A DNA stretch of 64,000 nt. Source: Bigelowiella natans CCMP2755 (Eukaryota; Protista; Cercozoa). Made by a program: the position numbers and the translations under genes. The DNA lies in assembly GCA_000320545.1 (NCBI GenBank), contig ADNK01000136.1:124001-188000 (forward strand), in the 5' to 3' direction. The notes below the pieces were generated by a model. It made no database searches, was not told the origin of the DNA, and was given only the letters and a program-made list of their open reading frames with translations. Of the stretch, positions 1 through 64,000 are shown piece by piece; position 1 is the first letter of the stretch; every line of letters starts with the position of its first letter.

Positions 1-1006
1 CATAACGGGTAACGGGTAACAACTTAAGCGGAAGCTCAGCAGATAGATAAATTGTCAGAGTGTTTCACATAAAGTTCAACCTTCTTATGGTTGAACATGG
101 ATGGCATGGTCTTCGTGAGCTTGGAGTACTGAACGTGCTTGGGACCAAACTCTTTCATTGCCTTGGAATAGGGATTGATGGTCAAGCAATTCAATTTAAG
201 TTGTTGTATTTGAATAACCTTGATAGTAATATTGAGAGCAGTAAGGGTGACTTTAAAGTTTGGACTTTTCATTCCTGCAAGGAGTTGAGTAGTTGCTTGC
301 TCTCCACATCCAAGCTCGAAGTACAGAGAGAAAATTTCTTCGGTGTTCGCCTAATCATTAAATTCAAATTCAGGGACAGATTCAATTGGAAGGTTTTCTG
401 GCTCGTCCATACCTTCGTCGTTGCTTTGTTTGAGGCGAAGGCTTTTTTGACAAGGTGGGGAAGAACATCGTCCACGCATTTTTTGGCAATTTGAGCTCGG
501 TCTACAAAAATCTGAAACGAATGGAATTAATTAATGTGCCAACCGTATATCAGAAAGAAAGCCTTGGAACCTTGATAGCTTCTGTTGCCTCTGCTTGTGC
601 AGCAGGGTTCGTGTCGATTAGCATCTATATTATAAGGATGTCATTGTAACGTAGAGCGTTATATCTGAATAGCGGTGGATACCTTCTTGAAGAAGCCAGT
701 ATATTTTGAAAAGACACTGCTCTTTTCATCCTCAGCCATCTTAAACTCCTGCGTCAGCTTTTTGTATGCAGAATTTCGGATCTACAGTATTGACACATAT
801 GTAGAAGTTACAGGATGCGGGGAAAGATCAGAGGTGTAACTTGGAGAGACTGTTGAAAAAAACACCTTCCAATTTTTGCTGATGAGAATCTCCTCGAGTG
901 GCCCGTTTGCGCCTTCATCAGGCTTCGCTGGTGCAGCGCCAAATGGGTTTGCCGAATCGAGGTTGTACCCTCCACTACCCCCCACTTTTATTGCATCTAC
1001 ATCCAT
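1..1006 (-). CDS. XMAP215/ch-TOG/MOR1-family microtubule polymerase, 5' part (TOG1), multi-exon, runs off window
   Basis: ATG at 1006; spliced reading PLEEILISKNWK|IRNSAYKKL...FFKK|MLIDTNPAAQAEA...EFGPKHV...PSMFNHK matches the TOG1 HEAT pattern (LEDRL.HK.WK.R..AY, DSN..AQ, FG.K). Confidence 0.8.
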
Positions 1007-2092
1007 CCTGCTGATTTTTACAAATTCAGAGCCAGCCTCTAACTGTTGAATCCGAAGGTATCACTCCAACGGAAAATAGGGGAGGTGGTGTTGGTTGGTT
1101 TGTGTATTTTGTAGAGAGTTGTTGCCGAGTAGAAGAACGAACTGCTGGGCTATTATGTGTTGTGTAGTTGTTTCCAAAAAGTAGAACCCACACTACGGCA
1201 ATACTACTACTGTTTCTTGACTATCCGCACACAATGACGCGCCGCTATCGTCCGACAACATATTTATTGACAAAAAATACCCTGGATGCCAGTACTCCTT
1301 TCAGAAAGGAAAGAAAGGGCCTGCAATCAGCATGTGTATTTTCCACAAAAATGTCGTTATAGTAGTTTTTGGAAAAAATGGCGGGAGCCCGTTGCCTCGC
1401 TCCCGAGAAAGACTGAAAGAACTGATCACCAGGACAATTTGGGCGTTTACACCAGAAACATAGCGAGAAATTATTTTATCAACTTACTTTCTCGTACTTG
1501 GAAAGTAATAAATTATTATTTTAGATCTAGATCTAGATCTACAGGCCTGTACTTGTAGGTTTTTCCCATGCATGGAAATTTCTAAGAACTCTCCGGGTTG
1601 ATCGCAAAAAAACGTCCTAAGAACGTTCTGGGACCAGTCTAGCGAGAACAGAAGGAAATGCACAATATCCAGTCCATTCACAGCTTAAATCTAGGAATTC
1701 TGCAAGCATTACGAAATAACATCCTTAAAAAGTTGCTGATACTCATGGAAAGTGAGCCTGTGTTCTAAGTCCCACAAGTAGATTTATTTATGCAGATGAC
1801 TGCTTTGTTTTACTGTTGTACCGTCTAATAACCCGTCTAATATTCGTTGTCGCTAACAAAAAAAATCATCAAATTCTTTTTCTTACCGAATACGATTTCG
1901 TTTCGTCAAACTGAAGGAGACCAAACTTGGACATTGCTGGGACCTTTCTCAGCAAAAACCAAAAAGCAACAAGACCCTTCCCGCAACTCGCTCACAGGTT
2001 TTGTTTACATATTTTCGTTCCCGATCAAAACAAGGATTGTATTATTTTTCCTTCTTCGGTCATGGAAACTGAATCATACGAATCAATCAGCC

Positions 2093-2986
2093 ATGCATTC
2101 CAGCTCTGGTCCGAAAAGGGTAAGGGTTGTTTTCAGCAAACAGCCCCCCAGGATTTGGTATAAAGATCAAGCACACGAGCCAAAATTCTTCGAAGTTACT
2201 GTTGCTTTGAAAGATGAACATGGTAGACGAATTCGAGGGATGGATGTTCCCTTAACTCCAAAGCTGCTGTATAACAACATGTCCGAGGTGAAGAGGCAGA
2301 CAATACTTAAGATAAATAAGGATTCGGTTCCCAAGATTGGGAAGACTGGTGTAGCAGAACTTAAAATACGCATTGATTCGGTCTCCAAAAACCATGATAA
2401 TCATGATTTCATTGTCAACATAGCACCTGAACCCGGAGTCGTCCCTCCCGGTGTGGTGTTCGAGAGCGCAAAATCTCAACCAATTACTGTGAGGTCTAAG
2501 AGAAATCGTGGAAAAAGAAAAAAAGAGGGAGCCATAGATGCTGAAAGTTTATCTGCTATTGCTTCATGGTGTAGATTTAACGCCGGGATGTTAGAAGAGC
2601 TTTATAGAAGGGAAACATGTCCATGCTGCGAATATATGATGAATTCTCACGCTCAATCGTGCAAGTTGAAGACGAGCATTCAAGCCTACCGAAATATCGT
2701 GCAGAGGCTTATTCCAGGGAGCAAAATGGCAGGTGTATCAAAGAGAGCAAAGACAGAAGACTACCATTTCCCGCCAACACCGCAGCATACTAGACTACCT
2801 TCAACGGAACTCAAGAGGAATCGTAGCCCCGCTCTTGCTTTAGATCAGATTCATACTTTGATACCGTCTGTGCCAAATAGCTCTGTACAGATGTCTGATG
2901 ACCTTTTTTCGACAATGGGTTCATCTGTGCCATCCGTACCTCCTCTCTTACGGAATCCCTCTTTAACTAGGAAAAAGTCGGGTTAG
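2093..2986 (+). CDS. Intronless CudA/STAT-like (p53-fold) DNA-binding protein
   Basis: First in-frame ATG at 2093; FSKQPPRIWYKD...KIRIDSVSKNHDNHDFIVNI...SQPITVRSK, basic NLS-like RSKRNRGKRKK, CPCC-x6-H-x3-C, Ser/Pro tail. Confidence 0.55.
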   Translation: MHSSSGPKRVRVVFSKQPPRIWYKDQAHEPKFFEVTVALKDEHGRRIRGMDVPLTPKLLYNNMSEVKRQTILKINKDSVPKIGKTGVAELKIRIDSVSKNHDNHDFIVNIAPEPGVVPPGVVFESAKSQPITVRSKRNRGKRKKEGAIDAESLSAIASWCRFNAGMLEELYRRETCPCCEYMMNSHAQSCKLKTSIQAYRNIVQRLIPGSKMAGVSKRAKTEDYHFPPTPQHTRLPSTELKRNRSPALALDQIHTLIPSVPNSSVQMSDDLFSTMGSSVPSVPPLLRNPSLTRKKSG

Positions 2987-3232
2987 AAGTGATGAGCGTC
3001 CGTGTCTTGTTTAATTGTGATAGGCATTATGAAACACAGTACGTTGTCTGATGAAGGAAAATGAAGAGATCAATCAAGATGAATCTAACTTTGCGCTTTT
3101 GATCTTTTGATGCGGATGCACTTGCACATGTGTGCACACACGTGTGCGATGCCAGACTTGCAACGACAGGAATGTGCGCAAGTCATGGAAGAACACTGTG
3201 TGTGACTGCTGCGTTCGCGCGCAGCTTGATTA

Positions 3233-3380
3233 TATAGCCATTAAAGGCTATAGAGCGTACCGAGTCAAAAGTACACATGTTCCCTGAGACATGTGTGGTA
3301 GAGCATGTGCTGTAAAGAACATGTGTACTAAACTACATATGTTCGTACGTGCGTACGCTATATAGCCCTTAAAGGCTATA
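3233..3380. mobile_element. ~148-bp MITE-like element with self-palindromic TIRs
   Basis: Left tatagccattaaaggctatagagcgtac vs revcomp of right end tatagcctttaagggctatatagcgtac (28 bp, 3 mismatches); internal IR agtacacatgttc/gaacatgtgtact. Confidence 0.7.
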
Positions 3381-3439
3381 GATGATGTTCTGCGCTAGTT
3401 CAGTGTGACCACTACCACAGTGCAACAGACATGCAATAT

Positions 3440-3731
3440 CACATGTGCATCACGTGTGCCATTTGCTGTCTAGCTGTGTCCACAATCAGCACAAGGGGTT
3501 GAAATTTGGATTCCCAGCAGCCGTCCTCAATTTCCTCACATACATCAAATGTGCCTCACGTCACAAGTCATCGTTTGTGGGTGTCTTTTGCAATGCATGC
3601 AATGACATTGACTGGCAGTGGCACGCAAGTGCAATGAAGCAAACGTCAAACAAAGCTAGAAAGCGCCCAATTTGACATCATTCATTGCGAAAGATCAATG
3701 CTTTTCATTCGAACACATCAAAGACAAGTTA
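3440..3731. repeat. Diverged outer left arm of large inverted repeat
   Basis: Reverse complement aligns to ~7694-7786 plus 8642-8825 with small indels and TG/CA swaps. Confidence 0.85.
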
Positions 3732-4399
3732 CAAGCCCACCATGTTCACGCATTCTTTGAAAGACACGATGTTCATTTTCCATGCTAGCATGTGATTGTG
3801 TTTCACGTCATTCGAATTCCGAGATGCATTGCTTTGACCGACAAAGCAACAAAAAATCGAAATTCAAAAATTTTCTTTGGGTTTCTCTCGTGGAGTGAAA
3901 AACCAAAGTGTGAAATGTGAAATGTGGAATTTGTGTGCAATGTGTTTGCTAGTGAGTGTGCAATGTGACACATGTGACATGTGTGCACACATGCATTGCA
4001 CATGCTGTCACTGTGTCCATGACTCCTCCCGCCTCCAAACGCAAATTCATCGACCTGTGACTTTGACTGCGCCTACAACAAAGTGATTGCTGCATTGGCG
4101 GGGGGCTAGCTTGGCCCGTGGCCGCACCTAGGTGCAGAGCAGGAGCCGGTCTCAAACTCGAAGTCTGCGTCGTCATTGGCTTGGGCTCCACTGCTGCTAG
4201 CCTGGTTCACCCCGCCATGTTGTTGTGCCATTTATGGGAGCCACATGGATGGCTAGCGTTTTGTCTCCATAGGGCACAAAAGGGATTGGATGGATGTGAT
4301 GCTAAACGCACATTGTAGAGTACGAGACAAATGCATACATTATGGACACGTAATCCCCATATATGCATAGTATGTAGTATATTACTTTGTCCATTATGT

Positions 4400-4484
4400 A
4401 CAACCTAAGCGCTGCAGCCGCTGCTTTGCATAGCTACAATGGGATGACTATTGAAAAGATTGCATCTCTTCATTGCATCCGTCT
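4400..4484 (+). repeat. Dispersed repeat ending TTCATTGCATCCGTCT followed by (TA)n
   Basis: Homologous copies at 6903-6987(-), 47714-47796(-), partial 30615-30678(+), terminal 36250-36265(-). Confidence 0.75.
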
Positions 4485-4492
4485 AATATATA

Positions 4493-4533
<41 letters not shown>

Positions 4534-4782
4534 ACATATATATAAACGCACAGATGGTGGTTGAAAAAGAAAGTGTGTAGTAATTTAACACCCTTAATGC
4601 AACCAACTCAGTATTTATGAAATTAAATGCGTTTTATTTAAAATTGAGAAATTTGGGCCAATCATTCAATTCCAAACAGATGCATACCCATCAGGATGCA
4701 CCTAGATTGTTATATGCTGCAAAAATCTATTATCGAGTTTATCACTTCGCATTATTAGAATTACAATCCTATATTATCCCAA

Positions 4783-4992
4783 TCAAGACCACTTGCTAAA
4801 ACCACGATGTTCTTTACACCGCATGTCACGGGAGCCATCAAGACATCTTCTTCCTCCTCCTCCTCCGCCTCCTCCTCCAAATCCTCTTCCTCCAAATCCT
4901 CCTCCTCCAAATCCTCCTCCTCCAAATCCTCCTCCTCCAAGTCCTCCTCCCATCATCGCCATTAACATCATAGGATCAATACCGCCACTATT
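4783..4992 (-). pseudogene. Inverted copy of the GTPase gene 3' end (C-terminal ~69 codons)
   Basis: Encodes ...GGIDPMMLMAMMGGG...RGFSKWS*, identical to the end of 5303..6604, without the GTPase domain. Confidence 0.85.
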
Positions 4993-5000
4993 ACGGGATT

Positions 5001-5050
5001 TATCTCTTCGGCATCGATTCCTTTTGAGAAGGATCGGTGCCGAAGAGATA
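5001..5050. other. Stem-loop at inner junction of the inverted repeat
   Basis: tatctcttcggca-tcgattcctt-ttgag-aaggatcgg-tgccgaagagata: 13-bp perfect outer stem plus near-perfect inner stem. Confidence 0.85.
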
Positions 5051-5302
5051 ATAAGCTGTTTTTGTGTGCAGCCTTAAAACATACAACGGGGGGGTTTTAG
5101 GATAAATAAGCTCATTTGGGTTTTTTGAAGAAAAATCCCCTTGATTTGGATATATATTCCCTGTTGAAATGCCGGAATGCGCTACAGCTATGATTGTGCG
5201 TACCAACCTTCGCCTGCTGTACCACTTACGTGTATGTGTTACGGAGGCACAACTCAAAACCTCGGGTGAACATACCACCACTAACACACCAAATCCAACG
5301 CT

Positions 5303-6604
5303 ATGAAGACAACGCTTTCTTTTCGAAGCTCTGCTAAATCGAGGAAACAAAAACCCGAACCCGCGGTGATGAAAACAACGCTTTCTTTTCGGGGAGCCTC
5401 TATGTCCTCCTCTAAATCACGAGGTCGCACAAAGAAACCCCTCACAATTTGCATGATCGGGGCAACAGGAGTCGGGAAGAGCTCCGCTGCTAATTGCATA
5501 GCGAACATCAAAAAGGACTCACGGAATGCATTCAAAGCCAGTCCAGAAGTGAAAAGCTGTACGTACAAGACTGCTGTAAAGAAATGTCGATGGTTTGACG
5601 ATAGACAACCAATGTACCTTGTTGATACTCCTGGTCTTGGAGATTCTGAAGGACGCGATTCACGGCACATAGCAGAGATGGCAAAGGCGCTTAAGGAGCA
5701 TGGAGAAGTCCACTTGTTTGTAATCGTATTTAACGGGGAGGATGCTCGCATGAATGAGCACACCAAAGGAATGATTGGTATATTTTCAGAAATGTTTGGA
5801 CCAGAATTCCTTCAAAATGCAGCCCTGCTCTTCACACACTGGCCCATGGATAAATACTCTATCAGACGCCGTCGACGTTCTGGCTTGACCAAGGAGAATC
5901 GTCATTTCGAATTCAATAAAAAGTTTCAGGAAATATTCGGCAGTACTCGTGACTTGCCATCGTTCTTTTTGGACTGCGAGTACGATAGATGCGACGAAGA
6001 AGAGGCACGCCCATACAAAGAGGAAATCCTTAAGGTGAAGGAGCTCGCAGAGGCCATGGATCCATTCGCCTGCTTGGATGTAAAGAATGTTCTTTCTCTT
6101 AAGGACCGAGCTGAGAAACTTGCCGAAGACTTTAAAAACAAATTGAAAATATCTAAAGCCAAAGCAGCCGAATCTGCTAAGAAACACGAGAAGGACATGG
6201 AAGAAGAAAGAAAAGCTAGACGGCGTGCTCTCATCAAGGCGGAAAAGGAGAAAAGAGCTGCCCTACAAAAGGCGAAAGAGGAGAGAAGAGCTGCCTTAAA
6301 AAAAGCGGAAGAAGACAAGGATCGTGCAATAAAGAAACAGGAGGAGGAGCATAGAAAAGAGCTCGAACGGGAACAAAACAGAAGGAAATCCTGCAATAGT
6401 GGCGGTATTGATCCTATGATGTTAATGGCGATGATGGGAGGAGGACTTGGAGGAGGAGGATTTGGAGGAGGAGGATTTGGAGGAGGAGGATTTGGAGGAA
6501 GAGGATTTGGAGGAGGAGGCGGAGGAGGAGGAGGAAGAAGATGTCTTGATGGCTCCCGTGACATGCGGTGTAAAGAACATCGTGGTTTTAGCAAGTGGTC
6601 TTGA
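5303..6604 (+). CDS. Intronless AIG1/GIMAP-like TRAFAC GTPase with coiled coil and Gly-rich tail
   Basis: G1 GATGVGKS, G2 SCT, G3 DTPG, LLFTH (AIG1-like G4); E/K/R coiled coil; GGGGF repeats; 433-aa uninterrupted ORF. Confidence 0.85.
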   Translation: MKTTLSFRSSAKSRKQKPEPAVMKTTLSFRGASMSSSKSRGRTKKPLTICMIGATGVGKSSAANCIANIKKDSRNAFKASPEVKSCTYKTAVKKCRWFDDRQPMYLVDTPGLGDSEGRDSRHIAEMAKALKEHGEVHLFVIVFNGEDARMNEHTKGMIGIFSEMFGPEFLQNAALLFTHWPMDKYSIRRRRRSGLTKENRHFEFNKKFQEIFGSTRDLPSFFLDCEYDRCDEEEARPYKEEILKVKELAEAMDPFACLDVKNVLSLKDRAEKLAEDFKNKLKISKAKAAESAKKHEKDMEEERKARRRALIKAEKEKRAALQKAKEERRAALKKAEEDKDRAIKKQEEEHRKELEREQNRRKSCNSGGIDPMMLMAMMGGGLGGGGFGGGGFGGGGFGGRGFGGGGGGGGGRRCLDGSRDMRCKEHRGFSKWS

Positions 6605-6853
6605 TTGGGATAATATAGGATTGTAATTCTAATAATGCGAAGTGATAAACTCGATAATAGATTTTTGCAGCATATAACAATCTAGGTGCATCCTGATGGG
6701 TATGCATCTGTTTGGAATTGAATGATTGGCCCAAATTTCTCAATTTTAAATAAAACGCATTTAATTTCATAAATACTGAGTTGGTTGCATTAAGGGTGTT
6801 AAATTACTACACACTTTCTTTTTCAACCACCATCTGTGCGTTTATATATATGT

Positions 6854-6894
<41 letters not shown>

Positions 6895-7655
6895 TATATA
6901 TTAGACGGATGCAATGAAGAGATGCAATCTTTTCAATAGTCATCCCATTGTAGCTATGCAAAGCAGCGGCTGCAGCGCTTAGGTTGTACATAATGGACAA
7001 AGTAATATACTACATACTATGCATATATGGGGATTACGTGTCCATAATGTATGCATTTGTCTCGTACTCTACAATGTGCGTTTAGCATCACATCCATCCA
7101 ATCCCTTTTGTGCCCTATGGAGACAAAACGCTAGCCATCCATGTGGCTCCCATAAATGGCACAACAACATGGCGGGGTGAACCAGGCTAGCAGCAGTGGA
7201 GCCCAAGCCAATGACGACGCAGACTTCGAGTTTGAGACCGGCTCCTGCTCTGCACCTAGGTGCGGCCACGGGCCAAGCTAGCCCCCCGCCAATGCAGCAA
7301 TCACTTTGTTGTAGGCGCAGTCAAAGTCACAGGTCGATGAATTTGCGTTTGGAGGCGGGAGGAGTCATGGACACAGTGACAGCATGTGCAATGCATGTGT
7401 GCACACATGTCACATGTGTCACATTGCACACTCACTAGCAAACACATTGCACACAAATTCCACATTTCACATTTCACACTTTGGTTTTTCACTCCACGAG
7501 AGAAACCCAAAGAAAATTTTTGAATTTCGATTTTTTGTTGCTTTGTCGGTCAAAGCAATGCATCTCGGAATTCGAATGACGTGAAACACAATCACATGCT
7601 AGCATGGAAAATGAACATCGTGTCTTTCAAAGAATGCGTGAACATGGTGGGCTTG
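6395..7655. repeat. Perfect inverted repeat, right arm; contains GTPase 3' CDS and downstream sequence
   Basis: Reverse complement of 3732-4992. Confidence 0.95.
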
Positions 7656-7786
7656 ATGACATGACACGCACATTGCATTGCTGTGTCCATCATCTTGCAA
7701 CTTGTCTTTGATTGATCTTTCGCAATGAATGATGTCAAATTGGGCGCTTTGACGTTTGCTTCATTGCACTTGCGTGCCACTGCCAG

Positions 7787-8641
7787 CTTGGTTGTCCACT
7801 TTGGAGGCAAGAACCACGCGCCGCGAGTTGCTGATCCCACGTGTGAAGGCCACAAACGCGCTTCACTGCACAATCGCGATCTTGATCGCCACACGTGCGT
7901 CGAAAGCAAATCAAAACTCCCACTCAAACGCGAGCTTGGATTGCAATGTGTGTGAACGTGAAAACCATCTCGTGAAACACGACATGATGAATGTGCGAAG
8001 TGCAATGACAACGGTGATGTTCTCATCACAAAGCGGAAACGTGTGCACGCCACATGCGGTCACGCCATTTGTTCCATCTGAGCACAGTTGTGCGCATGGC
8101 GTCGAGTGCCGAATGAGATTTGCATCACGTCAGATCAAACAGCAATTGCAGCGTTTCATGCTCGACATTGCAGGGCACAAGATTGACCGCGATGCAGTCA
8201 AACTGCAGACAAAAAAAAAAAAAAAAAAAAAACAGCCCATTTCTGCACGTCTCATCGCTTTCCTGATGAGAAAAAGCTCCATCTCTGGTCTGCACATCCT
8301 TTTTTGCCACGTTGCTTCAATCTCAACTGCGTGTTTTTTTCAATGCAAAATCGTTCAATGCAATGCACATGCACACAACTTTTCTTTGACACGTTTCAAA
8401 ACGCTTTTCACTTTGCAATTTGCTGACTTGCCTCCGTTTGCTCTCGCATCTGCCATGCACACGTTTGATTCGCTGACCCATTTGCACGTCTAGACGTGTT
8501 CATTCTCATGCTGCGCTGCGTTCGCGATTTTTCCCCGCCATGTCACTTCGCGCAATCGCAACTTTGGCTTTTGGCAGCGCTCTCAAGCATCACATTTTGC
8601 GTCGATCGTGACCACTTTTGCCTCCAAAGTGGACAACCAAG
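7787..8641. mobile_element. 855-bp non-autonomous TIR element nested in outer right arm
   Basis: 24-bp perfect TIR cttggttgtccactttggaggcaa / ttgcctccaaagtggacaaccaag; flanked by CCAG (7783-7786, 8642-8645); empty site cactgccagtca in left arm (~3609-3620, minus). Confidence 0.85.
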
Positions 8642-9573
8642 CCAGTCATTGCACACATTGCAAAGGACGACACCCACAAACGATGACTTGTGACGTGGAG
8701 AAGGCACACTTGATGCGTGTGAGGAAATTGAGGACGGCTGCTGGGAATCCAAATTTTGACCCCTCACACTGATCACAGACACAGCTAGACAGTGATGGCA
8801 CGTGACGTGCACGTGATGTCACACGTCCCTGGGTCCATTGTCTGGCACAATGCTGCATTGCGTGAACTCACCTCATGACCTGCTTGATTGATTCATCCAC
8901 AGCGATGATTCATGGCGCACGTGTGTTTCGACATTGCAACGATGTGCACAACCTGCTGACAGTTCTGGAGTTGCGTGTTGCTGCAAGCGCGCACAACGTT
9001 CCATCGTGAGTCGTGAGCAGGTCCAAACGAAACGTGGCTTGTCCCAAGACAAAAACAAAGACAACGATGAAAAACATCGTTCCCAAAGTGTGGCAAAGGC
9101 AAGACACTTGCAATGCACGAAGCGCAGTGTTGGAGTTCCTCGAACTAGCTCTAGCTAGCCAGTGAGAACCAACTGGTGCCGAAGCCAGGGAGACCAGCAG
9201 GATTTTGAAGTCGGCACACTAGCTGTCATGGAGCAGTGTCTGTGACTAGCAGCAATGTGGCAGCGACGCAAAGCATGTGCTTTGAGCAGGAACTTCCTGA
9301 AGGCCACATCCAAGCGCCGGTCCACGGTCGGGTCGCCCGAGGCCCGAGATTCGGGCAAGCAGTTGGTCCTCTCGCTTGTCTGGAAACTGCGATGACAACG
9401 ATGATGACAACGACAACAACAATTACAACAATGACCATCAGCATCAAGATTCATCGTAGGTTGTTTGATGATCTAAAAAAAGTCCAAATTTTGTTTCAGA
9501 GAACAGAGCCCATCAGTAACAAATCCGAAACTCACAGTAGCACAGCAGCACTGCACTGCACAGCGTGCTTGCG

Positions 9574-12210
9574 ATGATGGCCACAATGGCTCGGGGACCT
9601 GCTGCTTCTCGAAGATTTGGTGCCCACAATGGCGCATGGAGAAACCAAATCGTTGCATTTTTAACCGCAACACCAACAAGGAGAACAGAACGTGACAAAT
9701 TCTTTAGTACCAGACGAAAATTCAACCCCACGCTTCTTGCGGAAGGACTCTTGCAGGGAAAGCGTACCGCTTTGAGCCGAGCGATAACAATGGGTACGAC
9801 AGCAGTTGACGAACATCATATACACATCGTGCTGAATGCTGAGTGCTTTATTTAGTGGAAAGCCACAATTCCGAGCACCAAGAGAAGGCGTTCGATCTTT
9901 TTGAGCAAATAGCAATACTGTTGAAGGGAAATCGGGAAGGAGGTATAAAACTCATTCAAGGCAACTGACTACAGATTTAATACTACAATCATATCTTTTA
10001 GAAAAGACAGATAAAAAATTTCGAGTTGGAATAACAGGTCAGTCGGTCTCATCTCATACAGCTGCGCCTACGTGGGTAGTATTAGGATGACAGTAACCCT
10101 TTTTGTGTCAATATGTAAGGCCCTCCAGGTGCGGGGAAATCCACATTTATAGCTTCTCTTGGAATGCACTTGCTTCAAAAGGGTCACAAGGTGTCAACTT
10201 GTCGAATCGAAGGCAGTGAATGATAACCAACTATGGTTCTGTTTGTGGGTGCAATTTTGTGGATTGAGAAGATTCCCGCGTGGTTGTTTTGATACGTAAA
10301 TTAATTGTTCAACGTTTTTTCTAATTTCGAAAGTACTAAATGCCATACAACTGATTCTTACTGTCTAAGGTTGCTGTCTTGGCTATTGACCCTTCATCGA
10401 CTCGCACAGGGTAATTACTATTCAGTAAAAATGCGTTATTAAATATGGCTCGAAACTAAGTGGTTTAGTGGCATATTATATTGTCGTAATTGAGTGTGGA
10501 AGATTTTTAAGTAATCAGAGTAGCTAAGTCCTTGTCCCTCGTCTGTATCTCATTTGCACACCTCCTCTTCCTCCTCGATATTATTGTCAAACGGTGAATA
10601 TTTACTTCAGGGGGTCTTTACTGGGAGATAAGACTCGAATGCATGACTTGTCCTTAGAGCAGAACGCGTATATACGGCCGTCACCTTCAGGAGGACATCT
10701 AGGGGTGAGCTGCTGGTGGTGGAAATGATAGATGTTGTTTATTTTCTCTAGTCTCATCTCTTTCCCAGTGCTTGCGATAGTAGTGTTGTGGGGATAATAG
10801 GACGGTCTCAACACTCAAGGAATTCAACTATGTTTAGGGAATTGCACATGCGACTTCTGAGAGCGCTACTCTGTGTGAAGCAGCTGGATATGATGTTTGT
10901 CTTATTGAGACCGTAGGTGTCGGACAGTCGGAAACAGCGGTAGTCGTCATTGTCATCAACATCATCACAATTTTAGCTTTGGTACAAATAACACGAGGAG
11001 CAGTCTGACCCTTAATGGCGGTCACTTATTGCTTAATAGGTGTCTGAGATAGTTGATTTGGTGCTCTTAATTATGCCACCAGCGGCTGGCGATGACATCC
11101 AGGTTGTATTTATGCACATCTAAAGCGAAGAAGAGACTGGCATTATTAATAATTCATCCTTATGATTAGGGCATGAAGAAAGGAATTGTGGAAATAGCAG
11201 ACCTTATTGTCGTAAATAAGGTCGATTCCGAAGTTTAAGCATCATATTGAATGAGAAGAAACTAACTGAGACTGGAAATCAAGCTACTTTGTTCAATAAA
11301 CTCTCCTTATCATCATCAGGCAGATGGTGCTTTGCTCCCAAAAGCGAGGCATACAAAAACTGATTACCAACACGCATTGCAATTGCTAAGACCCAAGTAT
11401 AAATATTTTTGGTTTCATTGTCAAATTGTTTCTCATAATAAATCTTTCCTACAATATAGATACAGTTTTTGGAATCCTAGAGTCCTTTTGTGCTCGTCGT
11501 TGCCGCCAACAACGTAATATTGAAAAGTTATTGATATCTTACTACATACTGGTAGTTGAATAGTAGTAATAGTAGTAGTAGTAGTAGTTGTTGTTGTTGT
11601 TGTAGTATCTGTGAATTTAATAGCTGTTTGTACTGTGACTCTGTGTTTTGATCTTCTACTATCTTTTGTTACAGGGATGTTAGTGCTGTGGATAAATCAA
11701 TTGTGGAAATATGGGACAATGTCTGTGAATTTAAAGTGAGTTCCGAGCATGGTTCTCTGTTCGTTGTTCGTTTACTTCACATTGTATACAACAATTTGTT
11801 ATTTATTTTGTGTATTATTTGCTAATCCAGAAAGTATTGGAAGATGTAGGAGAAATTCACAAAATCCGTAAATCTCAACGAGAGCAAGTATTGTGAAAAA
11901 AGAAGGCAGATCGTCTTATTTTCACTCTCTAAAATATTGTTTTGATATGATACTTAGATGATGTGGAAAGAAGTGCATAGTCGGATATTAAGTCTTTGTG
12001 ATGGATCCTCAGCGGATCAAACATTAGTTATAAGGATAAATAAGGTTGGTGCGTTCGTAACATGGGGAGTATTATGGATTTATGCGTTGGTGATTTATTA
12101 TTTCCTTTTTTAAGATACGGGATGCTGTCATAGCCAACCAGATGCTTCCTCGTCGAGCGGCCAGAGCTATAATGAAAATTCTTTTCGAGGGGAGTCCCTG
12201 GAGAACATAA
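9574..12210 (+). CDS. MMAA: MMAA/MeaB GTPase (methylmalonyl-CoA mutase chaperone), multi-exon
   Basis: ALSRAITM|VES, RVGITG|[46 protein letters not shown]|[11 protein letters not shown]; Arg-rich mitochondrial-type leader. Confidence 0.93.
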
Positions 12211-13058
12211 AATGGAGTTGTTGTTCTTAGATTCTTAAATGTGTTGATCATCGCACGCAACAGTACTGCGTGTCATTCAAAATCATGCGTCCGCGCGCGT
12301 TAAGATGCCATACGAAGCAGCGCTGCCGCTGACACTAGAACAGTGCGACATGACTAGATGAAGCTAATGACCAATGACCAGTCTAGCAGTGCAGCCGACT
12401 GAATTATCTGATGTTTGTGTCTTTTCAATTGCATCACGCTAGCTAGCACGCCTGGTTAGGCGTGTGTAAGTGGCCATACGACATACGCGTGCGTAGAATG
12501 GATGGTTTTGATATCGGCAAATAATAGCAACAACCACATCACGCCGTTGCTAGTTGGACATACATCACACCCTAGCTAATAGCGCTCGTCGTAGGATGTT
12601 GATTGTGGCACACGAATACTTCAACCTCAAAATGCAGTGAACACGCTAGCACGTCTAGACGATGCATCCCATATATATGTGTCCAATCCATGCTGTGCCC
12701 ATGGTGAATTTCAAAAGCATTTGCAAATTGCATTGATGGCTTTGATTTGATTATGTTAGTGTGCAACGCGCAAAGTGTATCCTCATATTAAGATTCGTTT
12801 GGATCGGCCAGTGCAGCTGCTCGGACGTGGTTTCTCAATTCAGTAAGACCAATAGGACATACATTTAAAATGGGAATCCTTGGCTTGAAGTCTGTGGGTT
12901 GAATAAAAGCAATCGTGAATCATTTCTATATTTATTACGTAGAACGTGGTATCCTACGAACCTGTCCATGCAAACTGTACAGAAAGCCTCCATCATTCAT
13001 CTCCATCCCCCCTGATGAACAAACAAACGCAGATCGAGTCTCTTCTCTAGAATAATAG

Positions 13059-14111
13059 CTATTTACCCCACAACGACGCACCTAATATACAAGTGTATAC
13101 AAGTGTAGACTAGATCATAATATACCTTTGATTTTCCCGGCAAGAATACCTGCATATACACATGCTCCGCGAGCAACGACCTCCATAGGACTTAATGTTC
13201 CATCTACAGTTGGATACGTAACCAATTGGAGTATATCCGTACACATTAATGAAAATGCTGTTGGAACGCACTCGTAAATACAATTTCTGATCTCTTCTCT
13301 ATATTTGTTTGACAAGAATCAATACCGTGGGTGAGATTTGTGATGAATTCAGCTCTCCTGCGAATCGATGGAACATACGATGATCCACCGACCAAAACCA
13401 GTTTTGTGACTGGGATTGCACCCTCTAGACCAACCTTACAACAACAAGTATAAGCCATCATCATTAATACGAGACGACGTGTTTCTTGAACAAAGATTAT
13501 CTCTCAATTTTTGCTAGAAGGATAGACAGATCGATGTTACATTGGGAAGTTCTATAGCTGCATCTGCTGCCGCGTGGAGTATGCATTCTTGAATCTGATC
13601 TATTATGTCCTCCACAGATGATTCGAATTCAACTGTGCTGATCTGGAATCAAGAAAGAACTTAGATGAACCATAAGAGGCATATAAGCAGCATTCAAAGA
13701 GATAATATCAACCGTGATGGAACAATCTTCAAAGCTTAGTGTGATCTCATCGTTCTCGGAGAGTGCTTCCTTTGCTTTCCGCGCATGCGATAGTAATTCG
13801 AATTCCTACAAATATGTAGTTGTCATCACAGAATGGTTGGATTCCTTTGGCTTTGGCAATCAGTCACATAAAACTAGTTCTCAACAAACATCATCTCGCA
13901 ATTCTACACAGATTGACTACCGATCTAATGATTTGATGTTGCACTTCAAGCTTTTCCTTTATAATCTTGGCCATCTTCAGGTCTAAATCCCGGCCGCCCA
14001 CCTATATTAATACTAATGTGAAAATGGGCAGACAACGCACACTCCTTATTGTCCTTGAGAAAGTAATGCTCTTTTTAGTAGGCGAACGTGGTAGCAGCAG
14101 CAGTAGTAGTG

Positions 14112-14142
<31 letters not shown>

Positions 14143-16281
14143 GTAGCTACTGACATTTGCAGCAGCTGTTGAAATGATCTCTATAATGCCCGACCTATGA
14201 TTCAACATCATGCCATCAGCCACATCCTTAGAAGATGATTGATGATGAACCATGAGAGACACAACATGAACCGAGATTTTTCGCCAATCTCACCAGCTTT
14301 CTACGAAGGAAACATCCGTGGTTCCAGCTGTGCAAGTGGTAAAAATAAGAGAAATAGTGATGTTCTAGTTAATTGGTATAAGCATTTCATTGCTACGAGC
14401 ACTTACATACACACACACGCACGCACACACACACACACCTACACACACACGCTCCTTCTACCTCCGATATCCAAAACGGTAATGACTTGATGCTCATCGT
14501 TTAACCATTCAGTTCCGTAAGCCAACGCAGCTGCGACAGGCTCCTGTAGTGTACAGCAGTGTAGATTAATGATTCAAGAAGTTGAATCTCTGAACATATG
14601 TCGTTCAATCCCAAAGAGACGTACGACACGGTCCCTAGCTTAACGTATAACCTCTTTCTTACATCATCCATGATTAGACCTAACAACCTGTAGAAGAGCT
14701 ATCTTGTCCAATCCAGCCATTTTACCTTATTTTTTGGTTTAGTACAACTATTTGTTGGTTTACATTACTTTTCTTCTCTTCCTCGCATACACGTGAGTCG
14801 TTGCTTACCAGCGGCAATAGTTTGCTCTGCCTGCTTTGGTCTAGGCAGAAAAATAAGAAAATAATGAAGAAAATATCATTCAACCGCAAAATAGAAGTTA
14901 ATAAGTTAATATGGTTACTGAGAGTTTGCAGGTATTGTCATCACAGCAGCATTGAGATTGGACGCCTTTTTTTAAAATACCAGAGTCACAACAAGCCAAA
15001 GCTTTCCATGCATAATAGATTCACATGGAGATCTACCTACCCGCTCAATCAAATTTTTAATGATATGACTTGCTACGAAGTCGACTGGGTATGCCTTCCC
15101 TATTGTGAATGGTGATGCGTAAAGCAAATCAACATAGTAGTCGCACTAATCCAGGAACTCCATTACCTGTTGGTGCTACGGCACAAATACTGCAAGACGA
15201 CCTGCTACTCCTGCTACTACTTTCTATATTTTTCTTAGAATCAGGACTATTAAGTAAGATGCCTTGTCTTGAGGCTTCACGACATGCCTAAAATAATGAT
15301 TTAGTGTCGGTGCCAAACACAGCAGCACCAACAATTTTAAGCTCATGAATTTGAATATGAATAGATTGAAAGTTGGACAATTTACCTCTTCAAAACTTTT
15401 GCCAAGGAGCGCCTTGATGCAAGGCACAAACAACGGTGCCTTCTCTAAGGAAACATGAGCTACTGTCAACTTGGTGATGAGAACATTGGGAATAGTGCTA
15501 CCAGAGTTCTTATTTTTTGCCCAGAATTCAAGGGCACTATCCCCTACCAAGACAACCTGTTGACAATTTTTAAAAAATGCAAGCTTCACTCAGAAACAGT
15601 AAGCAAATAGTTATGTTTGTGTACTTCCTCCTCCTCCTCTGAGTCTATAAGTGCCACAGCAGACGGGAGCAAGGTGCCAGTCGATAGGCTGGAAGAATAA
15701 GGTAAAATAATAAGAGATAAAAGAGGGAGGGAGATAAAGGTTCTGAATAGTATACCTTCCTGAATCACTTTCTCTCCTACCATCTAAATCCTTTGCGTTT
15801 TTATCAGCTGCTAGAACAACAGTTTCGGCATGTTGATTCAATACCGCAATGAGGCTGTTCGAAGTGCCCTGAAAAGGTAATAAGTACCAAAAAACAACAT
15901 CACTTCCACTCTGTAATCGTTTTAGGAATAAATCTCACTAAGTCAATGCCAGCAACGTTAATTGCGTCCATATCATTGACGTCAGCGCTCTTCATCCATC
16001 GCTTTCTTGTGTGTTTGCTGGGATGATGACTGGAACGTAGATGCAATGCAAACATACTATTATCTACTGGGCGCAATCTTGTTCGACTTAACTCTGCTCC
16101 GCCGAGTCTATCTGAGATTTAACACAATTCTCTTATTATTCTACAGTCGCAGCACACTGAAACAACACTAATGACCTTGCATTGAAGACTGCCCTACCAG
16201 AGCGATCATCAAGAACCCTACTGCAATCGATGCAATGGCTAGAGCGAAGGATTGCTTCTTTGCCTGCCATATCCTACCCAT
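13059..16281 (-). CDS. Hsp70-family protein, nucleotide-binding domain only, with hydrophobic N-terminus (HSPA13/STCH-like architecture)
   Basis: GIDL|GTSNS, AVMTIPA, EPVAAALAYG, VLDIGG, LVLVGGSSYVP, PMEVVARGA, then AGKIK|GASLWGK*; leader FALAIASIAVGFLMIAL. Confidence 0.75.
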
Positions 16282-17188
16282 GAAGAGTGATAACGTGGGA
16301 CTGATCTTTGAGTTTAACTGGATGTTCCCTCCCTCTATTGTCAACCAGTCAGTCTTTTGGGGCTAGCCCCTACTTACTACGAGCTGTACTACCCTACTAT
16401 CGAAGTGTGTTATCTGCCCTGGGAGGGAGACATAAACGACATAAGCAAAGCATGAGTAGTATCCCAATTATTACCTATAAAAAATAATAAGTTTTACAAC
16501 ACACAAAACAAATTTAGAAGCGGAGATATTTATTTAGATAAGAGTCGTATTATCGACTGTCTAACTACAAGTATCAAAAGTTAACAAAAAGTGTCGGAAG
16601 ATGGTGGATATTGCGACAGAATATGTAGTACTTAGCATAATCTAGGCATATATTTCTGACCAAATAGGATTAACATACTCGAAACTGCTTGTACAACACA
16701 ACACAACACAAGTTGTTGTAGAAAGTCAATGTAACGAGATATAATATCACTTTTCGGCCATTGTTCCTGATGTTAATCGTAGTAGTTTTCCTAGTACAAC
16801 AGAGAAGAAAAAGAAAAAGAAGAAGAAGAGAGGCACAAGGGTGTCTATCCTAGCAGCAGCAGCTGTAGTAATAGTACTGTGTTTTTATCCTGCGACAAAG
16901 GAAATTTAAAGGATCTGTCAAGAGAGCCTCGGTGATTATTTCGAGATCCCGACATATCCTAAATTTCCCCCCTCCCCCTCCTTATTAATCGCGTTCCATC
17001 GAAGAGACGACGGTCCAGAATAAGAGTCAACATATGCTTGTGGATGAGAAATAAATTTAACTCTTCTGGGCATCAACAAACGGATTTTAGGTCACAAGTC
17101 TTATGAAAGAACATATCCCAATCGAATCAACACAGATCATTCATACATTTTTTCTAGGGACTCCACTTGCTTCTGAAGAGGGCGGTGC

Positions 17189-20100
17189 GATGAGCATGCA
17201 AGATGGGACTGTTGGAGATATTATCAACACAATCCCTGTGATATCCCAGGTAGTATCTATTATTTTGCAAGGGAAAGACTTCGGCGATGATGCATGTACT
17301 TCTTGGATTGCACTAAGCACCACTTCTACGCCCATTGTTTCATTTTAAAGTTGAAGTCCCTGGCACAAGCTTTTGTGGGAGATACCAAAGGAGCACGTCT
17401 AACTCAAAAGGTAGGTTGATGCGCCTTTGAGTGGCCCTACTACTACTACTAATATCAATATATCTGAGGAATAATAATAATTTGGTCTATAGTCATTTCT
17501 GGACCATGGCATCCTTGTGTCACAGGTAGTAGTAGTAGTAGTAGTAGCAGTAGTAGTTATTGTTATTATTATTGTTATTGTTGTTGCAGTAGTTGTAGTT
17601 TCCGGTAGTTCAATTGTTAGACAAATAAATGTTTGCGTCACTCGTTACAAAAAATAATACGTTGGTTCTTCATATATCGCACGTCGTCGCAGATGAAGAG
17701 TGCTGTCCAAGCTATCTCTGGGGATCGAGAAGGAGCGAAACTTACCCAAGAAAAATTCATTACCCAGCAAATGAGATTTTTCCAAGGGACTGGGAGACTA
17801 CTTACAGGTGATTTCAGCATTTCGAGTCTATACGTTAATGTCAAGGGTGCTTCCTTTTTGTTTAAAATGTCTTTCTGTTCTAATGATACATATTGCGGCA
17901 TTGTTTCAATAATCAGGGTACCACCTATCCAATAGACTGCGACATGAAGCATCTCTGGAAAGAAATCCCAACTGGATGGTAATCAACTGTATAACGTAGA
18001 AAAGAGGGAATAGAAGGGAAACGACGTGTCTATATTTGTTGTTATCATTCAGGCGTCAATCCCAGACGGAGTTTCGTTATGGAGCCTCACACTTCCAGGG
18101 ACCCATCATTCAACTGCATACACATTTCAAGGGACTGAATTGAGCCTGCCCATGCATCGGACACAAAGGTGATGATGGCCACAGAGCAGTAACGAATTTC
18201 ATAAAGAATATTGACAGATGTCTCAATTCTTCCATTTTATTTGTTCTTTTGCCAGATTCCCAATATACGAGCAGTTGGTGGGAGGGGTGCGGTTCTTGCA
18301 TGTACAGATGGTGACCGATCTAAAGTCTCAAGAGTCTATGTGTTGCACGGGGCAAAGGGACACGAAAGGCAAGCCCTGCGCCAAGAGCATGCTGACAGTA
18401 CCGCTTTCAACCTTGTTGAAAGACTTGAGGAAATTCGTAGAAAGTTTTACGTCAGAAATAGTAGTTTTACACGTCCAGTCAGTTATTCCTCTCCTTCCAC
18501 ACCTTGATTGTCGCTCTGAACCCATCAACTATTGGAAAGACCAAATCATAGATTTTCTGGGGAAAAGGTAGAAATAATTGCCAACAATGATGCAACAAAA
18601 TAGAGTGGTGATTGATATGATTCCCCCTTCTTTCTAAATTACTTTAACTTTACAATGCAGATTGTGCCATGACTGTAATCCGGGATCATCGTCGTCATCG
18701 TTATCTTCATCAATGTCAATCTCGTCAAAGTCAGAGATTGAGATGACAGTTGGAAATTTAAGGGGTAAAGTGGTGCTGCTGATGGGGGCAGAAAAGATAT
18801 GGTCATCCCTCCCTCACACTAGATCATCATTACCAGTTGAAGTGGTGGATCGGTTGTTATTGATGACAAAGGATGAGGAGATGAAACGTCTCCTTCCCTT
18901 GACTTCTAAGATTAGCAACTTGCTAATAACTAAGTCAGAAGAGAAGAATGACTCTAGAACATCTCAAACATTCTCATCCTCCATCATCAGAAATGAAAGA
19001 GCTAGCACGATAAGGGAGAGTAAATATGATCCCTCTCTTCCCTCTCTACCCAACTCCCTCGCATCTTCTTCCAAATCCATATCTAGTGCCAAAACACCTT
19101 CGCCCCCAGCTGCTGCTGCTGCTGCTGGTGGTGGTGGTGGTGGTGTGTTGTCTTCGTCGTCTTCCACATACCAGCATTCTATCAATGAAGCTGCTCCCCC
19201 TGCACCAAAAACTACACCGCCAATTGGTCCACCCTCCTCCTCATTCTCACCGTCAAGGACACTATCTACAATGCAACTAGACAGCTTTTTGAAGGAAGAC
19301 ATCAGCGTGCCGCTGCGGCAGCAGCAACAACGGCCACAGCAACGACAAGGTATAGGCGATGAAGAAGGATCAGACGGAGATAGTTTGGTAATAGTGGAGA
19401 ATCAACTCAAGGACAGCAATCTAGAGAAACCCCAGCAGAGAAAGGCCGCTGTTGGTACCGCTCCTCCTGATGGTGGTAGTGCTGGTGCACTACACCATCA
19501 GTTGAGTCACGTAGCTGCCTTTTCGTCAACAATGGCTGATCGTGTAGTAATTTTCCACGCCCATGTCTCTCCTTCACCATACGCGCTTAAGGTGAAATAA
19601 ACTTACAGGCTTTGATTGACATCTTTGATGATGATATTCTTGCATTTAATGATTCCTAGTTCCTTCCCCTCATCATAATGCGTCCTGATATTTACACCAG
19701 GTGGTAAGTGTAGGTGGGGGACTAATGGCAGACGCTGAAGTCACTAATCAGCTGCTCCTCCAAAGAGTAATTTGTTGGCAGTGTTAGGCGAGATAGACCG
19801 CAATTTCAATTTATTTTCGCATGAGCATTGTGGTTCTCCTGTTTTTGGTCTTTTTATGATATTTGCCTCATACTCTGATTAAGTCGCCACGTGATGTGTA
19901 TGTATATAGGTTCTCTTTCCCTCTCACGAGAAAAAGCCTCGCATACGACAAAAAGCACAAAGAGACGGTAGCTCTGAAACTGGTGCTGCTAGTAAATTGA
20001 TCACGCTATCTATGCTGGATTGTTGCCAAGTGGTCCTCGTAGATTTCATCCATTCAGATATAATCTCCACCATCATAAACTACAACCACATCAATGCGGC

Positions 20101-20779
20101 ACCCAACGCTGTTCGCACCTGCTCCAGGTGAATGAGTAGCATGTATAATAAATAACACTTGTTGCGGCATTTTGTAACCGTGGCGTGCAGGAGATGTAAA
20201 ATGAGTTCAACACAACTTGGAGTTATTATCGTTGCACATGATAATCATTTGATATTCCTTCATTATCCCATCATCATCATTTATTTCCTCTTTTTTAATC
20301 ATATTCAGATTTCCTGGTGGTAACCTAGTGCGTATGCGTAGAGCCTCTGAGTGGCTTTCAGAGCGTCTTGATAATGACAATAGAGTCGATGAAATCGATC
20401 CAACGAGCACGGTGGGTAGTAGCAGTAGCAGTAGTAGTAGTTGTAGTAATAGTTCGGTTGTGATCAATCAAACTCGCGGTAGCAGCAAGGACAACAACAA
20501 CAACTACTACTACTACTACTACTACTACTACAATACTGGTGCTTGTCTGCCGCCTATAATCATAGGGTTACCACTTATCGCTCCCCCTTTTCATTTCTCT
20601 ATGTAATACGTAAGTTGTCTGATTTTGCTTTCTTTCCTTCCTTCTTCCTCCTCCCTCCCTCCCTCCTGCAGGTGCAGGTATCGTGCAACAAACCAATAGA
20701 AATTGCTCTAGGTGTACTCAGAGAGGGCTCCGAAGTCTTCACTAACAGAGACTACACGTAATACAATAACTCCTGCTTC

Positions 20780-20810
<31 letters not shown>

Positions 20811-20923
20811 GTTATTATTTTATATGAACAACATTTGGTTGCTGAAGGTTAGAACAGGGGTATACGTACATTAGAGAACTAATTACCCAACCACTTCTAC
20901 TGCTACTAAGGCTACTACAACTA

Positions 20924-20960
<37 letters not shown>

Positions 20961-21363
20961 CCTACGCACAGGTACCGCCACGTTCCTGAAACGCTATTAG
21001 GAGGAACCATCATACGCTTGCCTCATGTGCTGCCGTTCAACACAAAGATTTCCGTCACTTTGTCGAGTCTCCAATCCACTGTTTATGTTATTGTGGAACG
21101 ATTTGAAAGAAATGGCGGCCTTCCCCGTGCATTGACAGCAAGAGGATGGCATAAGTCAGGCACTTCTCCCATCATCCCTGAACAAAAGTAATGAGATAAT
21201 TATGATAGTGTGTCATAGCGTGTGGTAGTGAATAGTAGCAGTGCTACTAGTAGTAGGATAGTGCTGGTGCAATAATTGTAGGGTTTTTCTGCTACTACAG
21301 CAAAATTGAAATTGTAATTTACATCAAGAACAGTACATGCTCAAACACAAACACAATAACACA

Positions 21364-21402
<39 letters not shown>

Positions 21403-21463
21403 ATGGCGGGAGCACAAGACGGTAGCATAGCAGCACCTACTTACATTGATATTCACACACGCG

Positions 21464-21554
<91 letters not shown>

Positions 21555-23703
21555 ATTCATATTTACTCTCTAATATTATTACTAACTACCTAACTACTTG
21601 TATTGTATTGTTATAACGATCAAGGTATGGACGAAAGCCATTGTTAGTCTTGTACAAGAGCTTCACTCCTGGTGTCGTGATGCTTCCAGCTCTTGTGGAA
21701 GAAACATGCATGTCGCTTGTTGTTGTCACTCAATTTAACCAAAGGAACTATACCAAAAGACAGCAGAAAGTCTTAGAATGTGCGAGGCATATCCTTGACA
21801 ATCGTGCTGATACATATCAAAAAATAGCAGCTCTTGTTGAAAGGGAGAATGAATTGCTGGGGAGCTTACTCCGATTTACACTCATTCCTCGGCGTAAGAG
21901 GAGAAACGATAATAACAAGAATTATAACAATAATATCAAGGCAGAAGCAGGAAACAAGTGTAGCGCCGATTGCAAGGTAGAAAAACAGCAACATCATCAT
22001 CATCAGCAGCAGCAGCAATTGCAGAATAGATACGAGATAGAAATGTCAAACAGAAGGAAATGGAAGGCAGTACATGACTTTAAAGGAGAGAGAATGGGAG
22101 ATTTGAGTGTGAAGAAAGGTGACATTCTTACGGTGGTCAAGAAGATCAAGAATAATACTAAGAATAAGGAAGAAGAGGCCAATGACGACAGCGCCGACGA
22201 TGATGGGTCACTATTAGCATCACAGCCAGGATGGCTACTAGTGGCTAAGGGGGTGCTGCCGGTGCCCAATAATAAGGAAGAAGAGGAAAAGAAGAAGAAG
22301 AAGAAGAAGAAGAAGGGACAAGTAGATACTGCTGCTGCTGCTGCTGCTGAAGCTAGGACTAATCATGACCTAGATAAGAAAAAAGAAGCGAATATTGCAG
22401 CATCAGCAACAACAACAGCAGGAACAACAATAACATCGTTATCACCAAGTATGGTGGGTTTCTTCCCACAATGTTTAATGATCACGAACGATGATAACGA
22501 TAATCATGATCACGGCGACAACAACGACGACGACGACGACGGAGAGGAATCGAACGATCAGTTCCTACCTCAAGGAGGAGGAGGAGGAGAGGGGGGGGGA
22601 GGTAGTAGCAATAATAGGAATGATGATGATCATGGCGATGATAATCGTAATAATGGTGGCAGTTTCGGCAAAAAGACCCATCATAAGAAGTTGACGGGTT
22701 ATGATTGGCAGCAAATAGGGACCATAAAGGAGGAATATTCACATGATGATTGTAAAGAGAAGGAGGATAGCGACGTCAGCAGCAGAGATGGTCAGAATGG
22801 CGATCTTCGTTGTATGGAGAGTAATGAGAAGAAGGAGAAGAAGAAGAATGGGAAAAATAACGGCGACGAACAAAAGTCCTCTGTGCAGCACCAAACTAAG
22901 AAGAAGGCAAAGACTCCTCCAGCTCCATCTGAAGCCCCCCCCCCTCCTCCTCCCCCAAGGAGAACCAATCAACAACAGCACTGTCTTTTGAGTGGGAAAA
23001 AGTCCCAAACACCGAAGGAAAGATCGACAGTTATGACTATTCAAGCCCCTCCCTCCTCCTCCTCCAATCAGGACCATCATTCCTCTTCCTCTACTTCATC
23101 AGAGGAACAAAGGAAAACAAATCAGCAAAGTCAAAAAGAGATATCATCATCATCTTCACCATCTTCATCATCGTGTGTGAAGTTTTCTCCTTCATCATCC
23201 AAGTCTTCGTTGTCTAAAACAGCGTCGTCTTTTTACTCCTACGTAATCAATCAAAGAAGGGGAAGTACAAATAACACTATATATGAGGAGAAGGGTGAGG
23301 AGGACACGGATGAGAAGAATAATAAGGAGAAGGGATATGGAAGCAGCAGCATAAGCGATGACAAAGGCCAGCTGCTGTGGAATAAACTTGTGGCAATAGA
23401 GCCCTCAGGTAGGAGTGCCTGTGTATATGCTTACGTGTGTGTGTGTGTGTGTGTGTGTGTTATTGTCAGCATCATGTCTCTCTTGAAAAGCGTAATTATG
23501 ATTATAATTTATTACTACTACAATGATCACCTTGTTCACCTGCTTGCTGCTGCTGCTGCTACTGCTGCTTCTTCTATCCTTTTTCTTCTTTCTACACATC
23601 ATTTCATAGAGTACAGAGGAAAAGAGGCTGATTTTCAGGGCATTTTTGGACGTTGGCTTACAGAGGTATACTAATTCTTCAGAAAAACTAACAGACGTTG
23701 TCG

Positions 23704-23734
<31 letters not shown>

Positions 23735-23836
23735 AAATTTAATGTGGTTGGTTGCAGCGTTCTTCACTTAGTATTATGTAAGATTGGTTAAAGCAGCAGC
23801 TATTCCCATCTTCTTCGCTACCACCACCACTCTACA

Positions 23837-23869
<33 letters not shown>

Positions 23870-25458
23870 GACGACGACGACGACGACGTGCAGGACACTC
23901 ATATACATGCATACGTGTACATGTATAGGCATATACATCTCTTTTGCAAGTGTTGGTGATGATTCTTGGTTATTGATATGATAGGTGCTTTCAGACGAGT
24001 TATTCCGTGTGACATCACGACTCCTTACACGGAATAGCGACAGCAGAAGTAGTCTCGATGGAATTAATAATAACAACATCATCGATAATAGCAGAAGGGG
24101 CACAAGAGGAGGGGGGAGGAGGAGGAGGAGGAGGAGGAAAAAAAGGGAAGTAGGAGCAACCGAAAATACAATTTACACTAGTAGTACCTCTACCACTAGT
24201 AGCACCACCAGCAGCACCAACAATATCAAGAGGGAGGGTAGGAGGAAGTCTCTCTTCGGAAGTCGTTACCTGCTCACTAACAAACGTACTACTACCGCAG
24301 CTAGTAGTAGTAGCAGCAGCAGTACAGTGGTGAATAATATGGACAGAGGAGGAGGCTCTAAAAGAGTGAAAATAAGAATAGCAGGTGCAGGAGGAAGCAC
24401 CGCCACCACCACCACCAGCAGCAGCAGCAGCAGCAGCCTGAATAATAACAACAGCGACACTAAGAATCCCAGCATCATCAGCCAACACCATGATACAGCA
24501 TCATCATCGGTATATAATAAGAAGAAGAGAGAATCGCTGGAATTATGAATATATCATTACGTTGTTCGATATTATGATGGGAATAAACATTTATAATAAA
24601 ATTAATAATAACAATAACAATAATAATAATACCAACAATAGATGGATTGGATTATGGGTAGATAGATAGTAGTAGTTGTGCGGTGGTGGTGGTGTGGTGA
24701 ATCTAGGGTAGTAGAGATGATGATGATGATGATGATGATGATAATGGTGATGATGGTGTCACACCTCCTTTTAGTAGTAGAAACATCATCACCACACTAG
24801 TTAACGTTAATTACGATATTCTCATATGATTCATCCCATCTTTTATATCATTTTTCAACAGCAGCAAGTAGTGCAGCAGCATTTGTCTTCCTCCCCCCCC
24901 TCCTCCTCCTCCCCCAACTCGAACCACGGCCCATCAGTGTCATCGTCATTATCATCATCATCATCGCCAAGCCAACCCCTTATTAGTAGTAATGGCCCCC
25001 CAGCCTCCTCCTCTTCATCAATCATGCCTCTTTTCACCGAGAGAAAGCAGCAGCAGCAGCAGAATCCTCACCACCACCGCCAACACAAATCCGTACCTTT
25101 ATTACCATCATCTCAATCACCACACACACGAGAAGGAGGAGGGAACGGAGTAGGCCGAGGGAGAACCCGTGGCAGTGCAATTTCTATCTCTCCTCCCCAC
25201 GGTAAGTAAGTGAGAAAGAATTATGAATATGTGTGTGGGGAGGGAGGGGGGAGGAAAAAACACGCAACACAGCAAGAAAAATAGAAGAATAAGAAGTAGC
25301 GACGTAAAGAAGAAGAAGAAGAAGAAGAAGAAGAAGAAGAAGAAAGGGAGTAGTAGTAGTAGTAGTAGTAGTAGGAGTAGTAGTAGGGTACATTGATGAT
25401 CTAGGATAGTAAGATGGGAGAGGAGGGAACGATGGAGGGAGGAGGTGAAATGACACTG

Positions 25459-25489
<31 letters not shown>

Positions 25490-26758
25490 GATATGATCTT
25501 GATGGCAGAGTTACTGAACCTGAAAGCCGAGATAGAAAGGGAGGCGCGCAGGTAAAACAACATCATTTGATAAGAATAATAATGATTGATACCAATGCTA
25601 CTACGATGACTGGACTGCTGCTACTACTACTCTGAGTAGTAGTAGTAGTAATAGTGGGGAGGGAAGTGATATTAAGAGGTGTTCAGGGTAGAGGCCGGTT
25701 AAGGGGGGGGGGGGGGGGAGGAGGGGGGCAGTAGTAGTAGGATAATCAGCAGCAGCAACAACAACATATCATCATCATCATCATCATCATGATCATCATC
25801 TTATCATTATCACAGGGAAGGCAATAGTAGACGAATCGCTACATTGACCAAGCGATTGGCTCTACTCTCAGAGGAGCTTACGGTAGCAGCACTTTATTTC
25901 TTCACTAATCCACCAACAACAACGGACAGACCCATCATTACCAACGATAGAGGGGGGAGGGGGGATGGGGAGAGAAGTTGTAGAATCATCATCGTCATTA
26001 TTGAGCTATTATTTTAGTATTCATCTTATCTAATATGCGAGAAAAAATACACATGTACTACTACTACTACTACTACTACTTCTTTGATTTGACCTGATTC
26101 TGACTACTACTTCCTCCTCCTCCTTCTCCGCAGGAATCTACGCCAACATCATCAAGGTCAAGCAGGACTACAATAAGAGATGATACAGCTCACCCCCAAC
26201 AACAGAAAGGGCTAACAGTTGTTGGAGGGGTGGAAGAGGAGGAGAGAGGAGAGCAAGCTGCCGTTGTTGATGATGATGATGATCATCACCAAGTTAATAA
26301 TGTAGCACGATCCAGCATCAATCAGATTAATGATGATGAGAGCTCGAGCATCCCTACTACTACTACTACTACTCCAACGCTGCTGCTGCTTTCACAAGCT
26401 GGTAATGACAACCTCGAGGATCAGAAGGCACATTACCGCAACGAGGAAGACAAAAGCACTTTCTTCGGAGAACAAACGACTTCGGAAACTTGGAAGAAGC
26501 AGCAGCAGCAAGGACAGCAACAGCAAGAACAACAGCTTGAGCAGCAGCAGCAGCAGGAGGAGGAGGAGGAGGAGGAGGAGGAGGAGGAGGGGGAGGGGGA
26601 GGAGGAGGAGGAGGTTCATCAACATCATCCTCCTCATAATACTAGTAGCTATCCATTCCTCTGGGAGCAAATGGAAGAGGTTGTCATCATTCAACTGGGT
26701 TTTGCAACGGCATACTACTACCGAAGGAAGGGGAGGAAGGATGATGGCGACGAAGAAG

Positions 26759-26790
<32 letters not shown>

Positions 26791-27035
26791 GATAATGGTG
26801 TTCATCCTTCCTCCTATTCCTCCTGCTTTCCAAAACCACTACTTACAAGTGCTGGTGGTGGTGGTGATTTCACTCACTGGAATCTAGGTCGACGTTACCC
26901 GCACCCTTATCATTATCATCAACATCATCAAACATCATCATTATCATCATATTTATCATTCATCATCACGATCATTCTTAGCAGAATAATGTATGAATGA
27001 CAACGACACGATATATTATTTATTTACATTCACAC

Positions 27036-27071
<36 letters not shown>

Positions 27072-27802
27072 GGGAGAAGTAGAGATAGTGAGGAGCTAAA
27101 GAGAGAGAGACGACTAAGAAAAAGAAGAAATGAAGATGTAGTGCATAGTGGATGATATATCATCTACAGCATTTATTTTCTGACCATCGGGTTAGAATGG
27201 CTCCTTCTTCTTATTCTTCTTCGTTGCAAAAATGATCAATAGCCATATTCATTAATAATCACCTGGCAGTGTTGACTCATCACCTGGTTGTTTTCCTTCT
27301 TCTTTCTTCTTCTTCTTAGGCTTCGGAGTAGGTTACTATGCTCTACTACCACAGCAGCAGCAGCAGCACTTATGCTCCAAGCAGACGGCTGCTCGCTATG
27401 ATAGTGCATCATCATCATCATCATCATCATCAAAGTCCCTATCGTCACTGAGTAGAAGAATAAGAAGAGGAGGACAACGTAGTAGCAGTAGTAGTAGTAG
27501 TAGTAGGGAGGAGGAGGAAAAGGGGGTTGGGGTAAGAGTGAGAGCCTCACAACAGTTTGCAGAAATACGAGTTGGCAAAGATAACGATGCAGTGCCGCAA
27601 ATAGCCCGGAAATTAGAAATGGTGCATATGGAGCACTGGATGGCCCTTGAACGTCTCAAGAGAACCTACCATAGGGTAGTTAGTACTAGTAGTATTAGTA
27701 GTAGTAGTAGTAACAATACACAGTACTATACCTATCTCTTTCATCTAATCCATCCAACTATTCTTCTCTTACTAATTCTTTCTTATTACTACTCTACTAC
27801 TT

Positions 27803-27836
<34 letters not shown>

Positions 27837-27867
27837 GCTGCTGCTACTACCACACTTTGATGACATC

Positions 27868-27899
<32 letters not shown>

Positions 27900-27969
27900 A
27901 TATCATATGATGTAAGGAACGAGCACAGCAACTAGATCAATTGGATAGGCAGAGGAGGATGGCAATGAT

Positions 27970-28009
<40 letters not shown>

Positions 28010-28450
28010 TCTTACGGTGGTATTGGAGCAGCATTAGGAGGTTTCGCAGCAGCTCCTAGTCCTTTGGAGAACCACCACCAGCAGCAGCAGCGAGGAGTAG
28101 TATCATCATCAGCACTTCTGTTGTTGAGCAATGGTGGTGGTGGTACAACATATGGTCCTCCTCCTCCTCCTTCACTCACAAATACTACCTCCATGATATC
28201 CACCACTGCACCATCCTCCTACTCTATTACCAACAGCACGGCAAGTATTAGTGCAGCAGCATCAGCGGCACCAGGCATAGCATCAAGTAGTAGTCCTACT
28301 AGCACTACTATTACTATTTCCCCTTCTAGCTCTACCACTTCTTCCCATCAGTACCTTGCAGCAGCAGCAGGAGGAGGAGGAGGAGGAGGAGGAGGGGGAG
28401 GAGGATCTTCGTTGCCAGATATCATCAGCAGGAGGTACCTTAAGAAATAA
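17189..28450 (+). CDS. Large multi-exon protein: PI-PLC X-like domain, split SH3, long low-complexity regions (could be more than one gene)
   Basis: NWM|ASIPDG...LTLPGTHHS, EQLVGGVRFL, SEIVVL, VVLVDFI; SH3 KAVHDFKGERMGDLSVKKGDILTV...GW...VGFFP; frame-compatible exons to RRYLKK* at 28450. Confidence 0.6.
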
Positions 28451-28753
28451 TAATAATAATAACAATGATAATAATGACAATAATGTTGTAAAAGCTACAA
28501 CAACCAACCTCCTTGATGATGATGATGATGATGATGATATTATGGGTCTCCGAGATTCATTGAAAAGATGGTTGAAAATTGCCAAAAGCAGTACTTTGGT
28601 ACTACTACGTACCGTTGTCACGATTGTTATTCAAACAATATACTTTGTTTGTTGGTTGGTTGGTTGGTTGGTTGGTTGGATATCATCACCATCATCATAA
28701 TCATCATCATCATAATCATCATCATCATCGTCGTCATCATCTTTGGGTTATGG

Positions 28754-28788
<35 letters not shown>

Positions 28789-28944
28789 ACTCACTCACTC
28801 ACTCACAAATCGTCGTCGTTTCATTCTTTATCGTTATCCATTGCAACAAACTATATACGTCAAATATTGATGTTGTTTTCAATATCACCGCCTCTTATTT
28901 ATTGGTTTTCTTCTAATCATCATGGGGGCCTTGGCATGCAGCGA

Positions 28945-28987
<43 letters not shown>

Positions 28988-29225
28988 GCAAAAACTCCAT
29001 CTCCGCGTAGTAGTAGCTCTAAAAGCAGCAAAACTACTTTTTTTTCTTCTATTCGGGCTAAGTTTCGTCGTTCAGCAATGACCCCACGAGGAATGATGAG
29101 AAAAGGGGGAAAGCGAAGAGGGTGGAGCACTCTTAGTAGCAGTAGTAGTGATAGAACAAATAGTAGGCCAGAAACAGGGTGGGGTGCTGGTGAAAAAGAA
29201 GAAAAAGAAGAAAAATCGTCTACTG

Positions 29226-29256
<31 letters not shown>

Positions 29257-29419
29257 AATGATGAGGATTGCAGCAGCAACAGCAGCAGGAACTAGTACTC
29301 GAAATAGAAGAGGGGCAGTTAGTGTAGTGGAGGAGGCAGGTGGTAGTGGTGGTGGTGGTAGAGGTGGTGATGGTGCCAATGCTGATACTGCTGCCGCTAC
29401 TACTGCACCTGCTGCTTGG

Positions 29420-29459
<40 letters not shown>

Positions 29460-31261
29460 CCTCCTCTCCCCTCTCCTCCCCTCCCTCTCTTGGGAATCAT
29501 AGCCGTCATTTTTCTATTATAAGTGGGAAGAAGTAAAGATTACCATCACTAGTTTTTTCCCAATGCTGCTCTCAAATTTAGAGTGCTACATCAACAGCAT
29601 ATCCATCTATAGAATGATGTGTTAAGAAATATACTACCACCACCAGCTAGCTGCTGGGTTTCATGAATCAATTCTACCGCTGCTGTTACTACACTTCTTG
29701 TCGTTCTTCTTCTTTTCTTCTTAATTACACAGCCTGACATATTATAGTTTATGATAAATACAAAGGGAGTGGTGGTTACTGCCTAGGGTCATTTGAGTTG
29801 TTGTTTTTATTATTTGAATTTCTGATTTTTGTTTTGTATCATCATCAGCAGCAGAATACATAATGACATGAGCTACTACCTCTACCAATTGATAATTTCT
29901 TCAGGAATAATTCTGGTTTCATGCATTCCGCTAGCGTCTCGTCACCACGTCGGCGTTCTTTCATAACAGGTCCTGTGAAGTACACCGACATATTCTAGCT
30001 TCTCCGAACTTAGGAAAAATTATTACTCAGAGAGCGAAAATGTATTCAATGCAGCTTGATCGATTTCGAATTGCCCTCTTTCGAAAAATGTCTGCAGTAC
30101 TATTTCATCAATGTTCTGCTGCGAATTTTGAACAGAAAGTAAACATTGCTTGCTGATGTTTGATTTCATACAGGTTTTGGCATGCGAAACCTTTCACGAT
30201 TTGCACAACAGAATCAGCAAAGTAGACAGTAGTTTGTAAAATTTAATAGATAATTTCGTCATAGTTTATTCGTATGGATGGCTAAGCACCAGAGCCTACG
30301 ATACTAATCGAAAAAATGCTAGTAAAGTAGTATTCTAATATTCATTTAGTATTCTATATTCGTTACATCACGACACATAAAAAATGCTCATCGTACGCTA
30401 TTTACATGTGATGATCGACGTAACCATGCATGCTGATGCGATACTGCTACGTTCTGCATAGTGCCGCATGCATGCGACGGCTAGAAGGTGATGACGGCTG
30501 GCAAGAGGCCAAGCTAGCATGTCACATACGACGATGATGATGAGCGCACTCTCTAGCAAGCACTCGTTTGGGTGGTGCATGCATTAGCGTAGTATACACA
30601 CACCTAGCTAGCTAGGATGACTATTAAAAAGATTTATAATAGTCACTTCATCATGCATTGGATCGTATATCCGTCTCACAGCTAGTAAGTAGTAAGTGTT
30701 TACATACATGTAATATCACACACGCAGTCTCCACAAATGGCACCGCCTGCTAGCCTGTCCTAGCTCTATTCCATCCGCCTACACGACGCGCATCATTATA
30801 CGCAACTAGCAACTAGTTTGCGATGCACACATGCATGCTAGCCGCTAGCATGTTCTTGAGTAGTACTAGTATCGTAGCTGCTTGACAGCACGTCTTCATG
30901 TTACTAACGTGCGTGTGCTACGCGTACGTACGCTGTCTACTACGCACATGAGAAAGTATGTCGTAGTAGCTGTGCATTGATGCAGCACTAGAGCAATCGT
31001 GTGATGAGCAGAATCGAAGCACGTACAATGATGGCAACGTAGATTCGCCGCTCGATGGTAAAGTGAGCAGACTCTGCATCATGCTGTTGCTACTGAAACG
31101 TGAAACTGTCATGGCTTTCAAAGTCTAGCTACAATAGGGATTCAGCAACGAGCACCTTTACGTGACCAAATACACGCTCACGCTGGATAATGCTCAATGT
31201 TAAAATTGGATCGCACAGACTTCGCACGAGCCCCTAGCTAGATTATATTTTGCTTCTTCTG

Positions 31262-33312
31262 TCAACGCATCTTTCTTCCATAGATTCTTTCGTAATCGCT
31301 CTTACTTTTCATAACGCCCTTTGGAAGATAACCCTTAAGCTCCTTAGCATATTGATCAAGAAGGCGTAGCCGCTCCTCTTCAACTATTTGCTTCTCAAAT
31401 TCTTTCTGTTTTCTTTCTTTCTCCATCTCAGCCAATTGCGCAGCCAATTGTGCCTCGTACATGGCACGTCTCTCTTGCACCAGTCTATCGACTTCCTTCT
31501 TGTAGTTGGCAATCTCACGGCGACGCCTCTCTTTGCTCATTTGCTCTAGTCTTCTGTCGTTTTCAAACTTAGCAAGCATTTGATTCACGAATTCCTAAAT
31601 GGGAAAGTGAGTGCATTAGTCAGGCTGCTGAAAATTTAGTAGCATGAAATGAGCAATAGGTTTTGTGTTACCATCTCTTCCGCATCTGCTTGTGCCTTCC
31701 TCTCGGCCTTAATTGCTAATTGTTTCTCGTTCGCCTCAAGCATTTCTCTCTTCATGCGCTCCCTCCTTTCCTTTCTCATCATTGCTTCCTCTTCTTGCTT
31801 GTTCTTTAATTCCTCCTCGTACAAGTCGTTCAGGATCTGCTCCATCTCCTCTTGCGCACGGCGTTGATTTTCAATTTCCGCGCCTACAGATGCGAGAGCA
31901 GCCTCCCTTTTCGCATTTTTCTGGATGATGAAAAAAAACAGGTTGAATTAGCATACTCAGAAGATCATTGGATAATGTTCGATAAAGCATTATTGGATAT
32001 GTTGTGTGCGAAGAAGCCACCTCTGCCTTCTGAGCAGCCAGCTGGGCTGCCCTTTGTTGCTGCAGTCTCTGGTATTCCTTGATCTTTCTGAGTTCTTCAG
32101 CAACTCTTTCAGCCTCTTTTCGTCGCCAATCTCGTCTGTCATCCAGATACTGCTTGATTTCTTTCTTGATGTCTTCTCGTCTTTTCACATGTTCCTCAAC
32201 CTTTCTTCTTTCTTCTTGCCTCACGCCCTCAACAATCTGTATTATTTCAACAAGTACTATTACTCAGAGATTCATCTAAGAAAATGCATCATGATGATGC
32301 CCAGAAGAATTCGAATCACCTTATCGATTTCTTCCTTCTCACGAAGGAATTCTTCATATGCCCTTGCTTTTGCGGCCTCACGTTCTGCCATTTGCTGATC
32401 TAAGTATTGTTTTCCTTCCATCAAATCCTCCCTCCTTTTGCGATCTTTATCCGCGAGCCTTTGAATTTCGTTCTGTCTTTCTCTTTCCATGATAGCGTCT
32501 AGTCTCAGTTGCTCGCTCTTTTGTTGTTCTGCTAGCATCGCACGCTCCATCACCTGGTTTCCACGAACCTAGATAATAAATAGTTGTGTCACTGTTTAAT
32601 AATATTACCTTGTTATTTCCAAGCTTCAGCATATTGACTGCATCGAAGAATTACAATATCCACCTTACTGATTTGCGCTTCATGGATCAGTCTCTTCAGT
32701 TGCTTAATTTCTTCATCGCCAGCACAGAGTCTTTGCCTAGTCGACTCCTATCACGTGGGAATACATGCATGAGTTTACGATCAAAATGATAGTATTCAAG
32801 TATCAAATGTTGTTAAACCAGTTTCTTTTGTATTAATACCTCGTATGCTCTACGCTGATTTCTTTCTTTAAGAGCCTCTGCTAGCCTTCGTTCCTGGTCA
32901 ACGAGAATCTCACGTTCTCTTGCTTTTCTCATAGCTTCTTCAAGCTGCCGATCTTGCGCTAACTCAGCGTTTTTGTGCTGGAGTCGTCGCTGTCGTCGCA
33001 TCCTCTCGACACTGATTGATGTAACCACAACAATAAAGATGATGACGGTGTATCTTACATCGGTCTTGCCTTTTTACTTCTAATTGTGGACATTTTTTAA
33101 ACTCACCGATCATCGCTTGTGAGATTCGCGGCAATACGTTTTTGTTCCGCAATAGTATTCCGCATATCATTGATTTGCTGGGACTCGACCCTCTCTTGCT
33201 CCCTTTTCCTCAGATACATCTGCTTTGTCATTGTTTTGCTATACGTTTGACCAACATGGAACGCACCAGCTGATCGAGCTGCTTGATTGACTCTCCGGCG
33301 ACCACTCGACAT
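31262..33312 (-). CDS. MNS1: Meiosis-specific nuclear structural protein 1 (TPH-domain ciliary protein)
   Basis: E/R/Q coiled coil; KFENDRRLEQMSKERRRRE...IVEEERLRLL...LKGYLPKGV is the MNS1 C-terminal signature. Confidence 0.85.
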
Positions 33313-34589
33313 AATGAGTTGTGCTGCTTAAGATGCCGTTTCGTCCAATGTAGTGGGAATTTCAAGGATTCCTTTCTGCTAGTGCTCCGCGGTTTCTGAT
33401 TGACAGAGCAAAAGAAATGCGCATATGTTAACGTTTGTCTTCTTGAAATTTTCGTTAGGGCATGAGTCTCTCTCACAGTTGCGATTCACAATAATGAGTT
33501 CATGTTTTAGGGAGTAGTTGTAGGTAGTAGGTGGCACTCAGCCACATTTCCATTTCATGCTTTCATTTCCATAAGGAAAACAAGGCCATCACTTCAAAAC
33601 TCATAAGCACCGACTGAAGACAGAACAGAGGAGAGTCTAGATTTCATTATACTTACATACGCGGTTGTTTTGTTGGAGTCGGGGGCAGGCTCGTTACCCA
33701 CTAATTCGAAATTCAGACACAACGGTTACAGGTAATTCACATAATGTAAGTAATGGTGGAGATTTTCTTATAGATTACAACATAAGTGTTGTCGTAGATT
33801 TATTTTTAAATTTCAGCTCACAATTGTTTCCGAGAAACTTAACAATTCTAAGCAATAAGAATTTATCGATCTTTCTACTCATTTTGTTCACATACCCCAT
33901 TATCTCAGAAATGTTCTCATTCAGAATTAAAATACAAGGGCATTTACAAGCAACCACGTCTTTTAAGCCGTCTTGTATATATCTATCCGAAGAATTAATA
34001 TGGAATTTGCTCTTATAAATGTGGTCTAAAAGCATGATATTTCACTGGAATTCTATAAATTTCCATTGGATTTCGATGTCTGACTCCCATGCATGGCGTT
34101 TTCACCTGTTACATTGCCATTAATTTTGATTTGATTTTGCGTATGTTCGCAGGGGTTTTCTCTGATACGACATGATGTGAATTGCGTAACGATGTGTCGT
34201 ACCGGTAGCTGCCTGCTAAAACTTGAAATAGGGACGACTGTCTACTCTTTTTGGATTAAGCGAAGGAGGGGGAGCACAGATACAAAGAGAGACAGGAAGC
34301 TGCGCGTGAGGAGCGCGTTAACGACTCTAAACCGTTCTGGAACAAACTAGGGAATTGAAGGTCCCAGCAATTTTGTAGACTTTGAAAACGATAAACATGA
34401 AGAAAGCGTGTGGATGTATCGAGCCTTTGGCTGTGTGTGGATAACTCGTAGACTTTCACTGGATGAAATTACTGCGAATTCGAGTCATGGCATCCATCTT
34501 ATATTATTGAAATTTCTTTCACATATTCTCTCATACATCTGTAATGTACTTACTCCAGAGAAAGAATACTTGAAGAATATACCTCAAAA

Positions 34590-35747
34590 ATGGGAGCATG
34601 CGCCTCAGACAGCCTAGGTATCATTCGTGTGTCACCTTCGCTACGTTTATACGATATTATCAACGAGCATGAATAATGCACTTCCGAGTTTCTAGTATTA
34701 ATTGTTTACTGTTATCCCATTCTGTATGATGGATCGTACTCAGAAGAGGAAGGTGTTTCCTATCAACTGTTGCTGCTTGGAGCAGGCAGCAGTGGGAAAT
34801 CTACAATCTGCAAACAAATCAGATTAATGTACGGTCATGGATTGGATGGAAGACTTTTACATTCATTTACTAGTCTCATTCGAGGCAGGATGATCGAATC
34901 AATGCAAACGCTACTACAGGAAAGCACAAAAAGGAGTGACTCAAAGGACAGCAAATTCGCGGTTCGACCAGAAAATGCAGCTGTGGCAGAGACAGTGTTA
35001 AAATTAGAGGCTGCAGAAGACTCAGTCGGGCTAACCAAAAAAGTTGCTCTTGACATCAAACAGTTGTGGGAGGACCCCGGGATACAAAATACGCATGAAA
35101 GACGAGCCGAATTCAATATCCCAGAAAATACAGCTTATTTCATGTCCAAAATCGAGGAGATTTCGGACCCTGAATACCTCGCCTCGACTGACGACGCCCT
35201 CCGGATCAGCTCAAAAACATCAGGACTTGTCACTACGCACTTTGAATACAACGGCACTGGTTTCACACTTATCGATGTTGGTGGCCAAGAATCCGAGCGA
35301 AGAAAATGGGCTGCTGCATTCAAATCAGCAACATCTGTACTTTTTATTGCAGCAATCAGCTCCTACGACCAGTATTACTTTGATAAGAAAAATAAATTAG
35401 TTGATGCTCTAGAACTCTTTGAGCAGCTGGTAAACCTTCCGGAACTCAGCCATACATCATTTGTATTATTTTTAAACAAAATCGATGTATTCAAGGAGAA
35501 AATAGGAAGAACCCCAATAAATGTATGCCCTGCTTTAAAAGGATATCAGGGAAATGAAAGAGATATAAATGCTGCAACAAGCTACATAGAACAAAAATTC
35601 CTCGAAAAAGGAAAAAAAAAAGAATCGAATAGGGTTTTCTCTCATATTACTTGTGCGATAGATCAAAAAAATGTGAGGAAAATTTTCGAGAGTGTCATTC
35701 AGACCGTTATTGGCAATGCTCTTACTGCTGGTGGTTTAATAGGTTGA
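34590..35747 (+). CDS. Heterotrimeric G-protein alpha subunit (atypical), 2 exons
   Basis: MGACAS lipidation start, intron 34618-34743, LLLLGAGSSGKST, DVGGQ, FLNKID, TCAID. Confidence 0.92.
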
Positions 35748-37080
35748 TAAGAATTGAAATGGGATATGATGGGTGAGAGAAACATGTGCTTTGTGAACCA
35801 GGGTTTCATTTCTATATCTCGAGATGAAAACAATAACATTTTAGATTGTTTTCGTTAGATTTTATCACTCTATGTATCGATTCTCACATGTCCCTGTAAT
35901 GTAAATGCAACCAATAAATCATTTCAACCAAATACTGCGTACGTGTAGACATGAATGCATGCTGCCGTGGGTCATCAATCCATGAGCAAACTACACGCAC
36001 GGCTATTTCCTGATCATGTTGCCTAGCATTTATTTCTATGACTCTTGAGCAGGCTGCTAGATGCAACGTTCATGACTATCTGGATCTGCGCAGCATGTCG
36101 TATGTGTGTTTGCACGCACACACACACACACACACACACAACAACAACAACACACACACCATGCAATAATGATGCGCCCGCTCCTTGCGTCAAGCACCGC
36201 GCGACAAACAATTTACTTCTGTTGTTGTAGTCGTTTTATAGTTTCGACGAGACGGATGCAATGAACTGATCAAATCTTCATTTCCATGGTCTGGCTATGC
36301 ATATATCCCGCCAGCTATATATGCGATGCGAACGGCGCGCATGTAGATGCATGGCATCGATGATGATGCCTGTACGGCACGGCGGTGCATGTGACGGGCG
36401 CATAAAACTGTGCACTGCCTCTAGCTGTAGGTTTTCATATGTGCAGGCTAATGAGAACTAGTCACAAAGCTCCCAATAGCAAATTTGTAGCACGTGTCGT
36501 CAGAACATGAACTTCGCGGCGCTACGACTACGCATGTTTGTGTAGCAGAATAAGAGCGCATACATTTTCTTACATGGTGTGCACATGTACAGGCGATAGA
36601 TGAAGGAATAAGCGCACACAAAGGGACATATCTAGATATTTGTTCCTATATTTTCACTTCTAGACATGCCACCAGCACCGCCACCTTCCATTCTGAACAA
36701 AATTGATGTTTTATAGCCTACAAACTCTCGCACAGGTAATCGGAGAAGTTGATTGTCGCAGTTGCAACCAACGCCGACGGCTACGCTGGCGGTCGTGTCA
36801 GTGTCATATCTCGCGGTACGAATTTCAATCTCCTAGAACACAGGAATTCTCCTAGAACACAGGAATAACCCGCAGTGCTGGCTGACACCTCAACCAGGCT
36901 GTCAGCAGTCCTCTATCAGGTAGAGTAGAAATGTATGATGTGCACTCGAATCGAGTTAATACATAATAAGTTGGTTTGTCGGCTTGTCTGGATACAACTG
37001 AGTCTGTTGTTGTTGTTGTTGTAAATTTCTGCCACTGCTACTACTACTACTACTACTACTACTACTAAAAAGCCTAAGTA

Positions 37081-37640
37081 TTATAAGTCAATAAGTGGTG
37101 GAGGAACTATTGCCATTGGTTTACCATTGGACAGTAAAATCTGATGCAAAATAGAAGTTGCCTGAATGAAAAACAACAACCATAGCATGTAGTATCATCA
37201 AAATAAAAGTCCTTTGCTGGTGACGCTCAAATATACAAATAATTATTATCTATAAATAATTATTATCTAAGCTTTTCAAATTTATTTTTCCTTCTTGTTC
37301 ACCTCATAGGCGGAGTTCCCTCGTGAAAGCAATATTTCCTCAAATTGTTTGATGTATTCGAATTCAGTTGTGTATTGACTCATTCCTAGGGAGGTTGCAT
37401 GTAATGTTTGTAAACCTGCGAAAGAAACATGGTATTAACAACAGCAGCAGCAGCAACAACATCAACAACAACATGGGGGTATCGATGATCTGGCAACAAT
37501 AAGTGTAGCTCTACTACTCTCCCTGTCTCCTTACCAAAACGATTTAGCCATGAAGTTTTCCCTACATTTACTGGGATTAGATTACACTTTGTCCACGAGT
37601 CCTCCCCGATCAATTCTGGCAACAGCATTAGCAATTCACG

Positions 37641-37686
<46 letters not shown>

Positions 37687-39574
37687 CAGGCGGATATACA
37701 ACAACAACAACAACGCCGAATCGGAGGTACTGCTATCTGTTAAAGGCATTTGTTCATCAATAATGGAAAGAAACACACACAAGAATGCACGCACTAGTAT
37801 TACACACACGCAGCAGCACACACATTACTGTGTGTGTGTGTGTGTGTAAGTGCGCGTTTGTCTCATAATCATGCATGATCTCTGTACCAGCAGCGCTTTG
37901 AATTGCATCTGTCAGCCCACCAATGTTATCCACAAGACCTTCAAAAGTACTTATTCTTAGTTTATTAATTTCTTTCTGATGTAGCTACAAATAGAAGCAC
38001 AATGATCACACACAAACACCATTTTCTTTTGCCTCGAAGCCAGTGAAAACCTTTGCAACAATATATATTTTATCACAAATCATAGTATATTTTATCACAA
38101 ATCATAATATTGGTTGTATTCGACTGTGGTTATTAGCTATTATGAGTTAGCAGTGGTGGGATGGTAAGTATACTCTTCCTTCAGCTCGTCTTGCCACTTG
38201 GTCAGATGTGAAGTTCCTACAATCGCCTACTTTCCTATGGGAGGGAAAAGGGGGAAATCATCACAACACAGACCACGCTCTTACAGGAGGACGATCATCA
38301 ACATTATTCTAAGATATCATCTTTTCTTCAATGTGTGGTAGATAGTACCGTACAAATTCGTCATATAAACCTATTTCAAAGAAATAGTAGTAGTAGTAGT
38401 AGCAGCAGTAGTAGTAGTAGTAGGAGTAGCAGTCAAGTCAACGAAATCTTGTCAAGATATTCAAGTACCGAAGAAATATGCCAACATTTATAGCAATAAG
38501 ATTTCTAACAAGTGTGAAATACGCCTCAAAACACACACTCACACACGCACGCATAGTATACTTTGCACTACTCCATCCACTCTTTCATGTTCCTCCATAT
38601 TTAAAGGCCTGAATAATAACACAAACAAACAGCCTTTAAAGCCATGAATGTCATCATGGTACAGACGAATAATGCACCTTTGCTACGTACGTAGCTCTTT
38701 TGGTAGAAACAAAAGGACAGCTGAAGCTGATATTCACAATTACTACTACTACTACTACTACTCATCTTACGATTATTATTACTTACTTACTAACGTAGTA
38801 TTTATTTACACAAATTAAAATTGCGAATATCATTAACATCTCGTGTGAAAAACATTAGGCCAGCTGCTCACAGCTGCACAAATAGTAAAGGTTGTTGTGA
38901 TTTTTATCCGCTTCTGTTATCGCCGAAAAAATAGAAAGTTAAAAATCTGTAAGGATTGGATTTCTTTTTGGAGAGTAGGTTTGGGAGGGCTACTTTGCAT
39001 TGACATATGTTTATATAAAGATATCCTTTATGTGTTGACCATCCTACCTATATATTGCCCTAGACATTGCACTGTAGGGATCTTTGCCAGGATCAGTCTT
39101 TTTATGGATTGTTTATCGACGATGAGGAGGAGGAGGAGGAGGAGGAGGAGGACAAGGAGGAGGAGGAGGACAAGGAGGAGGAGATGCAATACAAAGCATA
39201 CGTGTGACTACAATCATCATAATCATAATCATGTAATAATGACATTCTCCGCGGTGCTACAATTTATCGATACTGCAATATGAATGCATGCCACATTGAT
39301 CTGTTGATCATTATCGTCTCTAGTTTTGTATTCTGTTTTTCTTTCGTTGGTACACCTGTGCCCATATTTGTAGACGCTTGAAGAGCTTTTCAAACGACAG
39401 TCTGGTATTGGATTGTTTAAAAAGAAGAAGAAGAAGAAGAGGAAGAAGAAGAAGGATCAATAATGGACCACCAAAATAAGATGATGGAAGAATATTCGAC
39501 AATTGCGCTTCTTGAATATTATTATTAACACTGTTATTTACTTACAATATTGTTCTACTACGCACACATACACG

Positions 39575-39616
<42 letters not shown>

Positions 39617-40362
39617 TTGTATAATAAAAATAAAAATAATGATAATAATAATCATCACATCGCAATTTTGGTTTTATCATCATAACTATTGTCCCCACCC
39701 TTCTTCTTATTCTTCTTATTCTTCTTCTTCTTGTTGTTGTTGTTGTTGTTGTCGTTGTTGTTGTTCTTCTTCTTCTTGTTCTCTATTACCTAAATGTGAT
39801 GACACCTATGGATCCTGTGACCGTTGTTGAGGAAGCAAAGATCTGAAGAAGGAGTAGTACCATAAATGGCAATCAATATGTCTTTTCTTACAACAACGAC
39901 GATAATAGAGACAAAGAGGACACTACTAACGCTGTTGACAATATGGACGAATATCTTGATTCAAAGCACCAGCAGCTTTGTTGTTAAGACCAATCACTTA
40001 TCCCTCCTCCTCCTCCTACTATCCCTTAGCTAGTTCTATTTTCAAATAAAAACGATGATTGATTCACCACCTCTTCAGCCCCCATGGCAATATAATATCC
40101 TCCTGTCATCATCATCATCATCATCATCATCATCGTTATCATCATGCATCAATTCGTTGAACAACAAGCGGTAAGTGGTAGTAGTAGTAGTAGTATTTTG
40201 TGCTCAACATGACGGATGATGAGGGAGGGAGGAAGGAAGGGAGGGGGGAGGGGGGAGGAGGGTTGTATATTACTACTACTACTACTACTGCTCCTACTAG
40301 ATAGACTAGATTATAATGATGGCATGGCCATCCTAACGTTGTGCATTATCATCACCATCAAT

Positions 40363-40401
<39 letters not shown>

Positions 40402-42672
40402 AAACAACCTGATGCTGCTACGTCGCCCATACTAGCGACAACAGGCATCTGTTTGCCGAGAAGACATACTGACCTTTATTCAATAATTGAATACATTATT
40501 ATAACAGATGGTGACTGTCATCATCATTATCATCGTCATCATCGTTTGTTATAATATAGAAACAACGGCCGGTCGCAGCAGCAATTTCGTCGTTGTCGTC
40601 GTCGTCATGATCCTCTTTCAACGATGAGACGATGATAGGGATGATACATCATAGTAATAACATGCGAATGTCATTGTTAAGAGCATCTTCATTGTCCCGA
40701 TGTAGGGTTTATCAGTGAATGTTAGTAGCAGTAGTTGTTAAAGTAGTGTTAGTAGTAGTATGTACTACCTCCAAATAGCATCAGATGCGAGTGCGGATCC
40801 TCCTGGAGAGTCAATCTAGGTTGAAGATGTATAAGAACGTAATTAATATCAACCAAAAAAACTACTACTACTACTACTACTGCTACGTGTATGGGTTATT
40901 AGCGGGAAAAAGAACAAGAATAATAAGAATGAGCTACCATCTCCTCCTGCTGGCTGTTGGTATGTGTAGTAGGTACTAGTAATAGTGATAGTATTTATAT
41001 CTCATCATTTCCTCATCACCCGCAAAACAGCAGCATCAACATCTTTGCGTTTTGCAAGTGCTTCCAACGCTTCGATCTACAGGGAATGATGATGATGATG
41101 ATGATAATGATGATGATGCGAGGAGTAAGTAGCGAAACACTGTTGTTCAAAATGGATACATATATATGTACATACATGCTCACATGCATACATGCATACA
41201 TGCAGAAGTTATCTCTTCTTCTTCTTCTTCTTCTTCATCTTGATCTTCTTCTAGTAATATTTTCAACCATAGGCTCTGATGCAACGGTTCCTCTTCTTCC
41301 ACCTTTACCATCCTGTGATGATAACCATCATTATTAATACCATTGTTTATCGCTGCTATGATGATGATGATGATGATGATGATGATATCATTGGTTTGAC
41401 GAGCCAACAATATAGCATAAATGACCAGGGTGTTTTATAAGATAAGATAACACTTGACAGTGCACTACTCTACATACTTCTGGATCTTAGTCGTCGTCGT
41501 TGCATAAAGAAGCAGCAGCAGCAGCAGTAGAGAAGGTGTGAAATTGTTTGTTCGTCAGCTATCAATGAATCACCTGAATGGTACCCAACACAGGCACTAC
41601 TGCAATTCCTGGAGTCACATTCTTTCGCAGGAATATGCGTGATATATAATCTTTCTTCGGTGACAATCCTGATATGGAAGAAGACCAGATATCATTGTGC
41701 ACCATCAGTCTCTCAAATACAAATTATAATTTGTCATCACAAAGGAGTCGTAACAACTATTTATGATGTACATCGTCGTCATCATTTTATCCAACAATCA
41801 ACAAGAACACCTAGGTCGGTTGAAGATACATTTCGATAACTCTTATCATCAATAACCCTAATAATCATAATATATCACCAGGCCTCAAGACAATAAATGA
41901 TGATAATGCAGAGAACTACGATCATGATCATTATCTTCAGTTTGAAAGTTGAAGTTGATTCCTATCTAATGACTTGCCCCCCATTATGCTTATTGGTTGA
42001 ATCAAATGGCTTCTTTTCATGCACGGCAACAATAATAAATTTTTCGAACATCATTGTCTTTTGTGAGTCGTCATTTTCTCCATTTCCTCCATCCTTCTTT
42101 TGAGATGTTTCCTGCTGCTGATATTTTGGAAGAGAAGCAATTTGATATCAAACAACTCTCTTTTGCAATCCGAGGGGCATCATATCCACGACAAATATCA
42201 CACGTAACAACTACTGTTTCAATCAAAGTTAAAAGCGTACCGAACGGTGTCCATCATCATTACCATCATCATCACCAAGCAAACAACCAACTTTGGCAAC
42301 ACACTACCACACCATGATTTTGGCCATAACTTGGTCTTTATAAAGAACACCCGTAAGAAGATTGCACTCAACCTGAACAAGATGACGAAAAATAATAATA
42401 ACACGAAGAAATAAGAAGGGAAACGAATATTTGGCGGCTGATTCTTTTTATTTTGCACAAAGAAGACAGTAGGAAACAAATTGAGAGGAGGAGGAAGAGG
42501 AGGAGTTTATGATCCTCCTGTTTCAACTTCATCATCTGCATTTGAAAACAACTGATGACTGACGGACTGACAAGTGCATTCTACTAGTAGTACTAAGCAT
42601 ATCAGGAGTAATATGATGATGATGAGGAGGAGGAGGACGAGGAGGAGGAGGCCTTGATCACATGATAATTAT

Positions 42673-42704
<32 letters not shown>

Positions 42705-43589
42705 TCAAATGAGGAGTATAAGCAGAATCATCAGCCAGTCATCTACTCACTGCACTCAGCAGCAGCTTACTACTACTACTACTACTACTATTACTACTTC
42801 TACTACTACTACTACTATACCAAATCGGATGCAGAGGAAGGAGCTTTTGAAATGATCTCAGAGATTTCATCCTGGGGTGTACAAGATTATTATGAAACGG
42901 TAGGTGGACGATGACTTCTTATTGTTACTACGAGGATGATGCTACTACTTCTGTCAAACAAGGAAGAATCGCCGATGATGAGCCTACTACTACTACCACC
43001 ACCACCACCACCACAAAACCAGGTGCTCGCCTAGCAATATTTGAAACTAGTAGTAGTAGTAGTAGTAGTAGTTGTAGTACCTTATTTGCTTCCAGAGATT
43101 GGGATAAGATATCAATATAGCGAGCTCGCATGTCTTCTCGTAGTAACCGACTTCTTTCTCGCACCTGAAGCAGAAGAAGCAGCAGCAGCAGCAAGAAAGG
43201 GAAGAAGACAAAGAAAAATAACAAGAAGAACAAGAACAGACGAAGGAACAGCAGCGACTCAGTGCTGTGAAGATGGTAAAATGTACAAAACCTCGCACCA
43301 TAGGCAAACATTCCTATGATATCTGAACAGCAGCAGCAGCAGCAGCTAACTAATTAAGTATCACCTCCTGAGGTAGCCCTTTGCCATCTTTCCAATCTGC
43401 TGCTAGTGCATGACCTCTTCGGAGCATTTAACATCATCATGTCGTGTTTGTTCGTTAATTCTTTTTTTTTTTCCATTCTTCTTCTTCTTTCATCTTCGAT
43501 TTTATAGACGAAGAATAGCTCCTCTAATAAATAACTACTAACCCCTTGTATTTGCCTCTTTGGAAGACCTAATCGATGATCGAAATGAG

Positions 43590-43620
<31 letters not shown>

Positions 43621-43753
43621 AATGATGATGATGATGATGATGATGATGAGAAAAACCGTGCTCATAGAAGTAGTAGTAGTAGTAGTAGAAGAAGAAGACG
43701 AAGAAGTAGCTATAGTGGTTGTCATTGTAGAAAGTAGGGACGCACAAACGTCG

Positions 43754-43785
<32 letters not shown>

Positions 43786-44719
43786 CATAATATATTGGAA
43801 ACGATATATTCCTGGTATGTTAGTCCGAGTAGTACATAAATACGTACGTACGTGCTCCGAGTAGTACATACATACATACATACATACATACGTACGTACA
43901 TACGTACATACGTACCTCGGCCTTTATGCCTGCTTTCTCTCCAAGTCCAGAGAATAGAAACTTGCAGCACATAGAGATAGTAGTAGTAGTAGTAGTAGTA
44001 GTAGTAGCACAGCATTTAAGGTAATGAAGAGACGATGATGATGATGATGATTATCATTATTATGATGATGATGATGATGAAGTGGGTTGATGTTATTAAT
44101 TACAAAAGAGTTGCTGAATCCGTTCAGAGATACGTAAGCTCCAGGGGGTGCGTACGCCTAACATCTCAATCAAATTAACATTCTTATATTTGCTCATTTA
44201 TAAACACTTCATTCTTCACGCTGATATCTTCTTCTTCTTCTTCTTCGTTGAAACTTCTACTATCTACCTCTGTGCAAGCAGAAGCTACAGCAATCTCCTT
44301 CTCAGCTCCCATCTGATATAATGATGATGATGATGATGATGATGGTAGTGGTGATGATTGTCGGGGAACAGATGCTCAAGGATGATGAGACACAACTCGT
44401 GCATTATTCTTTTCTGAACTACTGACCTCAACGAAGGCAATAATTCGTTTCTTAGTAGATCTAAAAATCCTATAACAGGAATCATCATATATGGGTAGTA
44501 GTTCTCTTCAGTATGATATTTCGACTTTGCCATCATCATCATCATCATCATCACCATCATGTAATCACTCAGTAGTCTACTACTACTACCACTACTACCT
44601 TATTGCGCTTATTAACTCCTCTACCCGAGCAAACCCACATGGCAATGGCTTGACCTAAACATGCATGCAGTAGCGTGATCGTAGTATCAGTATATACCAG
44701 TATGAGCATCAGTATGTGG

Positions 44720-44775
<56 letters not shown>

Positions 44776-46114
44776 AAAATGGTGATATACTTAGTTTCAC
44801 ATAAGAAACACAACACCATTTGTTGTTTGTTATACTACAAAATATGGATAAATGGTGTTAGAAGGAAAACAATGGTGCGTGCATTATTAGACCACCGTGA
44901 GAAACACAGAATCGATCAGCGGGTCCTTAGCCGCTCGATATCTGGAGTGCGCGTTAAACAAATAGCATATGTACTTATTGTTTCACTCAACAATGCATGC
45001 ATGCATGCACCATCACGAAACAAATTATTCTTACAAAGTGTCACAGATCTCCGGAAGTGAGGGTCCTGGTATAGTGTGGTTATTGTGTTAGTAGATCATC
45101 GGGATATATTTACTGCTGCTGCTGCTGCTGGTGGTGGTGGTGGTGGTGGATACGAGAACAATGACAACATTAGCCAAACAACCCTTTGATTCCCGGCCAG
45201 GAGATATCAACAGCGAGGGTCTTCTCCTTAAAACCATCATCATTATTTAAGCGAGAAAGCGAGGAGTAGCAACCATGTATGTTGAACCAAGAAAATATTA
45301 AGCTATATAATCATCACGAGATTAGACTGTTTTGTAGCAACACTGAATGTGAGTTAGTACCGATGGGGGAGATCTCCTGAGACTTCAAGATGAAGCTGGG
45401 CCTTTTTCTTGGTTATACTTCTCCATACTTTTGAAGTAACAATGTTAAGCTGTGCAACAAACACCAGATGATGTGCCAAGTAGTTAGACGAGTCAAAATA
45501 TTGAGCTTGACAAACCGTATGATGTGTCGGGTGGTTATAAGATGATTTAGGTATAATTTGTTGAGAAGTTAGAGGAGTCAAAAATATTGAGCTTGACAGT
45601 CAGATGAGTCGAGTAGTTAGAAGAGATTAGAAGTCAAAAATATTGAGCTTGGCAGATGTGTGGAGTAGTAAAAAGAGATGAGTTAGTTATCACCTTTTTC
45701 TTGTTTAAATGCACAAACTTTTCGTCATCTCCAAGAAGTTGCGCACCGCCCTTTTTATCCTTCTTGGTCACTGTTGTGTCGATGTGAGGTTTCTTCTCTG
45801 TCGTCTTCGTCGTGAATAATGCAGACTGGGAAGCAGCGATTCGTTGTCGGCTGGCTCTTCCAAAGCTGCTTTCGGTTTTATGTAAATACATTCTAGTACA
45901 AGTCATGCGTCTAACAGACCAGGGAGAATGGAGAATGTAACGATGCATCATATGCAGGTTACGTAAAGGGCGTGTAGTGGTATATGACTGGAGGAGGAGG
46001 AGGAGAAGGAGGAGGAGGAGGAGGAGGAGGGAAGCTGGATGAGTTAACTACGAGAAATCGAATGGTTCCGAGTATGTAGATGGCGAAGCTCCCGATGGAT
46101 CTCCTGATAACCAT
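37081..46114 (-). CDS. sppA: Plastid-type signal peptide peptidase SppA (protease IV, S49), many exons; start approximate
   Basis: Spliced GPSLPEICDTLYRAAKDP, VKPLPCGFAR, AYAPPGAYV, GEKAGIKAE|VFQRGKYKG, IDSPGGSALASD, PVVASMGDVAAS|GGYYIAM, TVTGSIGV, GLVDNIGGL. Confidence 0.88.
45470..45685. repeat. Degenerate intronic minisatellite, 3 units of gtcaaaa(a)tattgagcttg
   Basis: Units at ~45492, 45577, 45633 with related flanks, inside an SppA intron. Confidence 0.6.
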
Positions 46115-46400
46115 TGTCGCACAGATAAAATCCCATTCATTTGCCAAATAATGGATGGCGAAACTTATGATGTCTGTCCTCATAATCCATGTCGCACGTA
46201 CCCAGATCCCCTTCATTTACCAAATAATTAATCCTTCTACTGAACGCAATCTCTCCTAGGAAAATGGCGCCTGCAACACGCCGTACAAATCACTGGAATT
46301 GAGCTCCTTGTTCCATGTTTGGAGAAGGCGATGGGGTCAAATGGTTCAGACGAATTGGGAAATTTATAATCATTGTTATCTTGGTAAGAGCATCGACGCT

Positions 46401-47480
46401 TATGCCAGCAGGGGATGCCCCGGGCCATTCAATATTCAGCAAAGAAACGAAACTACTAAAAAAGGGATCGAGCAGATCAATGTCAAAGAGGCTTTTGAAG
46501 GCAATGGGTATCACAGGAACGGGTAGATTTAGCTGGAAGAAGAGGCAAAATTTAACGGAAACATTTAATGGACTGGATGTACGCCACGCTACGAAATCTC
46601 TCAAACTGTACGTGCAAGTTAGAACACATATTACCACAGCATCTTACACTTAATCAAATCTAGGGAAGAAAAGAAAAGACTAAAACTAAAGGCAAGTCAC
46701 AAGAATTACATGAAGGTGAAGCATGAGTATGCGAAAACCGCAACAACAGTTGAACATTCCCCAGTACACCATGACGATGTACGCATGTACCACCCTTAGG
46801 CTTGGAGGGTTGAGAACCCGGATGACAATACAAGGTGGTGGTGGTTACGGATTCATTACAATTTATCCTCTATGACAGTAGCACTATTGTTCTTTTTCTA
46901 GGGAGGAGGTGGATCTGAAGCGAAAAGTGAAGAGAGGACTTGTACACCCAAATATCGTGAAGAGGAAAGGAGATGTGAGTACAGCACACTTATCCACACA
47001 ATCGTATTTATAAAATTTAGTACCGATGAATTAAATTAAATTCACCTAGATTTATGATTTGTTTTATGCACCCGGCGAAATATATAAATAAATATATCTA
47101 AATTAAATATATACATATATTCTTCGATATGCTACTAAAAGCATATTACTTTACATTTTTAGAAGGCTTCTTCGCTTTTCCGTCCATTGAGTATGTACCG
47201 ATCCACTGAGTCCAAACGACCAAGGGTTTCACTTCGAGGCAAATCATGGGAACAAAAAATGAAGATTCTAGAGAATGTAATCATAAGCATTTACACGGGT
47301 TGGATATTTTCTGAACCTTTCCTCCTTCAGGTACAATTTCCGGGATTCGAAAAAATTGGGGAATATCGAGATATATAAGTAATTTTGCAATGACAATCAG
47401 TTCCTGCATTTTAGTGATAGAGAGATTTTACTATTTTGCAGCATCGATGAATCTGGTAGATGTGTTGAACATGTTTTTGA
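46401..47480 (+). CDS. Hypothetical basic protein, multi-exon, boundaries uncertain
   Basis: GT-AG bounded segments ...HATKSLKL|EEKKRLKLKASHK..., KASSLFRPLSMYRS...KILEN|VQFPGFEK; no family recognised. Confidence 0.4.
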
Positions 47481-48413
47481 CAACATTAATATGTAGCATA
47501 GCCACATGTACTGAAATATGGGCTAGGTTTATAGTCCAATGATAATGCAATCGCATCGATCAGCTTGTTTTGAGCAGATGCTGGTAGATTGAAAACTTAG
47601 ACGGTAACACCCATGCGAATCGTCGCGCATGCCTTCAATATGACATACACCTTTCTATTTGTGGCATGCACTCTACTAACCTGCTTCATGACCTCAGACC
47701 TCTCTGTTTTGTGAGACGGATGTAATGAAATGTTTAAATTTTTTCAATGGTCATCCTAATGTAGCTGTGCAGTACAGCGGCTACAGCGCTTAAATTGTGT
47801 CTGTTTGATTCCCTGGTCACGTTTTGCATGCATGAAAATGCATTGCGATTTGGTCTAGCATGTCGTGCATTGCGCGCAGCTGCACTTTTTGTACATGACA
47901 CATTTATTGACGAAGCGCTTGCATGTGCTGCATGTTCGTCCGTGATTGATGCATGCGTACGTTGCTCCCTTAGCTGCACACGCTAGCACGCAATATCACA
48001 TTACAGTTGAGACCTACTTCGAGATCTGTAATAATGTGCGTGCCTCAAGCAGCGCAAACGCCTTTCTATCTTATACCACACACCAGCAGCAGATGGAGCA
48101 ACGGCATCGATCTAGTATCTTGGCCATACAACGCTATGCATGCTAGAAAGTGTAACAACAAATATTGACATCAAGAGATACCAGATATGTATGCTTTGTC
48201 TTCAATCTGATCGTGATGGATTCGATGAGCCTGTCTTGTTGCCGCGCGCTACTATAGGCTAGCCAATGTGGTAGGCCCAGGTGCATCAATAATGAACAAC
48301 TTCGTCGAGCAAGCGGACTGCAGATTTTATTATGAAATTCACATGATCATGACTAATTGGTGGCGCTGCAATGAAACCTTTTCATGTGGTACTTAATGTC
48401 CAATATCATGTAC

Positions 48414-51273
48414 CTAGTCCTTTTTCTTTCTTCTGACAGACAAAATAGATGACGTTGAAAACGGAATTGAATCTTCATCGTCTGCCGATAAGAGCCACTG
48501 AAAGAGCTGTGGTAGACCATGCGCCTCCCAGCCGTCAGGACAATCCTCCGTATGTAAAAATGATCCTGGGTATTGCTCCTTCACACACCAAGTAGCTTCT
48601 GTACCACTCGAAACATTGAATGGATTCAAGCGTGGCCCTATGATTATATACTCAGACACTGATGTAGCTTCTTCTCTCCACCTTTTGGTCCAGTCTTCAC
48701 GATAAGGCATCCAAGCGCAGAGAACAATTGATGGTTTTAGTCGTTTGATTGTTTGCAGCTGCGGTTCCAATGCTACTCCATGTGGTATACCATCCCTTGT
48801 TTCATCGAATACTCCTGTACTCAAAGTTGTCGCTTCGAGATCTACACCGTTGTTGCGGAGTGCACGAGCTAGAGTGCCAAGACCTGCTCCAACTTCCACA
48901 ATAGGCCCAGCACTTACGTCACCAGCAGATGCAGCGGCGGCATCGTAATTTGCCTTACGCTTCTTTAAGTACGCAGCTAAATCTCTCACAAATTCCTTTG
49001 TGAGAACTTGGTAGTAACGAGAATTTCTTAGCCAGAGAGAGAGTGGAGAAGCTGCGGAGAAGCTGCAAGCTTGTTGAAACGCATGTTTGGCATCTTCGTA
49101 ACGCAAGGATAGCCCCTTCTCACGATTGAGAAGCTTTTCCTGGCATTTCTCAAGATTCTGCATGCGTGTCATCATGAGCGCATTTCCTCCTGTTGGCGAC
49201 GCAACTTGATGATATTTCTCTTTGCCCTTCCACCGTCGAAGCTCGAATAGCTCGGAGAAGAAAGAAAAGGACGGCAACTGAACTTTCTCTTTGGAATCTA
49301 TTGTAATGTCGGATATGCATAATGAAAAAGAGTTATGATGTGTTTTCACCACTGGTGCAGCAACATTAACAATGTAACGACTTATGATGATAAACTACAA
49401 CAGTGCAGCATTGATACAGCTTGTCGATTTTCATTATCCTTTCTCTTCTAGTTGCTTTTCACGGATTAAGAGGACAGTATTCTAATTAGAGGAGAGGGAG
49501 GAACCTTTTTCTTCTGCTTCCTCTTCTTCTTCCCCGTTGATGACGACAATATGGTAGTGATTGTTCTTCTTCAACTGCTTTTGAATTTCTTCCCTAGTCT
49601 GTTTCTGGGGCAAATTCTTTCCTTCTTTTCTTCCTGACGATGATATCGGTTGTTTTGGTTGTCTGAGAGACACTTTACCCGAGATTATAGGAAGATTCCT
49701 ATAGAGCCAATGATACTTTTCCTGTGGAATACTAGCGAGAAAGGCACATGCTGGAAGGTCACGCAATACTGATCTCATTAGAAACTCCGGTCCCTTCTTC
49801 GCAGCGATGTTTGATAGGTCCTCTATGTACGTAGTAGCTCCATCTTTTGTCAGTGAACGTAAGTATTCTTGTTTTGGATACTCAACTACACATGCGAACG
49901 TTCTCTTCTCTTCCGCCATCATTTTCTTCTCATTTTTTCGTGTTTCTTTCCCACTTTGCTGGCAGTGATCATTGCTGCCGTTTTTATTTTTCTTATTTTC
50001 ATATGTTTCTTCTTCCCTCACCTTTGACTCTGCCCCTGATATGCAACAGCATCACTTTTTCAAAAAAAACTTTGTCTATGATGGTATCCTACATTACGTT
50101 GTGCAGTGAATGTGTCTTTGTGTGTGTGAGTGTATTGTCCAAATGCTTCAATTCGCTTGTGGTCGCGATGACGACGTTTACGACTACAGTACCCATAAAT
50201 TCAATTACAAAGAAAGGGAGGTGTTAGAAGTACTCATGAGCTACTGTTGCTTAGTTAGGTGTGTATCAATGCTTTTATAATAGCAAGCACTTTTTGTTGC
50301 TGGATCTTTGTCGTCGCCGTTATCACCCTTCTCTTGTTCTTTTTCAACCTGCTTTCCCTCAACAAGCTCGATATAATACATCTTGGCCTGTATAGCCTTC
50401 TCAATATCCTCCATGGGGATTCTGCCTCCATATTTTAAGTTTATGGGAACAGAAGGCCCGGCAGATGGCTGATACTTCTTGAGGTTGATGGACTTAACTC
50501 GAAAGCTCTTCCTTTCGTTAACAAATCTACCTCCCTTTATAGCACCCTGAATCATAAGTGCATCTTCATCGCCGTAAAGTATAAAATGGAAAATAGGAAG
50601 AATGGCTAAACCGTCAATGGATAGAGAGATTAACTATTAGCCAATTAGACACGAAGATTACTACCATAAACATAATCTCGACAACATATCTGCCCTCGCT
50701 AGTACTATCCTTCTTAGGAACAGTAAGAACTTCGCCCTTTCTCCCATTAAGATGTTGAGCTTTTGCCAAACTGTGAATGAAATAACTTCTTTTGGTAATT
50801 CATAAAAAAAAAGACTGCAATGATGCTGCCTAATAGGATGGTGTTTCACTCATTGATGATTTTGGTCGAACGTACACAAGCGGCGGAAAGACAGTGAGGG
50901 AAGAAAATTTGTTTCTACCCATGCAGCATGACCAGATCCCCAGGGCGAAATTCACTATCAGCAGGATTCCGATGAGCGCCCTTTTCCTCCAAATTCTGGT
51001 GTTTTGGTTGAGGCGGTGTTGATAGGAGGCCTGATTTTATCTTCTGGGCGAATTCAGGTGGAAGCTTATCAAGGATTGGCGAGGACTGTCCCGTAGTAAT
51101 GGCTCCTGGTAAATAGCATTGCGTGTCAAAGCAGCCCGATTAACTGATCATCTTATAAACCAAAAATCGCTACCGAGAGCTTGAAGAAGCTCAGACGGGG
51201 ATACACCCAGTTGGCGCGCTATGGGAGCTATTTGTGCCACCATAGAGCTTTTTTTAACTCCTTTGCTGGGCAT
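48414..51273 (-). CDS. Protein with N-terminal HGL..LNG..GRY (SH3/KOW-like) module and C-terminal class I SAM-methyltransferase-like domain
   Basis: PGDLVMLHG|LAKAQHLNGRKGEV...GRYVV; C-terminal IVEVGAGLGTL, VLCAWMPYREDWT, EYIIIG; a phase-1 intron ~49504-49299 would join the parts. Confidence 0.6.
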
Positions 51274-51730
51274 TATTCCTTACCCCCTCCCTTTGATACT
51301 AGACGTGTTCGGAACAATGATGTGTAGATCTACGACTAATCACGGGTGATGGTGGTGATGATGATGATGAGGTGGTGATCGATGATGAAGTAAGTTTCCC
51401 CTAAAATAATCCTCCTCAAGCTCAGACAAAAACACATGGGGTTTTCTTCGACCGACATGTTGGATGTAGAAGTATTTGAAAGATATCCATAAGATCCGCG
51501 GATTAGAATGTCATTTTTCTAGGTTCCGACATCTGCCTCTAGCATAAATTAAAGGAAATATTTGGTTGCGACAAGCAAGCGCTCAAGTCGTAGTATTTCA
51601 TTGCAACAAATAACAACCAGTTGTCCTAAGTAATAATGGATGCGAACGCATCGTCCCTCCCACCTCGAGCCTATAATTGACTCTCTGACCGACTGAATAT
51701 TTTACGTGTACAGATTACTCCAGCATCCCC

Positions 51731-51975
51731 ATGTCTGAACCGACCTCCGCGGAAATCATAGCTTCTTTGAGGCAGCAGCTCGCTACCTGCCAACAATTGG
51801 GAATCAAACCTGTCTCGAAGCAGAAGGCCAAAGGCGCACTGTATCAGAACGACAAAAAGGGTGCATTTAAGCGCAAAAACGCAGTCTTCACCAATGTTGT
51901 GAAGGAAGGGGGAGATTTCCCTCCTGAATCAGGTACTTTTTAATATTCTTGTGTACGACCAGCCGCACTCTCTCT

Positions 51976-52023
<48 letters not shown>

Positions 52024-53803
52024 GCTGTGGTGAAATAACATCGCCATTCTTTTCTTTTGAAGGTCGTTATGTTCTCTACGTATCCTACGCCTGTCCCTGG
52101 GCTAGCCGCTGCCTAGCGTTGCTTCACATGAAGAATTTGACACCACATATCGAAATCTGCTCTGTGTATCCAACTTGGGGAAGAACTCGTGAGAATTCGG
52201 ATGACATCCATGCTGGCTGGGTCTTCGTTGACCCCGAAGATAAAAAGCTAAACGTGACCAATACTGCTGGGTAGTATCATGACGACAATTTTATCGCACG
52301 ATTCAATCTAATAAAATATCTGGAAATTCGTGAAAGGTATGGGGAATACGGCCTGGTCGAATATCTCACTAAAGATACTGTCTTCGGCAAAAAAAGTAAC
52401 ATGATCTATGATTCACATCCAGCCCTTTTAAATAGTATAATTTTTTTCACCAAAGCTGTCAGGGATATCTATGAAATGCAAGATCAAGACACGCACACGT
52501 ACTCTGTCCCAATTTTCGTCGATAAAGAGACAAAGAAAATTGTATGTAACGAGAGCTCAATCATCGTTGAATTCTTGAACAGAGCTTTTAATAAGGTAGT
52601 CTACACAAATATATGTGTGCACAAGTTCTGCGATAAATCGGAAGTTCTGTGAGAAATCGGATAATGTCGGTTACTGCTTCACATAATCACCAACAACTAT
52701 TCAGCTTCCAGGCGTCAATGCAAGCTTGGATCTAAGCCCACCCCATTTAAAGGAGAAGCAAGAAGAAGTCAACAGCTGGATTTACCACGGTCAGTATTAT
52801 AGAGAGAAGAAATATCCTCACATTTAAAAATTCCCCATCCATCCTTATAACCATGAATCCCAACATCATCGGGTTTGACCGAGAGTATTCTTCACAGATA
52901 TCAACAATGGAGTGTACAAATGTGGATTTGCAAAATCGCAAGAAGCGTACGTCAGACCTAACCCTCTAAAAGGATATTGTGTGATACATCCATTCTTTTG
53001 TGTGATCATCATGCATAAGAATGTATGATTATGTTGTCACAGATACCAAGAAGCATTTTTTGCACTCTATGATTCCCTCGACAAACTCGAAGTATTCAAG
53101 TTAATATGAAGCAGTATGATGATGTTTCCTCATACAAGTTTTACCATCTATGCAGGATCATCTATCTAAGAACCGATATCTCTGTGGAAATAAATTGTCC
53201 ATGGCTGATATTCGCCTTTTCGTGACTTTGATCCGGTTCGACGAGGTAGTTGTTTTTCCTAATCTCTCTTTGCTTGTATTTTTACAATTTTTCCTATGCA
53301 AAAAACGAAAAAAACAGGTTTACGTGGTATATTTCAAGTGTAACGGCAAGCTGATTCGTGAATACCCAAACATCCTGGGATATACACGCGAAATGTAAGT
53401 GAAAAAGCTCGTTATCATTCCAATACTCAAAAACTCCAATGCCATGTATTCTCCTTTCTTAGATATCAAATACCTGGAGTCAAAGAAAGTGTGAGTTTCA
53501 CCCATATCAAGAATCACTATTACACAAGTCACCCTACCCACAACCTTTATGGTGTGATTCCTATCGGTCCCAGGGGTCTAAAGGTGAGAAAAAATGTTTG
53601 GCAAAAGTCATCACATTTCCAGCATCGAACTGAACTAATCTAATTGTTGAACAAAGGCGAATCGTAAGGATCCAAAGGCCATTGAAAACTTTTATCTCAA
53701 GCCTCATGGGCGTGGATGCAACAAAATGAAAAAGTTGTCAGGCTTCTTCATCTTCGCAGCTGGGATTGCTGCTGCTATTGTCATGCTGAAGAAGAGAGCT
53801 TGA
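51731..53803 (+). CDS. Glutathionyl-hydroquinone reductase (GST Xi class, YqjG/ECM4-like)
   Basis: GRYVLYVSYACPWASR, YSVP, CNESS, INNGVYKCGFA, ADIRLFVTLIRFD, HIKNHYYTSH. Confidence 0.92.
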
Positions 53804-54159
53804 GACATGAACCACAGGGGGAATTTAACGCATGGTGTCCGGCTGCAATCTGTTCTGTTTCCTGACTCACGTTCAATTTCATCTCTCGCTTGCTCGACGA
53901 CGTGAAGGCTGTGATGATGGGCATCTGGTGTCTGGTGGTGCCCAACACGCGCATCAAATGCCTTGTCGCGCTCGGCCGAAGTGTGTGAGAGTTTACAATT
54001 GCCAAATGATCGACTGGCGCTCTTGGGCTGAGAAATTTAATCTAGTAATTCGCGACATGCATGTTGACTAGCTACCAGACTAGATGACACTGAGCTAGCA
54101 GCGCAGCGACAAACGCCTGCAATTGACAGGTCTAGCATGCATTGTGCAGCTGTACGGCT

Positions 54160-55040
54160 GTTTGTTGATGCACCGAAAGCAGCAGTGGGGTGAGCTAGCG
54201 TCCGCTCATCAACATCACAGCAACAGAAGAATCGACCTGTGGTGATTCTCGCGCAAGCCATCCAGCTGCATCGTGGTGCACTCGAACTGTGCTAGCGTGC
54301 ACATGCGTGTTGCAGTGTGTGTGACACGATCTAGCGATGTGTGCAATGCATGTGATCCAGTGATGGACACACCTAGACACGGATGCAAGACGAATGCAAT
54401 TGATCAACCAAGTTGACATGCACGTTGTGACGTGCCAGCGTGCAGCGTGCACCACTAGCCACCACTGACTGGGCTAGTAGGCCAGTGTGCGATGCACACT
54501 GTGTCCATTTTTCGCTGCAGAAAGAAAGCAGTTTCACCGTTGGAAGCCGGAACGGTTGTGCAGTTGAAACGAGCGAACGGACTGGACCAGTGGAGAGCTG
54601 GTGACATGCCAGCATGCCCAAACACCGCAAGGAGATGAGTGCAAGAGTCAGGGAAGAGAAAGCTAGAAAGAGCAAGGGCTCTCGCAGAGACTTGCAAGCT
54701 GTCGTCAGCAAAGAAAATGAAGGAACAATGAACAATGATGAAAAACTGCATCTCCAAAGGCTGTGACAAGACACTTGCAATGTGCGAAATGCAGTGCCTC
54801 GAACTGGCTTAGGAAGTGATTCCAATGGAGCGGTTGAAGAAGAAACATTGAAACACAAACGGACAATCACAATCAGAAGTTCAACACGACGCACAAATCC
54901 GGAACTGGTCACAACTGTAGTGCAGGATGTGCCAGTGCGTCGCAATGAACAATGAACAATGAACAATGACAAAGAACTAGCAATGAAGAACAATCCCTTT
55001 GCCTTTTCTCTTGTGGAGTGACACAAATGATTCCAATTGA
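54160..55040. repeat. TpA-depleted tract, probably decayed repeat/element
   Basis: TpA nearly only in CTAG; purine-rich stretch reads like an ORF with scattered stops. Confidence 0.55.
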
Positions 55041-55368
55041 ATGCATTATTTTCCTTTGTCGCGAGAGGCAGATCTCCATGGTTCAGCACCTACATGCAAC
55101 AACAACGACAAGCAGAAGAACAAAAACAAGAAGTGGTTACACGGTTCATCAACGTAGTACGTGCAGCAGCTGTGCAGCAAGTTGTCGTAGTACGTACTTG
55201 TACGTAGTAGTAGCACCAAGAGAAGTAGTAGAAAGAAAGGGGAAAGAAAGAAAAAGGAACGAACGGGGGGGGTAAGAACAACAACTACGTACTACTAGCA
55301 CCAGATCTACCACTCACCCACTCTTTACATCCAACCCCTTCCCAGATTGTAACAACAACAACAACAAC

Positions 55369-56315
55369 ATGGCTATTGAGAGGAATGTCGAGAACAAGAA
55401 AAAGCAGACTCATTTAGACCTCTGTATCCTTGAAGCTTGCGAGAAAGGAGATAAAGAAGCTGTCCGAAAGGTGGTGGTGTTTCACTATAAATCAAGAAAT
55501 ATTCAAAGAGCAGTAAATTATTGAGCATGTAAATCCATTCTCAGCTTTTGAATCAAGGAGCGTCCTGCAGGGCTCAAAGAAATGGTGTTGATAAAAAAAC
55601 CTTCTCTTTCCGAACAGTCTTATAATATTAATTAAACCAGGTTGTCGTGCAATTCACGTTGCTTTACGTCATGGACACCCTGGATGTGCAAAGTATCTCC
55701 CAAATCTCTTACAACGATAAATTCTCTACTAAATGGAATTTTACTATTCTTAACCAATAGAATTCTGATCTCTCATGGGGCTATCATCAACGAAGCAAAT
55801 AGAGTTGTATTCATTACATAAATTGCTCTTTTTCTGGGTGTACTAAATGAAGTTCCTCTTGCAGTATGGGGATACCGCTCTAATCATCGCTTCTGCAAGA
55901 GTATGGAGGGCAAATCCTCTAACCAACATCTCACTACTGTAGATCAATGATACCATTTGTTTTGAAATTGCTCTCTTTCAGGGAGACGTTACTGGTGTGA
56001 AAATCCTAATGGAGGCAGGCGCAGACCCATCAATCCATAACAAAGTGAAGGAAAAAATATTAAATTTGCAGCATAAAGATCTTGTCCATGAACACCAAAA
56101 ATTCCAATGGATGCAATCGACTGATACATTCCGTTTTCAATAGAAACTTATTTATTTCGTCCAATAACTTTACGATATAGACATCCAGGAGAATGCTGAG
56201 TCCTAACATCTTTATTCAGGAAGGTCGCACGGCTGCAGATTGTTCCAAAATGAACTGGAGTCGGAAGACAGCCGATATCATGTCGATTCTACAGAAGACC
56301 TTCGATGCTGCATGA
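55369..56315 (+). CDS. Small ankyrin-repeat protein, 7 exons
   Basis: EACEKGDKEAVRK|LLNQGA, AIHVALRHGH, GDTALIIASAR|GDVTGVKILMEAGAD, GRTAAD. Confidence 0.85.
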
Positions 56316-57587
56316 AACTGCAACAAATCTAGCTGTTCTACGGCAACCAATATTATGTATAGGGATAGCAAGTTCCAAGCTCGGACTCACAATAAAATCT
56401 GATTTGTTAAGAGAAGTACATCATCCTCCAGCCGATAAATTCTCGATACATAAGCTCAGACAGTCAAGGAAAAACTGCACAAGCATCGTATGTCATTAAT
56501 ATTTTTGTAAATTTACGTCTGTGATTGTGTTATGTATATGATATTTCTCCACAATTTATTCTTCCTCTAGCCTTATCATCGGAGCATAGCATTCAGCAAC
56601 CTTTCATCGCACATCTAGATGCAATACAATGCACTCTGGCTAGCTTATAAGCTGGTTTGAAGCAAATTGCCGAAGTGATGATATTAGCTACGCAGCTCTA
56701 GAGCTCTTTAGAATTTAATAACGATAGCATGGCACATAGCTCGATCTAGATGTGTGCTTCACATTGATCAGCAGACGCATACGCATGTGACATTCATCAT
56801 CATGTCAGCTCGTTGCATCAGCGAGACCTCGATCTGTGCTATGCCAGCAACGTGTGTATATGTATTTAAGCGTATTATCTGGTGCTAACATATAGCGCGT
56901 ACGTGTGGTAATTATGCTAGTATGTCCAGACATATCTGATGTCGAGAACTAGCTAGTTAGCTAGCTGCTGATGGCGCGCATGCTTGTGACTGTTAGACTG
57001 GTTATTCGCAATAGGTCTGGGGTCGTATATAGGTACGTAGGCAGCAAGCTAGCAAGTGCGATGATTGATGGCCTGTGCTAGATGCTTATAGGCGAACAAG
57101 CATGATTAGCGTAGCTCTAGCTATGTCTATTGCTGTAATCAAGATTGAGCCTACTATGTACTTGTAACATGTGACAGACTCTGTTGATGCGATGTGTGAT
57201 ATGTTTCACAGGCACGCAATTTTTGTCACTTCCTAATTATTTGTCAATGACGGGCATTTATCATTAAAAAGAATTAATCTCGATGTGCTTAAGAGGCATT
57301 CCTTTCTCTATATCTCCTGTTATGTGTCACGTAGATGTACCAGGCCATGCTCGCTATACCGTATCAGCTCTCCTTGAAAGATCTGTATTATTAGTATGTA
57401 ATGAGTATATGAACATGCTTGATATCTAGGACCATCAGTCATAAGGGATAATGACGACGACGATGACGGCAATACCCAAAGATAAGGAGGGGTAGGGTGC
57501 AAAATAACATCAGGTTGGAAAGGTTTCGAGATTGTAGTCATTTGGTGCGAAAAGGAGGCGGATGATACTACTACCACTACTACTACA

Positions 57588-57618
<31 letters not shown>

Positions 57619-57708
57619 TTTAAGAGGGAGGACCGACTACTAGTGCTGTGTCTAATGGAATACCACCCATTAGCAGCTGCAAGAAGTCCTTACGCAGTAC
57701 CACCACCA

Positions 57709-58283
57709 CTAGCACCACCATCTTGTTAGTTTACTAACCTTCATGGAAGCAGATGAGCTTTTGACTACTATATCTCCAGATTGTGTTGCTACAACCCGAC
57801 AGTGAGAGTGTTTGCATATCTCATAGTGTGAGCACCACAGCTTGTGCGTATTCTTTTGTTTATCAAGATTCTTGGAAGTGACACCGGAGAGTGGCAGACG
57901 TCCTTCGTACGCACATATTTGGCCTTCCGTTGTAAACACCACAAAATGATTCGTTCCAAAGTCTCCATTTTGCCTCGAATTTGGATAGCAATGGCGTTTT
58001 TTTACATCGTCAACATGCATCATTCCTGCGTGAGTTTGGAATGCATTTCCTCTCCCAGCATTATCGTTGTGCACTGCTTTTTTGAAGCAAAGGTTACCAA
58101 ATCCATCAACAAATAGATCATAAACAGCCTCTTCCGTCTCCATGCGAATCATTTGTTCATTCTGGAAGTACCATCCTGCTTCCCAAGCGCTTTCAATCAC
58201 GTCATATCTACGCACATAGGGCTCGACGAAAGCAGCCCCTCCTCCATGATGAGAGGAGGAATAAGCTAATTTCTCAGAAGAAG

Positions 58284-58314
<31 letters not shown>

Positions 58315-59514
58315 GTAGAAGGAATGCTCCCATAGCAGTTCATTCTCCGTCTGTACAACCAAACTACCTTGATTTGAGAGTACTAACTTGCATTTTTGGC
58401 GTTGACAACGGTCAATCTTGACCTTCCAGATTGGGTTGGTTGGATGATTCACATCTGTACTTGAATGCACAACTAAGTTGCCATCCTTTCTAAACTCCAA
58501 GAAAAATTGACTATTCTTCTTATCCGATGTTGCTTTACTATGAATGATATCCTCTGGAAACCAACACGCAGCACTAGAAGCTTTCTTCTTCTTCTTTCCT
58601 CTCAACAGTCGATTACTATTCTTTTGCATCTTCTTGCCTTTCACGAGAGAATTGAAAGATGAAAAACTGTCACTCGTCTTTTCTATGCATAATGCGCCGG
58701 CATTATTATTTTTGCTGCTGAGAAACACCTTGTAAGCGTTATTGGGAGATAGGAGAGACGACGTGTTGGTATCCATATACATTGACTGACTTAAAAATGG
58801 TGCTCTTGGTTCAAGAAGTATCATAGGGTCAGAACATACACTTGCAAACTGAGGGACACCACTTCGTACTTGAAGAAAGATCTTTTCACTTTCCTCTAAG
58901 TTGACGCTATGAAATGCCACCGGGCACTGTTGCTGTACCTTCTCTGACCACATCGTCTTGAAAATAGGAAGCAATTCCTTCGCACAACGGTCATTTGTAC
59001 GCTCTCCAAAGACATTGTCGCTTCTTAATGGAGAAACCTTATCAGCATCAGTGGCTTTAGCTTGCTGCTCCTTGCTGTGTGGTAGTTTTATCCTCGGTAT
59101 TCCCTTCATTGCAAGCTGCGCTGAGATCCAAATATCATCCGTTGTCCAGCATGTTTTCGGGATATCTTTGATCGCCTCCAAATCAAAGAAATCTCGACGA
59201 TATATTACACCGAGGAAAGCTTCTAAGATGTCCACGCTATTTATTATTTTGAACCACCGCGACAACGACGACGACGATGACAACAGCAGGAAATAATCAC
59301 AATTGATCATATATCATCAGTTTAAGCTGATCATTATGACTTAGAAGAGTAAAACAAAACAAACAACACAAACAGGGGGTGGTGTTGCTGTTGATGTTGG
59401 TGAAGTTGGTGATAGTGTTGGTGGTAGGTCTCCATCATCTGTCAATCAAGACTACTACTACCACTACTAGTAGTACTACTACTTACTGCTACTACTACAG
59501 CTACTTACTGTTAC

Positions 59515-59548
<34 letters not shown>

Positions 59549-59560
59549 ACTTACTGCTAC

Positions 59561-59594
<34 letters not shown>

Positions 59595-60176
59595 ACTTAC
59601 TGCTACGTAATAATAATAATAATAATAATAATAATACCCTGCTGCCTTCTCATGATAGACTTCCTTATCCGCCGATCGGACCCTCACAGTATTGGAATTA
59701 GGGTACTCATCGATCACCTGCCCTGCGTAATTGTACCTGTTAGGAGGGAGGGGGGAGGAAAGAAGGATCAAAAGTTAGCTTTTAGTGATCATAATCACCA
59801 TCACCATCATCATCGTCGTCATCGTCGTTGTGTGTTGTCATCACAAAATGAACAAAATCTGATAATGACTTCTTCGTGTGGTTCTTCTTCTTCTTCTTCT
59901 TGATTCTTATTATATTTGTTTCTTCTTCTTACGCTGCGTGCGGCCAAGAGCTCATTTGCCCTACTAATCGGGCAAACATGGTTTTCTCGTACACCATGTC
60001 ATCATCCACAGTTATTATCAATGTATCTGGGTCCATCTCTTTCTCTGTAGTAGTCAGTTTGCAACAAAGTCACGTAATCAGAGGAGGAGGAGGAGGAGGA
60101 GGAGGAGGAGGAGGACTACTACTATTTCAGCTACAAAATAGCATCATCGTCATCAAGATATATTGAAGGCTGCTAT

Positions 60177-60224
<48 letters not shown>

Positions 60225-60533
60225 TCCTCCCTCCTCCTTATCCTCTTCCTCTTATCTCCTCTTACCTACCTAGAGTTGGTATTAGTTTGGTAATAGGTCC
60301 ATAATCCTTGCACCAATTCACAGTGATTGCAGGGTCATTCTTTATAAATCCAGGAAGTTTATACCTGAGGAGGTGGTGGATGAGTGAGGAATTATTACTA
60401 ATGACGATGATAGATAATAACAATACGAAATGTTGAGAAGAACAAGTTTACCATTGACGATGATAGATAATAACAATACGAAATGTTGAGAAGAACAAGT
60501 TTACCATAACATCGTACTAGACGTCACTCGTTA

Positions 60534-60575
<42 letters not shown>

Positions 60576-60713
60576 CAAGGAGGACTAACATGCTTCGTCC
60601 TCATCATCATCATCGTCGTCGTCATCATCATCATCATTATCATTATTCTTGTCATGCAAAATCGTTCCGAGAGATTATTATTATTGTGATTGCATCTTCC
60701 TCTTTGCAGCTGT

Positions 60714-60758
<45 letters not shown>

Positions 60759-61353
60759 ATATATTTCTACTACTACTAACTCACTCCTTGTGGAATCTCT
60801 CCGAAAAGTGAGGAATATTAAGGTATATCTTATTGGCCCCGAGGGTTTGTTCTTTGAGTGAATCTAAGGTGTCCTGCAACCATTGAGTATTGAGTATTAG
60901 TACTAGTAGTAGTAGTAGTAGTTGGTGATTGTGGTGTTGATGATGATATATGATGATAGTAACGATGGTCTTTACAACCCTAGCAGTTATGTTACGTTAG
61001 GTTATTAGTAGTAGTAGGAGGAGGAGGAGGAGGAGTTGTAGTAGTACCTCTAAATGGACAAGTCTATCTGGTGTAGTTGTTAAAGAAACGACCAGCCTAT
61101 GATGAATGAAGGAGATGATGATCATCATAACAAGAGGAGGAGGAGGAGTACAACCACCAACCATGATTGCTGTAGCTCGAACATTGTATAAGTTTTGGTC
61201 CCAAGTTGTGTGTAGACAGAGGAGAGGAACATTTGACACGGATTATTCATTCCATACCTTAGTAGTAGTAGTAGTCAGGGAGAGTATTAATACTATTACT
61301 ACTATTACTACTACTATCTCAGAAGAAAGAAAGAACAAGGAAACCCACATCAT

Positions 61354-61431
<78 letters not shown>

Positions 61432-61600
61432 ATTATATTTGCTATGAATCATCATCGTTCTTGTTCCTCTTCTTCCTCCTCCTCCTCCTCCTCCTCCTCC
61501 TATTGTTAAAAATACTACATGTTCTTCTCTGTTGCTTGCAGCCTCATCCCAGCGAAATGAACTATCTGTGATGATGATAATGATGATGATGATGATGATA

Positions 61601-61633
<33 letters not shown>

Positions 61634-61887
61634 GATTATTGATACACGAGTGTCATTAACATGATCTTCCTGATAGTGATAGTGTGTATACTGATAGACT
61701 TATGCTTTTACTGTTCTACTACCGCAGGTTCTTCTCCAGTCTCCCTATTGATAAGGCGTCTCCCTCTCAAATTCCAAATGGAATTGAATAGGTCAAACCA
61801 TGGCGGAAGAACAGCAAATATTGCCATTTCGTAGTCGAGTGACAGGAGGTCCGGTTCCTCATACCAGGTGTGTACTGTAATAAATAT

Positions 61888-61929
<42 letters not shown>

Positions 61930-63251
61930 CTAATCAATGTTGTTGTTGTTGTTGTTGTTGTTCTCAGAGATCATAAATCTCTTCTCCCTTGTGATGATGT
62001 AAGTCTCCAATAGTAGTACTTTAATGCTACTACTACTACTACTACCAAGGGCTGTTTGATCGTCTACATCCATTATCCGCATCATACTCGTGACTTTTTG
62101 GTATATCGTCGCCAAATCTCCTGCTTTTCCGATAACATTCCCTGCGTTTAAAAACTTCGCTGCGTTTGAGGGCTTCGGAGCACGTGAAAGCAGGAAATTC
62201 TTGAGTGAGCTGTTTGTACGGCAAGAAGCAGTGTCACATAGCATCTCAGCCCCATATACCACTTTCTTGTTCATCTTCTTGTATTCACCCAACAAGGTTT
62301 CTGGGCCTTTGAGAAATAGCACATCTAGAGAGTCAAGAACCAAAACTAATGTGTCGGGTGGAAGGGACAGCATGGCTTTTCTCATTGCATCTATCCTCCT
62401 TCTCCAAAAAGAATTCTCATCCTCGTCTCGAAATGGGCCGTCAACATCCACCATTAAGAAATTCCGATAGCTGTAGTAGTAGTAGTAGCAGTAGTAGTAG
62501 TAGTAGTATACAATGATGACGATGATGATGATGATGAAGAAGAAGAAGAGAAGGAGGAGGAAGGAGGGAGGTAAAAGTAGGAAGAGTTGGAAGGGGGGGA
62601 GGGGTTAGCACCCTTGCTCGCGCATTGTATATTGGAAGTTGTTCAACAGTTTGCCTGATCGAGCAGCCAGCAGAAAGAAGGTTTTTTGAGACTTTAAGAA
62701 TAAGAATGAATGACCACACAAGGCAGTAACACTAACAATGCACGCGACAACAACGGACTGATTGATGATTAGTTTGCACAAGAAAGCTTTTTATTGCGTT
62801 GTTACACACTGATACTAGTCCTATTGTTTCATTGCAGTATCTTCTTATGTTTCATTAGGGTTAAGATTGTTTGGTATTACTTTGCGCGAGATTCGATGTG
62901 GCAGACGTAACCACGTAGCTAAGGGGGTGATGATGATGATGATGATGATGATGATAACAGGGGGGTAGTGGGTAAGAAAAGGAGGAGGAGAGGAGGATGA
63001 AGGGAGGAGGAGGAGGGTCTATGTTTATGTTTGTGGTTATATCTGTGTGTGTGTGTGTGTGTATGTGTGTGTGTGTGTGTGTGTGTATGCGCGTAATGCG
63101 GTATAAATATTGATTGATTATATCTGTTATTAGATGGTATTTGTTCTTTACAGTTCTTCGTCAACTTGCATCATGCCCCTCCACCCTAACATTCCTTGTT
63201 GAGGATCCCAGCATAGACGGTGTCCGGGGGGTGTAACCTAATAATATATTG

Positions 63252-63286
<35 letters not shown>

Positions 63287-63855
63287 CGTAAACCATCATC
63301 CATCCATCCATCCATCCATCCATCCATACTAATGCAGCATTCAATAGCAGTTGTAGCAGTAGTAGTAGCAGCAGCAGAGCAACCAATAACTACAGACTAC
63401 TCTTACACATCATACACATCGTTTTCAAGTGTGGCATCTCCTCCTTCTACTTTTTCTTGCTGTTCTCTTACTAACCAACCGACCGTGTAGAACTCCTCCG
63501 GGATACCAGAAGACAATAAACTTTTAAATGAGCCACCACCACCATATGTAATCATACAGAGGCAGCAGAGGGCAAAGAGCAGTGACAACAGTCCCACCAA
63601 ATTGCCTCCTTGTCTTCGTCGTTTTCCTCCTACTATCATTGATATTCCCTACAAACAAACAAACAAACAGGCAAAGAAACAAGCCAAGAAAGAAAGAAAC
63701 AACACCTAAGATAGGATATGAAATTATCTAATACTTGAACCAATCACGCCATTCAATCGCCGCCACCACCACCACCACCATTACCTTGGAATAGGCACTA
63801 TTTATCAATTCGAGGGGTTTCTGGCAAATGGACGTCCTCGTTGGTCGTCCACCAT
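57709..63855 (-). CDS. Type II membrane protein: PLOD-like GT domain, second GT-A domain and two bulb-type lectin-like domains
   Basis: TM LVGLLSLLFALCCLCMI; LDSLDVLF...YGAEMLC...FLNAG...DDQ; SLTTTPDRL...DYGPITKLIP...ITVDDD...TDDIWIS; LLSPNNAY...LEFRKDGNLVV...IW...LVLSNQGSLVV; start may lie further upstream. Confidence 0.7.
60402..60507. repeat. 53-bp intronic tandem duplication
   Basis: tgacgatgatagataataacaatacgaaatgttgagaagaacaagtttaccat x2. Confidence 0.85.
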
Positions 63856-64000
63856 CTTTGACCTGAAGGCAAGGTCAATAATGGATAAAAAAAAGAAATA
63901 TATAATCAAAGTAAATAATGAAATGACGACAGTTCTACCACTATCTGTCCATATTCTTTCTCTGAAACAGCAAGAAATAAAAAGTAAATCGTTTCTGTTG

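Follow-up and report, generated by a model that had tools for sequence, protein, structure and literature searches.

Fold-back duplication primed at short inverted repeats generates palindromic DNA in Tetrahymena rDNA and during yeast and mammalian gene amplification (reviewed in PMC7999016). Once formed, palindromes can be kept uniform: the arms of the human Y palindrome P6 convert one another over multi-kb tracts, with inversion occurring rarely (PMC3723533), and in C. elegans long, nearly perfect inverted repeats carrying divergent or convergent paralog pairs are maintained (Zhao et al. 2007, PMC1803023). Here we describe a palindrome at a single GTPase gene of Bigelowiella natans, located within a 64-kb stretch of DNA that was analyzed as a whole (the window), and compare it with these systems.

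An inverted repeat around an expressed GTPase gene

A repeat search and blastn identified a single inverted repeat in the window, with arms of 1270 nt each at 3732-5001 and 6386-7655 that lie 1384 nt apart, and no other repeat of at least 150 nt. The features of the locus are as follows.

3433-3731: left outer part of an older palindrome, comprising a diverged outermost block (3456-3606) and the near flank (3612-3731)
3732-5001: left arm, a near-perfect inverted repeat, perfect over 3732-4992
4783-5001, minus strand: orphan GTPase gene fragment (codons 362-433 and stop), lacking a start codon and GTPase domain
5002-6385: spacer, with 301 nt of upstream region, the transcription start and codons 1-361
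5003-5050: quasi-palindrome (hairpin) of 48 nt, adjoining the inner end of the left arm and unique in the genome
5212-6807, plus strand: intronless mRNA, the extent covered by four transcriptome contigs
5303-6604, plus strand: AIG1/GIMAP-like GTPase coding sequence, 433 aa, intronless
6386-7655: right arm, partner of the left arm in the inverted repeat
7154-9423: TpA-erased zone, with one TA outside CTAG in 2.27 kb; its left mirror is 3438-4232
7656-7787: right near flank of the older palindrome, from the flank alignment
7788-8644: internally deleted transposon copy, 857 nt, on the right side only
8645-8826: right outermost block, differing from 3433-3606 mainly by reciprocal CA/TG dinucleotides

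Base-by-base comparison showed that 1268 of the 1270 bases are identical between the arms. Both mismatches (4993/6394 and 4995/6392) fall at the inner edge, leaving a perfect stretch of 1261 nt in which a (TA)29 microsatellite and a 15-nt coding repeat are the same on both sides. The arms of the preliminary description are real; their identity falls two bases short of 100%, and homology continues beyond the limits given there. No further copies of the arms and near flanks were found in the rest of the 91-Mb assembly. The arms consist of ordinary 3' UTR and intergenic DNA without long ORFs, apart from the gene tail, and an Rfam search of them returned only sub-threshold microRNA-model matches on the (TA)n tract. 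The quasi-palindrome at 5003-5050 folds as DNA at -21.9 kcal/mol (z = -8).

The coding sequence encodes a GTPase domain, a Lys/Glu-rich helical region, a Gly/Phe-rich tail and a conserved Cys-containing C-terminus. Its assignment to the AIG1/GIMAP type, made earlier from the sequence and belonging with Toc34 to the paraseptin GTPases, is borne out by a match to Pfam AIG1 (PF04548) of 51.3 bits against a cut-off of 27, spanning residues 47-179 and profile positions 1-125 of 212. The G1 P-loop (GATGVGKS) and G3 (DTPGLGD) motifs are present, the latter invariant in the homolog alignment, while the G4 position reads FTHWPMD in place of a canonical (N/T)KxD. In a PDB search, the nearest solved structures were GIMAP7, GIMAP4, Toc34 and GIMAP5; the top match, botulinum neurotoxin B (3zuq), was discarded as a low-complexity match to the Gly-rich tail only, not homology.

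The right arm contains the final 219 nt of this coding sequence, stop included. Codons 362-433 with their stop codon are thus present in both arms, followed each time by 1.05 kb of downstream DNA. The left-arm version is on the minus strand, where an ORF was detected at 4783-4971 and GTPase residues 359-433 are matched at 96%. The spacer holds the promoter region and codons 1-361; it was correctly described before as containing the upstream region and the GTPase plus coiled-coil coding part, with the C-terminal codons, stop and downstream DNA shared by the arms. A paralog on C3548 lacks the inverted repeat and stays collinear through the 6386 boundary, and homologs keep the C-terminal motif, indicating that gene and right arm represent the original arrangement and the left arm a duplicate. 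We also considered a transposon with long terminal inverted repeats as the source of the arms, and rejected it given that arms and flanks are genome-unique and that the arms hold conserved coding sequence collinear with the paralog. Synteny with Amorphochlora amoebiformis, in which the upstream DG1062_N gene alone is in common, was uninformative on the ancestral arrangement. A separate sequence, P0002, is identical to the GTPase over its N-terminal ~170 residues and diverged in its C-terminal half; this mosaic may reflect chimeric transcript assembly or paralog conversion.

The spacer contains the starts of all four GTPase transcript contigs (5212-5248); their ends lie at 6773-6807, and two carry poly(A). 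The poly(A) is added after ~6773, with an AATAAA ~20 nt upstream. Accordingly, the mature mRNA includes 390-420 nt, about one third, of one arm but nothing from its partner, and the long hairpin proposed earlier cannot form within it. The transcript contig of the upstream gene ends at 3095, 640 nt before the left arm. Exact-match scans of JGI assembled poly(A)+ contigs found none covering the left inner junction or the distal arm, a weak negative result given that isolate polymorphism could break an exact match.

Erosion and re-homogenization of the palindrome

The perfect arms are the inner part of an older palindrome that extends from about 3433 to about 8826. Inverted homology outside the arms pairs 3612-3699 with 7711-7786 and 3456-3606 with 8645-8801. 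In the near flank (3612-3731), blocks identical to the right side are interrupted by indels of 12, 18 and 43 nt between the sides. The right side additionally contains the transposon copy, whose full form is roughly 7.5 kb; terminal inverted repeats of 22 nt bound it, and its target duplication is 4 bp long (CCAG). The 792-aa ORF of this transposon had no Pfam match. A dispersed repeat family was rejected as the source of the flank similarity, as 3380-4390 matches only itself and its partner. Beyond 3433 and 8826, a purine/pyrimidine-coded alignment detected homology no better than shuffles.

TpA to TpG/CpA hypermutation has been measured in B. natans, as has a baseline mutation rate of 3.5e-10 per site per generation (bioRxiv 10.64898/2026.01.13.699255). 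Its signature is evident in the outermost block, where 16 of the 18 mismatched bases between 3456-3606 and 8645-8801 lie in seven reciprocal CA/TG dinucleotides and one TA/CG dinucleotide, indicating that the mutator acted after the duplication and on each side separately. These eight discordant dinucleotides occur in 150 nt. In contrast, 588 nt of equally TpA-free inner DNA (500 nt of arm and 88 nt of near-flank blocks) contain none, compared with ~31 expected at the density of the outer block. Identity was therefore restored after erosion. Perfect identity ends at the 43-nt indel and aligned-block identity at the transposon insertion, as expected if heterology limits conversion tracts. Indels are distributed unevenly (3 in the 120 nt of near flank versus 0 in the 1261-nt arm), a pattern that fits the conversion model only post hoc, via a progressive shrinking of the conversion domain. 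Some GTPase transcript contigs are ~0.45% diverged, compared with 0 of 1261 positions between the arms, implying that the arms were homogenized more recently than the isolates split; other isolates are represented by transcriptomes, which cover one arm-equivalent.

The boundary of the TpA-erased zone falls within the perfect arms. The proximal 760 nt of both arms have normal TA content, and the 59-nt (TA)n tract, ~250 nt from the target zone of the mutator, is untouched. These results indicate that duplication or hairpin-forming potential does not by itself attract the mutator. The last TAs before the left TpA-free zone are at 3413 and 3437. We considered this sharp left edge as possible evidence for homology-guided mutation and set it aside, given another eroded patch at 3087-3230 and the position of the inner erosion edge inside the arms.

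Origin of the palindrome and competing explanations

The reading that we favor, with a probability of roughly 0.7, is a passive palindromic duplication in which a fold-back copy was followed by TpA erosion and then by arm-to-arm conversion, with any flips being neutral. In a fold-back type event, the 3' end of the expressed, intronless GTPase gene and ~1.3 kb of the DNA following it would have been duplicated in inverted orientation, 300 nt ahead of the gene itself. The copy could have been partial from the outset, or a whole-gene head-to-head duplication could later have lost 1.3 kb from its left copy. The 48-nt hairpin would mark the junction and is likely the footprint or center of the fold-back event. 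TpA-specific hypermutation then eroded the distal portions, acting on the two sides independently, and a transposon inserted into the right side. Identity of the inner 1.26-1.39 kb was restored afterwards, probably by non-crossover gene conversion between the arms, with a tract ending at the indels and the transposon, which interrupt homology. Were the arms to cross over, the spacer would flip, leaving the same gene with the same promoter either way.

It is improbable, at a little under one chance in ten, that the true locus is single-copy or clearly diverged and that one arm, or the perfect identity of the arms, is a product of the assembler or of a rearranged clone. The 1.27-kb arms do exceed the length of a Sanger read, and identity down to the microsatellite is unusual for two independent copies. 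However, the inverted homology outside the arms is diverged and unique to the locus, indicating a real inverted duplication rather than an assembly fold-back, and both the reciprocal CA/TG differences and the one-sided transposon point the same way. Moreover, the window contains no Ns, the two separate junctions would each need their own read support, and something must occupy the DNA between 3731 and 5002, for which the left arm is exactly what would be expected. Somewhat more credible, but still unlikely, is a single recent re-duplication or one long conversion event between arms that are otherwise recombinationally inert. At the baseline rate, 1.26-kb copies stay identical for ~1 million generations, so that substitution identity alone does not require ongoing conversion, and the sharp outer edge sits at a CAAG microhomology flanking the 43-nt indel. 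Yet the near flank, although outside the perfect tract, likewise has no discordant sites, pointing to two or more rounds whose endpoints differed, while the identical microsatellite argues that any such event was very recent.

The remaining alternatives assign a function to the repeat. The preliminary description had suggested a candidate self-silencing locus, in which read-through over both arms would yield a ~1.26-kb hairpin dsRNA matching the 3' end of the GTPase mRNA; such dsRNA would feed RNA interference against that end. The geometry permits this, and the upstream gene lies on the same strand, such that transcripts failing to terminate there would run antisense through the left arm. The transcript data argue against it, as the four contigs are confined to 5212-6807, the upstream contig stops short of the left arm, and exact-match scans placed the left inner junction and distal arm in no contig. 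In addition, a gene so readily assembled from several transcriptomes is not silenced, and the overlap between arm and mRNA is limited to 390-420 nt. We consider self-silencing very unlikely. The same small likelihood attaches to a broader proposal, in which frequent spacer flips or low-level read-through arm dsRNA occur and either the inverted repeat recruits TpA hypermutation or silencing to the 3' flank or a 3' hairpin of its own tunes the GTPase; that the (TA)29 tract is intact and that TA content is normal in the proximal arms argue against arm-wide targeting. Least credible of all is a programmed cassette whose spacer is flipped as a switch by site-specific or regulated recombination. Long perfect arms do surround a complete promoter-plus-gene unit, and the earlier proposal that a crossover between them would regenerate the same 433-aa gene is geometrically correct. 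However, because the transcription start, 5' UTR and start codon all lie in the spacer and move with it between identical arms, both orientations would produce the same mRNA and protein, leaving nothing to be switched ON/OFF or varied. Neither a recombinase gene nor a short site for specific recombination is evident, the arm sequence being of the ordinary kind noted above, and the paralogous locus lacks such a structure. Of the suggestion that the locus is invertible, what survives is that the arms appear to recombine, as the evidence for conversion suggests, making occasional spacer inversion by crossover plausible; nothing supports programmed inversion.

Comparison with described palindromes

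The locus is of modest value as a natural experiment, in that strand-specific CA/TG scars record the order of duplication, erosion, transposon insertion and re-homogenization. If the passive duplication reading is correct, inverted repeats of 1.3 kb undergo homologous recombination with each other in the Bigelowiella nuclear genome. The indifference of the mutator to duplicated or hairpin-forming DNA is also a useful constraint on how its targets are found.

As in flip-flop systems such as plastid inverted repeats, yeast 2-micron FLP/FRT and bacterial invertible promoters, inverted repeats here flank a potentially invertible segment, but the B. natans locus has neither a dedicated recombinase nor an orientation-dependent function, and its membership in this class is unsupported. 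It resembles fold-back duplications in that a short quasi-palindrome coincides exactly with the inner junction of its large inverted duplication. In contrast to those, the short palindrome sits at the edge of a 1.4-kb spacer rather than at the center of symmetry, an off-center position that would call for either priming at a 6-9-nt microhomology (6386-6394) or a later 1.3-kb deletion.

The inverted repeats of C. elegans are likewise kb-scale and near-perfect, located at genes with a short spacer and apparently maintained actively (PMC1803023), although they comprise whole homologous gene pairs conserved across species, whereas in B. natans the 3' end alone is duplicated. Compared with the Y palindromes, the B. 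natans arms are ~100-1000 times shorter, carry a 72-codon gene tail instead of whole genes and lie in a protist genome rather than on a non-recombining sex chromosome, and conversion between them is deduced from one assembly rather than from population data. With primate sex-chromosome palindromes the locus shares near-100% identical inverted arms, a unique spacer, apparent kb-scale non-crossover tracts and, plausibly, rare inversion as a by-product (PMC3723533). Showing no sign of a switch, it adds a further case to a class of structures already described, an ordinary small palindrome at one gene.

The inverted repeat and its GTPase gene

The window contains a single long inverted repeat, with arms of 1270 nt each lying 1384 nt apart.

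Features of the locus (window positions)
2093-2986, + strand: upstream neighbour, Pfam DG1062_N (PF28397), intronless, expressed
3732-5001: left arm, near-perfect inverted repeat
6386-7655: right arm, near-perfect inverted repeat

Base-by-base comparison gave an arm-versus-arm identity of 1268/1270. The two positions that differ, 4993/6394 and 4995/6392, are no more than 9 nt from the inner edge, leaving a perfect stretch of 1261 nt; among the features that match exactly between the arms are a (TA)29 microsatellite (4486-4544 and 6843-6901) and a coding repeat of 15 nt. No other copy of the arms and near flanks was found in the B. natans nuclear assembly (3736 contigs, 91.4 Mb). A dispersed repeat of ~90 nt adjoining the (TA)n tract (4399-4489 / 6899-6989), which may be a miniature mobile element, occurs in at least 15 copies of ~89% identity on other contigs.

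An intronless ORF at 5303-6604 (+) encodes a 433-aa protein that scores 51.3 bits against Pfam AIG1 (cut-off 27) and whose nearest solved structures are GIMAP7, GIMAP4, GIMAP5 and Toc34, bearing out the AIG1/GIMAP-type GTPase identity given in the preliminary description. The top-listed structure match, a botulinum neurotoxin entry, was rejected as a low-complexity artefact covering the Gly-rich tail only. The right arm contains the end of the GTPase gene, from codon 362 through codon 433 and the stop, followed by 1051 nt of downstream DNA; the left arm carries an orphan fragment with the same codons on the minus strand. Repeat search, arm comparison and ORF position thus agree with the coordinates and arm content originally described, including the C-terminal codons, stop and downstream DNA common to both arms. 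The peptide MKTTLSFR is tandemly duplicated at the GTPase N-terminus with a spacing of 22 residues (5303-5400), and transcript-derived proteins have both copies; JGI gene calls on the GTPase transcripts use a later ATG, giving 399 and 395 aa.

Extent and origin of the palindrome

Inverted homology of the two sides extends outside the arms. In the near flank (3612-3731 versus 7656-7787), identical blocks of 36, 38 and 14 nt alternate with indels (12, 18 and 43 nt), and the 43-nt indel adjoins the edge of perfect identity and has CAAG microhomology on its flanks. A left-only 12-nt insertion at 3648-3659 (ACAAAGCTAGAA) includes CTAG. The right side alone carries an 857-nt insertion (7788-8644) that is bounded by perfect terminal inverted repeats of 22 nt and has duplicated its target, CCAG; the left side represents the empty site. 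Both ends of the insertion correspond to the termini of elements of ~7.48 kb that lie on other contigs, and this identifies it as a DNA transposon with an internal deletion. The outermost block (3456-3606 versus 8645-8801) has 18 mismatched bases, 16 of which make up seven reciprocal CA/TG and one TA/CG dinucleotide differences, and homology stops near 3433/8826. Judged from its sequence, the palindrome is older and larger than the perfect arms. An assembly error in the arms is unlikely, since a genuine inverted duplication is revealed by flanks that have diverged and by a transposon present on one side only.

Members of the ~7.48-kb family have terminal inverted repeats of 22 nt and duplicate 4 bp of target (full-length copies L030, at 506-7981 on contig C2208, L031 and L032); between L030 and L031, identity is 95.5% over 7456 nt. 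TpA depletion is strong in all three copies (TA observed/expected 0.08-0.25). The 792-aa ORF of the element has no Pfam match, and its 309-aa ORF has a sub-threshold match to DndB.

A paralog on assembly contig C3548, with 76% amino-acid identity to the GTPase protein, is collinear with the gene across the 6386 boundary at a locus without an inverted repeat; its protein cluster includes JGI model Bigna1/127114 of Bigelowiella natans. Because of this collinearity, and because the Cys-containing C-terminal motif is kept in more distant homologs, the gene and right arm represent the ancestral arrangement and the left arm the copy. The transcriptome protein P0002 is identical to the GTPase over approximately the first 170 residues and ~70% identical thereafter, and its 90% cluster includes the model of the C3548 paralog; either the transcript assembly is chimeric, or paralog-to-paralog conversion took place in another isolate.

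A 48-nt quasi-palindrome (5003-5050), unique in the genome, adjoins the inner end of the left arm, with a predicted hairpin fold of -21.9 kcal/mol (z = -8). Two routes, each inferred from known mechanisms, are compatible with this arrangement. A break beside the hairpin may have been followed by fold-back priming on imperfect microhomology at 6386-6394, which would also account for the sole two arm mismatches falling there. Alternatively, fold-back at the hairpin could have duplicated the whole gene head-to-head, with a subsequent 1.3-kb deletion in the left copy.

TpA erosion and the order of events

A 2026 preprint (bioRxiv 10.64898/2026.01.13.699255) gives the measured rate of TpA-specific hypermutation to TpG or CpA in targeted regions of B. 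natans as ~6e-7 per site per generation; the baseline rate is 3.5e-10. At this locus, 7154-9423 and its mirror 3438-4232 are nearly TA-free outside CTAG; the former has a single TA outside CTAG in its 2.27 kb. The erased zones, among them a further patch at 3087-3230, have an excess of CA/TG, which fits the published hypermutation; a TA-normal island (3231-3413) lies between the eroded patches. The erosion boundary (4233/7153) falls inside the perfect arms, and erosion has spared the proximal 760 nt, in which the (TA)29 tract lies ~250 nt from that boundary, which argues that the repeat itself is not what targets the mutator.

The reciprocal CA/TG differences need separate erosion of each side, so the duplication is older than some, or all, of the erosion. 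Equally eroded DNA in the identical region (500 nt of arm and 88 nt of near-flank blocks) has no discordant sites, where the outer block's density (8 per 150 nt) would predict ~31, so the inner DNA was re-made identical after erosion. The natural mechanism for this would be arm-to-arm gene conversion. The first large indel marks the end of perfect identity and the transposon that of block identity, endpoints that would be expected of heterology-limited conversion tracts. The arms show 0 differences over 1261 nt versus ~0.45% between isolates (P ~0.003 under equal rates), so the last homogenisation postdates the split of those isolates; a single recent conversion and recurrent conversion are alike compatible with the data.

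Transcripts, inversion and known palindromes

Four transcriptome contigs, L013-L016 (JGI samples 3300017138, 3300017192, 3300017170 and 3300017184), align without introns from 5212/5248 to 6773/6807. L016 has no substitutions relative to the window, differing solely by one 15-nt repeat unit, while L013-L015 diverge by ~0.45%; L013 and L014 carry poly(A) after 6773, ~20 nt beyond AATAAA. These extents place the start of GTPase transcription in the spacer, to the right of the left arm and 210 nt or more away from it, and the end of the transcript 170-200 nt past the stop codon. The mRNA therefore includes 390-420 nt from one arm and none from the other, making the ~1.26-kb hairpin dsRNA proposed earlier impossible for that mRNA. 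Nor is a self-silencing locus supported, as the assembled poly(A)+ contigs cover 5212-6807 and never both arms. When JGI contigs were scanned for exact matches, neither the left inner junction nor a distal-arm 24-mer turned up, a weak negative, and Rfam returned sub-threshold matches only, all on the (TA)n tract. The transcript contig of the upstream DG1062_N gene stops at 3095; the closest relatives of this gene are from the chlorarachniophytes Amorphochlora and Lotharella (50-53% identity), and its neighbours show no synteny with Amorphochlora.

The preliminary description also envisaged an invertible cassette. An arm-to-arm crossover would indeed flip 5002-6385 and the inner arm ends to regenerate the same gene, promoter and protein, and recombination between the arms is supported. 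A switch is not: the orientations are equivalent, the sequence yielding no difference in product or expression between them, and no recombinase or specific recombination site is evident at the locus. Our reading is of a passive palindrome, useful mainly because it records within itself both recombination and the action of the TpA mutator in B. natans. The structure is a new example of an already known kind. It resembles in miniature the primate sex-chromosome palindromes, which are maintained by conversion with multi-kb tracts and rare inversions (PMC3723533), and the kb-scale inverted repeats that are maintained in C. elegans (PMC1803023) are likewise similar to it.
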